A DNA stretch of 64,000 nucleotides from a candidate division CPR3 bacterium 4484_211 (GTDB taxonomy: Bacteria > Patescibacteriota > 4484-211): contig MZGJ01000006.1 in NCBI GenBank assembly GCA_002084955.1, forward strand, positions 2,027 to 66,026. Reading direction: 5' to 3'. The position numbers and the translations under genes are program-made. Below the pieces are notes generated by a model. That model had not been told where the DNA came from, ran no database searches, and worked only from the letters and a program-made list of their open reading frames with translations. Below, one piece after another: positions 1-64,000 of the stretch. Each line of letters begins with the position of its first letter. Position 1 is the stretch's first letter.

Positions 1-451
1 TTCGTACGGAGGAGAGGACGATAGTGTTTATTTTGTAATACCGCATTGGGAATCAAAGGTGCTATCTCGAACCTCTCAGAAAGTCTTACAGAAAGGAACG
101 TCTTTTATTAGATTTTCGCCCAACTCCAATTACCGCGCGCGGGTTCTGTCGCCTTCACTTTCTAACTCAAATGGGCAAGTTGCCTATGTGGAGGGAGAAG
201 TCAGTAATTGGCAAAAAGGTGATCTGTACCTTTACAATCTTTTAGAAGAATTTGATTTGGCAGATGGTACTAAGTTAACCTCCGATGAGTGCTTTGTCCC
301 AGAAAATATTAGGTGGAGCCCTGATGACAAGCTACTCATTATGACTACACAGAGGCCACATCTAGGCACTTGGATTTACAGTTTAGAAAAGAAAGCTAAG
401 GTAAAAATTAGTGATGAGGCTTACAGGTCTCCCCAATTCTTCCTTAAGTAG
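1..451 (+). CDS. C-terminal part of a protein whose N-terminus lies before the window; beta-propeller-like (WSPDDK motif, TolB/WD40-like)
   Basis: Frame is open from nt 2 to the annotated GTG at 59 with no stop, so the gene starts upstream of the window; IRWSPDDKLL motif; otherwise no recognisable family. Confidence 0.3.
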   Translation, partial: SYGGEDDSVYFVIPHWESKVLSRTSQKVLQKGTSFIRFSPNSNYRARVLSPSLSNSNGQVAYVEGEVSNWQKGDLYLYNLLEEFDLADGTKLTSDECFVPENIRWSPDDKLLIMTTQRPHLGTWIYSLEKKAKVKISDEAYRSPQFFLK

Positions 452-626
452 TATTGCTTTGTCATTCTCGGTTGTACAAGGTTGCTGGTTGACTTCTTCC
501 CTTTCACGTGTGATTATCTAACTGGATGGATAGCGGAGAAAGCCCCGTGTCGTTGGGAGAGACGGGGAGCTTCTTGATACAACAAAAGAACGTTTTTCTG
601 CTTATTGTCGTCTCATTGATCCTTGG

Positions 627-1196
627 GTGTCTGCTTGGCTTTTGGGTGGGTGCTCATCAGAGTGGGTCAGAATCCTCGAGCAAGTCGTTCTCATTTGTCC
701 CCACATTCGGTATTTACATGTAGCGAGTCCATTAAATTTCTTGTTTGAGTACCCCTATGGCTGGCATGTGATGTTTTCTATTGAGAAAACGGGAATTCCC
801 GGCAAGCTGACAGAGAGAAGAATTGAAAGTAGATTTGTTATGGATCCTAATCCTTTGACCACCCTTGACTACACGCCTGCAGTTATTGGGCGGGAGATAT
901 TTAGCTCAAAAGAGGAATTGAACGAGGAGACATATCCTGAGTATATTCTTCGGTGGTATGGAGGCAGCGGTGAGTTTCAGGTGCGGGATTTTAGGAAAGC
1001 GAGTTTCTCACTTCAAGAAAACATTGCGGGATTTTGCTACACGTACTACTATTCCGATCCCCTGCATTGGTCTCACGATGTAACCGGTTGCTGTCTTGAC
1101 TTCGAGAAGGCCAGTTCGAGAATGCATTTTTCTTTAAATAATCCTGAATACTTTGCCCAGTTTAAGCACTTCATAGAATCTATAAGGGAGGAGTAG
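627..1196 (+). CDS. hypothetical protein
   Basis: 189-aa ORF, no recognisable motif. Confidence 0.25.
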   Translation: MSAWLLGGCSSEWVRILEQVVLICPHIRYLHVASPLNFLFEYPYGWHVMFSIEKTGIPGKLTERRIESRFVMDPNPLTTLDYTPAVIGREIFSSKEELNEETYPEYILRWYGGSGEFQVRDFRKASFSLQENIAGFCYTYYYSDPLHWSHDVTGCCLDFEKASSRMHFSLNNPEYFAQFKHFIESIREE

Positions 1197-1443
1197 TGAA
1201 ATTTCAGTCTGGTCTGGAAGTCGTAAATTGGTCCTTGATGTTGACTGCTCAGCATTAATCTGAAGCCTGGTGATCCGTACCCTTGCCGAATTTGTGAACC
1301 GCACTTTGCGAGTGCAAAAAATCGCGCGTGTAAAAAATAACTACTTATGATTTAGCAATCATGGTAAAAACTGTCGGCTCGATCAGGTTTTAGACAATTG
1401 CGAGGCGCCATCTCTTTCGGCAAATTTTCAAAAACATCCTATT

Positions 1444-1517
1444 TGGCTGCGGGGCTAGGATTCGAACCTAGATTGGACGGTTCAGAGCCGTCATTCCTAC
1501 CATTAGAAGACCCCGCA
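1444..1517 (-). tRNA. tRNA-Gln (anticodon CUG), CCA encoded
   Basis: The reverse complement folds as a cloverleaf: acceptor UGCGGGG/CCCCGCA (U1:A72, typical of tRNA-Gln), D stem UUCU/GGAA, anticodon stem GACGG/CCGUC with loop CUCUGAA, T arm CUAGG-UUCGAAU-CCUAG, discriminator G, then CCA. Confidence 0.85.
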
Positions 1518-1625
1518 CTGTTTAGCTAATGTATTTCTCAAGATTAATCTTAGTCCTTTTCTTCCCTTGGTGGTCTTGAGGTATTTTTCCCTCCTGCGTG
1601 CGTCTTTTTCCGGGGTGGTTGGTTC

Positions 1626-1690
1626 AGCTCAGAACCAGAATAAATTCGGTTCTGAGCTGCCCAGTACCGATCTTCGATCTGGTACTGGGC
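1626..1690. other. two adjacent perfect stem-loops (12-bp stem cagctcagaacc/ggttctgagctg; 9-bp stem cccagtacc/ggtactggg)
   Basis: Read directly; located between tRNA-Gln and a partial copy of the tRNA 5' end at 1707-1723. Confidence 0.5.
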
Positions 1691-2128
1691 AGAGCCGTTC
1701 TTTTCCGAGAAGACCCCGCAGTGAATAGGTTAATTTTACCATGTCGGACGCAGTTTATTAAAAAACAGCACAAGTTCCAAGCCTTTCCCTCAAAGTGGCT
1801 GAAAGCTTTTCGTTAAGAATTTGTTGGCTTGAGATGATAACCTAGTCTATCATAAACATAGCCAAACCAGCTTCGAAAAGAGTCAGTCGTTTTGAGAGTC
1901 AATCTTATTAGCAGGATTCTTCGTGTTGGACCTCAAGCTCTCTCTCTTTCTCACCGTTTTTCTTGTTGTTCTCATCCCGCTGTTTCCGATATTTTCCGGT
2001 TGTTTTCTTTGAGTCTTTGGATAACTTCATGTCGGGCATAGTACATCCTAGTGCCTTTAGAAAGGGGACTTGGTAGTTGAGCTGGCTCTGGACGCCGATT
2101 TATTTCTTGCTGTATAATTGCGGCAATT

Positions 2129-2437
2129 ATGGCACCGGTGCAAGCTGTTTCTTTAATCATTTGGATAGGCCTGAGTTTATTAACTGCGTATTTCCTTCAC
2201 AAAAAGTTTGGCCTGTTCCAAAAACCGCGCGGGGCGCTGGTACTTTTAACTGCATTTTTGGTATTCACCGTCCTTCATAATTTGGTTTATGGCTTGTTTA
2301 AGCCCTATTTTGATGCCCGGGGCGCTGACGAGGCGGTCTTTTTTATTCTTTCGTTTATTGCTCTGGGGGCAACTCCCTTTTTGTTATTAATTCAGGTTTT
2401 TCAGCGTGTCCGTGGCCCGGGTGGTGATAAAAGCTAA
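2129..2437 (+). CDS. small hydrophobic membrane protein, hypothetical
   Basis: 102 aa, three hydrophobic segments. Confidence 0.3.
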   Translation: MAPVQAVSLIIWIGLSLLTAYFLHKKFGLFQKPRGALVLLTAFLVFTVLHNLVYGLFKPYFDARGADEAVFFILSFIALGATPFLLLIQVFQRVRGPGGDKS

Positions 2438-2453
2438 ACCTTAAAAAACTTTA

Positions 2454-3713
2454 ATGCTTGATCCCGACTTTATCCGCCAAAATCCAGAAAAGGTGAGACA
2501 GGGCGCAGCCAGCAAAGGGGCTGATCCTTCTTTGGTTGATAAGTGGCTTAAGACTGATGAGGAGCGGCGTAGTTTAATTGGCCAAGTGGATCAGTTGAGG
2601 GCAGAAAGGAATCGTTTTACTAAAGAACTGCAGGCGGGGGAAACAGCCCCGTCAGAGAAGAAATTGAGCAGGGGAAGGGAATTAAAAGAAAAAATCCGGA
2701 TATTGGAGAACCGATTGGCGTTGGTTTCTGGAGAGTGGGAAAGGCTTTTGCGGGATATTCCCGCTCTGCCGGAAGAAGATGTTCCGGCGGGAAAAGATGA
2801 AACTGAGAATGTGGTCGTTCGTAAGTGGGGAAGTCCGACTCGGTTTAATTTTAAACCTCGCGACCATCTTGAGCTTGGTGAAAGGCTGGGGCTGATTGAT
2901 GTTAAACGGGCGGGCAAGGTTTCCGGTTCGCGGTTTGGCTATCTCACCGGTGATTTGGTTCTTTTAGAGTTTGCCCTAATGCAGTTCGGACTGGAAGTAA
3001 CAACCGGGGAAGGTTTTATTCCCGTTCTTCCTCCGGTGATGATTAAGAAGGAAATGGAGGCGGGTCTGGGCTACGGCGAGCATGGCGGTTGGGAGGATAT
3101 GTATATTTTGGACAAGGATAATCTGGTCCTGGTTGCCACCGCCGAGCATTCATTGGTCGCTCGGTACGCCGAGGAGACTTTTGATGAAAAGCTGCTGCCT
3201 CGGCGTTATGTGGGTTTTTCTACCTGCTTCCGGCGGGAGGCGGGCAGTTATGGCAAGGATACTCGGGGAATTTTGCGGCTGCATCAGTTTAATAAGTTGG
3301 AGATGGTTTCTTTTACTAGACCTGAAGACTCGCGTCGGGAGCACAAGTATCTAATTGAAATTGAGGAGAAGTTAATGCGGGCACTGCAGATTCCTTATCG
3401 AGTGGTAAAAATGTGCACCGGCGACTTGGGTCATCCGGCCGCCAGCAAATTTGATATTGAAGCTTGGATGCCGGGTCAGAATAAATACCGAGAGACTCAT
3501 TCCTGCAGTAATTGCACTGATTATCAGTCCCGTCGCTTAAATATAAGATTCCGCCGGCAGGGGGGAAGTGAATATGTGCACATTCTAAATGGTACAGTTT
3601 TTTCTGAACGGCCGTTAATTGCCGTTTTAGAAAACTATCAGCAGGAAGACGGATCGGTGGTTATACCGGAGGTGCTAAGGAGATGGGTTGGCAAAGATAA
3701 AATAATGGGTTAA
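2454..3713 (+). CDS. serS: seryl-tRNA synthetase
   Basis: N-terminal coiled-coil MLDPDFIRQNPEKVRQ, class II aaRS core (FRREAGSYGKDTRGILRLHQF, motif 3 region), 419 aa. Confidence 0.9.
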   Translation: MLDPDFIRQNPEKVRQGAASKGADPSLVDKWLKTDEERRSLIGQVDQLRAERNRFTKELQAGETAPSEKKLSRGRELKEKIRILENRLALVSGEWERLLRDIPALPEEDVPAGKDETENVVVRKWGSPTRFNFKPRDHLELGERLGLIDVKRAGKVSGSRFGYLTGDLVLLEFALMQFGLEVTTGEGFIPVLPPVMIKKEMEAGLGYGEHGGWEDMYILDKDNLVLVATAEHSLVARYAEETFDEKLLPRRYVGFSTCFRREAGSYGKDTRGILRLHQFNKLEMVSFTRPEDSRREHKYLIEIEEKLMRALQIPYRVVKMCTGDLGHPAASKFDIEAWMPGQNKYRETHSCSNCTDYQSRRLNIRFRRQGGSEYVHILNGTVFSERPLIAVLENYQQEDGSVVIPEVLRRWVGKDKIMG

Positions 3714-3721
3714 AATTTGGC

Positions 3722-4300
3722 ATGATTTTACCAACTCCCAAGATAGAAAAAGCAGTAAGAAAAGCCGCCTTTTTGCATCGGGGTCAAACGCGCAAAGACG
3801 ACGAGCGCACTCCTTATGTAATGCACCCTTTTTGTGTGGCTCTAATTTTAATCAACTACACCGATAACGAGGATGTGATTGCCGCCGGGCTTCTTCACGA
3901 TACCGTGGAAGACAATCATTCCTATTCGTTAAAAGAATTGGACCGGGATTTTGGGGTAGGTGTTTATCGCATCGTAGAAGAGGTTACGCTTGTTTTTAAA
4001 AATAAAACTCGGGAAAATTGGCTGGAGAGGAAGAAATTGTATCTTAGGCATCTTGATCAAGCTTCTATAGAGGGTCTCATGGTCTGTGCCGCCGACAAGC
4101 TTCATGATATGAGAACAACGATTTTTGCCTACCGCCGGCAGGGCGATAAATTATGGAGGAAATTTCGGGGCACTCCTCAACAAAAGAGCTGGTTTTATCA
4201 GGAAATTTATGAAATTTTAAAAAAACGTCTTAATAACCCTATTGTTGATGAGTACAGGCGGACATTAGCCGCATGGAAAAAGATCTCCTCTCAATACTAG
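3722..4300 (+). CDS. HD-domain phosphohydrolase (RelA/SpoT-hydrolase-like, small alarmone hydrolase candidate)
   Basis: H...HD pattern: MHPFCVALIL...AAGLLHDTVED, resembling the (p)ppGpp hydrolase HD domain. Confidence 0.55.
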   Translation: MILPTPKIEKAVRKAAFLHRGQTRKDDERTPYVMHPFCVALILINYTDNEDVIAAGLLHDTVEDNHSYSLKELDRDFGVGVYRIVEEVTLVFKNKTRENWLERKKLYLRHLDQASIEGLMVCAADKLHDMRTTIFAYRRQGDKLWRKFRGTPQQKSWFYQEIYEILKKRLNNPIVDEYRRTLAAWKKISSQY

Positions 4301-4417
4301 CTCTACAGTGGAGCCGGTTTCTACTTGGCCGCTTCCCTTTGGCTTTGGGATAAAAATTGAATTTTTCAATCCCCTCTTAATATGGCTGAATCCTTTTTTT
4401 AATTAGGGCGCTCTTTT

Positions 4418-4945
4418 TTATTGATCGGGCAGGACGCCCAAAGAGTCATTAAAGCGGTTAATAAAATTGAACAAACCAACGACACTGCTTATTTCCACGA
4501 TCTGCTCGTCAGCGTAGTATTCTTTCATCTTCTCCATTATCTTTGGATCGATATTATAGGCATGTTTGGTGGAAGCAATCGCGTACTCAAGAGCGATTTT
4601 TTCCTTTTCAGAGAGGCTCTGCGACTCAATGTCTTCTATTTCTTCATTACTCAAGCCAAACATTTTTAATTGCTGTTTGGCTACCGAGACGCAAAACTCA
4701 CACTTGTTTAGGTCTGATATCTTCAAGGCAATTCTCCATTTTAATAATTTATCCACAGGAGCATCATCCATAATAGCCTTAAACATAGTAAAAAAACCGA
4801 TTAAGACATCCTCGCAGTTTGCCATCACCCGCATCCATTTGGGCACTTTGCCGGTGGCTTTTTTCATCTGCTCGAATAAGGCTCTAGCCTGGCCCTTAAC
4901 CTCATCATCAGTTACCAAATGGACAAGTGGAGGGATTGATGCCAT
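4418..4945 (-). CDS. AhpD-like / carboxymuconolactone decarboxylase family protein (probable)
   Basis: All-helical 175 aa with CEFC motif in a CMD-like context; weak. Confidence 0.35.
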   Translation of the reverse strand: MASIPPLVHLVTDDEVKGQARALFEQMKKATGKVPKWMRVMANCEDVLIGFFTMFKAIMDDAPVDKLLKWRIALKISDLNKCEFCVSVAKQQLKMFGLSNEEIEDIESQSLSEKEKIALEYAIASTKHAYNIDPKIMEKMKEYYADEQIVEISSVVGLFNFINRFNDSLGVLPDQ

Positions 4946-4962
4946 CTTGTTATAATGATAGC

Positions 4963-5676
4963 ATGTTGAGTATTAAAAATCTATCGGTAAAAGTAAATGG
5001 AAAAAAAATACTGCGGGGTATTGATCTGGAGATTAGAAAGGGAGAAACTCACGCTCTGTTGGGACCGAATGCTTCGGGGAAGACGACATTGGCTCAGGCT
5101 ATAATGGGATTTCCGGGTTATGCCGTTGCCTCCGGGGAAATATGCTTTGGGGGAAAAGACATTGCCAGCTTAGCTATAGAAGAAAGAGTAAAGCTAGGGA
5201 TAGCTTTGGCTTTTCAACATCCACCAGCTGTTAAGGGAGTAACTCTGTCTAACCTCTTGGGGAAGATCTCGAAAAGGACGGTTAAAACAGAAGAATTTAT
5301 TGCCAACCCTAAACTTTTGGGAAGGGAGATTAATGTTGGCTTTTCCGGCGGAGAGAGAAAGCTTTCAGAAATAATGCAAATAGTCGGCTTAAGCCCGAAG
5401 CTGGTTGTTTTTGATGAGTTGGACGCCGGATTGGACCTGAAGAATCTTGCCAAGTTGGCAAGGATTATAAAGGGCAAGCTGCTTGAAAACGGTGTTTCTC
5501 TTCTCCTGATTACTCACCGGGGTGAAATTCTTAGATTTTTAGAACCTGATATTGTTCATGTGATGCTGGATGGAAAAATTATCTGTTCTTCAGACGATTG
5601 GAGAAAAGTCTGGCGGACAATTGGGAAATTTGGTTATGAAAAATGCAAGGAATGTGAATTTTCTTCAGGTCGATAA
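4963..5676 (+). CDS. sufC: Fe-S cluster assembly ATPase SufC
   Basis: MLSIKNLSVKVNGKKILRGIDLEIRKGETHALLGPNASGKTTL matches the SufC N-terminus and Walker A; LSGG-like FSGGERK; Walker B VVFDELDAGLD. Confidence 0.8.
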   Translation: MLSIKNLSVKVNGKKILRGIDLEIRKGETHALLGPNASGKTTLAQAIMGFPGYAVASGEICFGGKDIASLAIEERVKLGIALAFQHPPAVKGVTLSNLLGKISKRTVKTEEFIANPKLLGREINVGFSGGERKLSEIMQIVGLSPKLVVFDELDAGLDLKNLAKLARIIKGKLLENGVSLLLITHRGEILRFLEPDIVHVMLDGKIICSSDDWRKVWRTIGKFGYEKCKECEFSSGR

Positions 5677-6592
5677 TAGAAGCCCTCAGCTGATTACAAA
5701 GCCGGAGGTAGTAATCCTGCCAAGCGCCGAAGCCTTCGCAGAGCTGGAATGGGTAAGGAGGCATTTTAGGCGAAGGCCTCAAGAGGGTTATTTTATTTGG
5801 GTAAAGGAACAAATAGATTGTCCGTTGACGACCTGCATTACTCTTTCTTCACCAAATGTTTTCCAGAAACCGATAAATCTAATCGTAGTTGAGAAAGATG
5901 TGGAGGCTGAAATACACGGAGTCTGTAATGCAATTAAAGAGAATTTATGCGGGGTACACAGTGGATATTCAAAGGTAATCTTGAAGGAAAATTCTAAGCT
6001 GAAGCTAAGACATTTTCATAACTGGGGGAGGAGGGATGAAATTAGTTCAAGTTTGGATTTTATCCTGGGGAAAGAAGCGAAATTATCTTATGCCTATAAG
6101 TGTTTGAAGACGCCGATGAAATTAAAAACGAAAAGCAATATCCACCTGGAAGAAAATTCCTCAGCCAGCTTAACGGTATCTGTTTTGGCCAAGAACAGTA
6201 AAATTGATATGCACGATTTTGCTTTTTTGGACGGAGAAAGATCTACCGGTATTTTAAGAATAAGAATGGTTGGCGGTACAAACTCTAAAATTGTCGCTCA
6301 CAGCAGAATGATTGCCAGCGCCGCCGGCACGGGACATGTGGATTGTATGGGCCTGTTGACGGCTGATGATTCAATCATTAACGCCGTACCAGAACTGATA
6401 AACAAAAATAAAAAAGCTTCTCTTACTCATGAGGCCTCGGTGGGCAGGATCTCAGAAGAGAACTTGAATTATTTGAGAAGCAGGGGCTTAACAGAAAACG
6501 AGGCGATTGATTTAATTGTGGCAGGTTTCCTGGGTGAGGAAGATCCGCTTATTGTCAAGGGACGTGTTATCTCGTCAGAGCCTTACATGTAG
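5636..6592 (+). CDS. SufB/SufD-family Fe-S assembly protein (start uncertain; frame is open from 5570 and overlaps sufC)
   Basis: Located downstream of sufC; SufBD-like C-terminus (…NLNYLRSRGLTENEAIDLIVAGFL). Confidence 0.55.
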   Translation: MKNARNVNFLQVDNRSPQLITKPEVVILPSAEAFAELEWVRRHFRRRPQEGYFIWVKEQIDCPLTTCITLSSPNVFQKPINLIVVEKDVEAEIHGVCNAIKENLCGVHSGYSKVILKENSKLKLRHFHNWGRRDEISSSLDFILGKEAKLSYAYKCLKTPMKLKTKSNIHLEENSSASLTVSVLAKNSKIDMHDFAFLDGERSTGILRIRMVGGTNSKIVAHSRMIASAAGTGHVDCMGLLTADDSIINAVPELINKNKKASLTHEASVGRISEENLNYLRSRGLTENEAIDLIVAGFLGEEDPLIVKGRVISSEPYM

Positions 6593-6599
6593 GCCTCAA

Positions 6600-6927
6600 G
6601 GGCTTGCCGCTTGAATACCGCGGGTTAGTTGCCGGGCGAAAAGGTGAGAAAGTATTAGTTCAAATAACCAAACCTTTCCCGTGTTTAAAATTTAGGAAAT
6701 TGTCGTTTGGGCATTGTTTGAAATTTGTTATGGTGGAACCTGCAAGAAAAATACATCCGCTTCCGGGGCGGGGGCGCTTCACGGTCAAATCTGGAAGTTA
6801 TATCCCGGCCGCATTCCGGTTGTGGTATTATTTATTCACCCGTGAATCTGAAAGCCGCCGCTTCCGGGGCGGCGGGGTTTCGCGGCTTAATTGGTTCGAC
6901 GGTGATTGCCGCCGACAGTTTTGTTAA
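6600..6927. repeat. composite intergenic repeat region (AT-rich ttgacatttggcattttt module plus leader module R at about 6739-6810 plus GC hairpins)
   Basis: Shares blocks with 16780-16860, 54440-54612, and (reverse complement) 21596-21668 and 33819-33878. Confidence 0.6.
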
Positions 6928-7842
6928 ATGGAAAAAGCGATTATTATTGGTGCAGGGCCGGCAGGTTTAACGGCGGCCATATATTTGTCCCGTGACGGAT
7001 TTAATCCTTTGGTTATTACCGGCGCTGAGCCGGGGGGGCAGTTGATGTTTACCACCAAGGTGGAAAATTATCCGGGTTTTGATCAGGGGATTAAAGGACC
7101 GGAGCTGATGCGGAGTGTGATTAGGCAGGCTCAGCGGTTTGGAGCGAGGTTGGTAAACGAAGAAGTTGAAGGCGTTGAGTTTTTAGATGGCCCGCCTTTT
7201 AAAATAAAGACTGGTCAGCGGGTTTATGAAGCGCAGGGAGTTATTGTGGCTACCGGATCTAAACCTCGACTGCTGGGTTTGGAGTCGGAGAAAAGGCTTT
7301 TGGGCCGAGGTGTGTCTGTTTGTGCTGTTTGTGACGGCGCTTTTTTTAAAAACAAGAAAGTGGCGGTGGTGGGCGGGGGGGATTCGGCTATGGAAGAGGC
7401 TTTGGTCCTAAGTAGATTTGCCGCCAAAATTTACCTTATTCACCGGCGTGATGAGTTTCGAGCTAGTAAAGTTATGGTTGATCGCGCTTTAAGCAGTGAG
7501 AAGATAGAGGTGGTTTACAACTCTGAAGTTAAAGAGGTTTTGGGTGATAATCAGGTTGCGGGGGTAAGAATTTTTAACAATAAGACCCGAGTTGAAAGTA
7601 CATTGGGAGTCAGTGGCGTGTTTCTGGCGCTTGGGCGTATCCCGGCCACTGATATTTTTAAAGGTCAGCTGGAAATGGATGAAAAGGGCTATCTATTGGT
7701 TAGGCAGGGAAGACAGTCTAGTGTTCCCGGCGTGTTTGTGGCCGGAGATGTGGGAGACTGTCGGTATCGTCAGGCTGTTGTCGCTGCCGGCCAGGGATGC
7801 ATGTCGGCCCTAGAGCTGGAGAGGTTTTTAAAGGAATCATGA
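6928..7842 (+). CDS. trxB: thioredoxin-disulfide reductase
   Basis: GAGPAGLTAAIY FAD site, CAVCDG redox-active CxxC, GGGDSAMEEA NADPH site. Confidence 0.85.
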   Translation: MEKAIIIGAGPAGLTAAIYLSRDGFNPLVITGAEPGGQLMFTTKVENYPGFDQGIKGPELMRSVIRQAQRFGARLVNEEVEGVEFLDGPPFKIKTGQRVYEAQGVIVATGSKPRLLGLESEKRLLGRGVSVCAVCDGAFFKNKKVAVVGGGDSAMEEALVLSRFAAKIYLIHRRDEFRASKVMVDRALSSEKIEVVYNSEVKEVLGDNQVAGVRIFNNKTRVESTLGVSGVFLALGRIPATDIFKGQLEMDEKGYLLVRQGRQSSVPGVFVAGDVGDCRYRQAVVAAGQGCMSALELERFLKES

Positions 7843-8354
7843 GCGGCATTTTAGATCAAGTCCTGCATTTGGATGTGGCGGTTTTTCAATTTCTTTATTC
7901 TTTCCCCCATTGGTTGTTTTTAAATTGGGTGATGTCCTTTTTTAGCGCCCTGGGTTCGGCAGGCCTAGTTTGGGTTCTTATTAGTGCCATTGCTGTTTGG
8001 CCTAAAAAGGATTTTCGTCTCTTCCTTAGATTAATGGCCGTCTTGGGGATAGTTTTTTTTTCGGTGCTTGTCTTAAAGCAGGCTTTTCACCGCCCCCGGC
8101 CGTTTAACGGCGGTTTCTCTTTTCCTTCCGGTCATGCGGCCGGCTCGTTTGCCATGTCGGCAGTTTTGTCGTCAATTAAGAAGAAATGGCGGCGGTCGCT
8201 TTTGATTTTGGCGGTGATCGTCAGCTACTCGCGCGTTTATCTGGGCCGTCATTACCCTCTAGATGTGATCGCCGGCAGCCTGATGGGTATTGGATTGGGA
8301 TTAGCATTCAGCCGTATATTGGTTCAAAACAAGGAAAATTGGTTACCGGATTAA
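7836..8354 (+). CDS. PAP2-family phosphatase (undecaprenyl-diphosphatase / PgpB-like)
   Basis: PSGHAAGSFA and SRVYLGRHYPLDVIAG (PAP2 motifs 2 and 3); membrane helices. Confidence 0.65.
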   Translation: MMSGILDQVLHLDVAVFQFLYSFPHWLFLNWVMSFFSALGSAGLVWVLISAIAVWPKKDFRLFLRLMAVLGIVFFSVLVLKQAFHRPRPFNGGFSFPSGHAAGSFAMSAVLSSIKKKWRRSLLILAVIVSYSRVYLGRHYPLDVIAGSLMGIGLGLAFSRILVQNKENWLPD

Positions 8355-8395
8355 CATATCTTGCCAGAAATTCTTTGGCGTGGTACGATAGCCGC

Positions 8396-8668
8396 ATGAT
8401 TACCTTAATTGATTTTTATGCCGATTGGTGCCCGCCCTGCCAGATGATGGGGCCGGTTTTGGAGGAAGTTGAAAGGGAGTTGAATGGAGAAATAGAGTTT
8501 AGAAAGGTAAATGTTGACGAAGAACGTGACTTGGCCCAGAAGTTTATGGTTATGGGAATTCCTACCTTTGTGATTATGAAGGATGGGCAGGAATTAGACC
8601 GGCGATCAGGTGCCATACCCAAAGAAGAGTTTAAAAAGTGGATTAAAGGATATCTTGAAAGAGAGTAA
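8396..8668 (+). CDS. trxA: thioredoxin (short, WCPPC active site)
   Basis: DFYADWCPPCQMMGPVLEEV…GIPTFVIMKDG; start at the internal ATG after the PAP2 stop. Confidence 0.7.
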   Translation: MITLIDFYADWCPPCQMMGPVLEEVERELNGEIEFRKVNVDEERDLAQKFMVMGIPTFVIMKDGQELDRRSGAIPKEEFKKWIKGYLERE

Positions 8669-8702
8669 GGGGCGAGGCGGGGCTATTTATCTCTAATTTT
8701 TT

Positions 8703-9770
8703 ATGCGTCTGGCAATTAATGGATTCGGCCGTATTGGCCGGACAGTCTTAAAGGTAATTCTTTCCCGGGGCGCTTGGGGAAGGGTGAGGGTCAGCTCCCG
8801 CATTAATCATGATCGGCTGGAGCTGGCGGCGATAAACAGCCGCAGTGGGCTAAATGAAACTGTCCCCTATCTTTTTAAATACGATACAGTTTATGGCTCA
8901 TATCCGGCCGAGGTGGGGATTTCTCCCGATGGCGGGTCTTTGCGTATTGACGGCCGGGATTATCTTTTTTTGGCCGAATCTGATCCCGGGAAGCTGCCCT
9001 GGAAAAATTTGGGAGTGGATGTGGTTTTGGAATGCACCGGGGCCTTTACGGAGTTTAACAAAGCTCAGGCTCACCTAAGGGCCGGTGCCAAGAAGGTAAT
9101 TATTTCAGCTAATGGCAAGGGGGAGGGTTTAACTTTGGTGCAGGGCACCAAGGCTTTTGAGAAATTTTTGTCCCAAAAAGATAACTATCGCGTGATCTCC
9201 AATGCTTCCTGTACCACTAACTGCGCTTCTCCGATAATACAGCTTTTGCATGACCATTTTCATGTGCTTAAAGCGCAGATGATCACCGTTCATGCGGTAA
9301 CTTCTACACAGAGTTTGGTTGATGACGCTAATAAAAATTTGCGCCGGTCGCGGGCGGCTTTTCAATCAATTATTCCTCAGCCAACGGGGGCGGCGGTGGC
9401 GGTAACTAGGGTTATTCCAGAGCTGGAGGGTCGAGTGAGCGGTTCGGCTTTTCGGGTGCCGGTAATTTGCGGCTCGGTCTTGGAAATTGTTGCCCAGATA
9501 GAAAAAGAAACCACGGCGGAAGAAGTTAATCAAGTTTTTAAAACAGCGGCCGCCGGCGAGCTTAAAGGAATTATCGCTGTCAGCGATGGCGGGCTGGTTT
9601 CGTCTGATGTTATCGGGTCGCCGGCATCGGCTACCGTAGACCTTCCCTTAACAGAAGTTTTGGATCTCCCCCATGTGGTTGACGAAAATCTTATTAAGGT
9701 GGTGGCCTGGTATGATAACGAGTACGGTTATGCTTGCCGGCTGGTGGAACTGGCTCAGGCGGTGTTATGA
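8703..9770 (+). CDS. gap: glyceraldehyde-3-phosphate dehydrogenase
   Basis: INGFGRIGR NAD site, SNASCTTNCASP catalytic Cys motif. Confidence 0.9.
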   Translation: MRLAINGFGRIGRTVLKVILSRGAWGRVRVSSRINHDRLELAAINSRSGLNETVPYLFKYDTVYGSYPAEVGISPDGGSLRIDGRDYLFLAESDPGKLPWKNLGVDVVLECTGAFTEFNKAQAHLRAGAKKVIISANGKGEGLTLVQGTKAFEKFLSQKDNYRVISNASCTTNCASPIIQLLHDHFHVLKAQMITVHAVTSTQSLVDDANKNLRRSRAAFQSIIPQPTGAAVAVTRVIPELEGRVSGSAFRVPVICGSVLEIVAQIEKETTAEEVNQVFKTAAAGELKGIIAVSDGGLVSSDVIGSPASATVDLPLTEVLDLPHVVDENLIKVVAWYDNEYGYACRLVELAQAVL

Positions 9771-11641
9771 ACCCCATTCTTTCTTCCCTTAATCCTCAAC
9801 AACGAAAAGCGGCTCGATGCATCAACGGACCAAGTCTTATCTTGGCGGGCGCCGGGAGCGGCAAAACTAGGGTTTTAACCCACCGGGCTGCCTATCTTAT
9901 TGATCAGGGAGTCTCCCCGCGCAATATCCTTTTGATTACCTTTACCAATAAAGCCGCCAATGAGATGAAAGAGCGCGTTTTTCGTCTGGTAGATGTTCAC
10001 GAGAAACCGCATATGGGGACTTTTCATGCCACCTGTGCCCGCATTTTACGTCAGCAGGCGGCGCAGGTTGGTCTGCCTCCCAACTATCTTATTTATGACC
10101 AAGCGGATCAACTGGCCGTTGTTCGCCAAGCGATGAAAAAGTTAAAGTTATCGCCTAAGGAGGTTAACCCGGCGGCAGTTAGAGGGATGATTGCCTCGGC
10201 TAAATGTGAGTTGTTGTCGCCGAGCGACTACAGCCGTTTGGCGTACGGGCCTTACCAGAAAAAAACGGCCGAAATTTATCCGCTTTATCAAGAAATTATG
10301 TCCGAAAATGAGGCCCTGGATTTTGGGGATCTTTTAATGAAAACGGTTAATTTACTTAAGGCGAATCCTCAAGTTCGCCGGGTCTATCAGGACCTTTTTT
10401 TGTTTGTGATGGTAGATGAATATCAGGATACCAATAAAGCGCAGTATGAATTCACCAAATTGGTGGCGGGAGGCAGGAAAAACTTATGTGTTGTTGGTGA
10501 CTGCAGTCAGAGTATTTATGCTTTTCGCGGGGCTAATTTGGGAAATATTTTGCGTTTTAAAACTGATTTTCCTCAAGCTCGGGTTTTTAATTTAGACCAG
10601 AATTATCGTTCCACTCAGATTATTTTGGATGCGGCCACCGAGATTATTAAGCCCAATAAGTCGGTTCATCCCGTTTTGCATTTGTGGACAAAGAATAAAA
10701 AAGGAAGCCCAATTGTTGTTTATCGGGCAATTGACGAAATAGATGAAGCCTTGTTTGTTATCTACCAGATTCAAAAATTGCGCTCGGTGGATTTGGATGA
10801 GTTTGCGGTCTTGTACCGCACCAATGCGCAGTCCAGGGTTTTAGAGGAGGCCTTTCTGCAGGCTAAGATACCCTATCGGTTAATCGGGGGAGTTCATTTT
10901 TATGAACGCAGGGAAGTTAAGGATATTGTGGCCTATCTTAGGTACATCCTTAATCCCAAGGACTTGGTTAGTTTTAAGCGTATTGTTAATACCCCTCCCC
11001 GCGGCATTGGTCCGGTGACTCTAAAAAAGGGAGGAGATAGACTGGATAAATTCATCAGTTTGATTAAACAACTGCGGGCCGAAGCTCATAAAAGGAGCGT
11101 CTCTGATCTGCTGGATTATTTGCTGGCCGAGATTAAGTTTAAGGAATATTTGGATGATGGAACACGGGAAGGTTTCGCTCGGTGGGAGAATGTTTTAGAA
11201 TTGAAATCCCTGGCTCAAAGTTTTTTGGAATTGCCGCCGTGGGACTCGTTGGTTTCTTTTTTGGAAAATGTAGCTCTTATGGAAAAAACGGAGGTGGCCA
11301 GCTTTCAGAATCGGAATGAGGTGCTCCCCCAAAAAGTGCCGGCGGTAAATTTGATGACTCTCCATGCGGCCAAGGGGCTGGAGTTTACCACTGTGTTTAT
11401 TGTAGGGATGGAAGAGGGTTTACTGCCTCATATTCAGTCGATGATGGAAAAAGAGAAACTGGAAGAAGAACGGCGGTTGGCCTATGTGGGAATTACCCGA
11501 GCTAAAGAAAGGGTGTTTTTGGTGCATACACAAAGCCGTCTTTATTTTGGCCAGCGGAGAATTTTTCCTCCCTCGCGCTTTTTGGAAGACATCCCCGAAA
11601 AGCTGGTGGAGGTGGAGGGAGCCGGGACAGCGAGTGGGTAG
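9767..11641 (+). CDS. uvrD: UvrD/PcrA-family ATP-dependent DNA helicase
   Basis: AGAGSGKTRVLTHRAAYLI (motif I), DEYQDTN (motif II), the remaining SF1 motifs present; ATGA overlap with the gap stop. Confidence 0.85.
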   Translation: MNPILSSLNPQQRKAARCINGPSLILAGAGSGKTRVLTHRAAYLIDQGVSPRNILLITFTNKAANEMKERVFRLVDVHEKPHMGTFHATCARILRQQAAQVGLPPNYLIYDQADQLAVVRQAMKKLKLSPKEVNPAAVRGMIASAKCELLSPSDYSRLAYGPYQKKTAEIYPLYQEIMSENEALDFGDLLMKTVNLLKANPQVRRVYQDLFLFVMVDEYQDTNKAQYEFTKLVAGGRKNLCVVGDCSQSIYAFRGANLGNILRFKTDFPQARVFNLDQNYRSTQIILDAATEIIKPNKSVHPVLHLWTKNKKGSPIVVYRAIDEIDEALFVIYQIQKLRSVDLDEFAVLYRTNAQSRVLEEAFLQAKIPYRLIGGVHFYERREVKDIVAYLRYILNPKDLVSFKRIVNTPPRGIGPVTLKKGGDRLDKFISLIKQLRAEAHKRSVSDLLDYLLAEIKFKEYLDDGTREGFARWENVLELKSLAQSFLELPPWDSLVSFLENVALMEKTEVASFQNRNEVLPQKVPAVNLMTLHAAKGLEFTTVFIVGMEEGLLPHIQSMMEKEKLEEERRLAYVGITRAKERVFLVHTQSRLYFGQRRIFPPSRFLEDIPEKLVEVEGAGTASG

Positions 11642-11656
11642 GATTTTTGTCTAACA

Positions 11657-12367
11657 ATGCAGAAACTTATTAAATTCATCAGTTTATTGTCTTTAGCCGG
11701 TGGGGCAGTGGTTAACGGCCAGCTGTCTAATTCGCTTGCTAAGATGGATAATTTCCCTCAATATGTTGAGCCTGGTTTTTTTGCTTATCACAATATACCG
11801 GTAACCCGGTCAGTTTTCTCGCAAGAAAAACAGCTTGAGGAGGAGGTTATTCCTTTCGGGATTTCTTATGAAGACAGTGACAGATTGGAATGGGGGAAGC
11901 GGCAGTTAAAACAAAAGGGAGTTAATGGGCTTATCCGCCGCACCTATTTGATTTCCTTGTGGAGGGGGGAAGTTTATGACAAGCAATTGATGGAAAAGGA
12001 AGTTACTCCGCCTGTTCCCGAGATAGTTCTTAGGGGGACGAAAAAGGTACTTAGAAAACTAACCGTGCCCGAAGGAAGTTTTAGTTATTTTGCTCAAAAG
12101 AAGCTTTTTGCTACCTCCTATGATGGCCGATGTTTGGGGTGCAGCGGGCTTACCTATCTGGGGACGCCAGTGAGGCACGGAGTATGCGCCGTGGACCCCA
12201 AGGTAATTCCTTTGGGCAGTCTGCTTTATGTGGAGGGATATGGCTTGTGCCGTGCTGAGGATATTGGCGGGGCTGTTAAGGGAAATAGAATTGATCTGGG
12301 GTTTGAGGATGTTAGGACGGGCTTTTGGTCGGCTGGATGGACCAAGGTCTATTTACTAGTGGATTAG
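11657..12367 (+). CDS. 3D-domain (MltA/YocH-like) cell-wall-binding protein
   Basis: C-terminal GSLLYVEGYGLCRAEDIGGAVKGNRIDLGFED (three conserved Asp); signal peptide. Confidence 0.55.
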   Translation: MQKLIKFISLLSLAGGAVVNGQLSNSLAKMDNFPQYVEPGFFAYHNIPVTRSVFSQEKQLEEEVIPFGISYEDSDRLEWGKRQLKQKGVNGLIRRTYLISLWRGEVYDKQLMEKEVTPPVPEIVLRGTKKVLRKLTVPEGSFSYFAQKKLFATSYDGRCLGCSGLTYLGTPVRHGVCAVDPKVIPLGSLLYVEGYGLCRAEDIGGAVKGNRIDLGFEDVRTGFWSAGWTKVYLLVD

Positions 12368-12386
12368 GTCATGGTTGTTGGATTTT

Positions 12387-14015
12387 CTATTCGCGAGTTG
12401 CTTTTTGGGAAGCCTGCTCCTTTATTAGCGTGAGGAACGTAGTTGGGCTTGGCCCCAATTCTCCCTTGGGGAAAATCTCGGCTCTTTCTTTAAGTTTTTC
12501 TAGAAGGGAGTAAAGCGCATTCATATCAATATTGGGGAAATAGGTGGCTATTTTCAGAAGGGTCGCTTCCATTTCTTCGCTGGTTTTTCCGAGCCAAGAA
12601 AGTTGTAGGGGCGGAAGTTCCCATGTAGTTGTGCTTCTTGACAAGCCATTTTTAGTTTTGTCTTCTTGGACTATTATCTTAGCTGTGGGATTTTCTTTGG
12701 GTTCGGGCTCTCTGTGAATGGTTTCTGGAGTTTCTAGAGAAACTATGATTTTTTTCTTAACTTCGGGGTGCCTACGGTTTGGGGTGAATTGATATTGCTG
12801 AGGGCGGACGCCGGAGGCGATTTTCAGGTAGTCGGGGTGGGGTTCTTGATCTACTGTCTCCGCCCGAGACTTGAGTTTCTGGTGTATCTTGTTAATTGCT
12901 GTAAGTATTTCGGGGTCTTCCTCTAGGTAGCGTCGGGCCAGATGAGCTAAAAGTGATTCTTCAGGAACAGGCTCTCCCTTTTCAAATCTGGGTTTTAGAC
13001 GCCAGGGATTTTCTCCTTGGTGGAACAGCAAAGAAAAGTTAAAGAGTCCTTCCACCCCTTTTTCTTTTAGGATTTCTGCTATTTTTTCCAAAGCCGGCTC
13101 GGTGTCTCCTACCATTCTCATTTCTAAGGAAGTGCCAGGAGCAAGTGGAAATTCACGGTTTGGGATGTTTTCCCTTCTCATTTGGCGATATTGCACTAGC
13201 ATAAAATCTTTCCTCTGTTCTGGAGATTTGAAGGCGTAAGTAAAGCGGCTGTTGGGTTTTGGGAGTGATTCTGGCTCTTGGTAGTTATTGCCTAGGTGTA
13301 ACAAAGCTAGATTGACTTTGCCGCCGCGAGTCCGGTAAAGTTCCAGCTGGACTAGGCAATTATCAACTTCAAACGGCTGCGACACGGCTAGAACATTCTC
13401 TAGGTAATATTGAACAGCTTTCTCAACAATCCCCAGCTCTAACAAACGATTATTTGTTTCCCTCGCTAATGCCGTTGCAAAGGCCGAAAAATTCTTATCG
13501 CCAGAGGAGTGAACGGTTCTGAGAGCTTTTTCAATAATTTTTATGGAGGAGGCAAGATCCAAATGCTCAGCGGCAGATCTGACTGCGTCCAAAAGGCACA
13601 GTAATTGCTGGTTTAGTCCTTTATCTTCAGTATCTTGTACCAGCCATGGGGGAAGGTTAATCTGAAAGTTGTCGCCCTCAAGATTAGTACTGCCGTCCTT
13701 CTTCCGTGGGAATGCAACCAGGCGAATGCCTTCTAAGGCGGTAGGTTCTGACGGTATCTTGCATTTGCCGACAAAAAGAATCCACGGCTTTCCTGTTCCG
13801 TCTCTAATTTTGTTGGAATAAACTATTCCATCTAATTCTGGGAAAAAACGTGATTCGATTACCTCAAGTTCATCTGGTTCGCTTGGTTCATCCGGGAGCC
13901 TTGTATCTGGCCCGTGAGGGGCGGGGAAGAAAGCTGGATGTTTTGACATTGCTCTTGAAAATAGATTAATGCTTAGACTTACCGCGTGTTGGCAGGCACC
14001 GCGGGAGAAAAGCAA
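12387..14015 (-). CDS. hypothetical protein (542 aa), directly downstream of yidC in the same orientation
   Basis: No recognisable motif. Confidence 0.3.
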   Translation of the reverse strand: MLFSRGACQHAVSLSINLFSRAMSKHPAFFPAPHGPDTRLPDEPSEPDELEVIESRFFPELDGIVYSNKIRDGTGKPWILFVGKCKIPSEPTALEGIRLVAFPRKKDGSTNLEGDNFQINLPPWLVQDTEDKGLNQQLLCLLDAVRSAAEHLDLASSIKIIEKALRTVHSSGDKNFSAFATALARETNNRLLELGIVEKAVQYYLENVLAVSQPFEVDNCLVQLELYRTRGGKVNLALLHLGNNYQEPESLPKPNSRFTYAFKSPEQRKDFMLVQYRQMRRENIPNREFPLAPGTSLEMRMVGDTEPALEKIAEILKEKGVEGLFNFSLLFHQGENPWRLKPRFEKGEPVPEESLLAHLARRYLEEDPEILTAINKIHQKLKSRAETVDQEPHPDYLKIASGVRPQQYQFTPNRRHPEVKKKIIVSLETPETIHREPEPKENPTAKIIVQEDKTKNGLSRSTTTWELPPLQLSWLGKTSEEMEATLLKIATYFPNIDMNALYSLLEKLKERAEIFPKGELGPSPTTFLTLIKEQASQKATRE

Positions 14016-14017
14016 GG

Positions 14018-14743
14018 CTACTTTTTATTTGTTGCCATTATAACTACTTTAAAGATCTGTCTGGTAATCATTACTACCATAGCAAAAAGAAGTGAAATTG
14101 TAAAGAAGAGTTCCTGGCCTGAGGGAATGCGGTAGGTAATAAAAAAGGCGGCCAGCGGGGCAAAGATAACCATAAGCCAATCTTCTTTGGTTGGCGGAAA
14201 GTCGGAAAAAATTATTCCCAGGAGCTCGGCCGGTATGGTTAAAAGAGCGGAGACCGCGTTAAACCAGGGGTTGGGCTCGGTGAGTTCTATTCCTCCCAGT
14301 AATTTTAGATTAAGAGGGGTGGCCGGTTTAGGTACAAAGGAGTAGAGAAGGTCTAGGTCATCGCCTTTTAGTCCGGTTTTAAAAACTCGGTAGAGGATTA
14401 AAAAGTAGCAGATATAGACGGCGTAGCTAAAATATCGGGACCAAATTACCTTTCGGTGCACCCGGATGAGTTTATCCTTTTCTTTTTTGATGCGGATAGG
14501 GTATCCGGCAAAGGTTTCTTCTATCCTCTTTAGCCCGTTGAGTAGTTCCTGCTTTTCTTCTTCACTACTTTCCCCTCTGGCTGATAGGGGCAAGAGACAA
14601 ATGTTTATAAAGATGGTGAAGATAATCAGAGCCAGTCCCATGTCCGGCCCCCAGGGAAGCCATTGGTAGAAAAGAACCAGCGCGTTTAAGAATGGCCGGT
14701 AGATGATATTGGTGATGATAAAATTAAATGCAGAAGTGAGCAT
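14018..14743 (-). CDS. yidC: YidC/Oxa1-family membrane protein insertase
   Basis: IIYRPFLNALVLFYQWLPWGPDMGLALIIFTIFINICLLPLS matches the YidC signature; following coiled region; C-terminal TM helices. Confidence 0.6.
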   Translation of the reverse strand: MLTSAFNFIITNIIYRPFLNALVLFYQWLPWGPDMGLALIIFTIFINICLLPLSARGESSEEEKQELLNGLKRIEETFAGYPIRIKKEKDKLIRVHRKVIWSRYFSYAVYICYFLILYRVFKTGLKGDDLDLLYSFVPKPATPLNLKLLGGIELTEPNPWFNAVSALLTIPAELLGIIFSDFPPTKEDWLMVIFAPLAAFFITYRIPSGQELFFTISLLFAMVVMITRQIFKVVIMATNKK

Positions 14744-15626
14744 GAAAAAAGTTCAAAATTACAATTCAAAATTCACAATTAGAAAAACACGGGAGGTGGC
14801 ACCCAAACATATTTTATCACTTAAGCAGGTTAAACCAAAGAAATCGTGGGGGCAGCATTTTTTGGTTAGCCAAGAGGTCCTGCGGGATCTGCTGGCGGCG
14901 GCCGAGCTTGAACCGCAGGATACGGTTTTAGAGATTGGTGCCGGCACCGGCGTTATCACCGTGGAATTGGCCAGACGAGTGAAAAGAGTGATCGCAGTGG
15001 AAAAAGATCCCAGACTAGCTGCTATTCTTAGAGAGGAACTGCATGCGCACAGCGTGGATAATGTACAGATTGTTAATCAAGACATTCTTAAATTGCAAAT
15101 GTCAGATAATAAATATCAAATTAATGCCGAATGTCAAACGACGGGTGTCCAAGTTAAATGTGATAAGATTCTTGGGGCTATTCCCTATCAGATTACCTCT
15201 CCGTTGATTCATAAGCTATTAAAAGAGCTGCCCCCCAACTTACTTATTGTTCTTGTCATCCAAAATGAGGTTGCGGAAAAAATTGCCGCCCAGCCGCCAG
15301 AAGCTACCTATTTAAGCAACTTCGTTTCCGCGCTGGCGAAGGTAAAGCTGGTGGGAGGACCGGTTGCCCCCTCATCCTTCCGTCCGCCGCCGAGGATAAA
15401 ATCAAGGATAATAAAACTGGTAACAAGAAATGAGGAACGAGTGAGGAGAGAGGAAATTCAGAGATTTGAGGACTTTTTGCATAAAGGATTTTCCCGTCCC
15501 AGGAAGATGTTGAAAAATGTCTTTGATGAGGGTCTGCTTAGGAAAGCGGGCATTGACCCCTCTTCTCGGCCCCAGGAACTGACATTGGAAGAATGGCTCC
15601 TGCTTAATAGGGGTGGTTCTTCTTAA
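14742..15626 (+). CDS. rsmA: 16S rRNA (adenine1518/1519-N6)-dimethyltransferase KsgA/RsmA
   Basis: KKSWGQHFLVSQEVL…VLEIGAGTGVITVEL…VIAVEKDPRL; contains an approximately 30-aa insertion. Confidence 0.8.
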   Translation: MKKVQNYNSKFTIRKTREVAPKHILSLKQVKPKKSWGQHFLVSQEVLRDLLAAAELEPQDTVLEIGAGTGVITVELARRVKRVIAVEKDPRLAAILREELHAHSVDNVQIVNQDILKLQMSDNKYQINAECQTTGVQVKCDKILGAIPYQITSPLIHKLLKELPPNLLIVLVIQNEVAEKIAAQPPEATYLSNFVSALAKVKLVGGPVAPSSFRPPPRIKSRIIKLVTRNEERVRREEIQRFEDFLHKGFSRPRKMLKNVFDEGLLRKAGIDPSSRPQELTLEEWLLLNRGGSS

Positions 15627-16332
15627 TTTTTTTCCTCTGCAGATGGTAGATAATAAATGAGAAGATAATGGTGGCCAGATAGCCGAGTAAGGTAATGAAA
15701 GTTAAATTGCGGGCGGCGATGGCTAATTTGCTGTTTAAGGCTTGATGGATAAAATAGAAATTGACCACGGCCCAGGGCAGAAAGGCGATGGTGTTAATAA
15801 GGAAATAGGTAGGGAATTTAAGACTGGTTAAACCCAGAGCGTAGGAAACATAATCGGTGGCCGCGCCTCCGATGAGCCGGATAATAAAGATGGTTTTTAT
15901 CCCGGCCAAATTGGTAAATTTGTCAATTTGCGCTAGTCCTTTTTGCCCCACGAATTTAGCTATCAGGGTGCGCCCCCAGTGTTTGGCAATTAAGAAATTT
16001 AGGGAATGACCAAGAAGATTAGCACTGTAGATACAGCCGAAGGCAACCGCCGAAGGAAAGATTAAGATCCCGGCGATCCAGAAGGGAAGGGCGGCAATTG
16101 GTGAAAAGACATTGGTGGAAGCGGTAAGCAGAATGTAAATGAGGGGGGCGGCAATTCCGAATTTTTGGACTAAATCTTTAATGCCTTCGACGGTAATATG
16201 CTGGCCAATGATTTTAAGGAGGAAAGTTAATCCAATGAGGAGGAATACGATTAGAAGAATCTTTAAGAAATTGGTGCTTTTTTGCGGAGAAAAGTGAATC
16301 ATACTCTTGTTTATTAAATATGGGCGGGTCAT
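15604..16332 (-). CDS. DedA/TVP38/TMEM64-family membrane protein
   Basis: Polytopic; IRLIGGAATDYVSYALGLTSLKFPTYFLINTIAFLPW resembles a SNARE-associated/DedA domain. Confidence 0.45.
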   Translation of the reverse strand: MTRPYLINKSMIHFSPQKSTNFLKILLIVFLLIGLTFLLKIIGQHITVEGIKDLVQKFGIAAPLIYILLTASTNVFSPIAALPFWIAGILIFPSAVAFGCIYSANLLGHSLNFLIAKHWGRTLIAKFVGQKGLAQIDKFTNLAGIKTIFIIRLIGGAATDYVSYALGLTSLKFPTYFLINTIAFLPWAVVNFYFIHQALNSKLAIAARNLTFITLLGYLATIIFSFIIYHLQRKKIKKNHPY

Positions 16333-16972
16333 AAATACTTCTAGTGGTTGCAGTAGCGCAATTTTGGATTCGCCGCCGAATTGCAGGTTTTGCTTATTGT
16401 GCGCACAGATTGCGGACTAACTGCAGTGCCATTCGGCACACGGTGAGAGTCCGCTATTGTAAGTAAGGTAAGCATTGCGTCCCAATCATATTAAATCATA
16501 AAAACATCAAATCATAAAATGTGAAATTCCACTGTCCCGGGAGCGGCGGTTTCTCCAAGCTGTTAGCCACGCCCTTGTTAATACAGCTTTCTGATTCCTG
16601 GGTAGAAAAACTTAAGACGCAAAGTTGCAACCGGAAGCTGAAGAAAATCTTTAGTTTTAATTCTGTAATTTTGGAAGTGAGGATAGGCCATAAGTGTCCA
16701 ACTCAGCCATAATGACAATAATCAAGCACCAAATTACAAACAAATTCAGAATTCAGAATCCAGAATTCAGAATTCAAATGACCAAAACCTTCCCATGTTT
16801 AGAATTTAGAAAATTGTCATTTGGATTTGGTTTGACATTGGGCATTTTTAATTTGATATTTTACGAATTCACTCCTTAGAGAGAGGCGGCTCCTAGCCCT
16901 GCTGCCTACCACATTACTACATTACTACATTACTACGCTGCTGCACTGCTACCATCCCCAAAAACTTTTAGT

Positions 16973-17068
16973 ATGATAGACTAGTCTATCATATATGTAC
17001 GTTTTGGCTTGTGTATAAGCAAGTCTTAAAAGCAAGGTTAGATTTAGTATGATAAACTAGTCTATCAT
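16973..17068. promoter_or_regulatory. pair of 20-bp palindromes ATGATAGACTAGTCTATCAT (16973-16992 perfect; 17049-17068 with 1 mismatch), 76 bp centre to centre
   Basis: Read directly; the spacer is shared (reverse complement) with the pair at 33974-34059. Confidence 0.6.
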
Positions 17069-17213
17069 CACTGAGATTGTTTTAATGGAGTTTGGTTTTA
17101 GCATTTTTAGCATGTTTTTCCTTTGGAGGATGGATTGCAAATATCCAACTTAATTGTAATAGCGCACTCTTGCCGTGTACCCTTGCGGCACTGCAGTTAG
17201 TGCGCGACTAGAA

Positions 17214-17244
17214 GGGGTGACACCCTCTTTGAGGGTGTCACCCC
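17214..17244. repeat. 31-nt perfect palindrome GGGGTGACACCCTCTTTGAGGGTGTCACCCC (module P)
   Basis: Other copies at 18424-18454, 34404-34433 and 50792-50822; degenerate half at 55714-55735. Confidence 0.7.
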
Positions 17245-17450
17245 ATTCAAATAATTATCACTGCGGCCGGTGTGTGCTCTGATCGCAGACTAACCGCAGT
17301 ACCATTCGGTGCATGGCAAGAGTTTGCTGTTACGGTTAAATTTTGAGATTATGTTCTGGCCGTTTTAAAAATAGGTGCCTGGTAATTGGAGTTTGCTGAG
17401 GTGAATGCTAAATCCTAAAAGTGTAAAACTTTTATGGTAGAATTCTTTAT

Positions 17451-18329
17451 ATGATTGACTTCATGCGTTACAAGTGGGTTTTTTTCTTGATTTCTGCGCT
17501 GGTGCTGGTCCCGGGGGTAATTTCTTTAGTTATCTGGAGATTAAATCCTTCGGTTGATTTTACCGGAGGGACGCTTTGGGAGGTAAAACTGGAAAAAGTT
17601 GCCTCCCTGCAGGAATTTAAGGGATATTTAGAACAAAAGCTGTCTGAAGAAGACATTACCTTGTCTTTGGTTCAGAAAACTGGGGAAAGAACCTTTTTGT
17701 TAAAGCTTTCCCCGTTGAGTGAAGATCAGAAGGAGACGGTTAAATTAGATATAAAGGAAGATTATGGAGATTTTAAGACTTTAAGGTTTGAAACCGTAGG
17801 GGCCTTAATGGGGAAAGAGCTTCTAATTAAAACTCTTATCGGGATTATTTTGGCCGCCGGGTTTATTCTTTTCTATGTGGCTTGGCGGTTTAAAAATAAA
17901 ATGTACGGAGTTTGCGCTATTTTGGCCATGTTCCACGATACACTTATTGTCTTGGGTATTTTTTCGCTGTTGGGGCATTTTTGGGGAGTGGAGGTGGATA
18001 TACTTTTTGTAACGGCGATTTTAACCGTACTTTCATTTTCTGTTCATGACACGGTGGTGGTTTATGACCGCATCCGTGAGTTGCGCAAGCTGTACCCAAA
18101 AGCGGACTTTACTTATCTGGTAAATCAGGCAATTTCTGAGACTTTGGTGCGGTCGTTGAATAATTCGTTAACTATTATCTTTATGCTTTTAGCTCTGCTT
18201 CTTTTAGGGGGAACGACCATCCGCTGGTTTGTGGTTGCCCTGCTTATTGGTACCATTGCCGGAACCTATTCTTCTACCTTTACCGCCGCCCCGCTTCTGG
18301 TTGTTTGGTATGAACGAACAAAAAAGTGA
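17451..18329 (+). CDS. secF: protein-export membrane protein SecF
   Basis: N-terminus …VDFTGGTLWEVKLEK matches the SecF IDFTGGT motif; six TM helices; 292 aa; no adjacent secD. Confidence 0.75.
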   Translation: MIDFMRYKWVFFLISALVLVPGVISLVIWRLNPSVDFTGGTLWEVKLEKVASLQEFKGYLEQKLSEEDITLSLVQKTGERTFLLKLSPLSEDQKETVKLDIKEDYGDFKTLRFETVGALMGKELLIKTLIGIILAAGFILFYVAWRFKNKMYGVCAILAMFHDTLIVLGIFSLLGHFWGVEVDILFVTAILTVLSFSVHDTVVVYDRIRELRKLYPKADFTYLVNQAISETLVRSLNNSLTIIFMLLALLLLGGTTIRWFVVALLIGTIAGTYSSTFTAAPLLVVWYERTKK

Positions 18330-18340
18330 AGCTTCACCAT

Positions 18341-18454
18341 TTAATTGTAATAGCAGATTCTTGCCGTGTACCGAATGGTACTGCGGTTAGTCTGCGGTCT
18401 GTGTGCGCAATAAGCATTTGAATGGGGTGACACCCTCAAAGAGGGTGTCACCCC
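18341..18454. repeat. module H (18341-18412) plus module P (18424-18454) immediately downstream of secF
   Basis: Sequence identity to the other copies; possible terminator role. Confidence 0.6.
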
Positions 18455-18518
18455 GTTTATTGCTACTGGGCTGGGCATTTATGACCCGTCTTTAATAACT
18501 GTGCGATTATAATTAGCT

Positions 18519-19589
18519 ATGTTGAAACCGACAAGTCCCAAGGGTCTGGAGCATAGAAGTAATAGCGAAGATGGTGAGCCTGTCGAGTTAATTAAGCTGA
18601 GTTCTGAAAAGATAAATCTGGCTCCGGCTGAGTTTCCAACCATTACGAAGATGGTTCTTGAGAATATTGAGGAGAACTATGAAACAGAAAAGGGCAGTGT
18701 GTTTAGGGATGTGTTTTTAAACAGAAATGTGGAAAAGCATCCAGAGGTTTATGTAGAGTTTTTGCGTCAGCGTTTAGCGGGCACTAGATACGAACGAATG
18801 ACGGAAGAAGAGAGAGAGGATGAAGTGTTTAATCTCTCGCCGGAATTTAAAAAAATAAAAGCAGAATTTTGTGATGCTTTTAGATGTGAATTGCCCGAAA
18901 CGCCAGAGAAGATTCAAAAGGCTGTGAACCAAGAAGCCAAAATAATTATCACCGGCGTGGTTAGGTTGCTTAACTTTTTTGTTGCAAACCATATTAACAC
19001 GGCTGTTTTTTTAGACAAGTCGGCTAGGTATGCGGCTCATCTCGTCAGGGTTTGCTGGAGAGAGCTCCATTTGTCCCGACAGATGCCAGTGATTACTTTT
19101 ATCAATGTGGGGGGCGAATCTCGTGACGAAAAACTTGAAGAAAACCAGGCGCTGGTATCACATCTTCGGAAAGGCCTATTAAGGCATATGCAGGGGGCTA
19201 GGGTGGCGGTTGTAGATGACTTCGAGTTTACGGGAGACTCTTTGAGGAGAGCGACAAACCTGCTTACTAATGCCTTTCCGGAAGCACAATCTATAAACCC
19301 AGTTTATGCTTTTGACGATGAGCCTTTTTGGTACGGCAAAACTTATGAAGTGGTGGATCCATATGGAGAGGATGCCATAGAAAGCGAGCGTGCTCACACT
19401 AAAATCTTTACCAGGTCCCCAGCGCTGTTGGTTAAGGATCAGCAATTTCTTGCAGAAGCAGATGATTTTATACTCCGGGTGTATAAAGAAGGACTGACAA
19501 AAATGCCTCGGGTGGCTGCTTTAAGAAAAGAGCTTACCAAACTCGCCCAAGTGATTGTAGAAAATACGCGTCTGCTTTCCCAACAGTAA
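18519..19589 (+). CDS. hypothetical protein with a PRTase-like segment
   Basis: VAVVDDFEFTGDSLRRA resembles the phosphoribosyltransferase PRPP motif; weak. Confidence 0.25.
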   Translation: MLKPTSPKGLEHRSNSEDGEPVELIKLSSEKINLAPAEFPTITKMVLENIEENYETEKGSVFRDVFLNRNVEKHPEVYVEFLRQRLAGTRYERMTEEEREDEVFNLSPEFKKIKAEFCDAFRCELPETPEKIQKAVNQEAKIIITGVVRLLNFFVANHINTAVFLDKSARYAAHLVRVCWRELHLSRQMPVITFINVGGESRDEKLEENQALVSHLRKGLLRHMQGARVAVVDDFEFTGDSLRRATNLLTNAFPEAQSINPVYAFDDEPFWYGKTYEVVDPYGEDAIESERAHTKIFTRSPALLVKDQQFLAEADDFILRVYKEGLTKMPRVAALRKELTKLAQVIVENTRLLSQQ

Positions 19590-19684
19590 GCAACTCTACA
19601 ACATTTCTTAGAATACCAAGCCTATCCCTTTTTCTCTAAGGACTATTCTTAGATGTGTTAGCAGGGCAGAAACGTTTATGTCGT

Positions 19685-20425
19685 CTAGGTAGCAAAAGGG
19701 ACCCTGATAGGAGAGGCAATTCGGGGAGTCCGCTGACGTCTGCCGCTGGGAGGTTTTTCCTGGTTTATTTCTTTTGCGAAAGCGCGGTAGCTAATCAAAC
19801 CTGATTTATGGGATGTAATATCGTCGCCAATCGCCTCCCTGATTAAAGTCAACACTTCGCGCACCCACTGGCTTAGTTTATCGCCGGAGATCCCTTGGAA
19901 CTGTATCTTATCATAGGTCATATCCACAAAAGGTTCTTTTGAACGTTTAAAGAGTAAATGGAAGGGAGATCGTTGGAAACTTTCTGGATCTAGTTTGCTT
20001 GGCCACTCTAGTCCCAGTGTTCCACTTTGATTAATTTCTGCAAAGTCAGCTTGTGTATCCGAAGCAGGGAATTTTTCTATTTTACCGAACTCGATAATCA
20101 TGCGGTGGCCGCCTTGCGGTTGATCGGGGTTTTCTCTAAAAAAGGTTAATTTTACTGGTCGGTTGCCTACTATGGCTACAAGTTCATATTTATTATAAAT
20201 AGAATCTTTGATTTGCCGTGCGGGGTCTTTATTTTCCAAATAGGCTGAACCGACATTGAAGATATGTTCTATTAGATAGCGTGCCTGGTTGCGCGCACTC
20301 GCACAGCGATTCCAGATATAATGTGCCTCTTTTTCTGTAAGCACACCTCTTTCGCTGGTGTGATCTGCAGTTAAGGGAGAAACCTCTGTTGATGTTTCGG
20401 CATTCGGCCGGCTTAACGCTGTCAT
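19685..20425 (-). CDS. hypothetical protein
   Basis: 246 aa, no motif. Confidence 0.25.
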   Translation of the reverse strand: MTALSRPNAETSTEVSPLTADHTSERGVLTEKEAHYIWNRCASARNQARYLIEHIFNVGSAYLENKDPARQIKDSIYNKYELVAIVGNRPVKLTFFRENPDQPQGGHRMIIEFGKIEKFPASDTQADFAEINQSGTLGLEWPSKLDPESFQRSPFHLLFKRSKEPFVDMTYDKIQFQGISGDKLSQWVREVLTLIREAIGDDITSHKSGLISYRAFAKEINQEKPPSGRRQRTPRIASPIRVPFAT

Positions 20426-20551
20426 TGGCTATTTTTTGCAAGCTGTTGAGAATAGTATAAAGAATAACAAATAGAATTGGAATAGCCAACAAGCAAGTTC
20501 CCTAATCCTCTGAGGGCTGTCCTTAGTCTTATCGGTTTTGGTGTCTTTTGG

Positions 20552-21481
20552 TCATCTAAATTTGGGACTTATGGTGCTGTGCATAAAGTCTATTGCTGTC
20601 TGGTCGGGGTTGCCCGGGGTGGTGCGTACATCCCATAAGTTTCCGCCTTGGCTTTTATCGCCGAAGACATATTTAAAAACTTCGGCAAAATCATCCAGCA
20701 GGGACTCTTTCATGTTGTTGGTGGGACGCAGTTTGGAATATTGTGCCTGTTCACTTTGGGACAAAAGAGGCCAAACGATTCTTCCGACGCAGTGGGTGGT
20801 CTCGGCGGTCAGATCGCCGCCGGCCAGATCTGTGTTAAGCTGGATTATTTGGTAGGAAGGATCAACGGCGAGATGCTTCTGGTACTCTAAAGTGCCTACC
20901 GGCCGCTTGAGTTGGTTCATTACCACCTTAACATTCATTCCTCCGTAATCTTTGTCTTGCATGATGACCAGAGCGTAGTTGTTCAGGATAGATTTTTTAA
21001 CTTGTAAATAGGAAAAGGCGGCCATAATTGTCTTCTTGGTGGTTGAATCCAGGGGCGCGTTTTTAATATTGTCCACGGGATCGTTGGTATTGTCTAAGTC
21101 AAAAAAACATATTTCGTAGGGGGTGGTGACGCAATCTGGTGCCGGAGTTGGTGAGGGAGATGTTGTTGGTGTGGGTGTGGGGAAGATGATATCGCCGGGT
21201 GGAGTAGTAATGGGAGTTAATTCCAGCCCTTTAGGTGTTGGGCTGGGGAAAGGAGTGGGAATAACAGTGGCGGGCGGTGTGGTCCTTGCAGGGTTTGGTG
21301 TGGTATTTACGGGGCGGGGTTGGTAGAGAGATTTCATGTTGTTGAGACTTTCTTCTTGGCGGGTTCCTTGATTAAGTAAAGGCTGAAACAAAGGAGAGGT
21401 GCGGTCGGTATGTACTTTGAGAAATAATGCTCCGACCAAAAGAACTATACAGGTGATGGTAATTAAAATGGGAATTCGCAT
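20552..21481 (-). CDS. secreted protein with Pro/Thr-rich linker, hypothetical
   Basis: N-terminal signal/TM, then a TTPNPARTTPPATVIPTPFPSPTPK… low-complexity linker and a C-terminal globular domain. Confidence 0.4.
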   Translation of the reverse strand: MRIPILITITCIVLLVGALFLKVHTDRTSPLFQPLLNQGTRQEESLNNMKSLYQPRPVNTTPNPARTTPPATVIPTPFPSPTPKGLELTPITTPPGDIIFPTPTPTTSPSPTPAPDCVTTPYEICFFDLDNTNDPVDNIKNAPLDSTTKKTIMAAFSYLQVKKSILNNYALVIMQDKDYGGMNVKVVMNQLKRPVGTLEYQKHLAVDPSYQIIQLNTDLAGGDLTAETTHCVGRIVWPLLSQSEQAQYSKLRPTNNMKESLLDDFAEVFKYVFGDKSQGGNLWDVRTTPGNPDQTAIDFMHSTISPKFR

Positions 21482-21890
21482 TTCGTTGTCAACTTAAAAC
21501 AAAATGGTCTGTTTGTCTTTTTGTTTTAACACCGGCTTGGGCTACTTCTAAAGTTTGGGCTTAATTAGGGACAAACCTAATTTCTAGTCATTATGGTCGG
21601 GACATGGTTTCAAAATTTAACCGTGAAGCTCCTCCTGCTTGGAAGCGGATGTGTTTTTCCTGCAGGATCCCACTCCTTAAAGAGCGAAAACCCCGAACCG
21701 AAAGCCACTTATCTACGCTCCTGTCGGTGTGGCTCTCCGCTTCGCGGGTAATAGCAGACTTTAATCTGCTTCCCTGAATCGCAGACTGACCGCATCACCA
21801 CAAGGGTACCCGGCAAGAGTTCGCTGTTACAACCAAGTTGACCATTTATGACCCCTAATTTCTAGTTATTATATAACACCCGCAGGTCTT
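21482..21890. repeat. composite repeat region: leader module R (21596-21668, co-oriented with the minus-strand gene), module H (21770-21830 rc), direct repeat cctaatttctagt(c/t)attat at 21577 and 21855
   Basis: Read directly. Confidence 0.6.
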
Positions 21891-21908
21891 GTGGTATCAT
21901 TAGAACTG

Positions 21909-22949
21909 ATGCGGTTTGTTACCAACCTTGGTCGGTCTCAACTTGAGGGGAAAAAAGTTTTGGTTAGAGCAGACTTGGATGTGAAAATTAACCAGGGGTT
22001 GGTAGGGGATAATTTTAGACTGCGGGCAATTACGGAGACTCTCCAGTATCTGGTTGGGAACCATGCTAAATTGATTTTGGCGGGGCATCTGGATCGTCCG
22101 GGCGGTCGGGTTGTTGATTCGCTGCGCATGAGTCCGGTAGTTGACGAACTCCGTTCTCTGCTGGCGTCTGTGAGGGTAAAAAGTGTAGATCGAGTTTTGG
22201 GGCCAAGCGTTCTGGAAGAGGTAAAAAAACTTGAGGACGGGGAAATTTTAGTTTTGGAAAATGTCCGTTTTTGCCCCGGTGAGGAGAAAAACGAAGATCT
22301 GTTTGCGCAAAGGCTGTCATCATTGGCCGATTTGTTTGTTAATGAGTGTTTCGCAACCTGCCACCGTTGTCATGCTTCTATTGTGGGCGTGCCTCAATAC
22401 CTGCCTTCTTTTGCGGGAATACGGCTGGGGCGTGAAATTGAGACCTTGTTGCGTGTACGGGAAGCTCCTAAGCGCCCACTGATCTTTATTATCGGCGGGG
22501 CGAAGAAGGATAAGATTGAATTCGTTAAGGCCGTTTCTCAGTTTGCTGATCAAATTCTTTTGGGAGGAACTTTGATGTTTGCCCGGGAGTTGGAAGGTGT
22601 TCCCAAGGTTCTGTTTCCGGTGGATGCGGTGCGGGTTGATGACATTGGCCCTCGGTCGGTTTCGCTCTTTTGCAAAACTATCAAAGAAGCCGGGACAATT
22701 GTCTGGGCTGGGCCAATGGGAAGATTTGAACAAGATGAGTATATGATGGGTACGCGCAAAATTGCCCAATGTGCAGCAGAAAGCTGCGCCTTCAGCGTGG
22801 CGGGGGGAGGAGACACTTTGGCGGCTTTGGGTCAGGTGGGATTGCGGGATAAGTTTGATTTTTGTTCTACCGGCGGGGGGGCGATGTTAAAATTTCTGTC
22901 AAAGGGAACCTTGCCGGGGATTGAAGCTTTAGAAGTAAATCGTGAGTAA
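21909..22949 (+). CDS. pgk: phosphoglycerate kinase (short form)
   Basis: GKKVLVRADLDV…LAGHLDRPGG N-terminal domain, GGGDTLAA C-terminal motif; likely start at MRFVTNL. Confidence 0.85.
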   Translation: MRFVTNLGRSQLEGKKVLVRADLDVKINQGLVGDNFRLRAITETLQYLVGNHAKLILAGHLDRPGGRVVDSLRMSPVVDELRSLLASVRVKSVDRVLGPSVLEEVKKLEDGEILVLENVRFCPGEEKNEDLFAQRLSSLADLFVNECFATCHRCHASIVGVPQYLPSFAGIRLGREIETLLRVREAPKRPLIFIIGGAKKDKIEFVKAVSQFADQILLGGTLMFARELEGVPKVLFPVDAVRVDDIGPRSVSLFCKTIKEAGTIVWAGPMGRFEQDEYMMGTRKIAQCAAESCAFSVAGGGDTLAALGQVGLRDKFDFCSTGGGAMLKFLSKGTLPGIEALEVNRE

Positions 22950-23072
22950 CGGCGGATTTTAGTCCGCACTCAAAATTTTGTAATAGGCAAATCTTGCCAT
23001 TTGGTGACAGTTCTCTATTGTCGCGATAAATCTAAAAGCGCGCTGCTGCAGTTATACTTAATTTGCTTGAAT

Positions 23073-23756
23073 ATGCTCGTTATTGCCAATTGGAAATTGC
23101 ATTTTGATTATCAAGAAGCGCGGAAGTGGGTGCAGAATTTTGCCGGCTCCGTTAAAGGAACAGGCTTGCCGGAGGTGGTGATTGCGCCGTCTTTTCTTTT
23201 GGTTCCTGCTCTCAAGAAAGAATTGGCGGCGAGGGATTTGAAGGTGAAGATTGGCGCTCAGACTGTTTCCTCGTTTGAACAGGGGTCATATACCGGCGAG
23301 GTTTCAGCCCGGCAATTAAGTGAGTGGGTTAACTATGTAATTATTGGTCATTCAGAAAGGAGAAAGTATTTCGGCGAAACCGATAAAGATGTGGTGGAGA
23401 AGGTACGCCGGGCACTTAGGCATCAGATAACGCCGGTGATTTGTGTGAGCGAGTTGTCTCAAGTTGATTGTTTGGTTAGGGAGGATTTTAAAAATAAGAA
23501 TCTGGTGGTGGCCTATGAGCCGCTTTTTGCTATTGGATCAGGCAGACCGGATACACCGCAAAATATTTCTTTGGTGGTGGATAAAATCTGTGATAGGCTT
23601 GAACGCCGGGTCAGGGTATTATATGGAGGCAGTGTGAGTGCAGATAATGCGGCGGGCATTTTGAAGCAGGGGAATGTTGACGGATTTCTGGTGGGGAGGG
23701 CCAGTTTAGACCCGGTGGGGTTTGCGGAGCTTGTTAAAACTTTAGTGCGCTGTTAA
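23073..23756 (+). CDS. tpiA: triosephosphate isomerase
   Basis: IANWK, IIGHSERR, AYEPLFAIGSG, YGGSV motifs. Confidence 0.85.
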   Translation: MLVIANWKLHFDYQEARKWVQNFAGSVKGTGLPEVVIAPSFLLVPALKKELAARDLKVKIGAQTVSSFEQGSYTGEVSARQLSEWVNYVIIGHSERRKYFGETDKDVVEKVRRALRHQITPVICVSELSQVDCLVREDFKNKNLVVAYEPLFAIGSGRPDTPQNISLVVDKICDRLERRVRVLYGGSVSADNAAGILKQGNVDGFLVGRASLDPVGFAELVKTLVRC

Positions 23757-23758
23757 TC

Positions 23759-24916
23759 ATGTCCTATGTAGATCTTGGTACCATTTCAACTAAATCAGAA
23801 AAAAGGGGGGGGAGTAAGATTGGTGTTAGGGTTCCCGGGAAATTATTGCTGCTTGGGGTGTTGCTTGTTTTTTTAATATTAGGCTTTCGTTTGCTTATTT
23901 CTTCATCTCCCACCGTTTTGGCTCAGTTCTGGTCAACTTCGGGCCAGGTTATTTCTTTTATGATTCCCGGGAGATCTCATCTGCTGGAAGATGAAGGTGT
24001 TACCAATGTGTTGCTGGTGGGAATAGATAAGCGATCAGAGGTTCCCTATTCCTACACCACAGCCAGCGGGCAGGTGGTAAAAAATGGCTTTTTGGCAGAT
24101 ACGATTATTATTGCCTCCCTAAATAGGAAGACAAGCTCTGTGAGTATGCTTTCTATTCCCCGTGACCTTTGGGTAAAAATGCCGGCCTTTGGCAATCTTT
24201 CGCCTCAGTATTCTAAGATCAACGCCGCCCATGCCTTGGGGGATCAGTTTGGAGGCCAGGAGAATGGCGGGATGTTGCTGCTTAAGGAGGTGGTGGAGCA
24301 GATTTTAGATATTCCCATTCACTATTGGGTGAGAATTGATTTTGCCGGTTTTGAGAAAGGAATAGATGCCATTGAAGGTATTGATGTGGTGGTAGAGCGC
24401 ACTTTTGATGATTATATGTTTCCTCGCCCTGGGTATGAAAATGCTCCCTGGAATCAACGGTGGGAGCATGTTCATTTTGATGCCGGTTTGCAGCATATGG
24501 ACGGGGCTACTGCCTTGGAATATGCTCGATCGCGGCATGCTTTAGGAGTAGAGGGGTCAGATTTTGCCAGGTCCAGGCGCCAGCAAAAGGTGATTATTGC
24601 CGCCAAGAATAAAATTTTGTCTTCTTCCACCCTCTTTAACACGGCAAAATTAAAGGAGCTTTATGAGGTGGTGTCTGATCATGTGAGAACCAATGTCAAA
24701 CTTTCCGAATTCCCGCTTTTCTTTTCCTTGGCGAAACAGTTCTCCGACAAGGAGGTGAAAACTTACAGTCTTACCGATGAAACAGAAAATCTCCTCGCTG
24801 CTCCGACGGATCTTTCTTTATATGGCGGAGCCTGGGTTTTGGTGCCGGCGGCCGGAGGTGAAGACTTTTCGGATGTACAGGGTTTTGTGAAGGGTATTTT
24901 TTATGAACGTGAATAG
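23759..24916 (+). CDS. LytR-CpsA-Psr (LCP) family cell-envelope phosphotransferase
   Basis: TM anchor, then VLLVGIDKRS…ADTIIIASLNRKTSSVSMLSIPRDLWVKMP. Confidence 0.7.
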   Translation: MSYVDLGTISTKSEKRGGSKIGVRVPGKLLLLGVLLVFLILGFRLLISSSPTVLAQFWSTSGQVISFMIPGRSHLLEDEGVTNVLLVGIDKRSEVPYSYTTASGQVVKNGFLADTIIIASLNRKTSSVSMLSIPRDLWVKMPAFGNLSPQYSKINAAHALGDQFGGQENGGMLLLKEVVEQILDIPIHYWVRIDFAGFEKGIDAIEGIDVVVERTFDDYMFPRPGYENAPWNQRWEHVHFDAGLQHMDGATALEYARSRHALGVEGSDFARSRRQQKVIIAAKNKILSSSTLFNTAKLKELYEVVSDHVRTNVKLSEFPLFFSLAKQFSDKEVKTYSLTDETENLLAAPTDLSLYGGAWVLVPAAGGEDFSDVQGFVKGIFYERE

Positions 24917-25017
24917 GAAGAAGGTTCTATTGGAAAGCCGCGCCGGCAAGGGTCTGGACGAGTGGCTTTCGGTTCAGGGTTCCGCTTCTAAGGCGGCGGA
25001 GCTTTGCTTAATAGCCT

Positions 25018-25896
25018 CTAATTTTTTAAAAAGTTTTCAAACTTATTTCGAAACTGGTCAAAGAGATCTTTTGATAAATTGCCTTTGGGGACATGGGTTT
25101 CCCAGGGGATAAAAATTACCTGGTGATTCGGGGCAATTTTTTTTAAGAAATTGAGGTTTTGGTCGCTGTCATAGTATTGATTTTTTTTGGTTTCTATAAT
25201 TAGGGTCGGCTGGGTAATTTGTATGTCTAGATTTTTAAGATGAGTCTTGGCTAGGTCATTTAGGGACTGCAGCCAGACGGTAAAATTCATCGCTCGCCAT
25301 TGTTTTATTTCGAACTCAATGACCTCCCTATTATTTGCGTACTCCGGCAAGGTCTTTTCCTGAATAAACCTCATTAAAAAGTCGTTGTTGATTATTTTTT
25401 GAATGAGCCAGGGGATTAACCTTGTTTTAAGAAGGAAGGGGGCGAGGAATTTTGCCAGGGCGGCTTTTTTTTTGGTGGCTGGGGTGAAAAAGGAACTGTC
25501 GGCCGGGGTGGCAATTAAGATATTTTTAGATACCCGATTCTTTATCAGAGGATACAAACGGAGGCAGATAATTCCTCCCATAGATCCGCCCATGAGGATA
25601 AGATTTTTTAACTCTAGTTTTTCTATAAATTCTTTTAGGGTTTGTGCATATTTTTGCATCGTGTGGGGAGCGTTTTGATAGGGGGGTGTTTGGCCGCAGC
25701 CGGGAAGATCGGGAGCGATGACGGAGACATAATCGGATAGAGATTGCAAAAGCCCCTGGTAGCGGAGAGCGTCAGACCGGTGCCCGTGGATAAAGAGCAG
25801 AGTGGGGCCGGAACCGAAGGTGTAATAATAAATTTTTTCGTGTTGGAGTTGTAGGTATTGTCCTTTAAAATTCAAATGAGCATTAAAGTTTTGCAA
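25018..25896 (-). CDS. alpha/beta-hydrolase fold protein
   Basis: LFIHGHRSD oxyanion region and GGSMGG nucleophile elbow. Confidence 0.55.
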   Translation of the reverse strand: MQNFNAHLNFKGQYLQLQHEKIYYYTFGSGPTLLFIHGHRSDALRYQGLLQSLSDYVSVIAPDLPGCGQTPPYQNAPHTMQKYAQTLKEFIEKLELKNLILMGGSMGGIICLRLYPLIKNRVSKNILIATPADSSFFTPATKKKAALAKFLAPFLLKTRLIPWLIQKIINNDFLMRFIQEKTLPEYANNREVIEFEIKQWRAMNFTVWLQSLNDLAKTHLKNLDIQITQPTLIIETKKNQYYDSDQNLNFLKKIAPNHQVIFIPWETHVPKGNLSKDLFDQFRNKFENFLKN

Positions 25897-26083
25897 ATTT
25901 TAGTGATGTGTTTTGCCGAGGTTAGGCTTGTCTCAGCGTGCCCCGCCGTGTTCTGTGAAAAACTGCAAAACTTTGGTAATTAAAGAGCAGGTAATTCCTA
26001 GGGATTCAAGACACTATTTTAATTTAAAATCGGGTTGGTTGCCAAACAACTGCGGTTTACAATGTTGGTAATTCTAGGTTATA

Positions 26084-27229
26084 TTGTACATCATGAAGGT
26101 CGCACTTGTTTGTCCATACCGTCTGTCGGCCCCCGGGGGGGTGCAGGAGCACATCCGCAGCTTGGCGGGGCAGTTGCGCGGCTGGGGGCATGAAGCAATA
26201 ATTATCGCTCCCGGACGCGGCCGAACCCGAAAGACCAAAGAGGAGTTATTTATTGGGCAGGCGGTAAAAGTTCCTACGCAAAATAAAAGCTGGGCTTTTG
26301 CTAGTTTTTACTTTAGTCCCAATTTTGGTTCTCTGCGAAACTTTATTGAAGATTACCGGTTTGATCTGATCCATTTCCACTCGCCAATGACGCCTTTTTT
26401 GTCGTGGCAGATACTTCAGGCTTCAAACACCGTTAATGTGGCCACTTTTCACAGTGAATGGGGGGTTGCCAATTCTTTGCTAATGAACTCGCTTGATTTT
26501 TTGGTGCATCCCTTAATCGGCAAGATCAAAGAGAAACTGTCCGGAGTGATTGCTGTTTCCGAGGTGGCCAAGCAAAGCTGGCGTGAAATTTTTGACGGTT
26601 CTTTACCTCAGGCGGTAATTCCCAATGGAGTTAATCTGCGGCGCTTCAATACTAAAGTTCCTATGGTGAGGGTCTTTGGCGGCAAACCGACCATTTTGTT
26701 TGTGGGGCGGATTGAAGCTCGGAAAGGCCTAAAGTATTTATTGGAAGCTTTTAAAAAAGTATGTCTAAGAATAGAGAAAGCGCGGCTGGTGATCGTTGGA
26801 TCGGGGCCGTTGGCGCTGATTTCTAAGTTATGGGTTAAAAAAGAAGGACTGGACGGCAAGATATTTTTTGCCGGTAGGCTGCCGGGGGAGATTCTGCCGT
26901 CCTATTTCCGCGGAGCTGATGTTTTTTGCTCACCGGCGACTGGTGGTGAGAGTTTTGGCATTGTTCTGCTGGAGGCTATGGCTTCCGGTGTGCCGGTGGT
27001 GGCTTTTGGAAACCCTGGATACCGCGAGGTTTTAAAGAATTGTCCTGTTCAGGGAGTGTTAGTTCCCAATAAGGATGTTGATGCCCTGGCTGAAAGTTTG
27101 GTGAAATTTCTGGGCAGTGACGAATTGAGGAGAAAGACTGTTAAATGGGGTTTGGGCGAGGTAAGGAAATACGATTGGCCGCTTATTGCCCGGAAAGTTT
27201 TTCAGTTTTATCAACGAGTTTTGGGGTAG
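26084..27229 (+). CDS. glycosyltransferase family 4 (GT-B, retaining)
   Basis: C-terminal EX7E-like region: ESFGIVLLEAMASGVPVVA. Confidence 0.7.
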   Translation: MYIMKVALVCPYRLSAPGGVQEHIRSLAGQLRGWGHEAIIIAPGRGRTRKTKEELFIGQAVKVPTQNKSWAFASFYFSPNFGSLRNFIEDYRFDLIHFHSPMTPFLSWQILQASNTVNVATFHSEWGVANSLLMNSLDFLVHPLIGKIKEKLSGVIAVSEVAKQSWREIFDGSLPQAVIPNGVNLRRFNTKVPMVRVFGGKPTILFVGRIEARKGLKYLLEAFKKVCLRIEKARLVIVGSGPLALISKLWVKKEGLDGKIFFAGRLPGEILPSYFRGADVFCSPATGGESFGIVLLEAMASGVPVVAFGNPGYREVLKNCPVQGVLVPNKDVDALAESLVKFLGSDELRRKTVKWGLGEVRKYDWPLIARKVFQFYQRVLG

Positions 27230-27287
27230 GGCGTTTATTTTTAGTTGAAAGCGTTGGTATAATAAAAGGGAAAGGAGGTGATGACCG

Positions 27288-27719
27288 ATGGCGTTAATAA
27301 AATGGGATCCGTTTCGGGAATTCCGGCCTTTGGTGCGCTGGTCTTCTTTTCCTTTTGACTGGCTGGAGGAGGATTGGAGTAGTTCTATGGCCATGGATGT
27401 TTATGAGGAGGGGAACAATGTGGTGGTTAAGGCGGATCTGCCGGGCTTTAAGCCGGAGGAAGTGGATATTTCTGTGACCGAGGATTCGGTAACTATCCAG
27501 GCAGAGAGAAAAGAGGAGAAAGAGGAAAAGAAGAAAAAGAACTATCTGCGTCAGGAAAGGTTTTATACTCGTTGTGCGCGGACAGTCTCTCTTCCAGTGC
27601 CGGTGAAGGCGGAAGATGCAGATGCTGAATTTACAAATGGAACCTTGACGCTTACTTTGCCCAAGGCAAAGATAGAGAAGCCGAAGAAGGTTAAGGTGCG
27701 GGTAGGTGGTAAGAAGTAG
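27288..27719 (+). CDS. Hsp20/alpha-crystallin small heat-shock protein
   Basis: WDPFREF N-terminus, alpha-crystallin domain DVYEEGNNVVVKADLPGFKPEEVDISV…FTNGTLTLTLPK. Confidence 0.85.
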   Translation: MALIKWDPFREFRPLVRWSSFPFDWLEEDWSSSMAMDVYEEGNNVVVKADLPGFKPEEVDISVTEDSVTIQAERKEEKEEKKKKNYLRQERFYTRCARTVSLPVPVKAEDADAEFTNGTLTLTLPKAKIEKPKKVKVRVGGKK

Positions 27720-27762
27720 TGTTGGGAGACAGGGGCAAAGAAGGCTTGTTTTCTTTTCCAAA

Positions 27763-27782
27763 CCCGGCAGCAGCCGGGTTTT
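27763..27782 (+). terminator. intrinsic terminator candidate downstream of hsp20
   Basis: CCCGGC-agca-GCCGGG hairpin followed by TTTTGGTTT. Confidence 0.4.
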
Positions 27783-27797
27783 GGTTTGAGGATTATG

Positions 27798-28892
27798 ATG
27801 CTCCAGACCCTGCGTTTAAAAAACTTTCGCAATTTCAAGAATTTTTCCCTGTCTTTGAGCGGTAAGGTAAATGTCATTACCGGTCCTAACGGGGTTGGAA
27901 AAACTAATCTTCTGGAGGCGATTTTTCTGTTGGCCAAAGGGAAGTCTTTTAGGACGACTTCTAATGGATACTTAATTGGGGTTCCAAGTGGAAATTCTCC
28001 AAGTACGGGTATTGCTTTTATTGAAGGGTTAGTTCGAGGCGATAACGAGTTAGAAACAACTCTGGGAATGAGCTTGAGTAATGGGAGCAAAAAATATTTA
28101 GTTAATGGTAAGGATAGCAGTTATCAGGATTTCCGTCCCCGATTTCATGCGGTGATTTTTTCTCCCCGTGACTTGGATATTATTATTGGCGATCCGTCTT
28201 TACGCCGTGCTTTTCTGGATGAGCTTAATGGGGATGGTTCCGGTGAGTACGTTAACATTAGTACCGATTATCGGCATGTTTTGCGCCAACGAAATCAATT
28301 ACTTTCCAGGGGGAAGTTTTCTGCTGCAGAATTAGACTATTGGGATGCTCAGCTGGTTGATTTAGGTTCGGCGATAATTGCGGAAAGAAAACGAGCGGTG
28401 GATAATTTAAACCAACGACTTGATGCGGGACATCTATTTCTGGAGTATTTTCCTAGTCCAAGGATTATAAAAGAAGAGTTAGAACAGGTTGATGATTGGA
28501 CAGGTGGAAAAGTTGGAGAATTATTTCGGCATAAGTTGAAAGAGATAGTGGAGAGAGAAAAGGAGATTGGCTTTACCTTGATTGGTCCACAACGAGACGA
28601 GTTAAAATTTTTTGGTCTGGTGGATTCGTCTGGCGTTAAAAGGGACTTGGCTGTTTTTGGGTCCAGAGGGCAGCAAAGAATGGCCGTGGTGCACTTAAAA
28701 AGAGCGCAGCTGGAGTTATTGAGGGCAAAGTTAGAAGAGTGTCCCGTTCTTCTTTTGGATGATGTTTTTTCAGAGTTGGATGAACACTGCCGGGAAATTT
28801 TGTTGCCCATTTTTGATTATCAACAAACTGTTGTCACCGCGGTAAGCTTGCCCAAGGGGATTGAAGCATCTATGTCGGTGGAGCTGAAGTAG
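27798..28892 (+). CDS. recF: DNA replication/repair protein RecF
   Basis: LQTLRLKNFRNF N-terminus, Walker A GPNGVGKTNLLEAI, and Rad50/SMC-type signature and D-loop in the C-terminal part. Confidence 0.75.
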   Translation: MLQTLRLKNFRNFKNFSLSLSGKVNVITGPNGVGKTNLLEAIFLLAKGKSFRTTSNGYLIGVPSGNSPSTGIAFIEGLVRGDNELETTLGMSLSNGSKKYLVNGKDSSYQDFRPRFHAVIFSPRDLDIIIGDPSLRRAFLDELNGDGSGEYVNISTDYRHVLRQRNQLLSRGKFSAAELDYWDAQLVDLGSAIIAERKRAVDNLNQRLDAGHLFLEYFPSPRIIKEELEQVDDWTGGKVGELFRHKLKEIVEREKEIGFTLIGPQRDELKFFGLVDSSGVKRDLAVFGSRGQQRMAVVHLKRAQLELLRAKLEECPVLLLDDVFSELDEHCREILLPIFDYQQTVVTAVSLPKGIEASMSVELK

Positions 28893-28977
28893 AAAAACTG
28901 GTGCGATTGTGAAGAAAATTCGCGCGTTTGTTAGGATTGGATTGTCTAATTGGCTATCGGTTGTTGATTGCTGACTG

Positions 28978-29874
28978 TTGAATTCCAAATTTATGATTCA
29001 CTTAATCTATGGACAAGATAGCTATCGGGCAAAGAAGGAAATTGATTCCTTAGCCGAGAAATTTTCAGGAAAGCGGATTATCTTTGGAGAAGATTTAGAG
29101 ACAATTAACTTGGATCAGCTTTTTAGGCAACAGTCTCTTTTTGGTAAACAGCCTCTAATTGTCTTTCGGGATATTTTGAGAATTGCTGATCAGAAGGGAT
29201 TCATGAAGATCCGGGATCTTCACGGGGGCGCGGGGGTAGTGTTTTGGGAAACGGGGGAAGTGGATCGGCGATTAAGGTTGGTAAAATGGCTGTTAAAAAA
29301 CGCCCGGGTGAAGAAGTTTACCCCCCTTAAAATTAATGAGGTTAGAAAGTGGATTTATGAGTATCTGAGTGAAAAAGAAATTGAGTCCGCGGCGGTGGAA
29401 ATGTTGATAGATCACCATGGAAATAATCTGATTTTGTTGGAGCAGGAGTTAAAGAAATTACAAAGTTATACCGATGGTCGCGCGATTACCCTGTCCGATA
29501 TAGACCAACTGTGTGTCCGGAGCGTAGAGGCAAATATATTTTCCTTTGTTGATGCCCTCAGTGTGGGGGATCAAAAGAAAGCGGGTCAGCTCTTATCTAA
29601 TCTTTTAGACGAAGGTCAAGATCCGTGGTATTTGTTTTCGATGATTGTTCGCCAGTTTCGCCTCTTGATCCTCTCGCATTTTAAAAAGGGACTAAAAGGG
29701 CAACACCCATTTGTGGTGCAGAAAATTAGACAACAGGCGGGCAGGTGGGAAATAAAGCGGTTAAAAAAAGTGTATGAATGTCTTTTGGGAATTGATGCCG
29801 GGGCGAAGACAGGCCAAAAAGACTTGGAAACAGAACTTTGGCTATTGCTGGCGGAGCTTCACCGATTAACCTAA
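28978..29874 (+). CDS. holA: DNA polymerase III delta subunit (HolA-like)
   Basis: IHLIYGQDSYRAKKEI N-terminus, helical C-terminal domains; position after recF. Confidence 0.5.
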   Translation: MNSKFMIHLIYGQDSYRAKKEIDSLAEKFSGKRIIFGEDLETINLDQLFRQQSLFGKQPLIVFRDILRIADQKGFMKIRDLHGGAGVVFWETGEVDRRLRLVKWLLKNARVKKFTPLKINEVRKWIYEYLSEKEIESAAVEMLIDHHGNNLILLEQELKKLQSYTDGRAITLSDIDQLCVRSVEANIFSFVDALSVGDQKKAGQLLSNLLDEGQDPWYLFSMIVRQFRLLILSHFKKGLKGQHPFVVQKIRQQAGRWEIKRLKKVYECLLGIDAGAKTGQKDLETELWLLLAELHRLT

Positions 29875-30171
29875 TTTATTGATGTGAGCGGCGAGTCTAG
29901 ATTTTATCCTTGAGGCTTTATTTTTATGGATGACCTTTTTTTTGGCTGCGTAGTCTAGTTGCCGGTAGGCCTCGGGCAGGGCTTCCAGGGCCAAATCTTT
30001 ATTTTTGCTAATTATAGCCTTGCGAATGCGTTTTATTACCTCCTTGTACTTGCGTTTGGTGCGCAGGTTGTAGGCTCTTTTCCTTTTTGAAGCTCTTAGG
30101 GCTTTAAGGGCAGACCTGCCTTTTGGTTTTAAGGGTTTGTCCTCCGGTTTGGAGGTGGTGTTTTGCGGCAT
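29866..30171 (-). CDS. rpsT: 30S ribosomal protein S20
   Basis: …KSALKALRASKRKRAYNLRTKRKYKEVIK…VIHKNKASRIKSRLAAHINKL matches S20. Confidence 0.85.
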   Translation of the reverse strand: MPQNTTSKPEDKPLKPKGRSALKALRASKRKRAYNLRTKRKYKEVIKRIRKAIISKNKDLALEALPEAYRQLDYAAKKKVIHKNKASRIKSRLAAHINKLG

Positions 30172-30246
30172 GATGTTCCCAAGTATAGCACGAGAATGTA
30201 TAATCATCAACAGGTGCGAAGAGTGGAAGGACATCAGGACCAAAAG

Positions 30247-31959
30247 ATGGACTCTTCATTTTTAGGAAAAATGTTGCATCGTGTAATCAAAAACGGTTTC
30301 AAGAATGGAGCCTCGGTTATCTTTCAGCAGCAGCGGACAATTTTTTCCAGCGCGGCGGTGATTTCGGTTATGGTTCTTATCTCGGCGCTGTTGGGATTGG
30401 TGCGTAAGCGGCTTTACGCTGGGATATTGGCCGCAGGCCCAGATTATGATACGTTGGTGGCCGCTTTTAGAATTCCTGACCTTGTCTTTCAGTTGTTGGT
30501 GGCAGGATCACTTAATGCCGCTTTTATCCCTCTCTTTTCTCGATACATTGTTACCGATAAACCAGAAGGGGCATGGAAATTTGCCTCCTTGGTTCTTAAT
30601 TTCACTCTAGTCTTCTTTGTTTTTCTTTCGGCCCTGGGAATGTTTTTTGCCTTTCCGCTGTCGCAGATATTAGCTCCTGGGTTTTCCTTTAACCAGCAGG
30701 TTCAGCTTGCTCATCTAATGCGGGTAGTTTTTTTGTCCCCTATCCTTCTGGGTGTCAGCAGTTTTGTTGGGGGAATGGTGCAATCGTTTAAAAGGTTTCT
30801 AATCCCCTTCTTTTCTCCTGTTGTTTATAACCTGGGGGCAATTTTTGGCATCTTGTTTCTTTATCCACTTTTTGGGCTTTCTGGTATGGCTTGGGGCATA
30901 GTTTTGGGTTCATTTTTACACCTGTTGGTTCAGTTGCCTCTTCTGAGACATTTGGGATTTAGATATCTTTTTTGCTTTTCCTGGAGAGAGCCTGCTCTTA
31001 GAGAGTTGTTGCGCTTGGCACTGCCTCGAACCATCTGGGCGGTCATTTCCGAAGCCAAAGAGATAATTGTGGTGCGTTTGGCTTCCATGCTAGCGGCGGG
31101 ATCAATTAGCGTTTTGGATTACGGACAGGCGGTGGTGCGTTTCCCGGTTTCTATTTTTGGCGCTTCTATTGCGCAGGCGGCGTTGCCGAGTCTTAGTGAA
31201 CAGGTAGCTAAGGGGAATTTAAAGAAGTTCCGTTCTATTTTTGTTAACTCGCTTTTGCAGATTATCTATATTTTGGCGCCGGTCAGTGTGGTCTTTATTA
31301 TTTTAAAAATTCCCCTGGTTCGGTTGGTTTTTGGTACCGGAAATTTTAGTTGGTCGGATACTCTGATGACCAGTTGGGTGGTGGCTCTGTTTTCATTAAG
31401 TCTTTTGGCCCAAGCCGGCAAAGAGCTTGTAGTTCGCGGATTTTATGCTCTGAGAGACTCTGATACACCGGTAATTGTGGGGGTTTTTTCTTTGTGTCTA
31501 GGTTTGGTTTTGGCGGTGATTTTAATACCCAGATGGGGAGTAAGGGGCATCGTTTTGGGGCTTTCTTTTGGTTTTCTTGTAGAGTTTGGTCTTCTGCTGG
31601 GGTTGTTTTTGAGAAAAGCTGCCATCTCTTTGGGCGCATTGTTGCCGGCGGTTATAAAAATATTTGTTTCATCTGTGGTTATGGCGGCGGCGGTCTATTT
31701 CCCGGTAAAGATTTTAGACCAGATTTTTATTGACACGAGGCTGGTGGTAAACTTGGTAGTTTTGGTTTGGGTAGTCTTGACCTTTGGAGGAAGCGTTTAT
31801 TTGCTGTTGACTTGGTTCCTGGGCTGTAAGCAGATAGAAATTTTCTTTTTGATTCTTTTGAAGTTAAAGAATTGGCGTGAAGTATTGACTAGTTTTAAGG
31901 ATCTATCTCCACAGACAATTCAGTCTATTGATGGCGAAGAAAGCGGGGGAATAGATTAA
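30247..31959 (+). CDS. murJ: lipid II flippase MurJ/MviN
   Basis: VAAFRIPDLVFQLLVAGSLNAAFIPLFS matches the MurJ N-terminal signature; 14 TM helices. Confidence 0.7.
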   Translation: MDSSFLGKMLHRVIKNGFKNGASVIFQQQRTIFSSAAVISVMVLISALLGLVRKRLYAGILAAGPDYDTLVAAFRIPDLVFQLLVAGSLNAAFIPLFSRYIVTDKPEGAWKFASLVLNFTLVFFVFLSALGMFFAFPLSQILAPGFSFNQQVQLAHLMRVVFLSPILLGVSSFVGGMVQSFKRFLIPFFSPVVYNLGAIFGILFLYPLFGLSGMAWGIVLGSFLHLLVQLPLLRHLGFRYLFCFSWREPALRELLRLALPRTIWAVISEAKEIIVVRLASMLAAGSISVLDYGQAVVRFPVSIFGASIAQAALPSLSEQVAKGNLKKFRSIFVNSLLQIIYILAPVSVVFIILKIPLVRLVFGTGNFSWSDTLMTSWVVALFSLSLLAQAGKELVVRGFYALRDSDTPVIVGVFSLCLGLVLAVILIPRWGVRGIVLGLSFGFLVEFGLLLGLFLRKAAISLGALLPAVIKIFVSSVVMAAAVYFPVKILDQIFIDTRLVVNLVVLVWVVLTFGGSVYLLLTWFLGCKQIEIFFLILLKLKNWREVLTSFKDLSPQTIQSIDGEESGGID

Positions 31960-33757
31960 GGGGCAGCTTTATTTTGCCAAACCTTTTGAGCCTCTTTTTA
32001 CCTTTTTTTTGTTTTTGCAGGAGTTTATCTTTTCTCGTGCGATCACCGCCGTAGAGTTTGGCGGTGACGTCTTTTTTTATAGCCTTGAGGTCGGTGCGGG
32101 CGATAATTCTCCCGTTAACGGCGGCTTGAATGGGTACAGCAAATTGCTGATGAGGAAGAAGCTTTTTAAGTTTATGGACTCCTTCCTGTGCTTTTTGGAC
32201 AGCCTTGGTTCTGGGCAGGAGTAAAGAAAGGGGTTCAATGACTTGTCTGTTTATTAAAAAGTCTAGTTTAACAATGTCTGATCTGCGGTAGTCTAATAGT
32301 TCGTAGTCAAATGAGGCAAATCCGGAAGTTGCCGATTTCAACCGTTGAAAGAAGTTCTCAAAAAGTTCGTTTAGGGGAAGAAGACAGGTAAGCTTTAACT
32401 GTTGGCTGTTTTCCTGCCCCAGAATATCTGTGGACTGTAGTTTCCCTCGACTGATTTGACAAACCCGCATGACCTTGCCCAGATATTGATGGGGGGAGAT
32501 GATGACCGCTTTTATCCAGGGCTCGTGGATGGACTCAATTTGGTCTGGCGGGGGAAGATTTGAGACTGAGGTAATGGTGATGACCTCTTTGTCTTTCTTG
32601 ATTACGCGGTAGGGGACTGTTGGTGCCGTACTGATTACCGAGAGACTAAATTCTCGTTCTAACCTTTCCCGAATTATCTCTAGGTGAAATTGTCCCAGGC
32701 ATCCGATGCGGAATCCGCTTCCTAGAATAGGGGAAGATTCGGGCGTAAAGGTTAAAGAGGCATCGTTTAATGACAGTTTGGATAGAGCTTCTTTAAGATT
32801 GTTGATGTTTTGGGCTTCTGCCGGGTAGAGTCCGGCAAAAACTCTTGGTTTAATCTTTTGATAGCCCGGCAGAGCGGTAATTTTTAATTTTTCTTTTTTG
32901 ACTTCCGACTTTGTTATCGTGTCCCCCACGGCGCCGAGTTTAATGTTTTTTAACCCGGTGGCCAGGTAGCCGACCTCTCCGGTGGTTAGGCGGGGCTGCG
33001 GTTGTAGATTTGCTTTTAGATAGCCGATTTCTAGAGGAACAAAGGAGGTATCATTGGCCATGAGTTTGAGCCGGGGAAAAGATTGTTTTTGGAATCTTAT
33101 GTCTCCGTCGACAATTTTAACCAGTAGGACAACGCCTTGGTGGTCGTCATAGTACGAGTCAAAAACTAGTCCGCGCAATGGTTTTTGAGGAGATCCGGAG
33201 GGTGGAGGGATTTTCTTGACAATAGACTCGAGTAGTTCTTCTATCCCCTGTCCTGTTTTCCCCGAGGTTTTTATAATTTCCTCCTTTTTAAACCCCAAAC
33301 TGATCAGCTGTTGCTCGGCGGAAGAATTTAGGTTAAGGTCAATTTTATTGATGACTGGAATTAAAGCTAATCCGAGTTTTTTGGCAGTTTGAAAGTGGGA
33401 AAGTGTTTGCGCCTGCACCCCCTGAGACAGATCAACGAGAAGAATAGCCCCCTCGCAGGCGGCTAGTGATCGTGAAACTTCGTAGGAAAAGTCCACATGA
33501 CCGGGGGTATCAATGAGGTTTAGAATGAAATTCTGATTTTGATCTGCAGTTGATCTTTTGTATTCAGTCCTAATTGGCTGCAGTTTGATGGTGATGCCTT
33601 TTTCCTGCTCCAGATCCATTTTATCTAAATAACGGTCTCGCATTTCCCGCTGTGGGATAGCCCGGGTAATTTCCAAAATTCGATCGGTTAGTGTGGTTTT
33701 GCCGTGGTCAATGTGGGCGATGATAGAAAAATTGCGGATGTGGTCTTGCTTGTTCAT
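31925..33757 (-). CDS. lepA: elongation factor 4 (LepA)
   Basis: IRNFSIIAHIDHGKTTL G1 motif, DTPGHVDF, LepA-specific C-terminal domain; start at MNKQDH, preceded by AAGGAGG. Confidence 0.9.
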   Translation of the reverse strand: MNKQDHIRNFSIIAHIDHGKTTLTDRILEITRAIPQREMRDRYLDKMDLEQEKGITIKLQPIRTEYKRSTADQNQNFILNLIDTPGHVDFSYEVSRSLAACEGAILLVDLSQGVQAQTLSHFQTAKKLGLALIPVINKIDLNLNSSAEQQLISLGFKKEEIIKTSGKTGQGIEELLESIVKKIPPPSGSPQKPLRGLVFDSYYDDHQGVVLLVKIVDGDIRFQKQSFPRLKLMANDTSFVPLEIGYLKANLQPQPRLTTGEVGYLATGLKNIKLGAVGDTITKSEVKKEKLKITALPGYQKIKPRVFAGLYPAEAQNINNLKEALSKLSLNDASLTFTPESSPILGSGFRIGCLGQFHLEIIRERLEREFSLSVISTAPTVPYRVIKKDKEVITITSVSNLPPPDQIESIHEPWIKAVIISPHQYLGKVMRVCQISRGKLQSTDILGQENSQQLKLTCLLPLNELFENFFQRLKSATSGFASFDYELLDYRRSDIVKLDFLINRQVIEPLSLLLPRTKAVQKAQEGVHKLKKLLPHQQFAVPIQAAVNGRIIARTDLKAIKKDVTAKLYGGDRTRKDKLLQKQKKGKKRLKRFGKIKLPLNLFPRFLRHQ

Positions 33758-33818
33758 GGTGTCTATTCTATCATTCCTCCTTTGTGTATCGGTAATGTCA
33801 GATACTTCCAAGAATCAT

Positions 33819-33878
33819 GGGCGGGACATAATTTTAAGATTTAACTGTGAAGCTCTACCGCCTTGGAAGCGGATGTCA
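33819..33878 (-). promoter_or_regulatory. leader/promoter-associated repeat module R, co-oriented and about 60-120 nt upstream of the lepA start
   Basis: Shares …catccgcttcc[aagg]cgg…gcttcac[ag]gttaaat…ttatgtccc with the copies upstream of trxB, rmuC and the 20552-21481 gene. Confidence 0.45.
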
Positions 33879-33899
33879 CACCGTTTATGATTACAACCG

Positions 33900-34556
33900 G
33901 GTTGGACATTTACAATCCATCCTCTGAGGGGGAAAACATGCTGAAACCGAACTCTATTAAAATAATCTCAGTGATGATAAACTAGTTTATCATACTAACC
34001 CTGACATTGTTTTTAAGACTTGCTTATATACAAGCCAAAACGCGCATGTATGATAGACTAGTCTATCATACTAAGAGTTTTTTTTGGGGATGTAGCAGTG
34101 TAGTGACGTGGTAGTAGTAATGTGGCAGTAGGGTTAGGAGCCGCCTCTCTCCAAGGAGTGAATTCGTAAAATGGCAGATTTCAAATAAGGTCCAAATTAC
34201 AACTTTCCAAATTTTAAACACTGAAAATTTTTGATTATTTGAATTTTGGATTTGTTTGTAATTTGGCGCTTGGTTATTATCATCATAACTGGAACATGAT
34301 GCCATACTTTACTTGTAATATCAGATTCTTGCCGTGTACCGAATGGTACTGCGGTTTGTCCGCGTTCGGAGCGCACACTGAAGGCAGCAATAGTTATTTG
34401 AATGGGGTGACACCCTCTTTGAGGGTGTCACCCTTCTAAGCGCGTGCTGATTATGGTACCGCCAGAGTACACGGCAAGGGTGCACTATTACGAGCTGGAC
34501 AGCTAATGGCGGTAGACTTTTGGTTTTATTGAAAAAATGGTATTATCCAAAAAGAG
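33900..34556. repeat. composite repeat region (palindrome pair, tactac and AT-rich modules in reverse complement, module H at 34300-34372, module P at 34404-34433, module H rc at 34440-34500)
   Basis: Mosaic rearranged copy of the 16694-17345 region. Confidence 0.7.
33974..34059. promoter_or_regulatory. pair of 20-bp palindromes (33974-33993 ATGATAAACTAGTTTATCAT, still palindromic; 34040-34059 perfect consensus)
   Basis: Read directly. Confidence 0.6.
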
Positions 34557-35870
34557 ATGATTCTAGAAAAGTTTAAAAAGAAGCAGATAGCCAAAAAAAG
34601 TGCTGATTTCTCCCGTTGGTATATTGATACTGTCCTCCAGGCCGGTTTGGCCGATTATACTCCGGTTAAGGGGTGTATTATCTTTAGGCCTTATGGTTAC
34701 GCGCTATGGGAAAGTATCCAAAAAGAATTAGATGGCAAGATTAAGAAAATGGGTGCCAAAAATGCTTATTTCCCCTCGTTTATTCCCGAGAAATTGCTAA
34801 AAAGAGAAAAGGAGCACGTAGAAGGTTTTTCTCCAGAGCTGGCGGTGGTGACTATTGGAGGCGGCAAAAAATTAGAAGAACCTTTGGTGGTGCGCCCAAC
34901 CTCAGAGACCATAATGTATGAGATGTTTGCTAAATGGATTCAGAGTTGGCGGGACCTGCCCTTAAAAATTAACCAGTGGTGCAATGTGGTGCGGTGGGAA
35001 AAGAGAACCCTGCCCTTCATCCGAACAACGGAGTTTTTATGGCAAGAAGGACATACTGCTCATGCTACCCACAAAGAGGCTTTAGACCAGGTCCGCAAGG
35101 CCATGGATGCTTATATCGAGCTGTATCGGCAACATCTGGCTTTACATGGGGTTGCGGGTTATAAAAGTGCCAGCGAAAAATTTGCCGGTGCAGAGCGCAG
35201 TGTGAGTTATGAGATGCTAATGCCCGACGGTAGGGCTTTGCAGGCTAGCACTTCGCATGATTTGGGGCAAAATTTTGCCAGAGCTTTTGAGGTTAAATTT
35301 CAGGACAAAGAAGGAAGAACCCAGTATGTTTGGCAGACATCTTGGGGTCTTTCTACTCGGGCGTTAGGCGGCATGATTATGGTGCATGGTGATGATAATG
35401 GCCTTATTTTGCCTCCTCAAGTTGCTCCAATTCAAATTGTGGTGATTCCAATATTCTCAGATAGCAAGGGAGAGTCCCAAGTGAAGGACTTTATTAACCA
35501 AATTAAGCTGCAGTTGTCTGGATTTCGAGTGGAGATTGATAACCGTGAGACCTACTCGCCCGGCTGGAAATTTAATGAGTGGGAATTAAAAGGAGTGCCC
35601 CTGCGGCGGCTTTATCAACGATCTAGATTATTTGTGCAGCAGAATACTCGTGAGGTAAATGACTATAATGAATTTAAGCGAATTATGGCCGGACCGCGCG
35701 GCTTTATTAGAGCTTTCTGGTGTGGAAATCCGGAGTGTGAAAACAAAATTAAAGAGGAGACTAAGGCGACCACACGCTGTCTGCCCCTGAGTGCTAAAGA
35801 GGAAAAAGGGAAATGCATCTACTGCGGTGAAGAGGCCCACCACCGCTGGCTCTTTGCCCAGGCATACTAA
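34557..35870 (+). CDS. proS: prolyl-tRNA synthetase, archaeal/eukaryotic type
   Basis: FSRWYIDTVLQAGL…IIFRPYGYALWE N-terminus, class II motifs, C-terminal Zn-binding domain ending …AQAY (C-terminal Tyr). Confidence 0.9.
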   Translation: MILEKFKKKQIAKKSADFSRWYIDTVLQAGLADYTPVKGCIIFRPYGYALWESIQKELDGKIKKMGAKNAYFPSFIPEKLLKREKEHVEGFSPELAVVTIGGGKKLEEPLVVRPTSETIMYEMFAKWIQSWRDLPLKINQWCNVVRWEKRTLPFIRTTEFLWQEGHTAHATHKEALDQVRKAMDAYIELYRQHLALHGVAGYKSASEKFAGAERSVSYEMLMPDGRALQASTSHDLGQNFARAFEVKFQDKEGRTQYVWQTSWGLSTRALGGMIMVHGDDNGLILPPQVAPIQIVVIPIFSDSKGESQVKDFINQIKLQLSGFRVEIDNRETYSPGWKFNEWELKGVPLRRLYQRSRLFVQQNTREVNDYNEFKRIMAGPRGFIRAFWCGNPECENKIKEETKATTRCLPLSAKEEKGKCIYCGEEAHHRWLFAQAY

Positions 35871-35891
35871 ATTGAGAAGGAAAAAGTTGCC

Positions 35892-37151
35892 TCAGGCAAA
35901 CATTAGCCATTCCGGCTTAAATAGAAGCAGAAGGCCGATAATTAGAATTACCGCCCCGCCGATTAGACGTGAATAGCGTGCATATTTAGTTTCAATTCCC
36001 ATAACATGTAGGGTGATCATGGCCGCAAAAAAGACAAAAAGATCGTCGATCATAAAAAAGAAAATATAGATAATCAGGTAGAGGTAGTATTCCCAGGCGG
36101 GAAGATGGTTTAGGCTTAATACTTGGGTATACACGGCTGGCAGTCCAACAGAGCAAATTAATTCCACTAAGTTAACCACAAAAGCCAGGAAACTAATCCC
36201 GATTAAGGAAAGAACAATAGACTGTTCTTTAACGATTTTTTTAAGCCTTTCCAGTGTTTGTTTCTTTTTCTCGGGGTTTCCCACTTTACAGACAGCCTTT
36301 TTATTCTTCCAGTAGTCAAAAAAGTTATATCCGGAAATGCCAAGAGCGGCAATTCCGATGGCTATCCTAATTAGTTTGATAAAGCCTACAAACAGAAAAA
36401 AGTTTAGCCAGGCGGTCATAAATAGGAAGTAAACCAATCCGGAGATGAAGATAAAAACGGAACCCAGTAGCCAGCGGCGGGAACGGCTGGGGATGTCCAA
36501 AAGGAGAATAATTAGAAAGACCAATGCCCACATGGCGCAGGGATTAAAACCGTCAAGTAGGCCTAGGGTAATAGTGAGGGCCGGTAGAGAAAGGTCTTTA
36601 ATTTTTATTTCACCAACAAGAGGCAGATTAATTTTATCTAGTCCGCTTGCCAGCGAGTGATTTTGCTCTTGGCAAGAGCCGTCGGGGTGAGCGGGGGTAA
36701 TCTGAGGAGAGATGATTGACCCGACAAGATCGTGGCATCCTTTTGTTAAAGCGATTTGGATTAATTGATCAATGCGGGCGCCGGTGGTTTGATCATCATA
36801 ATATCCCAAAGTATATTGGTCGCCGATGACGGTAAAAGGAACCGCTCCCTGTTTGTTGACTCCCATTTTTTGACTAACTTTAAAAAGAAGCTGTGCATTT
36901 TGGGGGTTGGAACCTACCTCAAATTTCCTTAAGTTTACTGTGGGATATTTTTGTAGTACAGAGCTTAGAAATGTTTCCTCTTTGGCGCAATGAGGACAGG
37001 TTTTGGAATAAAAGAAGTAGATTGTTATCTTATTAGAAGATGCAGGCTGTTCGGCCCGAACGGTAAGTGCGGCCTGTTTGTGGGTGGCCGCTAAAAGGTA
37101 AGATAGAGTGCCCAGTAGAGTAATTATTTTTTTGAATTGGGACATTTTCAA
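35892..37151 (-). CDS. thioredoxin-fold domain fused to a DsbD/CcdA-like disulfide-transfer membrane domain
   Basis: Signal peptide, YSKTCPHCAKEE CxxC, then a polytopic domain with LLDGFNPCAMWALVFL (CcdA motif). Confidence 0.45.
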   Translation of the reverse strand: MKMSQFKKIITLLGTLSYLLAATHKQAALTVRAEQPASSNKITIYFFYSKTCPHCAKEETFLSSVLQKYPTVNLRKFEVGSNPQNAQLLFKVSQKMGVNKQGAVPFTVIGDQYTLGYYDDQTTGARIDQLIQIALTKGCHDLVGSIISPQITPAHPDGSCQEQNHSLASGLDKINLPLVGEIKIKDLSLPALTITLGLLDGFNPCAMWALVFLIILLLDIPSRSRRWLLGSVFIFISGLVYFLFMTAWLNFFLFVGFIKLIRIAIGIAALGISGYNFFDYWKNKKAVCKVGNPEKKKQTLERLKKIVKEQSIVLSLIGISFLAFVVNLVELICSVGLPAVYTQVLSLNHLPAWEYYLYLIIYIFFFMIDDLFVFFAAMITLHVMGIETKYARYSRLIGGAVILIIGLLLLFKPEWLMFA

Positions 37152-37298
37152 CTAAAGAATGCTGTCTTGAGACAAAAATGCGGGTATTTTCCGGCTCTTT
37201 GTGATGTTGTCTTGGTCTTGACCATGTCGGCTAGATATGTTTTTAGTATATTTGACCACTCTGGTGGAAGAAAGGTTTTGTCTTTTGAAAATTAAACT

Positions 37299-37374
37299 TG
37301 GCGCCCCTGGAGGGACTCGAACCCCCAATCTTTGGTTCCGGAAACCAATGTTCTCTCCATTGAACTACAGGGGC
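37299..37374 (-). tRNA. tRNA-Arg (anticodon CCG), CCA encoded
   Basis: Reverse complement GCCCCUG…CAGGGGC acceptor, D arm GUUC-AAUGGAGA-GAAC, anticodon stem UUGGU/ACCAA with loop UUCCGGA, T loop UUCGAGU, 76 nt. Confidence 0.85.
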
Positions 37375-37492
37375 TTACCTTTCCGGGGTCTTTTGTAATT
37401 TTACCATAAGTTGCCGGGTGTTTTGGGGCAAGGCCTTGGATGTTGTTGTAGGCTTCATGAAGGGCTCGTGAAGAGCCGGGTATTGTTTTGCC

Positions 37493-38590
37493 TTACTCCC
37501 ATCTAAAGACAAGGGCTGCGAGAATGAAGCCGCCTATGGCCCACAGTGTTAGGGGAATAAGGTCGGATTTAATATCCACTAGACTGGCGTTCTCTATCAT
37601 TATCTGCCGAAGGGCGTGAGCCAGGTAGGTTAATGGCAGGTAGTCGGTTAGTCTCTGCAGCCAAGACGGGAACATATCTCTGGGAAAGAAAGTGCCGGAT
37701 AGGAACATCATGGGCATTTGAATGAGCTGGGCCATAGACATGGCTGTGTTGATGGTGGAAGCAATTCCGGAAACAGCAAATCCCAAGCTCAAGAAGACAA
37801 GACTTCCCAGCAGGGCAACGATAAAGGTGTAAAAAAGATTTCCGTAGATGTGGAGGTCAAATAAAAGGACCCCCATCAAGATGATAAGTCCTGCCTGGGC
37901 TAAAAGAAGAAGCAGACGAGTCGCCACCATGCTAAACAGAAAGACTGCTGGATTTAGGGGGGTAACGCGTAGTCTTCTCAGGATTCCTTTGTCTCTAAAT
38001 CTGACAATAATCACCGCCACGCCAATAATACCCAGTTGCATAATCATCATCCCTACAATTCCGGGAACTATAAAGTCCATGTAACTTAAATTTCGACTGT
38101 CAACGGATTTTTGATTAAGGGCAAAAACGGGGGGCACTTGCTTAATTTGCATGCCGAATTGAGTAAGTACTTGGTTAATTAAAAGAACGCCAGTGCCAAC
38201 CTGTTGGGAGTGTCCTTGATTATATAGAAGGTCTATGGGAATGGGATGGATGTTCTGCGTGATGGCGGCAAGGTTAATCTCAGGAGGAATGACCAAAAGC
38301 AAGTCTAGATCTCCTTTTTGAATTTTGGCGTTAAGGGTTTCGAAATCACTTTCTTCTATTTCCAGAGCTTCTACTTTTTTTAGACTTTCAACTAATTGAA
38401 TGCTGATTTCGTTGTTGGCGCGGTCGGCGATACCGAGCTTAACTGTTTCCATGCGGTCAAAATTCATGAGGCCGAAAATCCCCATGATGAATGTGGGAAT
38501 GAACAGTCCCCACATCCAGGCGTGACGGTCCCGCAGAAACATCTTAAATGAGCCGGCAAATATTGGTCTTAAAAACATGATTAAGCGCAA
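37493..38590 (-). CDS. ABC-2 family transporter permease
   Basis: N-terminal TM helix, large extracytoplasmic loop, five C-terminal TM helices; paired with the upstream ATPase. Confidence 0.55.
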   Translation of the reverse strand: MRLIMFLRPIFAGSFKMFLRDRHAWMWGLFIPTFIMGIFGLMNFDRMETVKLGIADRANNEISIQLVESLKKVEALEIEESDFETLNAKIQKGDLDLLLVIPPEINLAAITQNIHPIPIDLLYNQGHSQQVGTGVLLINQVLTQFGMQIKQVPPVFALNQKSVDSRNLSYMDFIVPGIVGMMIMQLGIIGVAVIIVRFRDKGILRRLRVTPLNPAVFLFSMVATRLLLLLAQAGLIILMGVLLFDLHIYGNLFYTFIVALLGSLVFLSLGFAVSGIASTINTAMSMAQLIQMPMMFLSGTFFPRDMFPSWLQRLTDYLPLTYLAHALRQIMIENASLVDIKSDLIPLTLWAIGGFILAALVFRWE

Positions 38591-38667
38591 AATTCAAAGT
38601 TCAAATCTCAAGACTACAAGTTAAAGCGAAAAGCTTTTTGGCTTTGCACCGTGGTTTTGAGTTTTTA

Positions 38668-39432
38668 TTACTCTCTCAGTTGGCGTCCTGTTAAGTGAAG
38701 AAATACATCTTCTAAATTTGCCTGTTGGACAATCTTTTCTTTTTTAAAGCCGTTCTGTAGCAAGTTTTTGATTAGGTTGTTCGGAGTATCAATGGCGATA
38801 ATTTTCCCTTGATCCATGATGGCTACCCGGTGGCAGAGTTCTTCGGCTTCCTCCATGTAGTGAGTGGTGAGGACAATGGTGATGCCTTCCTGATTCTGGC
38901 GGCGGATTACTTCCCATAAATGATGCCGCGCCTGGGGGTCTAATCCGGTGGTGGGCTCGTCCAGAAATAAAATTTTTGGTTTATTAACCAGGGCTGCAGC
39001 AATGGAAAAGCGTTGTTTTTGCCCGCCGGAGAGATGTTTTGCCCAGGAATCAGCCTTGTCGGTAAGTTCTACTTTGGCCAGAATTTCCAGCGGGTCAATC
39101 TTTTTTTTGTAAAAACTGGCGAACAGATTTAGCAGTTCGCGCAGACTTAGAAAATCAAAAAAATAGCTTGATTGCAGCTGAACACCGATTTTTTCTTTAA
39201 TTTCGTGGCTGTGATTTTGAACGTTTAGTCCGGCCACCATAATTTCTCCTTTATCCGGCCGGCGCAGGGTTTCGATTATTTCCAGCGTGGTTGTTTTCCC
39301 CGCACCGTTGGGCCCCAAGATGCCAAAAACTTCTCCTTGAAAAACTTTAAACGAGATCCCGTTAACGGCTTTGATATGATTATAAGATTTGTGTAAATTT
39401 TTGACTTCAATAACTGAGAGATGTTTATTCAT
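38668..39432 (-). CDS. ABC transporter ATP-binding protein
   Basis: GPNGAGKTTTL Walker A, LSGGQKQR signature, ILFLDEPTTGLD Walker B. Confidence 0.8.
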   Translation of the reverse strand: MNKHLSVIEVKNLHKSYNHIKAVNGISFKVFQGEVFGILGPNGAGKTTTLEIIETLRRPDKGEIMVAGLNVQNHSHEIKEKIGVQLQSSYFFDFLSLRELLNLFASFYKKKIDPLEILAKVELTDKADSWAKHLSGGQKQRFSIAAALVNKPKILFLDEPTTGLDPQARHHLWEVIRRQNQEGITIVLTTHYMEEAEELCHRVAIMDQGKIIAIDTPNNLIKNLLQNGFKKEKIVQQANLEDVFLHLTGRQLRE

Positions 39433-39589
39433 GGAAGTTGCACTTTTTTAGTGTACACCATACGTCAACTGAAAAAATTAGTTTCTGCTTGGTATTTTCT
39501 TGTTTTTTTGCCTCTGTCCTCGCATTTGCTGGACTGGCTTTGGAGTTTTATTTTTGTCTAGCTTGCTTCCTTCGTGGTATTATTCATGT

Positions 39590-40126
39590 ATGGCTGATCA
39601 ATCACCTAAGCCTCTACCGATTCAGTTTATTGCCCAGAATCCCAATGAGCAGGTTTACTATCTGTTTCGCAGGAACTTTGTGACCAATTTGCCGTGGATG
39701 GTGTTAATGTTTATGCTCTTAATTATCCCTTTTGTCTTTTTGCCATATAGTGAACAGTTTTCCTTTTGGACTTCTTTGTCGGAAGAGATGCAATTTATTC
39801 TCCTTCTTCTTTGGATTCTAGCTGTTTGCGGTTATGGACTAATGAATCTGGTCAGGTGGTATTTTGAGGTTTTTTTGGTTACTGATAAAAGAGTTTTGGA
39901 TATTGACATGGTGGGATTTTTGTACCGCAATGTGGCGGAGGCGCAGTTAAAGAGTATTCAGGATGTTTCCCACACTCAGGGGGGTGTTTTTCAGCTGCTG
40001 TTTAATTTTGGAAATGTGTATATTCAGACTGCCGGCACGGTGCAAAATATTGAAGTGAAGGAAGTTAGTAACCCCGGGTTGGTTCATGATATCGTAACCG
40101 ACCTGGCGAGTCAGATTGATGGATAA
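39590..40126 (+). CDS. membrane protein with bacterial PH (bPH_2/YdbT-like) domain
   Basis: Two TM helices, then a VLDIDMVGFLYRNVAEAQLKSIQDV…FGNVYIQTAG beta-rich domain. Confidence 0.4.
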   Translation: MADQSPKPLPIQFIAQNPNEQVYYLFRRNFVTNLPWMVLMFMLLIIPFVFLPYSEQFSFWTSLSEEMQFILLLLWILAVCGYGLMNLVRWYFEVFLVTDKRVLDIDMVGFLYRNVAEAQLKSIQDVSHTQGGVFQLLFNFGNVYIQTAGTVQNIEVKEVSNPGLVHDIVTDLASQIDG

Positions 40127-40370
40127 TTTTCATATTCTCAATTTGTCTTGGGAAAACTTTTCTTTGGCAGGGCTTTTACCGAATGCCGAGAAAATGGTGG
40201 TGATACTGGTTATCCTCCTTTTGGCAGTATTCTCTCTTTTGGTTGCAAAACAAATTATCTTGCTGGATCAGTTCTTAAAAACTAAAATGGGTAGCTATCT
40301 TAAAGCGGCGGGTGTGTTTTACGTTTTTGCGGTTACTTCTTTGTTAATTCTGAGTATAATATTGCTCTAG
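40116..40370 (+). CDS. small membrane protein, hypothetical
   Basis: 84 aa, two hydrophobic helices. Confidence 0.2.
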   Translation: MMDNFHILNLSWENFSLAGLLPNAEKMVVILVILLLAVFSLLVAKQIILLDQFLKTKMGSYLKAAGVFYVFAVTSLLILSIILL

Positions 40371-40449
40371 TGTGTAGAAAACTTGGATAGTAGGACCTAT
40401 GGCTCCGGCGTAATGGGCAAGTTCAGTCCAGCTCCGCCGTGGGACTTGG

Positions 40450-42219
40450 GTGTTAATCTTTAAGCTAATGGATTTTACTGTTTCTGTTACCCCAGTTTCC
40501 GTTATTAATCTTGAGAAGCCTTCGGAAGAAGGAGTTTGCCGCACTTTCAGCTATCGGCCGAGAGAGCAGGAGATGCATCAATCCAGAGGTCAGTTGCATG
40601 CGCTCATTACTCTTAATTCACCCGATAAGTCTGTGGATCTAAACCTTTTGGCCGACCAGGTTTTTACCGCTCTTAGAGAGGAATATTATCAGCAAATTGA
40701 AGGGGGAATCATCGGGGCTTTAGATAGGGCTCTGTCACAGGCAAAAGAAAAAGTTTTTTTGCTCACGAGAAAACCGGGAAAGAAAGCCTCTTTGGTGGAG
40801 TTAAGCTTGTGTTTTGTGGTTGTTTGGGGGGATATTTTTTATTTTGGGCGCAGCGGAAGTGTAGAGGTGGGGCTTCTTCGGGGCGGCGAGCTGGTTTCGT
40901 TTCCTTTTACTACCATCGCCTCGGAAAAACTTAAGGATGGCGATCTTTTTATTTTAGCCAGCACTTCTTTTTGGGAAAAGCTTACTCCAAAGGGGTTGTC
41001 TGAGATTTTGCTGAATACCCCTCAAGAGGAATGGAGAGGGCAGCTTCTAAAAAGGGTTAGAGAGCTGAATGGGCGGCAATTGATGGGGGCGTTGTTGCTG
41101 AGCTCTCATGTTGAGGAAATTCCTGATGAGGAAGATCTTATTGATATTGGTATGCTAAAGGATGCAGAGCCCAGATTCCCCTGGTTAAGCTGTTACGCAA
41201 AACTGGGTCAGCTAAGGGAGGTTTTGCGTCAAAGGCTGCCCGCGACTCCCAGGATTTTTGTAAAGAAGCCAAATTTAACTGCCCGCAACCGCCGGGTTTT
41301 GCAGACTGTCGGACTGAGTGTTCTCCTAATGGTAACTGCCCTGGGGACCTATGTTTATAAGAATTACCAAAGGCAGAGGCAGGAGCAGAGTAATCTGGTA
41401 AATCAGGTAGAAAATTATTTGCAGAAAGGGCAGAAGATAAGTGATACCGATCCCCGTCAGGCGGGGGAGTATTTTCAAGAAGCGGCCGACCTTCTTTTGG
41501 AATATCAGGAGGTGAAGGGCGTTTCTATCTCTAAGATTCCTAATGGGCAGGTTCTTTCTGCGAAAATTGACGCGGCACTGAATGAGGCGTATCAAGTTTC
41601 TGAACTTGGCGTTAATAAGGCGGAGTCTTGGCCAAAGCAGGCACTGGATCGCAACTTTGTTTTTGACAAATCTCAGGGAGTTTTGTCATTTGATGGCCTA
41701 GAAGTAGTTTTGCCGACGGAAGAACCTTGGCAAAATGTTGTTGGTATGGACAGCTTTCAAACGGGATATGGGTGGAATTTATACCTTTTAGATGTCCAGG
41801 CCAATCAGATTTATAAGTATGTAGCCTTGCCTGCGGGGTATTCTAAAAAATTTGACTATTTTGGTTCCCGGGTGGAATTGTCGGAAGCTGTAGATTTGGG
41901 TATTGACGGATCGATTTATGTTTTATACCGCAATGGCCAGGTTAAAAAATTCCTGGGCGGAGTGCCGCAGGATTTCCAGTTGAGTGGATTCCATCCTTCT
42001 TTGGAGGGGGCCAGCGAGATTTTTACAGCGCCTGATATCGAGCATTTGTATATAACCAAGAGGAACTACATTTACCGTTTTGATAAAAGCGGCGCTTACC
42101 AGAAAGGGTGGGTCCTGGAGACTGAGGATAAGGTGTGGAATGTGTTCGTGGATGATGACGAGAAGGAGGTTTGGTTTGGTTCTTACGAAAGTCCATGTGT
42201 CGCCGTATTTCCGAGATAA
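40450..42219 (+). CDS. hypothetical protein; N-terminal region weakly PP2C-phosphatase-like
   Basis: LCFVVVWGDIFYFGRSGSVEV resembles the PP2C LvvanvGDSRavl motif; C-terminal beta-rich domain. Confidence 0.25.
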   Translation: MLIFKLMDFTVSVTPVSVINLEKPSEEGVCRTFSYRPREQEMHQSRGQLHALITLNSPDKSVDLNLLADQVFTALREEYYQQIEGGIIGALDRALSQAKEKVFLLTRKPGKKASLVELSLCFVVVWGDIFYFGRSGSVEVGLLRGGELVSFPFTTIASEKLKDGDLFILASTSFWEKLTPKGLSEILLNTPQEEWRGQLLKRVRELNGRQLMGALLLSSHVEEIPDEEDLIDIGMLKDAEPRFPWLSCYAKLGQLREVLRQRLPATPRIFVKKPNLTARNRRVLQTVGLSVLLMVTALGTYVYKNYQRQRQEQSNLVNQVENYLQKGQKISDTDPRQAGEYFQEAADLLLEYQEVKGVSISKIPNGQVLSAKIDAALNEAYQVSELGVNKAESWPKQALDRNFVFDKSQGVLSFDGLEVVLPTEEPWQNVVGMDSFQTGYGWNLYLLDVQANQIYKYVALPAGYSKKFDYFGSRVELSEAVDLGIDGSIYVLYRNGQVKKFLGGVPQDFQLSGFHPSLEGASEIFTAPDIEHLYITKRNYIYRFDKSGAYQKGWVLETEDKVWNVFVDDDEKEVWFGSYESPCVAVFPR

Positions 42220-42308
42220 AACTTTGGTCATTAATCGTTTGAATATATGGGGTATTTGTTCCCCTTTACTTGTGAACTAGAAAGCCATGTTTGTAAAGGT
42301 GTGGGTGA

Positions 42309-42866
42309 ATGGCTTTTGGTTCGGGGTTCCGTTTCACGGGGGTGAAATTCTGTAAGAAGAACATATCCGCTGTGGGGCAGGGGAGCTTCACTTTTATCGT
42401 GTCTATTCTTGCTACAAACCGTAAGGCATATTATCTCTTTAAGATTCTTAAGGTTTATGAAGCAGGCATCCAGCTTGAGGGGTGGGAGGTGAAATCTATA
42501 CGGCAGGGCAGGATAAGTTTGCGGGACAGCTTTGTAAAAATTATCAATTTTGAGCCTTTTTTGATTAATGCCTACATTCCTCCCTATCAAAGGGCCCAAG
42601 GTAGCGGTGTAGATACCCGTCGACCCCGTAAGTTGCTCTTGAAGAAAAAAACTATTCTTTTTCTCAAAAATGAGCTCAGCAAAAGGCACTTGACAATGGT
42701 GCCCCTGAAAGTGTATACTAAGCGGCGGTTGTTGAAGGTGGAAATAGCTTTGGTAAAGGGAAAGAGGGGTTTTGAGAAGAGAAGGGAGGAGAAGGAGAGG
42801 AGTGTGCGCCTGCGGTTGGAGAATGATGTTGAAGAAGCGTTGGGGATGGCGTTGGGGAAAGAGTAG
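42309..42866 (+). CDS. smpB: SsrA-binding protein SmpB (start uncertain)
   Basis: ATNRKAYYLFKILKVYEAGIQLEGWEVKSIRQGRISLRDSF…RRPRKLLLKKKTI…KRHLTMVPLKVY matches SmpB. Confidence 0.8.
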   Translation: MAFGSGFRFTGVKFCKKNISAVGQGSFTFIVSILATNRKAYYLFKILKVYEAGIQLEGWEVKSIRQGRISLRDSFVKIINFEPFLINAYIPPYQRAQGSGVDTRRPRKLLLKKKTILFLKNELSKRHLTMVPLKVYTKRRLLKVEIALVKGKRGFEKRREEKERSVRLRLENDVEEALGMALGKE

Positions 42867-42944
42867 GCTTGTTTGCCCTGGCGTCGGTTGTGTTGTGGGG
42901 TGTGATTTCGCCAATGGCGGGTAGGTCTTGCCGGGTCTCTTTGT

Positions 42945-43303
42945 GGGGATGACAAGGATCGACGGAAAGGCAGCTTAAAAATTGCAAACCGAGAATGGTC
43001 TTACCTCGTAAAAATAGACCGTAAAATACACGGCAACGATTATCAGTTTGCCCCCGCTGTCGCTTTTGCGGCTTAAGCGGGCGCCGCTGTTTCTTTTTCT
43101 TAGCAAGGAAACAGGGGTGTTATATACGCTAAGAAGAGGGTAGATTGTTCAGTTATCATCTATTCCTTATCTAGTTTATAGCTGAAATTTTGGGAGAATA
43201 AGGAGTTGGCCGCTTACCCAAAATTATTTTTGGCCAACTAAGTTTGTAGAGAATTTTTAAGTTTCGTTTCCGGACGGGGGTGCAATTCCCCCCATCTCCA
43301 CCA
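42945..43303 (+). ncRNA. ssrA: tmRNA (ssrA)
   Basis: 5' GGGGATGACAAGGATCGACGG… and 3' …GGACGGGGGTGCAATTCCCCCCATCTCCACCA (tRNA-like domain, T loop, acceptor pairs with the 5' end, CCA). Candidate tag ORF …GGC AAC GAT TAT CAG TTT GCC CCC GCT GTC GCT TTT GCG GCT TAA gives (G)NDYQFAPAVAFAA. Adjacent to smpB. Confidence 0.8.
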
Positions 43304-43365
43304 CGTAATGACACTTGACTCCATTAGGCTTTAAAATGTAATGCGGAGGGAATTCTAGTTTATTT

Positions 43366-43617
43366 ATGCTGCGCTTATCCAAGCGGAATTCTGTGAGAGG
43401 GAATGCCCCTGCTTTCAAGGCGATGGGACCTTGTGTTCTCCATGACCTCAAAGATAATACCGAATTGCCTGAGCACCGGTCTTTGGCGGCTCAATACCAA
43501 GTTCAAAGCATCCCCAATATGAAGCTTTTTAAACAGGGCCAGTTAATAAAAGAGTTCATTGGTCTGCGGCCGAAAGATGTTCTTAAGGCTGATTTGGAAG
43601 CGGCACTATCCAATTAA
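43366..43617 (+). pseudogene. thioredoxin-like remnant (lacks the N-terminal beta-alpha unit and the first active-site Cys)
   Basis: …AMGPCVLHD…QYQVQSIPNMKLFKQGQLIKEFIGLRPKDVLKADL aligns to the GPC…IPTLLLFKNGE…L C-terminal two-thirds of thioredoxin, with a deletion. Confidence 0.3.
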
Positions 43618-43626
43618 TGGAAATTT

Positions 43627-44862
43627 ATGAAAAGTAAAATTTTCTCGAACATAATTAGAAGATTAACCGAAATTCAGAAAATAGCGGATTTAAGCGATAA
43701 AGAAGTTCATTTGCTTTTAACCCCTAAGAGGATTCTTAAAACTCAGCTTAAAGTCGGTAATGAAAAACTACCGGCCTGGCGGATTCTTTTTAATGATGCC
43801 CTGGGTCCCGGTAAGGGCGGTGTTAGATTTCACCCCGAGGTGTGTCAAGATGAGGTGATGTCTTTAGCTTTTTGGATGATGATTAAAGATTCTCTGGCCG
43901 GATTGCCTTATGGCGGCGCTAAAGGCGGGGTAAGGTTTGATCCCAAGAAGGCTTCCTCACAAACTCTGGAGATGGTGAGCAGGAAATTTGTGGATGCCTT
44001 TTATAAATTCCTGGGTCAGGATAAGGATATTCCAGCACCTGATGTTTACACAAATTCCCAGATTATGGCCTGGATGCTTGATGAGTACGAGAAGAAAATC
44101 GGCCGTCACCAACCGGCGATGATCACCGGCAAGCCGCTTGAGCTTCAGGGTTGCCTTTTAAGAGCTGATGCCACAGCCCGGGGCGGGTATGTTATCATCG
44201 GCGAAATGATAAAGGAATTTGGTTTAAAGAAAAAGGGTCTAAAGGTGGCGGTTCAGGGTTTTGGTAATGCGGGATCTAATCTGGCCCGAATGCTTGGCAA
44301 GAGCGGCGTTAGTCTGGTAGCGGTCAGCGACAGCCGCGGGGGTATTTTTAACAAGAATGGTTTGGATATTGATCAGGTTATACAAACCAAGACCGAGGCC
44401 GGTTCGGTTAGCGCCTATGCGGACGGAGAGAAAATTGATAATGCCTCATTGCTTAAGCTTTCTGTGGATGTGTTAGTTTTGGCGGCTTTGGAAAATCAAA
44501 TTACCCGGGAAAATGCCGATGAGGTTAAAGCTAAGTATGTGGTGGAAATTGCCAACGGACCAGTTACCTACGAGGCCGACAAAATTTTGTTTTCCAAAGG
44601 GGTCACGGTGGTTCCTGATGTTTTGGCAAACTCGGGCGGCGTTACCGTGAGTTATTTTGAATGGGCTCAAAATAGAACCGGCAATATTTTGGATAGAGAA
44701 TACTTGGAGAAGTTACTGGATAAAAAAATGTCTGCCTCTTGGGCTAAAACTCTGAGTGTTTATAAAGAGCATGGCCGGAAAATTGATCTGAGGACGGCGG
44801 CCTACCTTATCGCCATAAAAAGGATTCTTGCGGCAGAGAAATTGCGGGGAACCCTTAGGTAG
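43627..44862 (+). CDS. gdh: glutamate dehydrogenase (Glu/Leu/Phe/Val dehydrogenase family)
   Basis: GPGKGGVRFHP and PYGGAKGGVRFDP substrate motifs, GFGNAGS Rossmann motif. Confidence 0.85.
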   Translation: MKSKIFSNIIRRLTEIQKIADLSDKEVHLLLTPKRILKTQLKVGNEKLPAWRILFNDALGPGKGGVRFHPEVCQDEVMSLAFWMMIKDSLAGLPYGGAKGGVRFDPKKASSQTLEMVSRKFVDAFYKFLGQDKDIPAPDVYTNSQIMAWMLDEYEKKIGRHQPAMITGKPLELQGCLLRADATARGGYVIIGEMIKEFGLKKKGLKVAVQGFGNAGSNLARMLGKSGVSLVAVSDSRGGIFNKNGLDIDQVIQTKTEAGSVSAYADGEKIDNASLLKLSVDVLVLAALENQITRENADEVKAKYVVEIANGPVTYEADKILFSKGVTVVPDVLANSGGVTVSYFEWAQNRTGNILDREYLEKLLDKKMSASWAKTLSVYKEHGRKIDLRTAAYLIAIKRILAAEKLRGTLR

Positions 44863-44907
44863 TAAAATTTTCAACCAACCTTACTTGAATCCCCGACCGT
44901 AAGGTCG

Positions 44908-44935
44908 AGGGAGGGGGTCATCCCTGAATTTTTTT
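44908..44935 (+). terminator. intrinsic terminator candidate downstream of gdh
   Basis: AGGGA-gggggtca-TCCCT, then gaa and TTTTTTT; preceded by a CGACC-GTAA-GGTCG hairpin. Confidence 0.35.
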
Positions 44936-45088
44936 GAATAAACGGTCAGTTTTTTGCCTAACGCTTAGTAGCCCATAGCTATACCTCCAGATATATTCAC
45001 CCAGGAACAAATAATAGAATGTTTTTAGATTATTTTTGAGGGGCATGATGCTTGGTTTAATTCAGGTCTGGAGAATTATATTCAGTCT

Positions 45089-45108
45089 ATGATAGACTAG
45101 TTTATCAT
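45089..45108. promoter_or_regulatory. single 20-bp palindrome ATGATAGACTAGTTTATCAT, 33 nt upstream of the metal ABC ATPase start
   Basis: Read directly; the position suggests an operator. Confidence 0.55.
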
Positions 45109-45140
45109 ACCAGGCTTGATGAGTGAATCATTAAGGGAAA

Positions 45141-45830
45141 ATGCCCGAGATAATTTTGGAAGTTAAAGATTTAAATGTTGTACTGGATGGGGAAAAGATT
45201 ATTGAAGATTTGTCTTTTAGTGTGCGGCGGGGTGATGTTTTAACTGTTTTGGGACCCAATGGGGCCGGAAAAACGGTTTTGTTAAAGACTCTCTTGGGGC
45301 TTTTGCCGTACCAGGGCCGAATTTGGTGGAAAGCGGGGGTTAAGGCGGGCTATGTGCCGCAAAGATTACCTTTTATCAAAGATTTTCCCATGAGTGTGGC
45401 GGAATTTTTTGAGCTGAAAGGTGTCTCTTTACAGGAGACAAGAGACATTTTAAGTTCGGTGGGATTTGGGGGAGAAGTTTTGAACAGAAAAATAGGGCAG
45501 GTATCTTCGGGACAGTTTCAGCGGATACTCATCGCCTGGGCTCTGGCAAAAAAATCGGAAGTTTTGCTTTTTGATGAACCAACTGCTGGGGTGGACATTG
45601 GTGGTGAAGAGACTATTTATAGTTTACTAAACAAGCTGAAAATAGAGAATAAATTAACCATTCTCTTGGTAACCCACGATCTTAGTGTAGTCTCCAAGTT
45701 CTCTAATTTTGTCATCTGTTTAAATAGGAGTTCGGTTTGCCAGGGGGCTCCCAAACAGGTCTTGTCAACAGGCGCTTTGCAGAAGCTTTATGGCGACGAG
45801 GTGAAATTTTACGGACACCAGAAAGTTTAG
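45141..45830 (+). CDS. metal (Zn/Mn-type) ABC transporter ATP-binding protein
   Basis: GPNGAGKTVLLKTLLG Walker A, SSGQFQR signature, LLFDEPTAGVD; ZnuC/MntB-like length and layout. Confidence 0.7.
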   Translation: MPEIILEVKDLNVVLDGEKIIEDLSFSVRRGDVLTVLGPNGAGKTVLLKTLLGLLPYQGRIWWKAGVKAGYVPQRLPFIKDFPMSVAEFFELKGVSLQETRDILSSVGFGGEVLNRKIGQVSSGQFQRILIAWALAKKSEVLLFDEPTAGVDIGGEETIYSLLNKLKIENKLTILLVTHDLSVVSKFSNFVICLNRSSVCQGAPKQVLSTGALQKLYGDEVKFYGHQKV

Positions 45831-45834
45831 AATT

Positions 45835-46599
45835 ATGAATCAGTTTCTTTTAAGTTTAATTTCGGGAATTTTTATTGGCGGCGCGGCAGGTTATTTGGGT
45901 TCCTTGATGCTTTCAAAAAGAATGGCCTTGGCGGCTGGGCCTCTTGGTCATTTAACACTGCCGGGTATTGCTCTGGCTTTAATCTATGGTTTTGATGTTT
46001 CTTTGGGAGCTTTCCCCTGTGTTATTTTGGGGATTGTTCTAATTTGGTTTCTGCAGATTAAAACTCCGCTGCCGATGGAGGCGTTGACGGCGATTGTTTT
46101 TTCTGCGGGCGTTGCCGCGGCCTTTTTGTTTTTACCTATTGCCGAAGCTGAAGAGGCTTTGGTTGGTGATATCTCTAAGGTGAGCCTAGGGGATGCGTTT
46201 TTGGCAGTTTTTTTATGTTTGACAGTTTTTTTCCTGGTTAAGAGGATTTATCCCCAGTTGATTTTGGTTAATATTTCTGAGGATCTGGCAAGGTCTGAGG
46301 GTGTTGATGTTAAGAAATACAATTTGCTTTTTTTGTTTTGCGTGGCGGTTATTGTGGCTTTGGGAGTCAAAATTGTTGGGGGATTGTTGACGGCCGCTTT
46401 GGTGGCTATTCCCGCGGCCACCAGTAGGAACTTGAGTAGGAATCTTTTCCGATACAAGTATGGATCGGTTTTTTTTGGGGGGGTTGGCTGTAGTACTGGC
46501 ATTTTTCTTTCCCGCTTTCTGCATCTTCCTGCCGGGCCGTTGATAATTCTTAGCTTGACCCTGTTTTTTCTCCTTTCTTTGAAATTCGCAAAACCTTGA
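45835..46599 (+). CDS. ABC-3 family metal transporter permease (ZnuB-like)
   Basis: 254 aa, 7-8 TM, typical ABC-3 glycine-rich helices, follows the ATPase. Confidence 0.65.
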   Translation: MNQFLLSLISGIFIGGAAGYLGSLMLSKRMALAAGPLGHLTLPGIALALIYGFDVSLGAFPCVILGIVLIWFLQIKTPLPMEALTAIVFSAGVAAAFLFLPIAEAEEALVGDISKVSLGDAFLAVFLCLTVFFLVKRIYPQLILVNISEDLARSEGVDVKKYNLLFLFCVAVIVALGVKIVGGLLTAALVAIPAATSRNLSRNLFRYKYGSVFFGGVGCSTGIFLSRFLHLPAGPLIILSLTLFFLLSLKFAKP

Positions 46600-46707
46600 G
46601 AGCGAAAATGCGGCATCTTGCGGGGAGGGAAGCTCTTCTTGTTGCTTTGATGTTGGGATTAGAACGAGGGAAGTGGATAATTTTGTCCTGCCTGTTGTAA
46701 AATTACC

Positions 46708-47406
46708 TTGATGGATCTTACTAAGGTCTGGGTGGTAATTCCGGCGTATAACGAAGAATCAACTATCGGAGGGGTAATAGATAGTTTGCGGAGAGGTGGA
46801 TTTTCAAACCTGGTGGTTGTTGATGACGGAAGCACCGATCAAACTTTTAAAACGGCTCAGGGGAAAAATGTTATTGTTGTTTCTCATCCTCTTAACTGCG
46901 GTTTAGGGGCGGCGCTTTCTACCGGATTTGAATTTCTAAGAAGAAATAAGGTTGATCAGTTAGAGGCTGTGATTACCTTTGATGCTGATGGCCAGCATCA
47001 AGTGGCTGACGCTCTCAAAGTGGTAAAACCGATTCTAACGGGGAGGGCGGATTTTGTGGTGGGCAGCCGGCTGGTAAAACCCGCATCAGGAATGCCTGTT
47101 TTAAGACAACTGGGCAACTATTTGCTGAATTTTTTAATTTTGCTCTTTTTTGGGGTTAAAACCACCGATTCCCAGTCTGGTCTGCGGGCTTTATCTAAAA
47201 AAGCGCTTAAACTAATTCGGCTTAACTCTTTTGGCTATGAGGTCTCCAGTGAGTTTTTTAAAGAAGTGTCTCGGCACAAACTAGGGTATACTGAAGTGGA
47301 TATTGCATCTATATACACTAGTTATTCGCTAGGTAAAATTAAGAAACAGAGTTTTAGTGAAGCATTGTATACAATAAGAGCCTTTCTGCTTGGAAATTTG
47401 GATTAA
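46708..47406 (+). CDS. glycosyltransferase family 2 (DPM1/GtrB-like polyprenyl-phosphate sugar transferase)
   Basis: VVIPAYNEESTI, VVVDDGSTD, FDADGQH motifs. Confidence 0.7.
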   Translation: MMDLTKVWVVIPAYNEESTIGGVIDSLRRGGFSNLVVVDDGSTDQTFKTAQGKNVIVVSHPLNCGLGAALSTGFEFLRRNKVDQLEAVITFDADGQHQVADALKVVKPILTGRADFVVGSRLVKPASGMPVLRQLGNYLLNFLILLFFGVKTTDSQSGLRALSKKALKLIRLNSFGYEVSSEFFKEVSRHKLGYTEVDIASIYTSYSLGKIKKQSFSEALYTIRAFLLGNLD

Positions 47407-47409
47407 AAG

Positions 47410-47739
47410 ATGATTATCTTAAAGCTTTTAATTACTCCCCTGGTTGTTTTGCTTCTGGCCCAGGTCTGGTCCGAGTTTAAGAGTTCCCGTCTGGGTCTGT
47501 TTTGGTTTTTCTTTTGGTTTATTGCCTGGCTGACGGTGGAGGTCATTTTATTTTTCCCGCAGGTTACTACTTTTTTGGCCAAGATTCTAGGCGTGGAGAG
47601 AGGTATTGACTCAATTATCTATCTTAGCATTGTGGCTCTTTTTTATCTCACCTTTCGGATTTACCTTAAAATTGAAAATCTTAATAGAAAGATTTCCAAG
47701 CTGGCGCAAAAAGATGCCCTTAAAAAAGCCGACAGATAA
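47410..47739 (+). CDS. small membrane protein, DUF2304-like GT2 partner
   Basis: 109 aa, three TM plus a basic C-terminal tail, directly after the GT2 gene. Confidence 0.35.
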   Translation: MIILKLLITPLVVLLLAQVWSEFKSSRLGLFWFFFWFIAWLTVEVILFFPQVTTFLAKILGVERGIDSIIYLSIVALFYLTFRIYLKIENLNRKISKLAQKDALKKADR

Positions 47740-48718
47740 AACTAATCCTCTCATTTCTCTAATTACTCCTGCTTACAATGAGGAAAGCTATATCGCGGAG
47801 TGTTTAACAAGCATTTTTAATCAAAGCGTAGAATTTCCTTATGAAGTGATTGTGGTGGATGGAAAGTCCACGGACGGTACAATAAAAATTGTTAAAAGTT
47901 TTCAAAAAGTTCATTCCAACTTAGTTTTGCTGGAAAATCCTCGCCGCTTTACCCCATTCGCTTTAAATCTTGCCTTAAAATACGCTCGAGGTGAGTTTAT
48001 TGCCCGTGTTGATGCCCATAGCTATATTCCCAGACACTATCTGGAAACCTGTCTTAAGACTTTCCGGCAGGCCCAAAAAGAATACCCTCGACTTGCCGGT
48101 GTTGGAGGAAGGTGGAAGTGCGGCAATAAAAGCAGTCTGGGCCGGGCAATTTTTTATGCCACCAATTCTTGGTTTGGCGGGGGCATATCCAAGTATCGCT
48201 ATTCCAGCAAGCCGCAACTTGTAAAAACAGTTCTTTACGGTTTTTACAAAAGGGAGGTTTTGGAAAAAGAAGGCTTTGCGGATGAAAAGTTTATCAAAGC
48301 ACAAGATGCGGAATTAAACTGGCGCTTAGTTAGAGCGGGCTACAAGCTCTTTTACAATCCGGCCATTTACTCTTATTACCACGCTCCAAATTCTTTGAGA
48401 AAACTGGCCCGACAAATGTTTACCTACGGAAGGGCCCGTGGCCAGGTTTTACAGAAACATCCTTCATCCTTAAATCCGCTGTCTCTGCTGGCCCCGTTAT
48501 TGGTGGTTTATATCTTTTTTTTACCCGCTTTCTTGCGGCTGCAATTTCTAATTACCCCGCTGTTTTTCTATCTGTGCCTTGGCATATTGTTCTCTCTTAA
48601 GATATGTTTAAAAAAAAAGGCGCTTCCGCAGCTATTTCCTACATTAGCCGCTTTTTGGGTTACTCACTTTTTTTTTGGTTTGGGGATGATTGTTCAGTTT
48701 CTGTATCACCAGCCCTGA
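47714..48718 (+). CDS. glycosyltransferase family 2 with C-terminal TM segments
   Basis: SLITPAYNEESYI, VVDGKSTDGT, DAHS motif. Confidence 0.65.
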   Translation: MPLKKPTDKTNPLISLITPAYNEESYIAECLTSIFNQSVEFPYEVIVVDGKSTDGTIKIVKSFQKVHSNLVLLENPRRFTPFALNLALKYARGEFIARVDAHSYIPRHYLETCLKTFRQAQKEYPRLAGVGGRWKCGNKSSLGRAIFYATNSWFGGGISKYRYSSKPQLVKTVLYGFYKREVLEKEGFADEKFIKAQDAELNWRLVRAGYKLFYNPAIYSYYHAPNSLRKLARQMFTYGRARGQVLQKHPSSLNPLSLLAPLLVVYIFFLPAFLRLQFLITPLFFYLCLGILFSLKICLKKKALPQLFPTLAAFWVTHFFFGLGMIVQFLYHQP

Positions 48719-49598
48719 ATAATTTTAAAAGGATATAATTTTTTGTATAACTGTAAGAATAGATTGTTCCTATGATTGCGGCAACAATTAATACTGGGAT
48801 TATGTCTGTCGGATTATTCTCTTTCTCCAGCAAGAGACGCGTAAATGTGTAAGCGGGCAAGAGCAGAAAGTGGAAAAACCAACGCAGGCTAAACCCTTTT
48901 CGTTGAAGGTAGTGTTGTTGCGCTTTTCCTTTGCCCAGGCGCAGTGCTTTGTTCTTATGTTGTTGAAATGTTTTTCTAGGAGGGTGATATGTGATGGCGT
49001 CTTTACAGTAAACAAGTTTGTATCCTGCGGAAACAGCCCTTTTGCTGAATTCATAATCACCGCCCGATATTAATCTTGAGTTAAACAAGCCAATGTCAGC
49101 AAATACCTTTTTATGTACAAATAAGTTGCCCGCTCCAGACCAGCCGTCGCGGACATATTTTTTTTGGTTAAATGAAACTAATCTATCGTATTTTGCATAA
49201 ATTGCTTCGTTTTCCTCTTTGGGGATAACAACCCTGCCTCCTATAAGATCGGCGTTGCTTTGCGTCATGCACGCCATGCCTTTGCGCAGCCATTCTGCAC
49301 AGGCCTGCTCATCAGAGTCTATAAATGCCAGAACCTTGCCCCTTGCCGCTTTTATGCCCTTATTTCTTGCCGCATAAGAACTTTGGATTTTGTCCTCAAC
49401 TAATAGTTTTATCCGCTTGTGGTTTTTGGCGAACTCTTGGATAACGTTGTATGAGTTGTCTGTAGAATTATTGTCCACTATAACTATTTCGTACTTTTCC
49501 TTAGGATAGTCGAGTGCCAAAAGGGAGTCTAGGGCGCCTTGCACTTTTTCCTGGTCGTTATAAACAGGCATGATAACAGAAATAAATGGCAGTTTCAT
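48660..49598 (-). CDS. glycosyltransferase family 2
   Basis: ISVIMPVYNDQEKV, IVDNNSTDNS, FIDSDEQ (DxD). Confidence 0.7.
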   Translation of the reverse strand: MKLPFISVIMPVYNDQEKVQGALDSLLALDYPKEKYEIVIVDNNSTDNSYNVIQEFAKNHKRIKLLVEDKIQSSYAARNKGIKAARGKVLAFIDSDEQACAEWLRKGMACMTQSNADLIGGRVVIPKEENEAIYAKYDRLVSFNQKKYVRDGWSGAGNLFVHKKVFADIGLFNSRLISGGDYEFSKRAVSAGYKLVYCKDAITYHPPRKTFQQHKNKALRLGKGKAQQHYLQRKGFSLRWFFHFLLLPAYTFTRLLLEKENNPTDIIPVLIVAAIIGTIYSYSYTKNYILLKLFRAGDTETEQSSPNQKKSE

Positions 49599-49628
49599 TG
49601 TGTTATAGCGAGTAATCCCGTGGTGGAA

Positions 49629-50783
49629 TTATTCATATTCTTTAAAAATTTGTACGAGAGTTGTCTCAACGGCATGCCAGCTGTACTTTTCCACGCAAAC
49701 CTGTCGAGCCTTTTGGGCTCTCTTTTTAGCCTCCGCCGGGTGTCCTAAGACGTATTGAATTGTATCAGCCAGTTGTCGTGGATTCTCTGGCGGAATAAGC
49801 CACCCTGCATCTTTTATGATCTTAGGTATATTAGAGACTTTAGTAGAGACTATTGGTTTCTCCATTGCCATGGCGTCAAATAACTTTGCCGGTGTTTGGC
49901 CAGTGGTTGCTGTATTCTTTCGCTGAGGTACAACTACTATGTCAGCCATGGCTAAAATTTGGGGAAGTTTACAAAATTTTTGTATCCCTAATGCTATAAA
50001 TCTATTTCTCAATCTTTGTTTGGCTAATTTGAGAATTTTCTGTCCATAGCTGTTCTCGGAGCTTATACCTGCGATTACCAGGATCGTGTTTTTATTATCT
50101 ATAAGGCTCATTGCTTCTATTAAGTCTTCAATCCCTTTGTACGGTCTTGGATGCCCGCAGAACATAATGACTTGTTTTGTTTTGTCTATACCGTAGTGTC
50201 TTCTCGCCAGTACAGTGTCGATTTTTTGGGGAGAGAAGTAGTTGGTATCTCTGGCGTGCGGGATGATGATCCCCTTAAATTTGCGTTGCAGAAACGTATT
50301 AGATACCGTGATTTTGTCGGCAAGCTGTGTTAGTTGTTCAAAAAATAAAATGTTCCAGTAGGAAGTTGGTTTGTCAAATCTTAAAAGGGAGTATGCTAGA
50401 AAGGCAAGGCGTGTAGAGAGTGAAAAGCTTCTTGAATTTTCCTTGGCTAGGCCTAATTGCCAGTCATCAATATCAAGTATTAAGGGTTTTTTCTCTGTTA
50501 TCTTTTTAAGTAGGGCCAAACCGAAGCTTGTTAAAAGTGGCTTTGATGCATAAATAACTTTTCCGTCTATAGCCTTGAGAACTTTCCTAATTTTAAAGGT
50601 CTTGCCAAGAAACAAAGGTTTGTAATTGATACTGGTATCATTAGCAACGGGTTGCCAAATTCCCTTGCCAAACATTGGCCCCGCTACTTCCACTTCGTAC
50701 CGGCGCTTGAGTATTTTAGCAAGTAGATAGGCTCTGCCTAAACAGTTATGCGAAAGGTCGGGTGTGAGAATTGATATTTTCAT
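49629..50783 (-). CDS. glycosyltransferase family 4 (GT-B); start at MKISILT because the upstream ORF extension is encoded by repeat modules
   Basis: GT-B fold; C-terminal sugar-donor region …ATTGQTPAKLFDAMAMEKPIV. Confidence 0.65.
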   Translation of the reverse strand: MKISILTPDLSHNCLGRAYLLAKILKRRYEVEVAGPMFGKGIWQPVANDTSINYKPLFLGKTFKIRKVLKAIDGKVIYASKPLLTSFGLALLKKITEKKPLILDIDDWQLGLAKENSRSFSLSTRLAFLAYSLLRFDKPTSYWNILFFEQLTQLADKITVSNTFLQRKFKGIIIPHARDTNYFSPQKIDTVLARRHYGIDKTKQVIMFCGHPRPYKGIEDLIEAMSLIDNKNTILVIAGISSENSYGQKILKLAKQRLRNRFIALGIQKFCKLPQILAMADIVVVPQRKNTATTGQTPAKLFDAMAMEKPIVSTKVSNIPKIIKDAGWLIPPENPRQLADTIQYVLGHPAEAKKRAQKARQVCVEKYSWHAVETTLVQIFKEYE

Positions 50784-50791
50784 GAGTGAAA

Positions 50792-50895
50792 GGGGTGACA
50801 CCCTCTTTGAGGGTGTCACCCCATCTAAGCGTGCATCAACCGCGGTACCACAGGGGTACACGGCAAGAGTGCGCTATTACAATTAATTTGGACAT
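50792..50895. repeat. module P (50792-50822) plus module H rc (50826-50895) between divergent glycosylation genes
   Basis: Sequence identity to other copies; the palindrome lies 9 nt upstream of the GT4 start codon. Confidence 0.65.
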
Positions 50896-50934
50896 TTATA
50901 ACCCGCCTATAATTTTACTGTACTTTGCTACAAT

Positions 50935-52035
50935 ATGTCCATGCGTGCTACTTCCAAGAAGGTGTTTTTTATTTTAGCCCTTGCGTGGCTGCTGTTTTGT
51001 TGCTCTATCTATTTCATTGCCCGCCCTTTTTTTCTTGAGATAGTTCCTCTTTTGGTTCTCGTTTTAATTGTCTCTAGAGGAATTAAGCCAAAGTTTATCA
51101 TCAGTGTTCTACATTTAACTTTGGTTGGCTTATTTGGGGCGGTGTTTCTGTCTTTAATGTATGGAGTAATGGACAAGCAGTTGATGCACTTTGGTTTTAT
51201 CGCTTTTATTTCTGCAATATGTAAATCTTTGTCTGTTACGATTCTGGGAATAACTGTTATCACGGGCTTGGTTGCGGGACTTGGCAGTAAAGTCCTTTCT
51301 AAATTTTGTTTTAAATGCGAGTCTGGTTTAGGGCAGTTTTTGATCTCTATTGGGTTGGGGATCGGTATTGTGATTAATTTTGGCTTTTTTTTGGCTTACT
51401 TTAAAATTCTTAAACTTCCCGTGGTGATATTTCTTGTCGTTGGCCTATTTTACCTGTCTAGAAAAGAAATAGGGTCGTTTTTTAATAAAATAGCTAGGGC
51501 AAAAATTAGGGTAAAGGGAGATCTTCAGGTTGTTCTATTCTTCTCCGTTTTTATTCTCGTAATTTCACACCTTGTTACCAAGTTGAGAGGTTTCCCGTTG
51601 GAGTTTGATAGTCTGTCGCTGTATGCCAATACCGCCAAGAACCTGGCTTTAACCGGCAGGCTGCCCCAAGCCTGGTCTTTTCCTTTTGGGATTGAACTAT
51701 TTATGGGGTTTAATTGGCTTTTGTTTGGGGCGGGGACTGCCTTGACGATAAACAGTTTGCTTGGCTTGTTAAGTGTTTTGGCCATTTATCTAATTGCCAG
51801 GAAATTCGTTGGTTATAATTTTGCCTTGTTCCCGTCAATCTTTTTTTATACTACCTTTGCCGTGGCTCAGCTGACCTATTTTGACGACAAAGTTGACCTG
51901 GGAATTCTGTTCTTTGGGGTTCTGTCGGTTTATGCATTTCTGCAGTGGCATACTCTTCACCGCCGCAGGATATCCATCAAATTAGAACCGCGGTACTGTC
52001 TAACCGCGGGGAAAGGACGGATTTATGTGAAATAA
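50935..52035 (+). CDS. polytopic membrane protein, GT-C (ArnT/PMT)-like candidate
   Basis: About 11 TM helices; position in the glycosylation cluster. Confidence 0.35.
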   Translation: MSMRATSKKVFFILALAWLLFCCSIYFIARPFFLEIVPLLVLVLIVSRGIKPKFIISVLHLTLVGLFGAVFLSLMYGVMDKQLMHFGFIAFISAICKSLSVTILGITVITGLVAGLGSKVLSKFCFKCESGLGQFLISIGLGIGIVINFGFFLAYFKILKLPVVIFLVVGLFYLSRKEIGSFFNKIARAKIRVKGDLQVVLFFSVFILVISHLVTKLRGFPLEFDSLSLYANTAKNLALTGRLPQAWSFPFGIELFMGFNWLLFGAGTALTINSLLGLLSVLAIYLIARKFVGYNFALFPSIFFYTTFAVAQLTYFDDKVDLGILFFGVLSVYAFLQWHTLHRRRISIKLEPRYCLTAGKGRIYVK

Positions 52036-52937
52036 CTGAAGCGATGGCCCAATGTAAGAGAGAAATTAAATTGGGAGATTATGGGTATTACTTTTACCCC
52101 CAATCTTGGGCAGACCATTTTAAAAGGCCGCTGAGACTGCTCGCTTTAACTAACAAGTCAGCTTGCACGGGACGAGCGTCAATTGATCCCCTTTATGTTG
52201 GACTTTTCCCTCTGGTGATTGTCTTGGCGCTGGAAGAAAAGAGTAAAAGATTAAGACTTCTTTTGGTAATTATTGCAGGCTATTTTATTTTCTGGTATCT
52301 GGTCCGCTCACAGATTCTGTGGTACGCTCTTCCGGGATTTGCCTTATTATCGGTAGTTTTTTTTACGGCAATACGTAAAGTTGTTCCGGCCAAAATTAAA
52401 CGGGTGTTTCTAATAATTGCCAGCGTTAGTATTTTAATTCATAGTGCTTTCTATGTGGTTAATAATGGTACATACTTTTTTTTACCCGGCAATGCAGATT
52501 GGAAGCTCCAGGAAAAAAGATTTCTTCTTGGGGACTTAAAAAAGGCTTCAGCTTTTGTGAATAAAGTGCTGCAGGTTAATGAGGATAAAAAGGTTTTTTT
52601 GCTCGGGAATAAACCTGGTGCCCACTTTTTGCCTCCTTATTTTATAAACAATAGTCAGGAAGTGGCAATTTACTCTAATACCTGTCAGTTAATTTTCCTG
52701 CCGGAACAGCGGTCAGATATAGCCGGTTTAAGAGACAAGTTAAAAGCGCGGAATGTGGAATATGTTTTGGCCAGAATTTCTCCTGAGATAAAACTTGACC
52801 TGTTTAACATTCCACAGGAGGTCGGGGGGGTGACTCCCTGTATCTTAGAGACTAAAAAAAATATTGATTTTTTTCTGCGGAGTTACGGGCAGATAGTTTA
52901 CCAAAATTCTAATTATGCAGTGTATAGGATAAGGTGA
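51945..52937 (+). CDS. membrane/extracytoplasmic protein; possibly the frameshifted continuation of the preceding gene
   Basis: Overlaps 50935-52035 by 91 nt in another frame; TM helices then a soluble domain, as in GT-C enzymes. Confidence 0.25.
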   Translation: MAYSSPPQDIHQIRTAVLSNRGERTDLCEITEAMAQCKREIKLGDYGYYFYPQSWADHFKRPLRLLALTNKSACTGRASIDPLYVGLFPLVIVLALEEKSKRLRLLLVIIAGYFIFWYLVRSQILWYALPGFALLSVVFFTAIRKVVPAKIKRVFLIIASVSILIHSAFYVVNNGTYFFLPGNADWKLQEKRFLLGDLKKASAFVNKVLQVNEDKKVFLLGNKPGAHFLPPYFINNSQEVAIYSNTCQLIFLPEQRSDIAGLRDKLKARNVEYVLARISPEIKLDLFNIPQEVGGVTPCILETKKNIDFFLRSYGQIVYQNSNYAVYRIR

Positions 52938-53061
52938 AGCCCCGCCGCCTTGAGAGGAAATTGCGGATCCTGCCTTGGCAACGGTGGGCCTTGTCCAGTT
53001 CTGAGAAAGGCTGCAAAATTTGGCGCTAAAGTAATTCTCGGTTTTTTTGTTTTGGAGAATT

Positions 53062-53442
53062 CTAGTTCCTGAGGGTGTATTCTAAGGAGATAGTCACGGC
53101 CAGTGTTAGAAGAAGAGTGAAAAAGTTGGCTGTTCTGGTCAGGAGCAGTAAGCAGGCAATGATAATACCCAAGCCAACTAGGGCGCCCTGACGAAGGCTT
53201 TTTCTATAGGTAAATCGTGGGTCGGTGTAGTCCCCCAAAAGCCGGTAGAGATAAAAAAGAATAATAGAAGTTGCGCTGGTTGCAAATAAAAAGAGCGTTG
53301 TTAAGAAAATTATGACGCGAGAGTGGTTAAGGGTAATTGCCGGCGGAGTGCCGGTAAATGGTGCGCTGTAAAAAAGGAGGCGGCTTAGATAAAGACCACT
53401 AAACAGGCCGATGCCGACGGCGGGAATTAAGTATTTTTGCAT
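53062..53442 (-). CDS. small membrane protein, hypothetical
   Basis: 126 aa, four TM. Confidence 0.25.
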   Translation of the reverse strand: MQKYLIPAVGIGLFSGLYLSRLLFYSAPFTGTPPAITLNHSRVIIFLTTLFLFATSATSIILFYLYRLLGDYTDPRFTYRKSLRQGALVGLGIIIACLLLLTRTANFFTLLLTLAVTISLEYTLRN

Positions 53443-53633
53443 AAAAAAAGTATAGCATAGGTGAAACTTTGCAGATTACCGCAATGGGGAGTGGTTGATG
53501 AAATGAATAGCGACATAATGGCCAATAGATCAGTTATTAAAAGGTTCTCGGGATGATTGTTCTCGTCGGGATGATTGCTAAAAGATTTTCTCCCAATGGG
53601 CTCTCTGTGGGGATAGCCAATTTCCACTTATTG

Positions 53634-53727
53634 ATGATAGACTAGTTTATCATCACTGGGCTTACAGGCCGCCATAAAAGCTTTTCCCAAATTGTGTCTT
53701 AAATTGGTATGATAGACTAGTCTATCA
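53634..53727. promoter_or_regulatory. pair of 20-bp palindromes (53634-53653 with 1 mismatch; 53708-53727 perfect), 74 bp centre to centre
   Basis: Read directly. Confidence 0.6.
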
Positions 53728-54279
53728 TACTGGGTGGTTAGATAGTTTTTGAGAAGGCGGTGGGTTCTTTACATCTGTACACCTGGCCGCCTTTTAATAC
53801 CGGATCTTATTTAAAACGATTATCAAAACGATTATCAACGCAACGCTGGGTCTGGTTTTTTAAAAACTCTACCGCCTTAAGTTAAATTTAATTAAGCTTA
53901 TCTGTTTTGGGGATTTATTTTTTTTCGCTGGGGTTTTTGCTTTTTACCTGTTCTTAAAAATTTTGGGTTTTGGCAAAAGGGGGCTTTGTAGCTGTTTATT
54001 TTTCCTTTTGGCAGTACCTGTTTTGCTGGTCTATGTCCTGCGCCTCAATTGTGGTTAAACCTTTAGGGACTTTGGTTTGTGCTCTTTACCGGTCCTTTCT
54101 TGTCCGGATGCATTTTTTCTAACCTTAAATAAGGTAAAACAGAAATTTAGATTTGGAACCAAAGGGGGAGTCGTGGTAAGATGGGAGAGAAGTAGCGTAT
54201 TTCCAGATTTTATAGAGATTTGAGGCTTTTAAGAGGATGGGGTGTGAATGCCTAGCTTAGTTGCAGCAGGGGGTGTCGC

Positions 54280-54612
54280 TCCATTTAAGTGATTGTTGCT
54301 GTGATTATTGCGCGTGCAGATCGCAGACCAACCGCAGTACTATTCGGTGCATGGCAAGAGTCTGCTATTGCAAGTAAAGTGCAGTATTATGTCCCAGCTA
54401 TAATGGCAATAACCAAGCACCAAATTACAAACAAATTCAAAATTCAAATAACCAAAACTTTTGGACTGGGTTTGACATTTGGCATTTTTAACTTGCCGCT
54501 TTACGGCTATGCCCTTCTTCAAGAGCGCAGTCCTGCAAGAAAAATATATCCGCTTCCAAAGCGGTGGGTTTTTACAGTGGGTTTTTACAGTTAGATCTTG
54601 AAATTATGCCTC
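54280..54612. repeat. composite repeat: module H rc (54303-54375), AT-rich and ttgacatttggcattttta module, leader module R (54532-54612) with an internal tandem tgggtttttacag x2
   Basis: Matches 6600-6810 and 16700-16860. Confidence 0.65.
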
Positions 54613-54644
54613 AGCCATTTTTTAGAATCTATCAAAACTAAAAC

Positions 54645-55664
54645 ATGCCTTTTTCGACTTTTGTCATTCTTGTTACCATAATCTTGGGTTTTGCTGTTAT
54701 CCTCTATTTCCTTAATCGCCGTTTTCAAAAGCTGGAGGAGCGGGATGAGAAAGATGAGGCGTTTAAGCTGATTAAGGAATGGATGAAACAGGCGGTGGAG
54801 CAAACTGACCGAACCCGGCGGGAAATGCAGGATCGGCTGGATAAAACGGGTAAAAATATTAATGAGCGGCTGGATAATGCGGCCAAGGTGATTAATCGGG
54901 TTAATAAAGAATTGGGTGAGATTGGTGAAATCGGGCGGCAGATGAAAGATTTACAGGATTTCCTGCGTTCGCCAAAGCTAAGGGGCAATATCGGTGAGCA
55001 GGTGTTGGCCGATCTTTTAAAGCAACATCTTTCTCATGAGCAGTTTTCCCTTCAATATAGTTTTCCAAACGGGACCATTGTGGACGCGGCTATTAAAACA
55101 GACCGTGGAGTTATTCCCGTGGATGCCAAATTCCCGATGGAAAATTTTAAAAGAATGATGGCCGCAGGGGATGAAGCCGATGAACAACGTTTCCGGCGGG
55201 ATTTTATCAATGATGTCCGCAAGCATATTCGTGACATCTCCAAAAAATATATCCAGCCGGCCGAGGGTACCTTAGATTTTGCTCTTATGTACATTCCTTC
55301 TGAAGCTGTGGCCTATGAAGTTACCGTGCACACCCCGGAGTTGTCCGATTATGCAAATGAAAACCGCGTGGTGGTGGTTTCTCCTAATCAATTTAATTAT
55401 TATCTTCGGGTAATTTTGCTGGGGATGGAGGGGAAGAAGGTGGAGGAAAAAGCTCGGTTTATTATGAACAGTCTCAGGGCGATTCAAAAAGACACTCAGG
55501 AATTTGGTGAAAACTTCCGTGTTTTAATGAAACATATTACCAATGCTAAAACTAAAGCCGATGAGGTTAGTGTTGACTTTAATCGTCTTTCGGGGAAAAT
55601 TGATTCGGTACAACAAGTTAGCGGAGAAAGCGCTTCATCTTCTTTACCCTTGATGGATAGCTAG
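54645..55664 (+). CDS. rmuC: DNA recombination protein RmuC
   Basis: N-terminal TM, long coiled-coil, C-terminal DFALMYIPSEAVAYEV…VVVSPNQFNYYLRVI (RmuC nuclease-like domain). Confidence 0.7.
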   Translation: MPFSTFVILVTIILGFAVILYFLNRRFQKLEERDEKDEAFKLIKEWMKQAVEQTDRTRREMQDRLDKTGKNINERLDNAAKVINRVNKELGEIGEIGRQMKDLQDFLRSPKLRGNIGEQVLADLLKQHLSHEQFSLQYSFPNGTIVDAAIKTDRGVIPVDAKFPMENFKRMMAAGDEADEQRFRRDFINDVRKHIRDISKKYIQPAEGTLDFALMYIPSEAVAYEVTVHTPELSDYANENRVVVVSPNQFNYYLRVILLGMEGKKVEEKARFIMNSLRAIQKDTQEFGENFRVLMKHITNAKTKADEVSVDFNRLSGKIDSVQQVSGESASSSLPLMDS

Positions 55665-55917
55665 GGTTGTAATCTGGGCTGATTAAAAGTTAACCATTTG
55701 GAAAGAGTAACGCTCTCTTTGAGGGTGTGTCATTCCATTTAGATGATTACGAAATGTCTTTCCATCAATACCGCAATAGGGCATTGCCGTTGCCTCGCCC
55801 GTGCCCGCCCGCCGGCAAGCCGGGAATTTAAGAGAGCACTCCTTTTAAGGTTTTGTGAAGACGAATTAACAGAACTAACGCGAAGACGGATTAGCAGAGT
55901 TAACCATGATGACGATG

Positions 55918-56012
55918 ATGATAGACTAGTCTATCATCATAAAGCACTAACAAAGAATAAGTTCACTACTGTATCAAGCACTAACACCTGATATGATAGA
56001 CTAGTCTATCAT
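55918..56012. promoter_or_regulatory. pair of perfect 20-bp palindromes (55918-55937; 55993-56012), 75 bp apart, downstream of the TrpR-like gene
   Basis: Read directly. Confidence 0.6.
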
Positions 56013-56223
56013 ACCAGAGCGCCATTACAAAAACTAACCACCGTGAACTAAGGGAGAAATTAAACTCTCAAGGACTAACTTGCAAACTTAATCGGTTCCT
56101 TTATCGGTGAAATAGCTGATGAAACTTAAAAAGGCTTCATAATTAAAATTGAAGCAACAAGCTAAAGAAGGTAAACTTTTAAAGGAAGTTGATAACAATC
56201 AGTGAGGGCTCTCTAGGTGATTT

Positions 56224-56697
56224 CTAGTTTTTTTTCTCCAAATTTTTCTTAACTTCTCTTTTTCTTTTCAATTTAAGCAATTCACGTGCAGATTTTTCTA
56301 AAGCATATTTCGCGGCTAGAGAACCCAGCTTATGGGGGCCGGTAAATTGAGGTCCTTTTTGCATCTTCTTCTTTGCTTTCTGATCAATTTTAGAAATCTT
56401 CTCAACCACTTTCTCAAGACCACCTTCTCCATAATCCAAGATCTGTGCAACCCGGCCCACCGTCTGGTTGGTTACTTTTAACCGGTTGATAATTGTCCGG
56501 TAATCACAGCCCTCATAGAGCATTAAGGCTATCTGGAGCCGCTTGGCCAGCATGCGAATTTCCATCTTTGTAAAAAGGTCTTTTATAAAAGGCTCAAGTT
56601 CTTCACGATCTAGGCATAAATTAAAAGCATTGATTAAATTGTCAATGTAATATCGCATGAACTTATTTTCTACTTTGCGCGGTGAAAGCCTCGACAT
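56224..56697 (-). CDS. TrpR-like DNA-binding protein, YerC/YecD family
   Basis: LINAFNLCLDREELEPFIKDLFTKMEIRMLAKRLQIALMLYEGCDYRTIINRLKVTNQTVGRVAQILDYG matches the YerC/YecD TrpR-like pattern (helix-turn-helix near …TNQTVGRV…); basic C-terminal tail. Confidence 0.65.
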   Translation of the reverse strand: MSRLSPRKVENKFMRYYIDNLINAFNLCLDREELEPFIKDLFTKMEIRMLAKRLQIALMLYEGCDYRTIINRLKVTNQTVGRVAQILDYGEGGLEKVVEKISKIDQKAKKKMQKGPQFTGPHKLGSLAAKYALEKSARELLKLKRKREVKKNLEKKN

Positions 56698-56717
56698 GAT
56701 AAATTTTTAGCTTAAAG

Positions 56718-56812
56718 ATGATAGACTAGTCTATCATCTTTAGGATAACAGGAAAATATAAAACCTGTCAACAATCATGAAAACCCCCTAGTATGATAGA
56801 CTAGTCTATCAT
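56718..56812. promoter_or_regulatory. pair of perfect 20-bp palindromes (56718-56737; 56793-56812), 75 bp apart, in the promoter region of the TrpR-like gene
   Basis: Read directly. Confidence 0.65.
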
Positions 56813-57040
56813 ATTAGGGGACTGCAGACTATTTCCGGATATGAGACTTTAGAAGTTTATCTAGGGCGCTTAATCTTACCGCCGTGTCCCAGCTTTATGA
56901 GATGCACAAGTATGAAACTATCTATAACTCCATCCGTTTCCTCTAGGAAATATCTCTAGGTTCAGGCTGTCTACAATCAGCCTCCATTGTTGAAGCAATT
57001 ACAGAAAAAATTGCCGCTCTATGAAACAGTTACAAAAGAG

Positions 57041-57793
57041 CTATCTTGACACTTCATAAAGTTGTACCAGCGGTTCTTCCCAACCAAAACAGGTTTCTTT
57101 GCCCGCCAGCTTTTTAAATGTTTTGATGCATTTTGGTTCAAGCTGGGCAAACTTTTCCAAAATGTCCACTACTTCACTCATAAATCCGCCAACAGTTCCG
57201 TCAGAATCATCAATGCCGCCAGTTTGTAATTTTCTGTCCAAACGCAGGAGCAAATTAACCAATAATTTCGCTGTTTGTTGGCTTGCCGGAAGTTTTGAAA
57301 CAATTGAAGTTAAACGCCTGCATCCTTCGGAAAGCGAGTCTTGGTAGGCGAACCAAGTTCGGGATGGGCCCCGATACGGTTTTATGTACCTCATTGCTAA
57401 AGTAATGGATTTTTTGACGGCGGCTAGTTCTTCTGCGGTTAGTTCTCCCGTCTTGCCACTGCAAACCGGCCTGCCTATCAATTCTTTTTCCTCTTTTTTC
57501 AGTGGTTTGCCGTTTTTAACCGCGTAAATGGCCACGGCGACCATATGTTTGCAAAGAATATTTTTTTGGCCAAGATAGCACTCACAATGGCCATAATCGT
57601 AGCGCCGGGCCTCCACGAAAACTCGGTAAGGTTTGGTGCCGAGGACAACAGCCGAGTAGGATCTGATTCCTTCTTCAAATTGAGTTACTTTTCCGCTTTC
57701 ATACAGCCCAACAGCTCTTTTAAAAGTCGGCTCATCGGTGGCAAACTTGATTTTGTCAAGATCGTAATCCGGCGGTTGAATGTTCTTTGTCAT
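57041..57793 (-). CDS. SWIM zinc-finger protein
   Basis: GHCECYLGQKNILCKHMVAV is a canonical CxCx(n)CxH SWIM motif; ATGA overlap with the upstream nuclease gene. Confidence 0.55.
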   Translation of the reverse strand: MTKNIQPPDYDLDKIKFATDEPTFKRAVGLYESGKVTQFEEGIRSYSAVVLGTKPYRVFVEARRYDYGHCECYLGQKNILCKHMVAVAIYAVKNGKPLKKEEKELIGRPVCSGKTGELTAEELAAVKKSITLAMRYIKPYRGPSRTWFAYQDSLSEGCRRLTSIVSKLPASQQTAKLLVNLLLRLDRKLQTGGIDDSDGTVGGFMSEVVDILEKFAQLEPKCIKTFKKLAGKETCFGWEEPLVQLYEVSR

Positions 57794-58548
57794 TTTTCTT
57801 TCTGTTTAATTAGTTGCCTATATTTACAGAATTCACAATCAGGGCTTGGGGCGGGAATATCCTCGCTTTCAAGACATTTTTTAATTTTAATAATTGTTGG
57901 TTCCACCCAGGAATCGTCGCCTTCGTGGGATAAAATCATCAACTCAAACTCCAGGCGGCCGTCAAATTTTGGTCGGTTTCGACCGGCATTGGCAAAAACA
58001 AAGTAGCCGGTCTTGTTGACCTTAAAGCCTTTTTGCCTAAAGATCCACTGATAGATTTCCAATTGTTTTTTATATCCTTGTTTATATTCATCATCCAAAG
58101 AAATTTCTTGACTGGTACTGGTGGATTTATAATCAACAATCAGGAGTTCTCCTTTTTTATTTACCCAAACATCATCAATAATTCCGCAGATTTCTAAATT
58201 GGTTGGCCGGTGAAGCGTTGAAGCGCCTTTGAAACGATAATGGTCATCCCGCCACTCAGGCAGGTCCGGATGATTAAAAGGAATTGCGTCTATTCCGTAT
58301 TGGTTCATCAATTCGTGCTTTTCTCCATTTTGCCGTAGAAGATCAAACTCGTTTTTTAAAAGTTGATCCACGGCGGAGTTTAGGGCGAATCCCGGCATGC
58401 TCGGCCGCCCCAAACCCAGTCTTCGATCTAAATAAAAACACCGCGGACATTCCAAGAATAGATCAATCTTAGAGCGACTAAGCTTAAACGGCTGCTTGGA
58501 GTTGGGATTATATCGAGATTTTTCTTTTCTCTGCTGGTATTTGTTCAT
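57790..58548 (-). CDS. Cas4/RecB-like PD-(D/E)xK nuclease with a predicted [4Fe-4S] cysteine cluster
   Basis: N-terminal …LSRSKIDLFLECPRCFYL (Cas4-type S.S…CPR motif); IDDVWV…ELLIVDYKST (D, E, K catalytic triad); C-terminal C-x12-C-x2-C (KKCLES…PDCEFCKY). Confidence 0.55.
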   Translation of the reverse strand: MNKYQQRKEKSRYNPNSKQPFKLSRSKIDLFLECPRCFYLDRRLGLGRPSMPGFALNSAVDQLLKNEFDLLRQNGEKHELMNQYGIDAIPFNHPDLPEWRDDHYRFKGASTLHRPTNLEICGIIDDVWVNKKGELLIVDYKSTSTSQEISLDDEYKQGYKKQLEIYQWIFRQKGFKVNKTGYFVFANAGRNRPKFDGRLEFELMILSHEGDDSWVEPTIIKIKKCLESEDIPAPSPDCEFCKYRQLIKQKEK

Positions 58549-58699
58549 TTCTTTATTTTACCACCCGCCTTCCAAAAACACAGCGCTATCTATAATCCCG
58601 AGACGCAGTGGAGATTTTACCTTAAGTGAAAATTTTACCTTAAAGGTACGAAGATTGACAAAATTAACAATTACGATAATATAGTATTAAAGCGTGTCC

Positions 58700-59039
58700 C
58701 AGGTCTGGGCGCCCGCTCTTTTTTATTATCAAATCTTCCTCAATAAATTCTTGTCAATTATTTTTATCAACTCTTTATTAGCGTTAGTAGCATTAGGGAC
58801 GGGGACAAAAATGATTGATAAATCAATAAAAAAGATTGGTATTTTTTAAATAATCTTAAACAACAAAGTTTAAAAACCAATAAAATAATTAAAAATAATA
58901 AGTAATAAAGGTAATAAGTAAAAAATCATAAAGAAATAAAAAATAGGCCAAAAATAAACTGATATATCAGTATTTTCTAGCCCCGTCCCTGAGTCCATCT
59001 TGATTTTTGAAAAATGTGCTTGTCGATAGCGACAATAAA
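58700..59039. other. AT-rich low-complexity boundary segment at the edge of the AT-rich island, with 10-bp GC inverted repeats AGGGACGGGG (58795-58804) and CCCCGTCCCT (58981-58990)
   Basis: Compositional break read by eye; simple AATAAGTAATAAAGGTAATAAGTAAAAAA repeats. Confidence 0.4.
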
Positions 59040-61601
59040 TTAACCCCAACTGTCAATCATAGCAATGAGGACATTCTTGATATTTTGATTTTTTGTTCTA
59101 GACATAGCTTTTAATTCTCTCTTCTTGGGCATATTATCTAATTGATTCCAAATCCATTTATTTTTATTTAAAAAATTTATATATTGAATCTTTTCATCTT
59201 GACCTACCTTTTTTAATTTATTATATAAATCTTCAAATATTCTTTTTGCTGAAACGCTATCGGGAGATAACGATAATAAATCCTGACGATCAATAATTTG
59301 TCCAATATTTTCTATTAAGATATCTTTCTTCTGATCTAAAATAACTTTCCAAAACTCCCCATTTTGTTTCAAAATTTTATTGTTAGCGAAATTAATAATT
59401 TCTAATAAAAAATGAAAATCAGTTACACTTTTTAAAGCTTTAACAATCTGCCTTTGTAGATCCTCCATATCGAAAGGCAACTTATCTATATTGTTTTTAG
59501 CCCAATTCCATACATCTTGATTTCTTTCCTGTATGGATTGAAAAATGTTTTCTTTTAAATTTTCTAATGACGTAGGGCTGTATTTATTAAGTAATTGTAG
59601 TCTTTTTTCACTCAAGTCAGAATTATTAATATCTGCTGTAAAATCATTTATTAATTTTTTTGATATATCCTGGAAATTACTTGTAACTATTTTTAAATCC
59701 AATTTTGTGAATATATCGCTCATTTTGTGCAAAGCGTCAGATTTGTTCTCATCATAATATGCCACCAATCTATTAAATATTATTGTGGAAGCGAAAATTC
59801 CAAATTTATTGTCAAAATTTAAATTGTTGATATCTTCTAATGTTAAATTAAATTTATTTAAATATGACCGGGTTTGTTTAATCTTAAAATTGTCCAGCCA
59901 TTGCCAATAAGCGTAATAAAACTCAACCTTTTCATCAACTGGTTGACTCTTAATATAATTAAAGTCATATTTCTGTAACCCTTCTAGAAACTTACTTTGG
60001 GGCAAAGTATCTGCATCTATATCGATCAAAGCTTTGATTAATGTCAAAAAAATATTTTTCTTTTCACTCAAATCAGTTGCTTCATCATTAAGTTGATAAA
60101 ATGCATCCAATGCTTCATTTAATTTTTTTCCTCCACTCAATAATAAAGACTGCTTAACATCATCTGAATTACCCTTTTTAAGATACTGTTTAAAATCTTC
60201 TGGCAAAGGGCCTCTGGAATCTCCAAAACTAGCATCAGCGGCAAAATATAAAAATGTCTTTATTGACTTTACAGCGGGGCCGTATTGATTGTGAAATCTC
60301 GGTTTTTCAAATAAAAATTTCTTTATAAAAAGAAGCTGGGCAATGGATAATTTTTCCTTAAATTTTTCTAATATTTTATCAATGTTTTTATTGTCTTGCT
60401 TTTGAACAGCATATTCTAGATTTGATAAAATTTCACTATTTTTTAAAATTTCCTCAAATAAAGGATTACATAAATCCTGTATCATTAAACTACGAATAAC
60501 AAGTAGTGGATTATCCTTTAGTTCTTGTAAATATTCTTTTTCTTTTCCGTTATCATTATTACTAATTTGATTATCTACAACTTTAAAGCTAAATAAGACT
60601 GTATCCAGAAATCTAATTATATGCCTAAAATTCTTTTCAAAATATAAATTTAAATAGTTTTTAAAAATAATTAGATCACCTTCATTAAAAATTCTTCTAA
60701 ATTCTTTTCTCTTTCCTATTTCATTGTTAATAAAGATATCTATCTCAATTTTTAATGGCAGTGGCAGACGCCAATAGACATTAAATATTTTTTTAAGAAA
60801 TCTTCTTCCTTCATCAATTTGTTCCGCAACACTTGAATTCGGCAATAACTCTATACCGAGATACCTTTCTAATACAGAATGATCTCCAGTAACAACAAAG
60901 GATAATTTTTTATTATCAAAAAAAGTCCTTAAATTGTCTAACGTATCTTTAGCAATGCCGGGTGTTACGCGGTCTAAATCGTCGACAAAAATAACGACCC
61001 TTTTATCTTTTATATTTTGAAGAACTTCGTTTAATTTTTCTTCAAACCTATCTAGGGTGCTAATTGCTTTGCTATTTTTCTGGGTAGAAATAAGTTTTCC
61101 TACAATTGCTAAAATCACAGGTATAAGGATAAGAGTTAAAATCCATTTTATTTTAAGAAATTTATATAAAATTTCTTGTGGGAAGTAAAAATAAACTATT
61201 ATTATCCAAATTAATATAAGCAAGACAAACAATAACCATCCAGGATGAATTCTACTTTTCGATTCATCATAGTAAAACTCCTCAATGAAATTTTTGTTAT
61301 TTATCCAGTTTCTTATTCTTTTTAGTATATTCGGTTGATAATATACAGATAATGATTTTATAAAATATCTTAAAAAAGAGATTTTATCCGTTGCGAATTT
61401 CCACGGATTTATCCATATTGGATCCTCAAATTCCCTTTTTTTCAATTCTTTAGCCAGCTCTTTTAAGAATGTTGTTTTTCCCTCGCCCCACTTACCAGAA
61501 ATGCCAAAAATATAAGACTCACTCTCATCATCTTTATTATGATTATTGCTGATAATTTCAGCTACGTGTTTTATAAAATTTTGCCTATTTTTTAATTCCA
61601 T
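59040..61601 (-). CDS. KAP-family P-loop NTPase (853 aa)
   Basis: Walker A GISGKWGEGKTTFLKEL; two TM helices inserted after Walker A (…GWLLFVLLILIWIIIVYFYF… and …WILTLILIPVILAIVGKLI), which is the KAP hallmark; Walker B VVIFVDDLDR; long helical C-terminal region; very AT-rich codon usage. Confidence 0.75.
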   Translation of the reverse strand: MELKNRQNFIKHVAEIISNNHNKDDESESYIFGISGKWGEGKTTFLKELAKELKKREFEDPIWINPWKFATDKISFLRYFIKSLSVYYQPNILKRIRNWINNKNFIEEFYYDESKSRIHPGWLLFVLLILIWIIIVYFYFPQEILYKFLKIKWILTLILIPVILAIVGKLISTQKNSKAISTLDRFEEKLNEVLQNIKDKRVVIFVDDLDRVTPGIAKDTLDNLRTFFDNKKLSFVVTGDHSVLERYLGIELLPNSSVAEQIDEGRRFLKKIFNVYWRLPLPLKIEIDIFINNEIGKRKEFRRIFNEGDLIIFKNYLNLYFEKNFRHIIRFLDTVLFSFKVVDNQISNNDNGKEKEYLQELKDNPLLVIRSLMIQDLCNPLFEEILKNSEILSNLEYAVQKQDNKNIDKILEKFKEKLSIAQLLFIKKFLFEKPRFHNQYGPAVKSIKTFLYFAADASFGDSRGPLPEDFKQYLKKGNSDDVKQSLLLSGGKKLNEALDAFYQLNDEATDLSEKKNIFLTLIKALIDIDADTLPQSKFLEGLQKYDFNYIKSQPVDEKVEFYYAYWQWLDNFKIKQTRSYLNKFNLTLEDINNLNFDNKFGIFASTIIFNRLVAYYDENKSDALHKMSDIFTKLDLKIVTSNFQDISKKLINDFTADINNSDLSEKRLQLLNKYSPTSLENLKENIFQSIQERNQDVWNWAKNNIDKLPFDMEDLQRQIVKALKSVTDFHFLLEIINFANNKILKQNGEFWKVILDQKKDILIENIGQIIDRQDLLSLSPDSVSAKRIFEDLYNKLKKVGQDEKIQYINFLNKNKWIWNQLDNMPKKRELKAMSRTKNQNIKNVLIAMIDSWG

Positions 61602-61604
61602 AAT

Positions 61605-64000
61605 TTAATTATTATTCTCAACAATCTTAATTTCTTCCTTTGTCAAGCCATAAAGTTTATAAACCAACTGGTCAATTTGTTTTTCGTATTCGCGGACTTT
61701 GGCTTGTTTGGCAGGGTTTTCTAAATAATCATCGTCTTTGGTAATGGCGAGGATTTTATCAACGAGGTCAATAAATAGTTTTTGTTCGTCTTGTGAAATT
61801 TTAATGATTGGAAGCTGTTCTATATAGATTGAAAAGTGTCTAATACCCCTTACTCCAAGCTGAGATGAAATCATCTTATAATACAAATTTATAAGAGAAG
61901 AATTGAGGATTGCGCATAAATACTTAACAGCATTCCCGGTTAAAAAATATGCGGTATTTGCAAGATAGTAACCATCTATGTCTAGAGAAAAAGTAAGGCG
62001 TTGTGCTATGTCGGTATAAACAATTTTTTCTTTTTCAAATTCTTGATGGTATGCAATATTATCTTGAGTTTCAAACCATTTATTACCTGTTTTTTTTCTA
62101 GCACCTTTTTTGCCGCTTTGTTCTAATCTTTGTTTTCCAAACGATAATAAGTAATTTTTCACTGCCGGATATTGATCTATATCAATATGTAAACTTGGAA
62201 AAGTAGCAATCAACCACAACCCAGCCCAGCGGTAGTAGTAGCGGCCAATGTCTCTGCCGCGAAGTATCGGTTTTAGAATTTCTTTGGATTTTGGATCTTC
62301 TCGGCACAAGTGCTCTTTGGTTGGCGTATCAATAATGAATGCTTTGTTAAAGCCGGTTTTAATTCCATAATTTATTTTTACAGCCCAATCTTTTAACGGC
62401 GTACCTGCCCGTTCAATTTTCTGTTTAATCTTTAGGGTTTTCTCATCCACCAAAGACCAGCCGCTATCATTAAGATGCTTAGAATTAATGTATTGCTGGT
62501 GTTCTGCTAAATAAGTAGAAAGATTTTCGCCGGTAAAATCGGGTTCTATATCTACAAACGGAACTTGATAACTTCCCACTGGAATATCCTTTTGTAAAAT
62601 AATCACATTAGTATCAACGGTGGCTTCAAAAACTTTATGTCCGTTGAAGTCAATGAGCTGAAGGATTTTTGTCTTTTCTTTGAAAAAACGTCTTAATTTT
62701 TCCCCATATTTTGCCCGCAACCACTTGTTGCTGGAGATAAATGCGAGAGTTCCTTTGTTTTCCAACAAATTGTAGCTTTTTTCATAAAAATATGTATAAA
62801 GGTCAGAAGTGGAGTTGTACACTTCATATTTTTGCAAAGGCGGTTTTTGATCTTTGATTTTCTCCTGCCTCACATACGGCGGGTTGGCGATGACTACATC
62901 AAACCCGCCCTTTTCATCAAAAACCTCATTGAAATTTAAGTGCCATTCAAAGTGGTCTTCTGGAGAAGTGTCTTTAATTTTTTCCAACTCTTGGACTTTT
63001 TTCTTTAGTTTTTTGACCTCTTTTGTTTCAATCTCTCCAAGAGTCAGGTTTTCAGGGCCTAAAGAAAATAAGCTTTTTTGAGCCTTTAAGTTAGCAAGCA
63101 AGTTCTTGCTTTGTTTAAGTTCTTTAGCTTTATCGTAATTAGCAATAAAAACTATTAACTTATTAATTTGATCTCTTAAGTTTTGCTTTCTTTTTCTATT
63201 AGTCGCTTCAAAATACTGATTTTTTAAATCGTTCAGTTTATCTATCAATTTATTTTTCTCTTGATCTGTCCCTTTTCTAACTAAATCAGGAGATAATAGT
63301 TCAATTAAACTATTGCCCTGCATAATTTTGTAATCAAGATTGGGAAGAGGTTTAATTCTTTTAATATCTTGTTCATCAACAATAAGTGAAAGCCAAAGCC
63401 TTAGTTTGGCAATTTCTACTGCTCCCAAATCAATGTCAACACCATAAAGAGATTTTTGAATGCAGTCTCTTTTTAGATCATAGAGAGAAACGTTCTTATT
63501 GAGAACAAAAGCCAGTCTTTTTCTTGCATTAACTATTTCATTTAGCATTCCTACTAAAAAAGCTCCGGATCCACAAGCCGGATCACATACAAAAATACTT
63601 TCTAGGGTATCATCTAATTCCTTTGCCTCTTTTTTCCGTAGATTCAAAATCGAACCATCAACAATATGGTTCTTTCTTCCTCCTTTCTTTCTAAATTTTC
63701 GATAATCTCTTTTTGTGATTGGCTTGGGATTAATCAAGGCATTAATCTTCTTTTTATCTAAGCAAGTTTGACTAATTAAGTAGTTGATTAGGCTTTGCTG
63801 GCACATATAGTGGACAATTTCTCTTGGCGTGTAGTAGGTGCCCTTTGATTTTCTATCCTTTACTTCCAGCAGGTTTTCAAACACTTTCCCCAACATTTCC
63901 GGGTCAACAGCAACCTCTTTATCAAGAGGTTCATCTTCTTTGACGGTGAAGTTATAGCGGTCAAAAACATCCAGTATTCCGGTTCCAGTATCTCCTTCTT
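61605..64000 (-). CDS. gamma-class N6-adenine DNA methyltransferase with a large C-terminal (TRD-like) extension; N-terminus outside the window (type IIG/ISP/BREX-PglX-like)
   Basis: LGKVFENLL…GTYYTPREIV (motif X), VCDPACGSGAFLVGM (motif I), VIANPPYVRQE (motif IV), then more than 400 aa; the frame stays open (no stop) from the annotated Met at 63896 to the window end at 64000, so the protein is longer. Confidence 0.8.
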   Translation of the reverse strand, partial: EGDTGTGILDVFDRYNFTVKEDEPLDKEVAVDPEMLGKVFENLLEVKDRKSKGTYYTPREIVHYMCQQSLINYLISQTCLDKKKINALINPKPITKRDYRKFRKKGGRKNHIVDGSILNLRKKEAKELDDTLESIFVCDPACGSGAFLVGMLNEIVNARKRLAFVLNKNVSLYDLKRDCIQKSLYGVDIDLGAVEIAKLRLWLSLIVDEQDIKRIKPLPNLDYKIMQGNSLIELLSPDLVRKGTDQEKNKLIDKLNDLKNQYFEATNRKRKQNLRDQINKLIVFIANYDKAKELKQSKNLLANLKAQKSLFSLGPENLTLGEIETKEVKKLKKKVQELEKIKDTSPEDHFEWHLNFNEVFDEKGGFDVVIANPPYVRQEKIKDQKPPLQKYEVYNSTSDLYTYFYEKSYNLLENKGTLAFISSNKWLRAKYGEKLRRFFKEKTKILQLIDFNGHKVFEATVDTNVIILQKDIPVGSYQVPFVDIEPDFTGENLSTYLAEHQQYINSKHLNDSGWSLVDEKTLKIKQKIERAGTPLKDWAVKINYGIKTGFNKAFIIDTPTKEHLCREDPKSKEILKPILRGRDIGRYYYRWAGLWLIATFPSLHIDIDQYPAVKNYLLSFGKQRLEQSGKKGARKKTGNKWFETQDNIAYHQEFEKEKIVYTDIAQRLTFSLDIDGYYLANTAYFLTGNAVKYLCAILNSSLINLYYKMISSQLGVRGIRHFSIYIEQLPIIKISQDEQKLFIDLVDKILAITKDDDYLENPAKQAKVREYEKQIDQLVYKLYGLTKEEIKIVENNN

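Follow-up and report, generated by a model that had tools for sequence, protein, structure and literature searches.

A putative defence island in candidate division CPR3 bacterium 4484_211 with a two-gene restriction-like core and a KAP-family NTPase gene at the end of its operon

The large N6-adenine methyltransferase gene at the right end of the analysed sequence (the window: 64,000 nucleotides of contig MZGJ01000006.1 from candidate division CPR3 bacterium 4484_211) stands second in a conserved two-gene operon, into which a NYN nuclease gene is inserted here. The gene that follows it encodes a KAP-family NTPase. To judge from the sequence, the locus is probably an acquired defence island in which a self-sufficient KAP module has joined a two-gene restriction-like core at its 3′ end. 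This is close to a suggestion in a preliminary description of the window, that of an RM enzyme plus an Abi-like KAP effector.

The contig was extended beyond the window by exact-sequence look-up, which gave the gene order of the whole island (extended locus L001). The island measures roughly 10.6 kb, and the right end of the window holds its distal half. Its genes are, in order, a 119-aa ORF, the PLD-nuclease/SNF2-helicase (1062 aa), the NYN nuclease (174 aa), the methyltransferase (1149 aa) and the KAP NTPase (853 aa). The main features are as follows.

58549..59039, no strand: AT-rich spacer, GC 0.30, the compositional edge of the island, adjoining a Cas4-like gene
59020..59035, minus strand: terminator-like hairpin, TTGTCGCTATCGACAA and then a T-run, 5 nt past the KAP stop codon
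59040..61601, minus strand: KAP-family P-loop NTPase, 853 aa, ATG start (Pfam PF07693)
61602..61604, minus strand: 3-nt intergenic spacer; the methyltransferase gene stops with TAA, KAP starts with ATG, and the junction reads GAG AAT AAT AAT TAA att ATG
61605..64000, minus strand: C-terminal 797 aa of an Eco57I/PglX-like gamma-class N6-adenine DNA methyltransferase, ORF open to the window edge
L001:2644-5832, beyond the window, co-oriented with the methyltransferase gene: PLD-nuclease/SNF2-helicase gene, 1062 aa

The sharp drop in GC previously noticed from about 58.7 kb was borne out by measurement. In segments of 500 nt, GC is ~0.38-0.46 up to 58.5 kb, 0.25-0.31 at 58.75-61.5 kb and 0.30-0.38 from there to 64 kb; the mean is 0.44 for positions 1-58548 and 0.308 for 58549-64000, with a break at ~58.6 kb. 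GC falls into tiers: 0.41-0.45 in the core of the sequence, 0.34-0.36 in the helicase, NYN and methyltransferase genes, and 0.27 in the KAP gene. The island itself is thus two-tiered, the methyltransferase gene standing at about 0.35. The low GC of the KAP gene is also seen in other genomes that carry the same KAP family, and being a family-wide trait it is no proof that KAP was acquired separately here. The earlier proposal of a horizontally acquired defence locus is supported. We conclude from composition that the island was acquired horizontally; the marks of a mobile element (integrase, tRNA target, flanking repeats) are absent: the stretch from miaA to the Cas4-like gene of the extended locus contains no recombinase gene, that locus has no tRNA, and the two island borders share no direct repeat of at least 12 nt. 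GC-rich inverted repeats had been thought to mark the island edge: they are real, in the form of an imperfect 31-nt inverted repeat in the spacer (arms 58795-58825 and 58960-58990, GC cores AGGGACGGGG and CCCCGTCCCT), but show no sign of being an element end, and the spacer has no Rfam or tRNA match. The hairpin at 59020..59035 is the probable end of the operon.

The methyltransferase gene, which might have been a truncated pseudogene, is intact on the extended contig and encodes 1149 aa (L001:6548-9997), with the N-terminal 352 aa outside the window. Its gamma-class assignment, first made on the partial ORF, is upheld by Pfam matches (Eco57I 3.5e-42, N6_Mtase 1e-19, TaqI_C 4e-15, MmeI_Mtase 2e-12) and by motifs I and IV.

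63558..63584, minus strand: motif I (SAM binding) DPACGSGAF, aa 491-499, located by regex on the translation
62874..62885, minus strand: catalytic motif IV NPPY, aa 724-727, located by regex on the translation
61806..62273, minus strand: TaqI_C-type target-recognition domain, aa 928-1083 (Pfam PF12950, 1.5e-15, full protein)

In an alignment of 62 methyltransferase sequences, the motif I residues are invariant or nearly so and N724, P725 and P726 are invariant. The target-recognition part differs among homologs, many matches spanning only ~55% of the query, and some relatives carry spare, inverted copies of the recognition domain. Homologs number at least 8000 and are commonly annotated as ‘type IIG’. 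As in that type, the protein is a single-chain gamma-class N6A methyltransferase (motif I, then NPPY) with a fused target-recognition domain, and it reaches 1161 bits with the PADLOC model REase_MTase_IIG (PDLC03596), the matches covering, among others, positions 1-453 and 697-1144 of the 1148 in the model. The AF2 model (pLDDT 80) has its best full-length fold matches in PglX/BrxX (~1100 aligned columns, E ~1e-24), which are closer than BpuSI or MmeI, and the half comprising methyltransferase and target-recognition domains matches the fold of CamA. The N-terminal 170 aa are predicted to be alpha/beta. In this domain D75 is invariant and K82/K83 are common, while position 80, where a (D/E)XK motif would have its acidic residue, is Y/Q/H/K/S; a PDB sequence search with aa 1-380 returned no match. 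The domain could be an atypical nuclease, but with no conserved catalytic (D/E)XK in it single-chain type IIG cleavage is doubtful. The preliminary description had offered type IIG/IIL, ISP or PglX-like enzymes as candidates; a stand-alone IIG or ISP enzyme is at odds with the helicase partner gene.

That partner is a constant neighbour. PLD-SNF2 lies directly 5′ of the methyltransferase gene in all seven loci retrieved by exact-protein look-up, two of which have a small gene between them (Bro-N in L113 and KilA-N in L120; compare NYN here). In IMG/VR it is upstream in 9 of the 11 distinct loci with upstream sequence, the other two having helicase fragments, and in all three distant plasmid relatives a large helicase is part of the methyltransferase operon. 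The helicase thus adjoins the methyltransferase gene or shares its operon in every sampled relative with upstream sequence, across phyla, as a fragment in two; the pair is found in L016, L030, L111-L116, L120-L122 and L124-L137. The PLDc_2 domain of the helicase keeps H-x-K...GSSN in 9/9 partners, and GLGKT and DEAH motifs are present. We found no system name for the pair in the literature, in which a PLD + SNF helicase gene paired with a Cj0031/Eco57I-like ‘type IIG’ enzyme is mentioned in a table (PMC9881135).

Domain content and conserved motifs suggest how this core may work, as a two-gene, ATP-dependent, restriction-modification-like system: the methyltransferase would read its target via the TaqI_C domain and methylate host DNA, and the PLD-SNF2 partner would be the translocase and nuclease acting against unmodified DNA. 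If this reading is right, the ‘type IIG’ label on the methyltransferase family marks a two-gene helicase-nuclease plus methyltransferase system.

The KAP gene almost certainly shares a transcript with the methyltransferase gene. The two had been described as co-oriented, 3 nt apart and probably an operon; both proved to lie on the minus strand, which had not been specified, the spacer was read directly, and nothing resembling a terminator separates them on that strand. The 3-nt junction suggests that translation of KAP is coupled to that of the methyltransferase. The product had been identified as a KAP NTPase of 853 aa whose Walker A and Walker B motifs flank a transmembrane hairpin, and this also holds: PF07693 matches residues 6-297 with 89.1 bits (cutoff 20), and two hydrophobic segments are present.

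61473..61505, minus strand: Walker A / P-loop GISGKWGEGKT, aa 33-43 (GKWGEGKT from aa 36)
61092..61241, minus strand: transmembrane hairpin, two helices (~aa 121-141 and ~aa 150-170) within the NTPase domain, after Walker A and before Walker B
60969..61001, minus strand: Walker B VVIFVDDLDR, aa 201-211 (FVDDLDR from aa 205)
59043..60284, minus strand: all-helical C-terminal region, aa 440-853, confined to this KAP family

Residues G33, S35, W38, G39, G41 and K42, as well as D207, D208, L209, D210 and R211, are invariant in 95 sequences of the family, 90 of which keep the hairpin (Kyte-Doolittle 19-aa window peaks 2.84 and 2.57; AF2 helices 120-139 and 152-170). The C-terminal region includes a conserved motif, AAD-x-SFGD-x-RGP (aa 453-465). 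This half of the protein is rare: 1.84 billion representatives contain only ~70 clusters with it at 50% identity. The family is patchy and drawn mainly from Patescibacteria. Cultured phage and plasmid collections gave no detectable match to it, and all of its contexts are metagenomic; a metagenome scan returned mostly distant N-terminal domains and added a handful of full-length loci (L031-L038). The protein resembles BrxC and ORC-like ATPases.

Whether methyltransferase and KAP form a fixed pair was assessed from both sides. Sampled from the methyltransferase side, KAP follows the gene in 1 of ~22 loci, and the slot is otherwise highly variable. Besides KAP (L001, L115/116) it holds SIR2_2 (L122), DUF3800 (L121), ORF6N (L113), an AAA_15/AAA_21 ABC-type ATPase (L132), a LEM-3-like GIY-YIG domain protein (L124) or proteins without an assigned family (L111, L114, L127). 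From the KAP side, the gene immediately 5′ is a co-oriented restriction-modification gene in 9/30 loci, against 6/220 at positions four or more genes away (odds ratio 15, Fisher p 5e-6); the p-value is only indicative, since the neighbours themselves supplied part of the restriction-modification reference set, and the loci are not phylogenetically independent. The upstream gene belongs to the present methyltransferase family in L001, L013, L034 and L115, to type I systems in L004, L007 and L018, and is an EcoRI-like MTase with GmrSD/HNH in L006 and a D12/N6_N4 MTase in L015. The gap is -4 to +35 nt in 7/9 of these and ~280-290 nt in L015 and L034, while most unlinked KAPs stand ~100-650 nt from the gene upstream. 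Partial cases are L016, where a 189-aa gene intervenes, L030, where two opposite-strand genes do, and L028, which has a 29-aa remnant of the methyltransferase C-terminus just 5′ of KAP; counting L016 and the L028 remnant, six loci link this methyltransferase family with KAP. On the KAP tree the genomic contexts are interleaved, and stand-alone KAPs adjoin serine or tyrosine recombinases and phage-like genes. The pairing that the preliminary description pointed to recurs in other genomes, but a dedicated two-gene system is not supported, given the count from the methyltransferase side and the presence of KAP elsewhere.

The 3′ end of the methyltransferase gene has high DNA identity between L001 and the L028 remnant. 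A nearly invariant C-terminal motif in AT-biased genomes may suffice to produce this, with no recombination anchor.

The strongest connection would be that KAP is a true third subunit of a tripartite BREX-like or BR-like system, in the role of BrxC/DUF499 (assembly, loading or sensing), tethering the complex at the membrane, the site of phage DNA entry. In BR/Hma and BREX, too, an ORC-like ATPase goes together with an N6-methyltransferase and an (HKD-)SNF2 helicase (PMC12839542), and the methyltransferase here has a PglX-like fold. The helicase-methyltransferase-KAP triad occurs in distant lineages (L001, L016, L034 and L115/116, the latter on Hydrogenobacter chromosome CP076323.1; near-triad in L030), and junctions are tight, with a spacer of 3 nt here and an overlap of 4 nt in L115. 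This methyltransferase family is repeatedly followed by very divergent KAPs (20-30% identity, and in one case no membrane hairpin), a pattern that could reflect an old functional partnership. We nevertheless think a third subunit quite unlikely, given how seldom KAP fills a slot taken elsewhere by unrelated effector-type genes. The nearest KAP relatives (41-44% identity) have integrases, a serine recombinase or an AIPR gene beside them. The same clade of KAPs is also found coupled to type I systems, which do not need KAP to be complete, and the Hydrogenobacter KAP has no membrane hairpin, so that no one architecture is tied to the triad.

At the other extreme, KAP may have no functional link to restriction: KAP genes would accumulate in defence islands, with operon 3′ ends as permissive landing sites. 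About 60% of KAP loci have no restriction-modification neighbour. KAP is also cargo of a recurrent element with a serine recombinase and a ParB-methyltransferase, and its GC is unlike that of its neighbours in several genomes. This fits such a view, as does the variability of the slot, but we regard the view as unlikely on balance, because the enrichment at the immediately upstream, co-oriented position and the overlaps or gaps of ≤35 nt in 7/9 linked loci point to co-expression. At least three restriction-modification classes and the six loci of one methyltransferase family are involved, and PrrC in a type I locus is a precedent for functional linkage.

KAP NTPases have diverse roles across life, and the protein could in principle serve CPR bacteria as a housekeeping or signalling NTPase associated with the membrane, standing beside a restriction system by chance. 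This is very improbable for a patchy family of atypical composition with recombinase, phage-like and restriction-modification neighbours: its genes lie in variable regions, there is no conserved synteny with core genes, and the PADLOC matches are to PifA, QatA and PDC-S20.

We prefer the appended-module reading, in which KAP is a membrane-anchored NTPase defence module and not a core subunit, an optional add-on expressed with the operon; NYN, at its internal position, would be an add-on of a similar kind. From its resemblances, KAP would be a hairpin-anchored ATPase related to ORC, STAND and RdrA proteins. NTP binding or hydrolysis may serve as a switch controlling the helical C-terminal half; this would add a second layer, independent of a nuclease, against phages able to evade or inhibit restriction. 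KAP most likely rides on restriction operons, possibly as a backup layer of this kind. A broader reading is tentative and, in our estimate, doubtful: that membrane-anchored KAP NTPases form a widespread class of guards or backups to restriction. In CPR bacteria and other uncultivated lineages they would be translationally coupled to RM systems of at least three mechanistically distinct kinds, namely type I, type II/IV-like systems and the PLD-SNF2/PglX-like pair. Their task would be either to sense the failure or inhibition of restriction (compare PrrC) or, in a BrxC-like manner, to hold the restriction machinery at the membrane and activate it at the site of phage DNA entry. Such roles would fit a 2004 suggestion, cited in PMC13552941, in which KAP proteins of prokaryotes restrict foreign DNA as parts of complexes at the membrane.

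Were the preferred reading true, the locus would be a concrete, testable case of layered immunity from a group with tiny genomes, the CPR/Patescibacteria, and the accessory slots of the two-gene system would be a place to mine new effectors. A possible rule, that KAP NTPases are appended to several types of restriction operon, could explain how KAP is triggered. If KAP merely hitch-hikes, the locus is an ordinary defence island.

Contig extension, PADLOC and NCBIfam models did not place the locus in BREX, DISARM, Qat, type I or Hma. BREX_1_MTaseX (PglX) scores 118 bits against a cutoff of 500 and L001 has no PglZ or BrxC; NCBIfam QatA scores 63 bits against 600, with no QatB/C/D-like genes in L001. 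For DISARM class 1 there is partial similarity to DrmD (1.6e-36) and DrmMI (2.4e-36) and no DrmA or DrmB (DUF1998) gene. The sole Hma/BR match is an HmaA-like SNF2 (1.2e-24), the methyltransferase being of Eco57I type and the ATPase a KAP, where HmaB is DUF1156 and HmaC is DUF499, and these systems are also defined by a DUF3883-type helicase. A type I system enclosing the locus is contradicted by missing core genes and sub-threshold scores. For KAP, the PifA model reaches 60.8 bits, its best stretch covering only residues 11-71; PDC-S20 matches are partial, and no Tmn model is among the 6 PADLOC matches.

Single KAP NTPases with C-terminal regions of no known domain protect against phage and require Walker B and the C-terminal region (PMC13552941), and Tmn is a transmembrane KAP defence protein in the literature. 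EF_KAP and its relatives (PMC13552941), Tmn and PifA share with the present protein a KAP NTPase with transmembrane helices and a large undefined C-terminal region, in a self-contained single ORF near recombinases and in defence islands. They differ in that the KAP described here appears often to be translationally coupled to restriction operons, a feature that the papers on them do not mention. RADAR RdrA is more distant: sequence identity is 13-16%, and the RdrB adenosine deaminase partner is missing here.

Type-2 BR systems similarly have an HKD nuclease at the N-terminal end of their SNF2 helicase, and they too include an N6-methyltransferase and an ATPase (PMC12839542). Unlike BREX and the DUF499-centred BR (Hma), the present locus lacks PglZ, BrxA/B/C/L, DUF499, DUF1156 and DUF3780, and its ATPase is facultative; the likeness of the methyltransferase fold to PglX speaks to mode of action, not membership. 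PrrC/RloC in type I loci and the auxiliary effectors of BREX, DISARM and type I (10.1101/2024.01.29.577857; PMC12839542) resemble KAP as co-located, co-expressed NTPase accessory genes in variable slots, here NYN/Bro-N/KilA-N inside the operon and KAP/SIR2/DUF3800 at its end. In contrast to PrrC/RloC, KAP is membrane-anchored and has no recognisable nuclease or HEPN effector, and any physical or regulatory coupling to the restriction enzyme is hypothetical.

For the core, a close parallel is the Cj0031/Eco57I-like ‘type IIG’ enzyme with PLD/SNF helicase (PMC9881135), which has the same two-gene layout, gamma-class motifs and TaqI_C. The methyltransferase here has no conserved catalytic (D/E)XK, and cleavage is probably the work of the PLD domain in its partner. 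Type III and type ISP systems use a PD-(D/E)XK nuclease where a PLD nuclease and an SNF2-type motor are found here, type ISP is not split over two genes, and the type III Mod is from another methyltransferase family. What they have in common with this locus is a target-recognising gamma or Mod-like methyltransferase combined with an SF2 ATPase and a nuclease, and probably ATP-dependent translocation before cleavage.

Two long minus-strand ORFs occupy the distal end of the window: one at 59040-61601 encodes the 853-aa KAP-family NTPase (KAP), and the other, encoding the N6-adenine methyltransferase, ends at 61605 and is open to the window edge. The preliminary description had reported two co-oriented genes 3 nt apart, and their junction indeed reads TAA-att-ATG. 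No terminator-like site separates them, and 5 nt past the KAP gene comes a terminator-like hairpin. The composition break that it noted is borne out as well: GC is 0.44 over positions 1-58548 and 0.308 over 58549-64000. Taken 500 nt at a time, it lies at ~0.38-0.46 up to 58.5 kb, 0.25-0.31 at 58.75-61.5 kb and 0.30-0.38 to 64 kb. The transmembrane hairpin described for KAP corresponds to two strongly hydrophobic helices between Walker A (aa 36) and Walker B (aa 205), and the inverted repeat with GC cores is present in the spacer that follows KAP, along with a tandem repeat:

58549-59039, AT-rich spacer: inverted repeat, arms of 31 nt, 77% complementary, GC cores AGGGACGGGG and CCCCGTCCCT
58607-58642: tandem 18-nt direct repeat, AGTGGAGATTTTACCTTA and AGTGAAAATTTTACCTTA, ~60-95 nt upstream of the start of a Cas4-like gene (58548)

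The tandem repeat, a possible operator, shares sequence with a promoter-like site on the minus strand (58661-58632). On the plus strand, 58655-58722 holds a near-consensus promoter-like site, TTGACA-16-TAATAT, with a GC hairpin and T-run (58694-58712) no more than ~12 nt further on; no ORF and no Rfam family was found there. At 57041-58548 (minus strand), the Cas4-like PD-(D/E)XK gene and a 250-aa SWIM-zinc-finger gene share 4 nt, and the N-terminus of the SWIM protein matches the PADLOC candidate PDC-S62 (1.5e-15). A 48%-identical Cas4-like gene (L016:3-581) lies directly upstream of the helicase-methyltransferase-KAP operon of another locus, L016. The Cas4-like gene may belong to the defence neighbourhood or mark a hotspot.

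Looked up by exact sequence, the KAP protein was found on a 50-kb ENA contig (L001), which extends the locus, and on a second contig of 8 kb with the same genes; NCBI gives the organism as candidate division CPR3 bacterium 4484_211. The order in L001 is miaA, a 119-aa ORF, a 1062-aa protein with PLDc_2, SNF2 and Helicase_C domains (the PLD-SNF2 helicase), a 174-aa NYN protein, a 33-aa ORF, the methyltransferase, recovered at its full 1149 aa, KAP, a 491-nt spacer, the Cas4-like gene, the SWIM protein and a TrpR-like gene, all on the same strand except miaA, which is on the opposite one. The low-GC tract is ~10.6 kb long, so the window covers its distal half only. The preliminary description had also proposed looking for an integrase or att repeats, and at the island ends in L001 neither a recombinase, nor a tRNA, nor flanking direct repeats were found.

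The window and L001 encode identical KAP and methyltransferase proteins. A simple position-by-position comparison of window 41039-64000 with L001:7602-22562 matches 12778 of 14961 bases, and at least one indel, lying outside the genes under study, probably separates the two assemblies. Elsewhere in the window, a likely smpB ORF, judged from its translation alone, directly precedes a tmRNA gene with tag peptide GNDYQFAPAVAFAA (42309-43303); this pair is ordinary housekeeping.

Three tiers of GC content can be distinguished in the extended locus: 0.41-0.45 in the flanks, 0.34-0.36 in the helicase, NYN and methyltransferase genes, and 0.27 in KAP (GC3 0.23). KAP is also lower in GC than the adjoining restriction-modification genes in 5 of 7 loci compared (L116, L007, L004, L018 and the window locus), for example 0.283 versus 0.36-0.38 in Hydrogenobacter; it is not clearly below its neighbours in L016 and L006. 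Low GC is thus partly a trait of the KAP family and not solely a sign of recent transfer.

The methyltransferase contains Eco57I, N6_Mtase, MmeI_Mtase and TaqI_C domains, with DPACGSGAF as motif I and NPPY as motif IV. The PADLOC type IIG model matches it over most of its length (1161 bits), whereas the PglX, DrmMI and MAD2 models score far lower, and NCBIfam PglX gives 118 against a cutoff of 500. Its family is very large and well conserved (at least 8000 matches), with relatives at 50-60% identity in CPR, Elusimicrobiota, Nitrospirota, Aquificota and Asgard archaea, and its variable part is the recognition domain. In the N-terminal domain, D75 is invariant and K82/K83 are frequent, but the place at which a (D/E)XK motif would have its acidic residue, position 80, is taken by Y, Q, H, K or S. 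Inverted partial copies of the recognition domain lie directly after the methyltransferase at L126:11365-12255 and L119:8448-9119 (both minus strand), the latter adjoined by a DNA invertase gene. This suggests specificity switching by inversion, which has been reported for this enzyme class (PMC9881135).

A PLD-SNF2 helicase of ~1060-1100 aa accompanies the methyltransferase in every relative examined, in some as fragments. Exact-protein look-ups place it directly upstream in 7 of 7 loci, with a few-nt overlap in most. The slot between the two genes can be filled: by NYN in L001, Bro-N in L113 and KilA-N in L120. Among 11 distinct IMG/VR loci with upstream sequence the helicase is intact in nine and fragmentary in two; L016 and L030, which were reached through KAP, likewise carry it, and in three distant plasmid relatives the methyltransferase operon includes a large helicase. 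All nine helicase proteins compared keep the PLD signature H-x-K...GSSN as well as GLGKT and DEAH motifs. Because this signature is kept, the methyltransferase lacks the acidic residue at position 80 and its fold is PglX-like, we infer that the two genes form an ATP-dependent, restriction-like system, in which the methyltransferase would recognize and methylate DNA and the PLD-SNF2 protein would translocate and cut. The pairing receives a passing mention in a table of PMC9881135, and we found no named system for it.

KAP is a far less constant neighbour. In ~22 methyltransferase loci picked without reference to KAP, it lies directly downstream in one only, the Hydrogenobacter chromosome (L115/L116), where its NTPase domain shows 22% identity and the hairpin is absent. 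Elsewhere this slot holds SIR2_2, DUF3800, ORF6N, an AAA_15/AAA_21 ATPase, a LEM-3-like GIY-YIG domain protein or unknown proteins. Seen from the methyltransferase, the pair is no dedicated system.

The picture from the KAP side is one of bias. Among 30 distinct loci of the full-length family, a co-oriented restriction-modification gene is immediately upstream of KAP in nine, versus 6 of 220 genes at least four positions away (odds ratio 15, Fisher p 5e-6, indicative only, since some of the reference set was drawn from these same neighbours, and the loci cannot count as independent).

Restriction-modification genes immediately upstream of KAP, by locus
Same methyltransferase family: L001, L013, L034, L115
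Type I HsdR/HsdM: L004, L007, L018
EcoRI-like methyltransferase with GmrSD/HNH protein: L006
D12/N6_N4 methyltransferase: L015

Three further loci show partial linkage: a 189-aa gene intervenes in L016, two opposite-strand genes in L030, and in L028 a 29-aa remnant of a methyltransferase C-terminus precedes KAP. At the DNA level the L028 remnant (L028:7245-7331) is close to L001:9900-9990, although identity between the two KAP proteins is just 44%. Constraint on the C-terminal motif together with AT bias could account for the resemblance, or the remnant could be a recombination anchor at which downstream cassettes are exchanged. Linked junctions measure -4 to +35 nt in seven of nine loci (~280-290 nt in L015 and L034) and most unlinked ones ~100-650 nt, which fits a gene that uses its own promoter or rides on an operon.

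Unlinked KAP genes adjoin tyrosine or serine recombinases, terminase-like, Schlafen or housekeeping genes. Genomic contexts are interleaved in a neighbour-joining tree, and the nearest relatives of the window KAP (41-44% identity) sit in integrase, serine-recombinase/phage-like, AIPR or near-triad contexts. KAP also recurs together with two other genes, for a ParB-methyltransferase (67-70% identical between genomes) and for a large serine recombinase. Copies of this ~445-aa ParB_N and N6_N4 methyltransferase in L004, L008 and L030 show that identity to the L012 copy, and homologs occur in L114 and L123; the ~440-aa recombinase is nearby in L004, L008, L114 and L123, and one copy of the element is viral by IMG/VR class. 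The set looks like a widespread CPR mobile element, often with KAP beside the recombinase. Set against the upstream bias, these mixed contexts might mean that the linkage to restriction genes has no function, which we consider unlikely. It is still less likely that KAP forms a genuine third subunit in the manner of BrxC or DUF499: the helicase-methyltransferase-KAP triad recurs and there is fold similarity, but the one-in-22 frequency and promiscuous contexts speak against it.

The KAP protein scores 89 bits against PF07693 KAP_NTPase (cutoff 20). Its all-helical C-terminal 414 residues (59043-60284) matched only 70 clusters in an exhaustive search of 1.84 billion representatives, C-terminally placed in every roughly full-length protein; shorter matches look fragmentary. 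In PADLOC and NCBIfam, the matches to PifA, QatA and PDC-S20 are partial and confined to the P-loop level, with none at family level. A motif, AAD-x-SFGD-x-RGP (aa 453-465), lies in a lower-confidence loop joining the NTPase module and the helical half; G464 is invariant, at least 90% of sequences conserve D456, D461 and R463, and the motif is a candidate for an arginine finger or an interface. Single KAP NTPases whose C-terminal part carries no annotation have been shown to defend Enterococcus against phage, with Walker B and the C-terminal region both required (PMC13552941), and Tmn has been described as a transmembrane KAP defence protein with synergy with ATPase-containing systems including PrrC. 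A role of KAP outside defence seems highly improbable.

We favour, as the probable reading, a layered island: a two-gene restriction core with NYN and KAP as add-ons. KAP would work on its own as a switch ATPase anchored in the membrane, with the helical half peculiar to its family as sensor or effector, and would be expressed by termination-reinitiation across the 3-nt junction. It might act through abortive infection, membrane perturbation or another route. Calling the locus a defence module, or restriction-modification plus a KAP effector, was fair; what changes is that the methyltransferase belongs to a partnership with the helicase-nuclease beyond the window and that KAP rides along as an optional passenger.

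By fold, the AF2 model of the methyltransferase (pLDDT 80) aligns with BREX PglX/BrxX over ~1100 columns (E ~1e-24) and with BpuSI and MmeI at ~1e-17, while CamA matches the MTase-TRD half only. All single pieces of the locus are of known kinds. What is new in relation to them is a KAP subfamily with a private C-terminal domain, evidence that two genes and a set of accessory slots make up what is widely annotated as a ‘type IIG’ family, and the bias of KAP genes toward the 3′ ends of several types of restriction operon.
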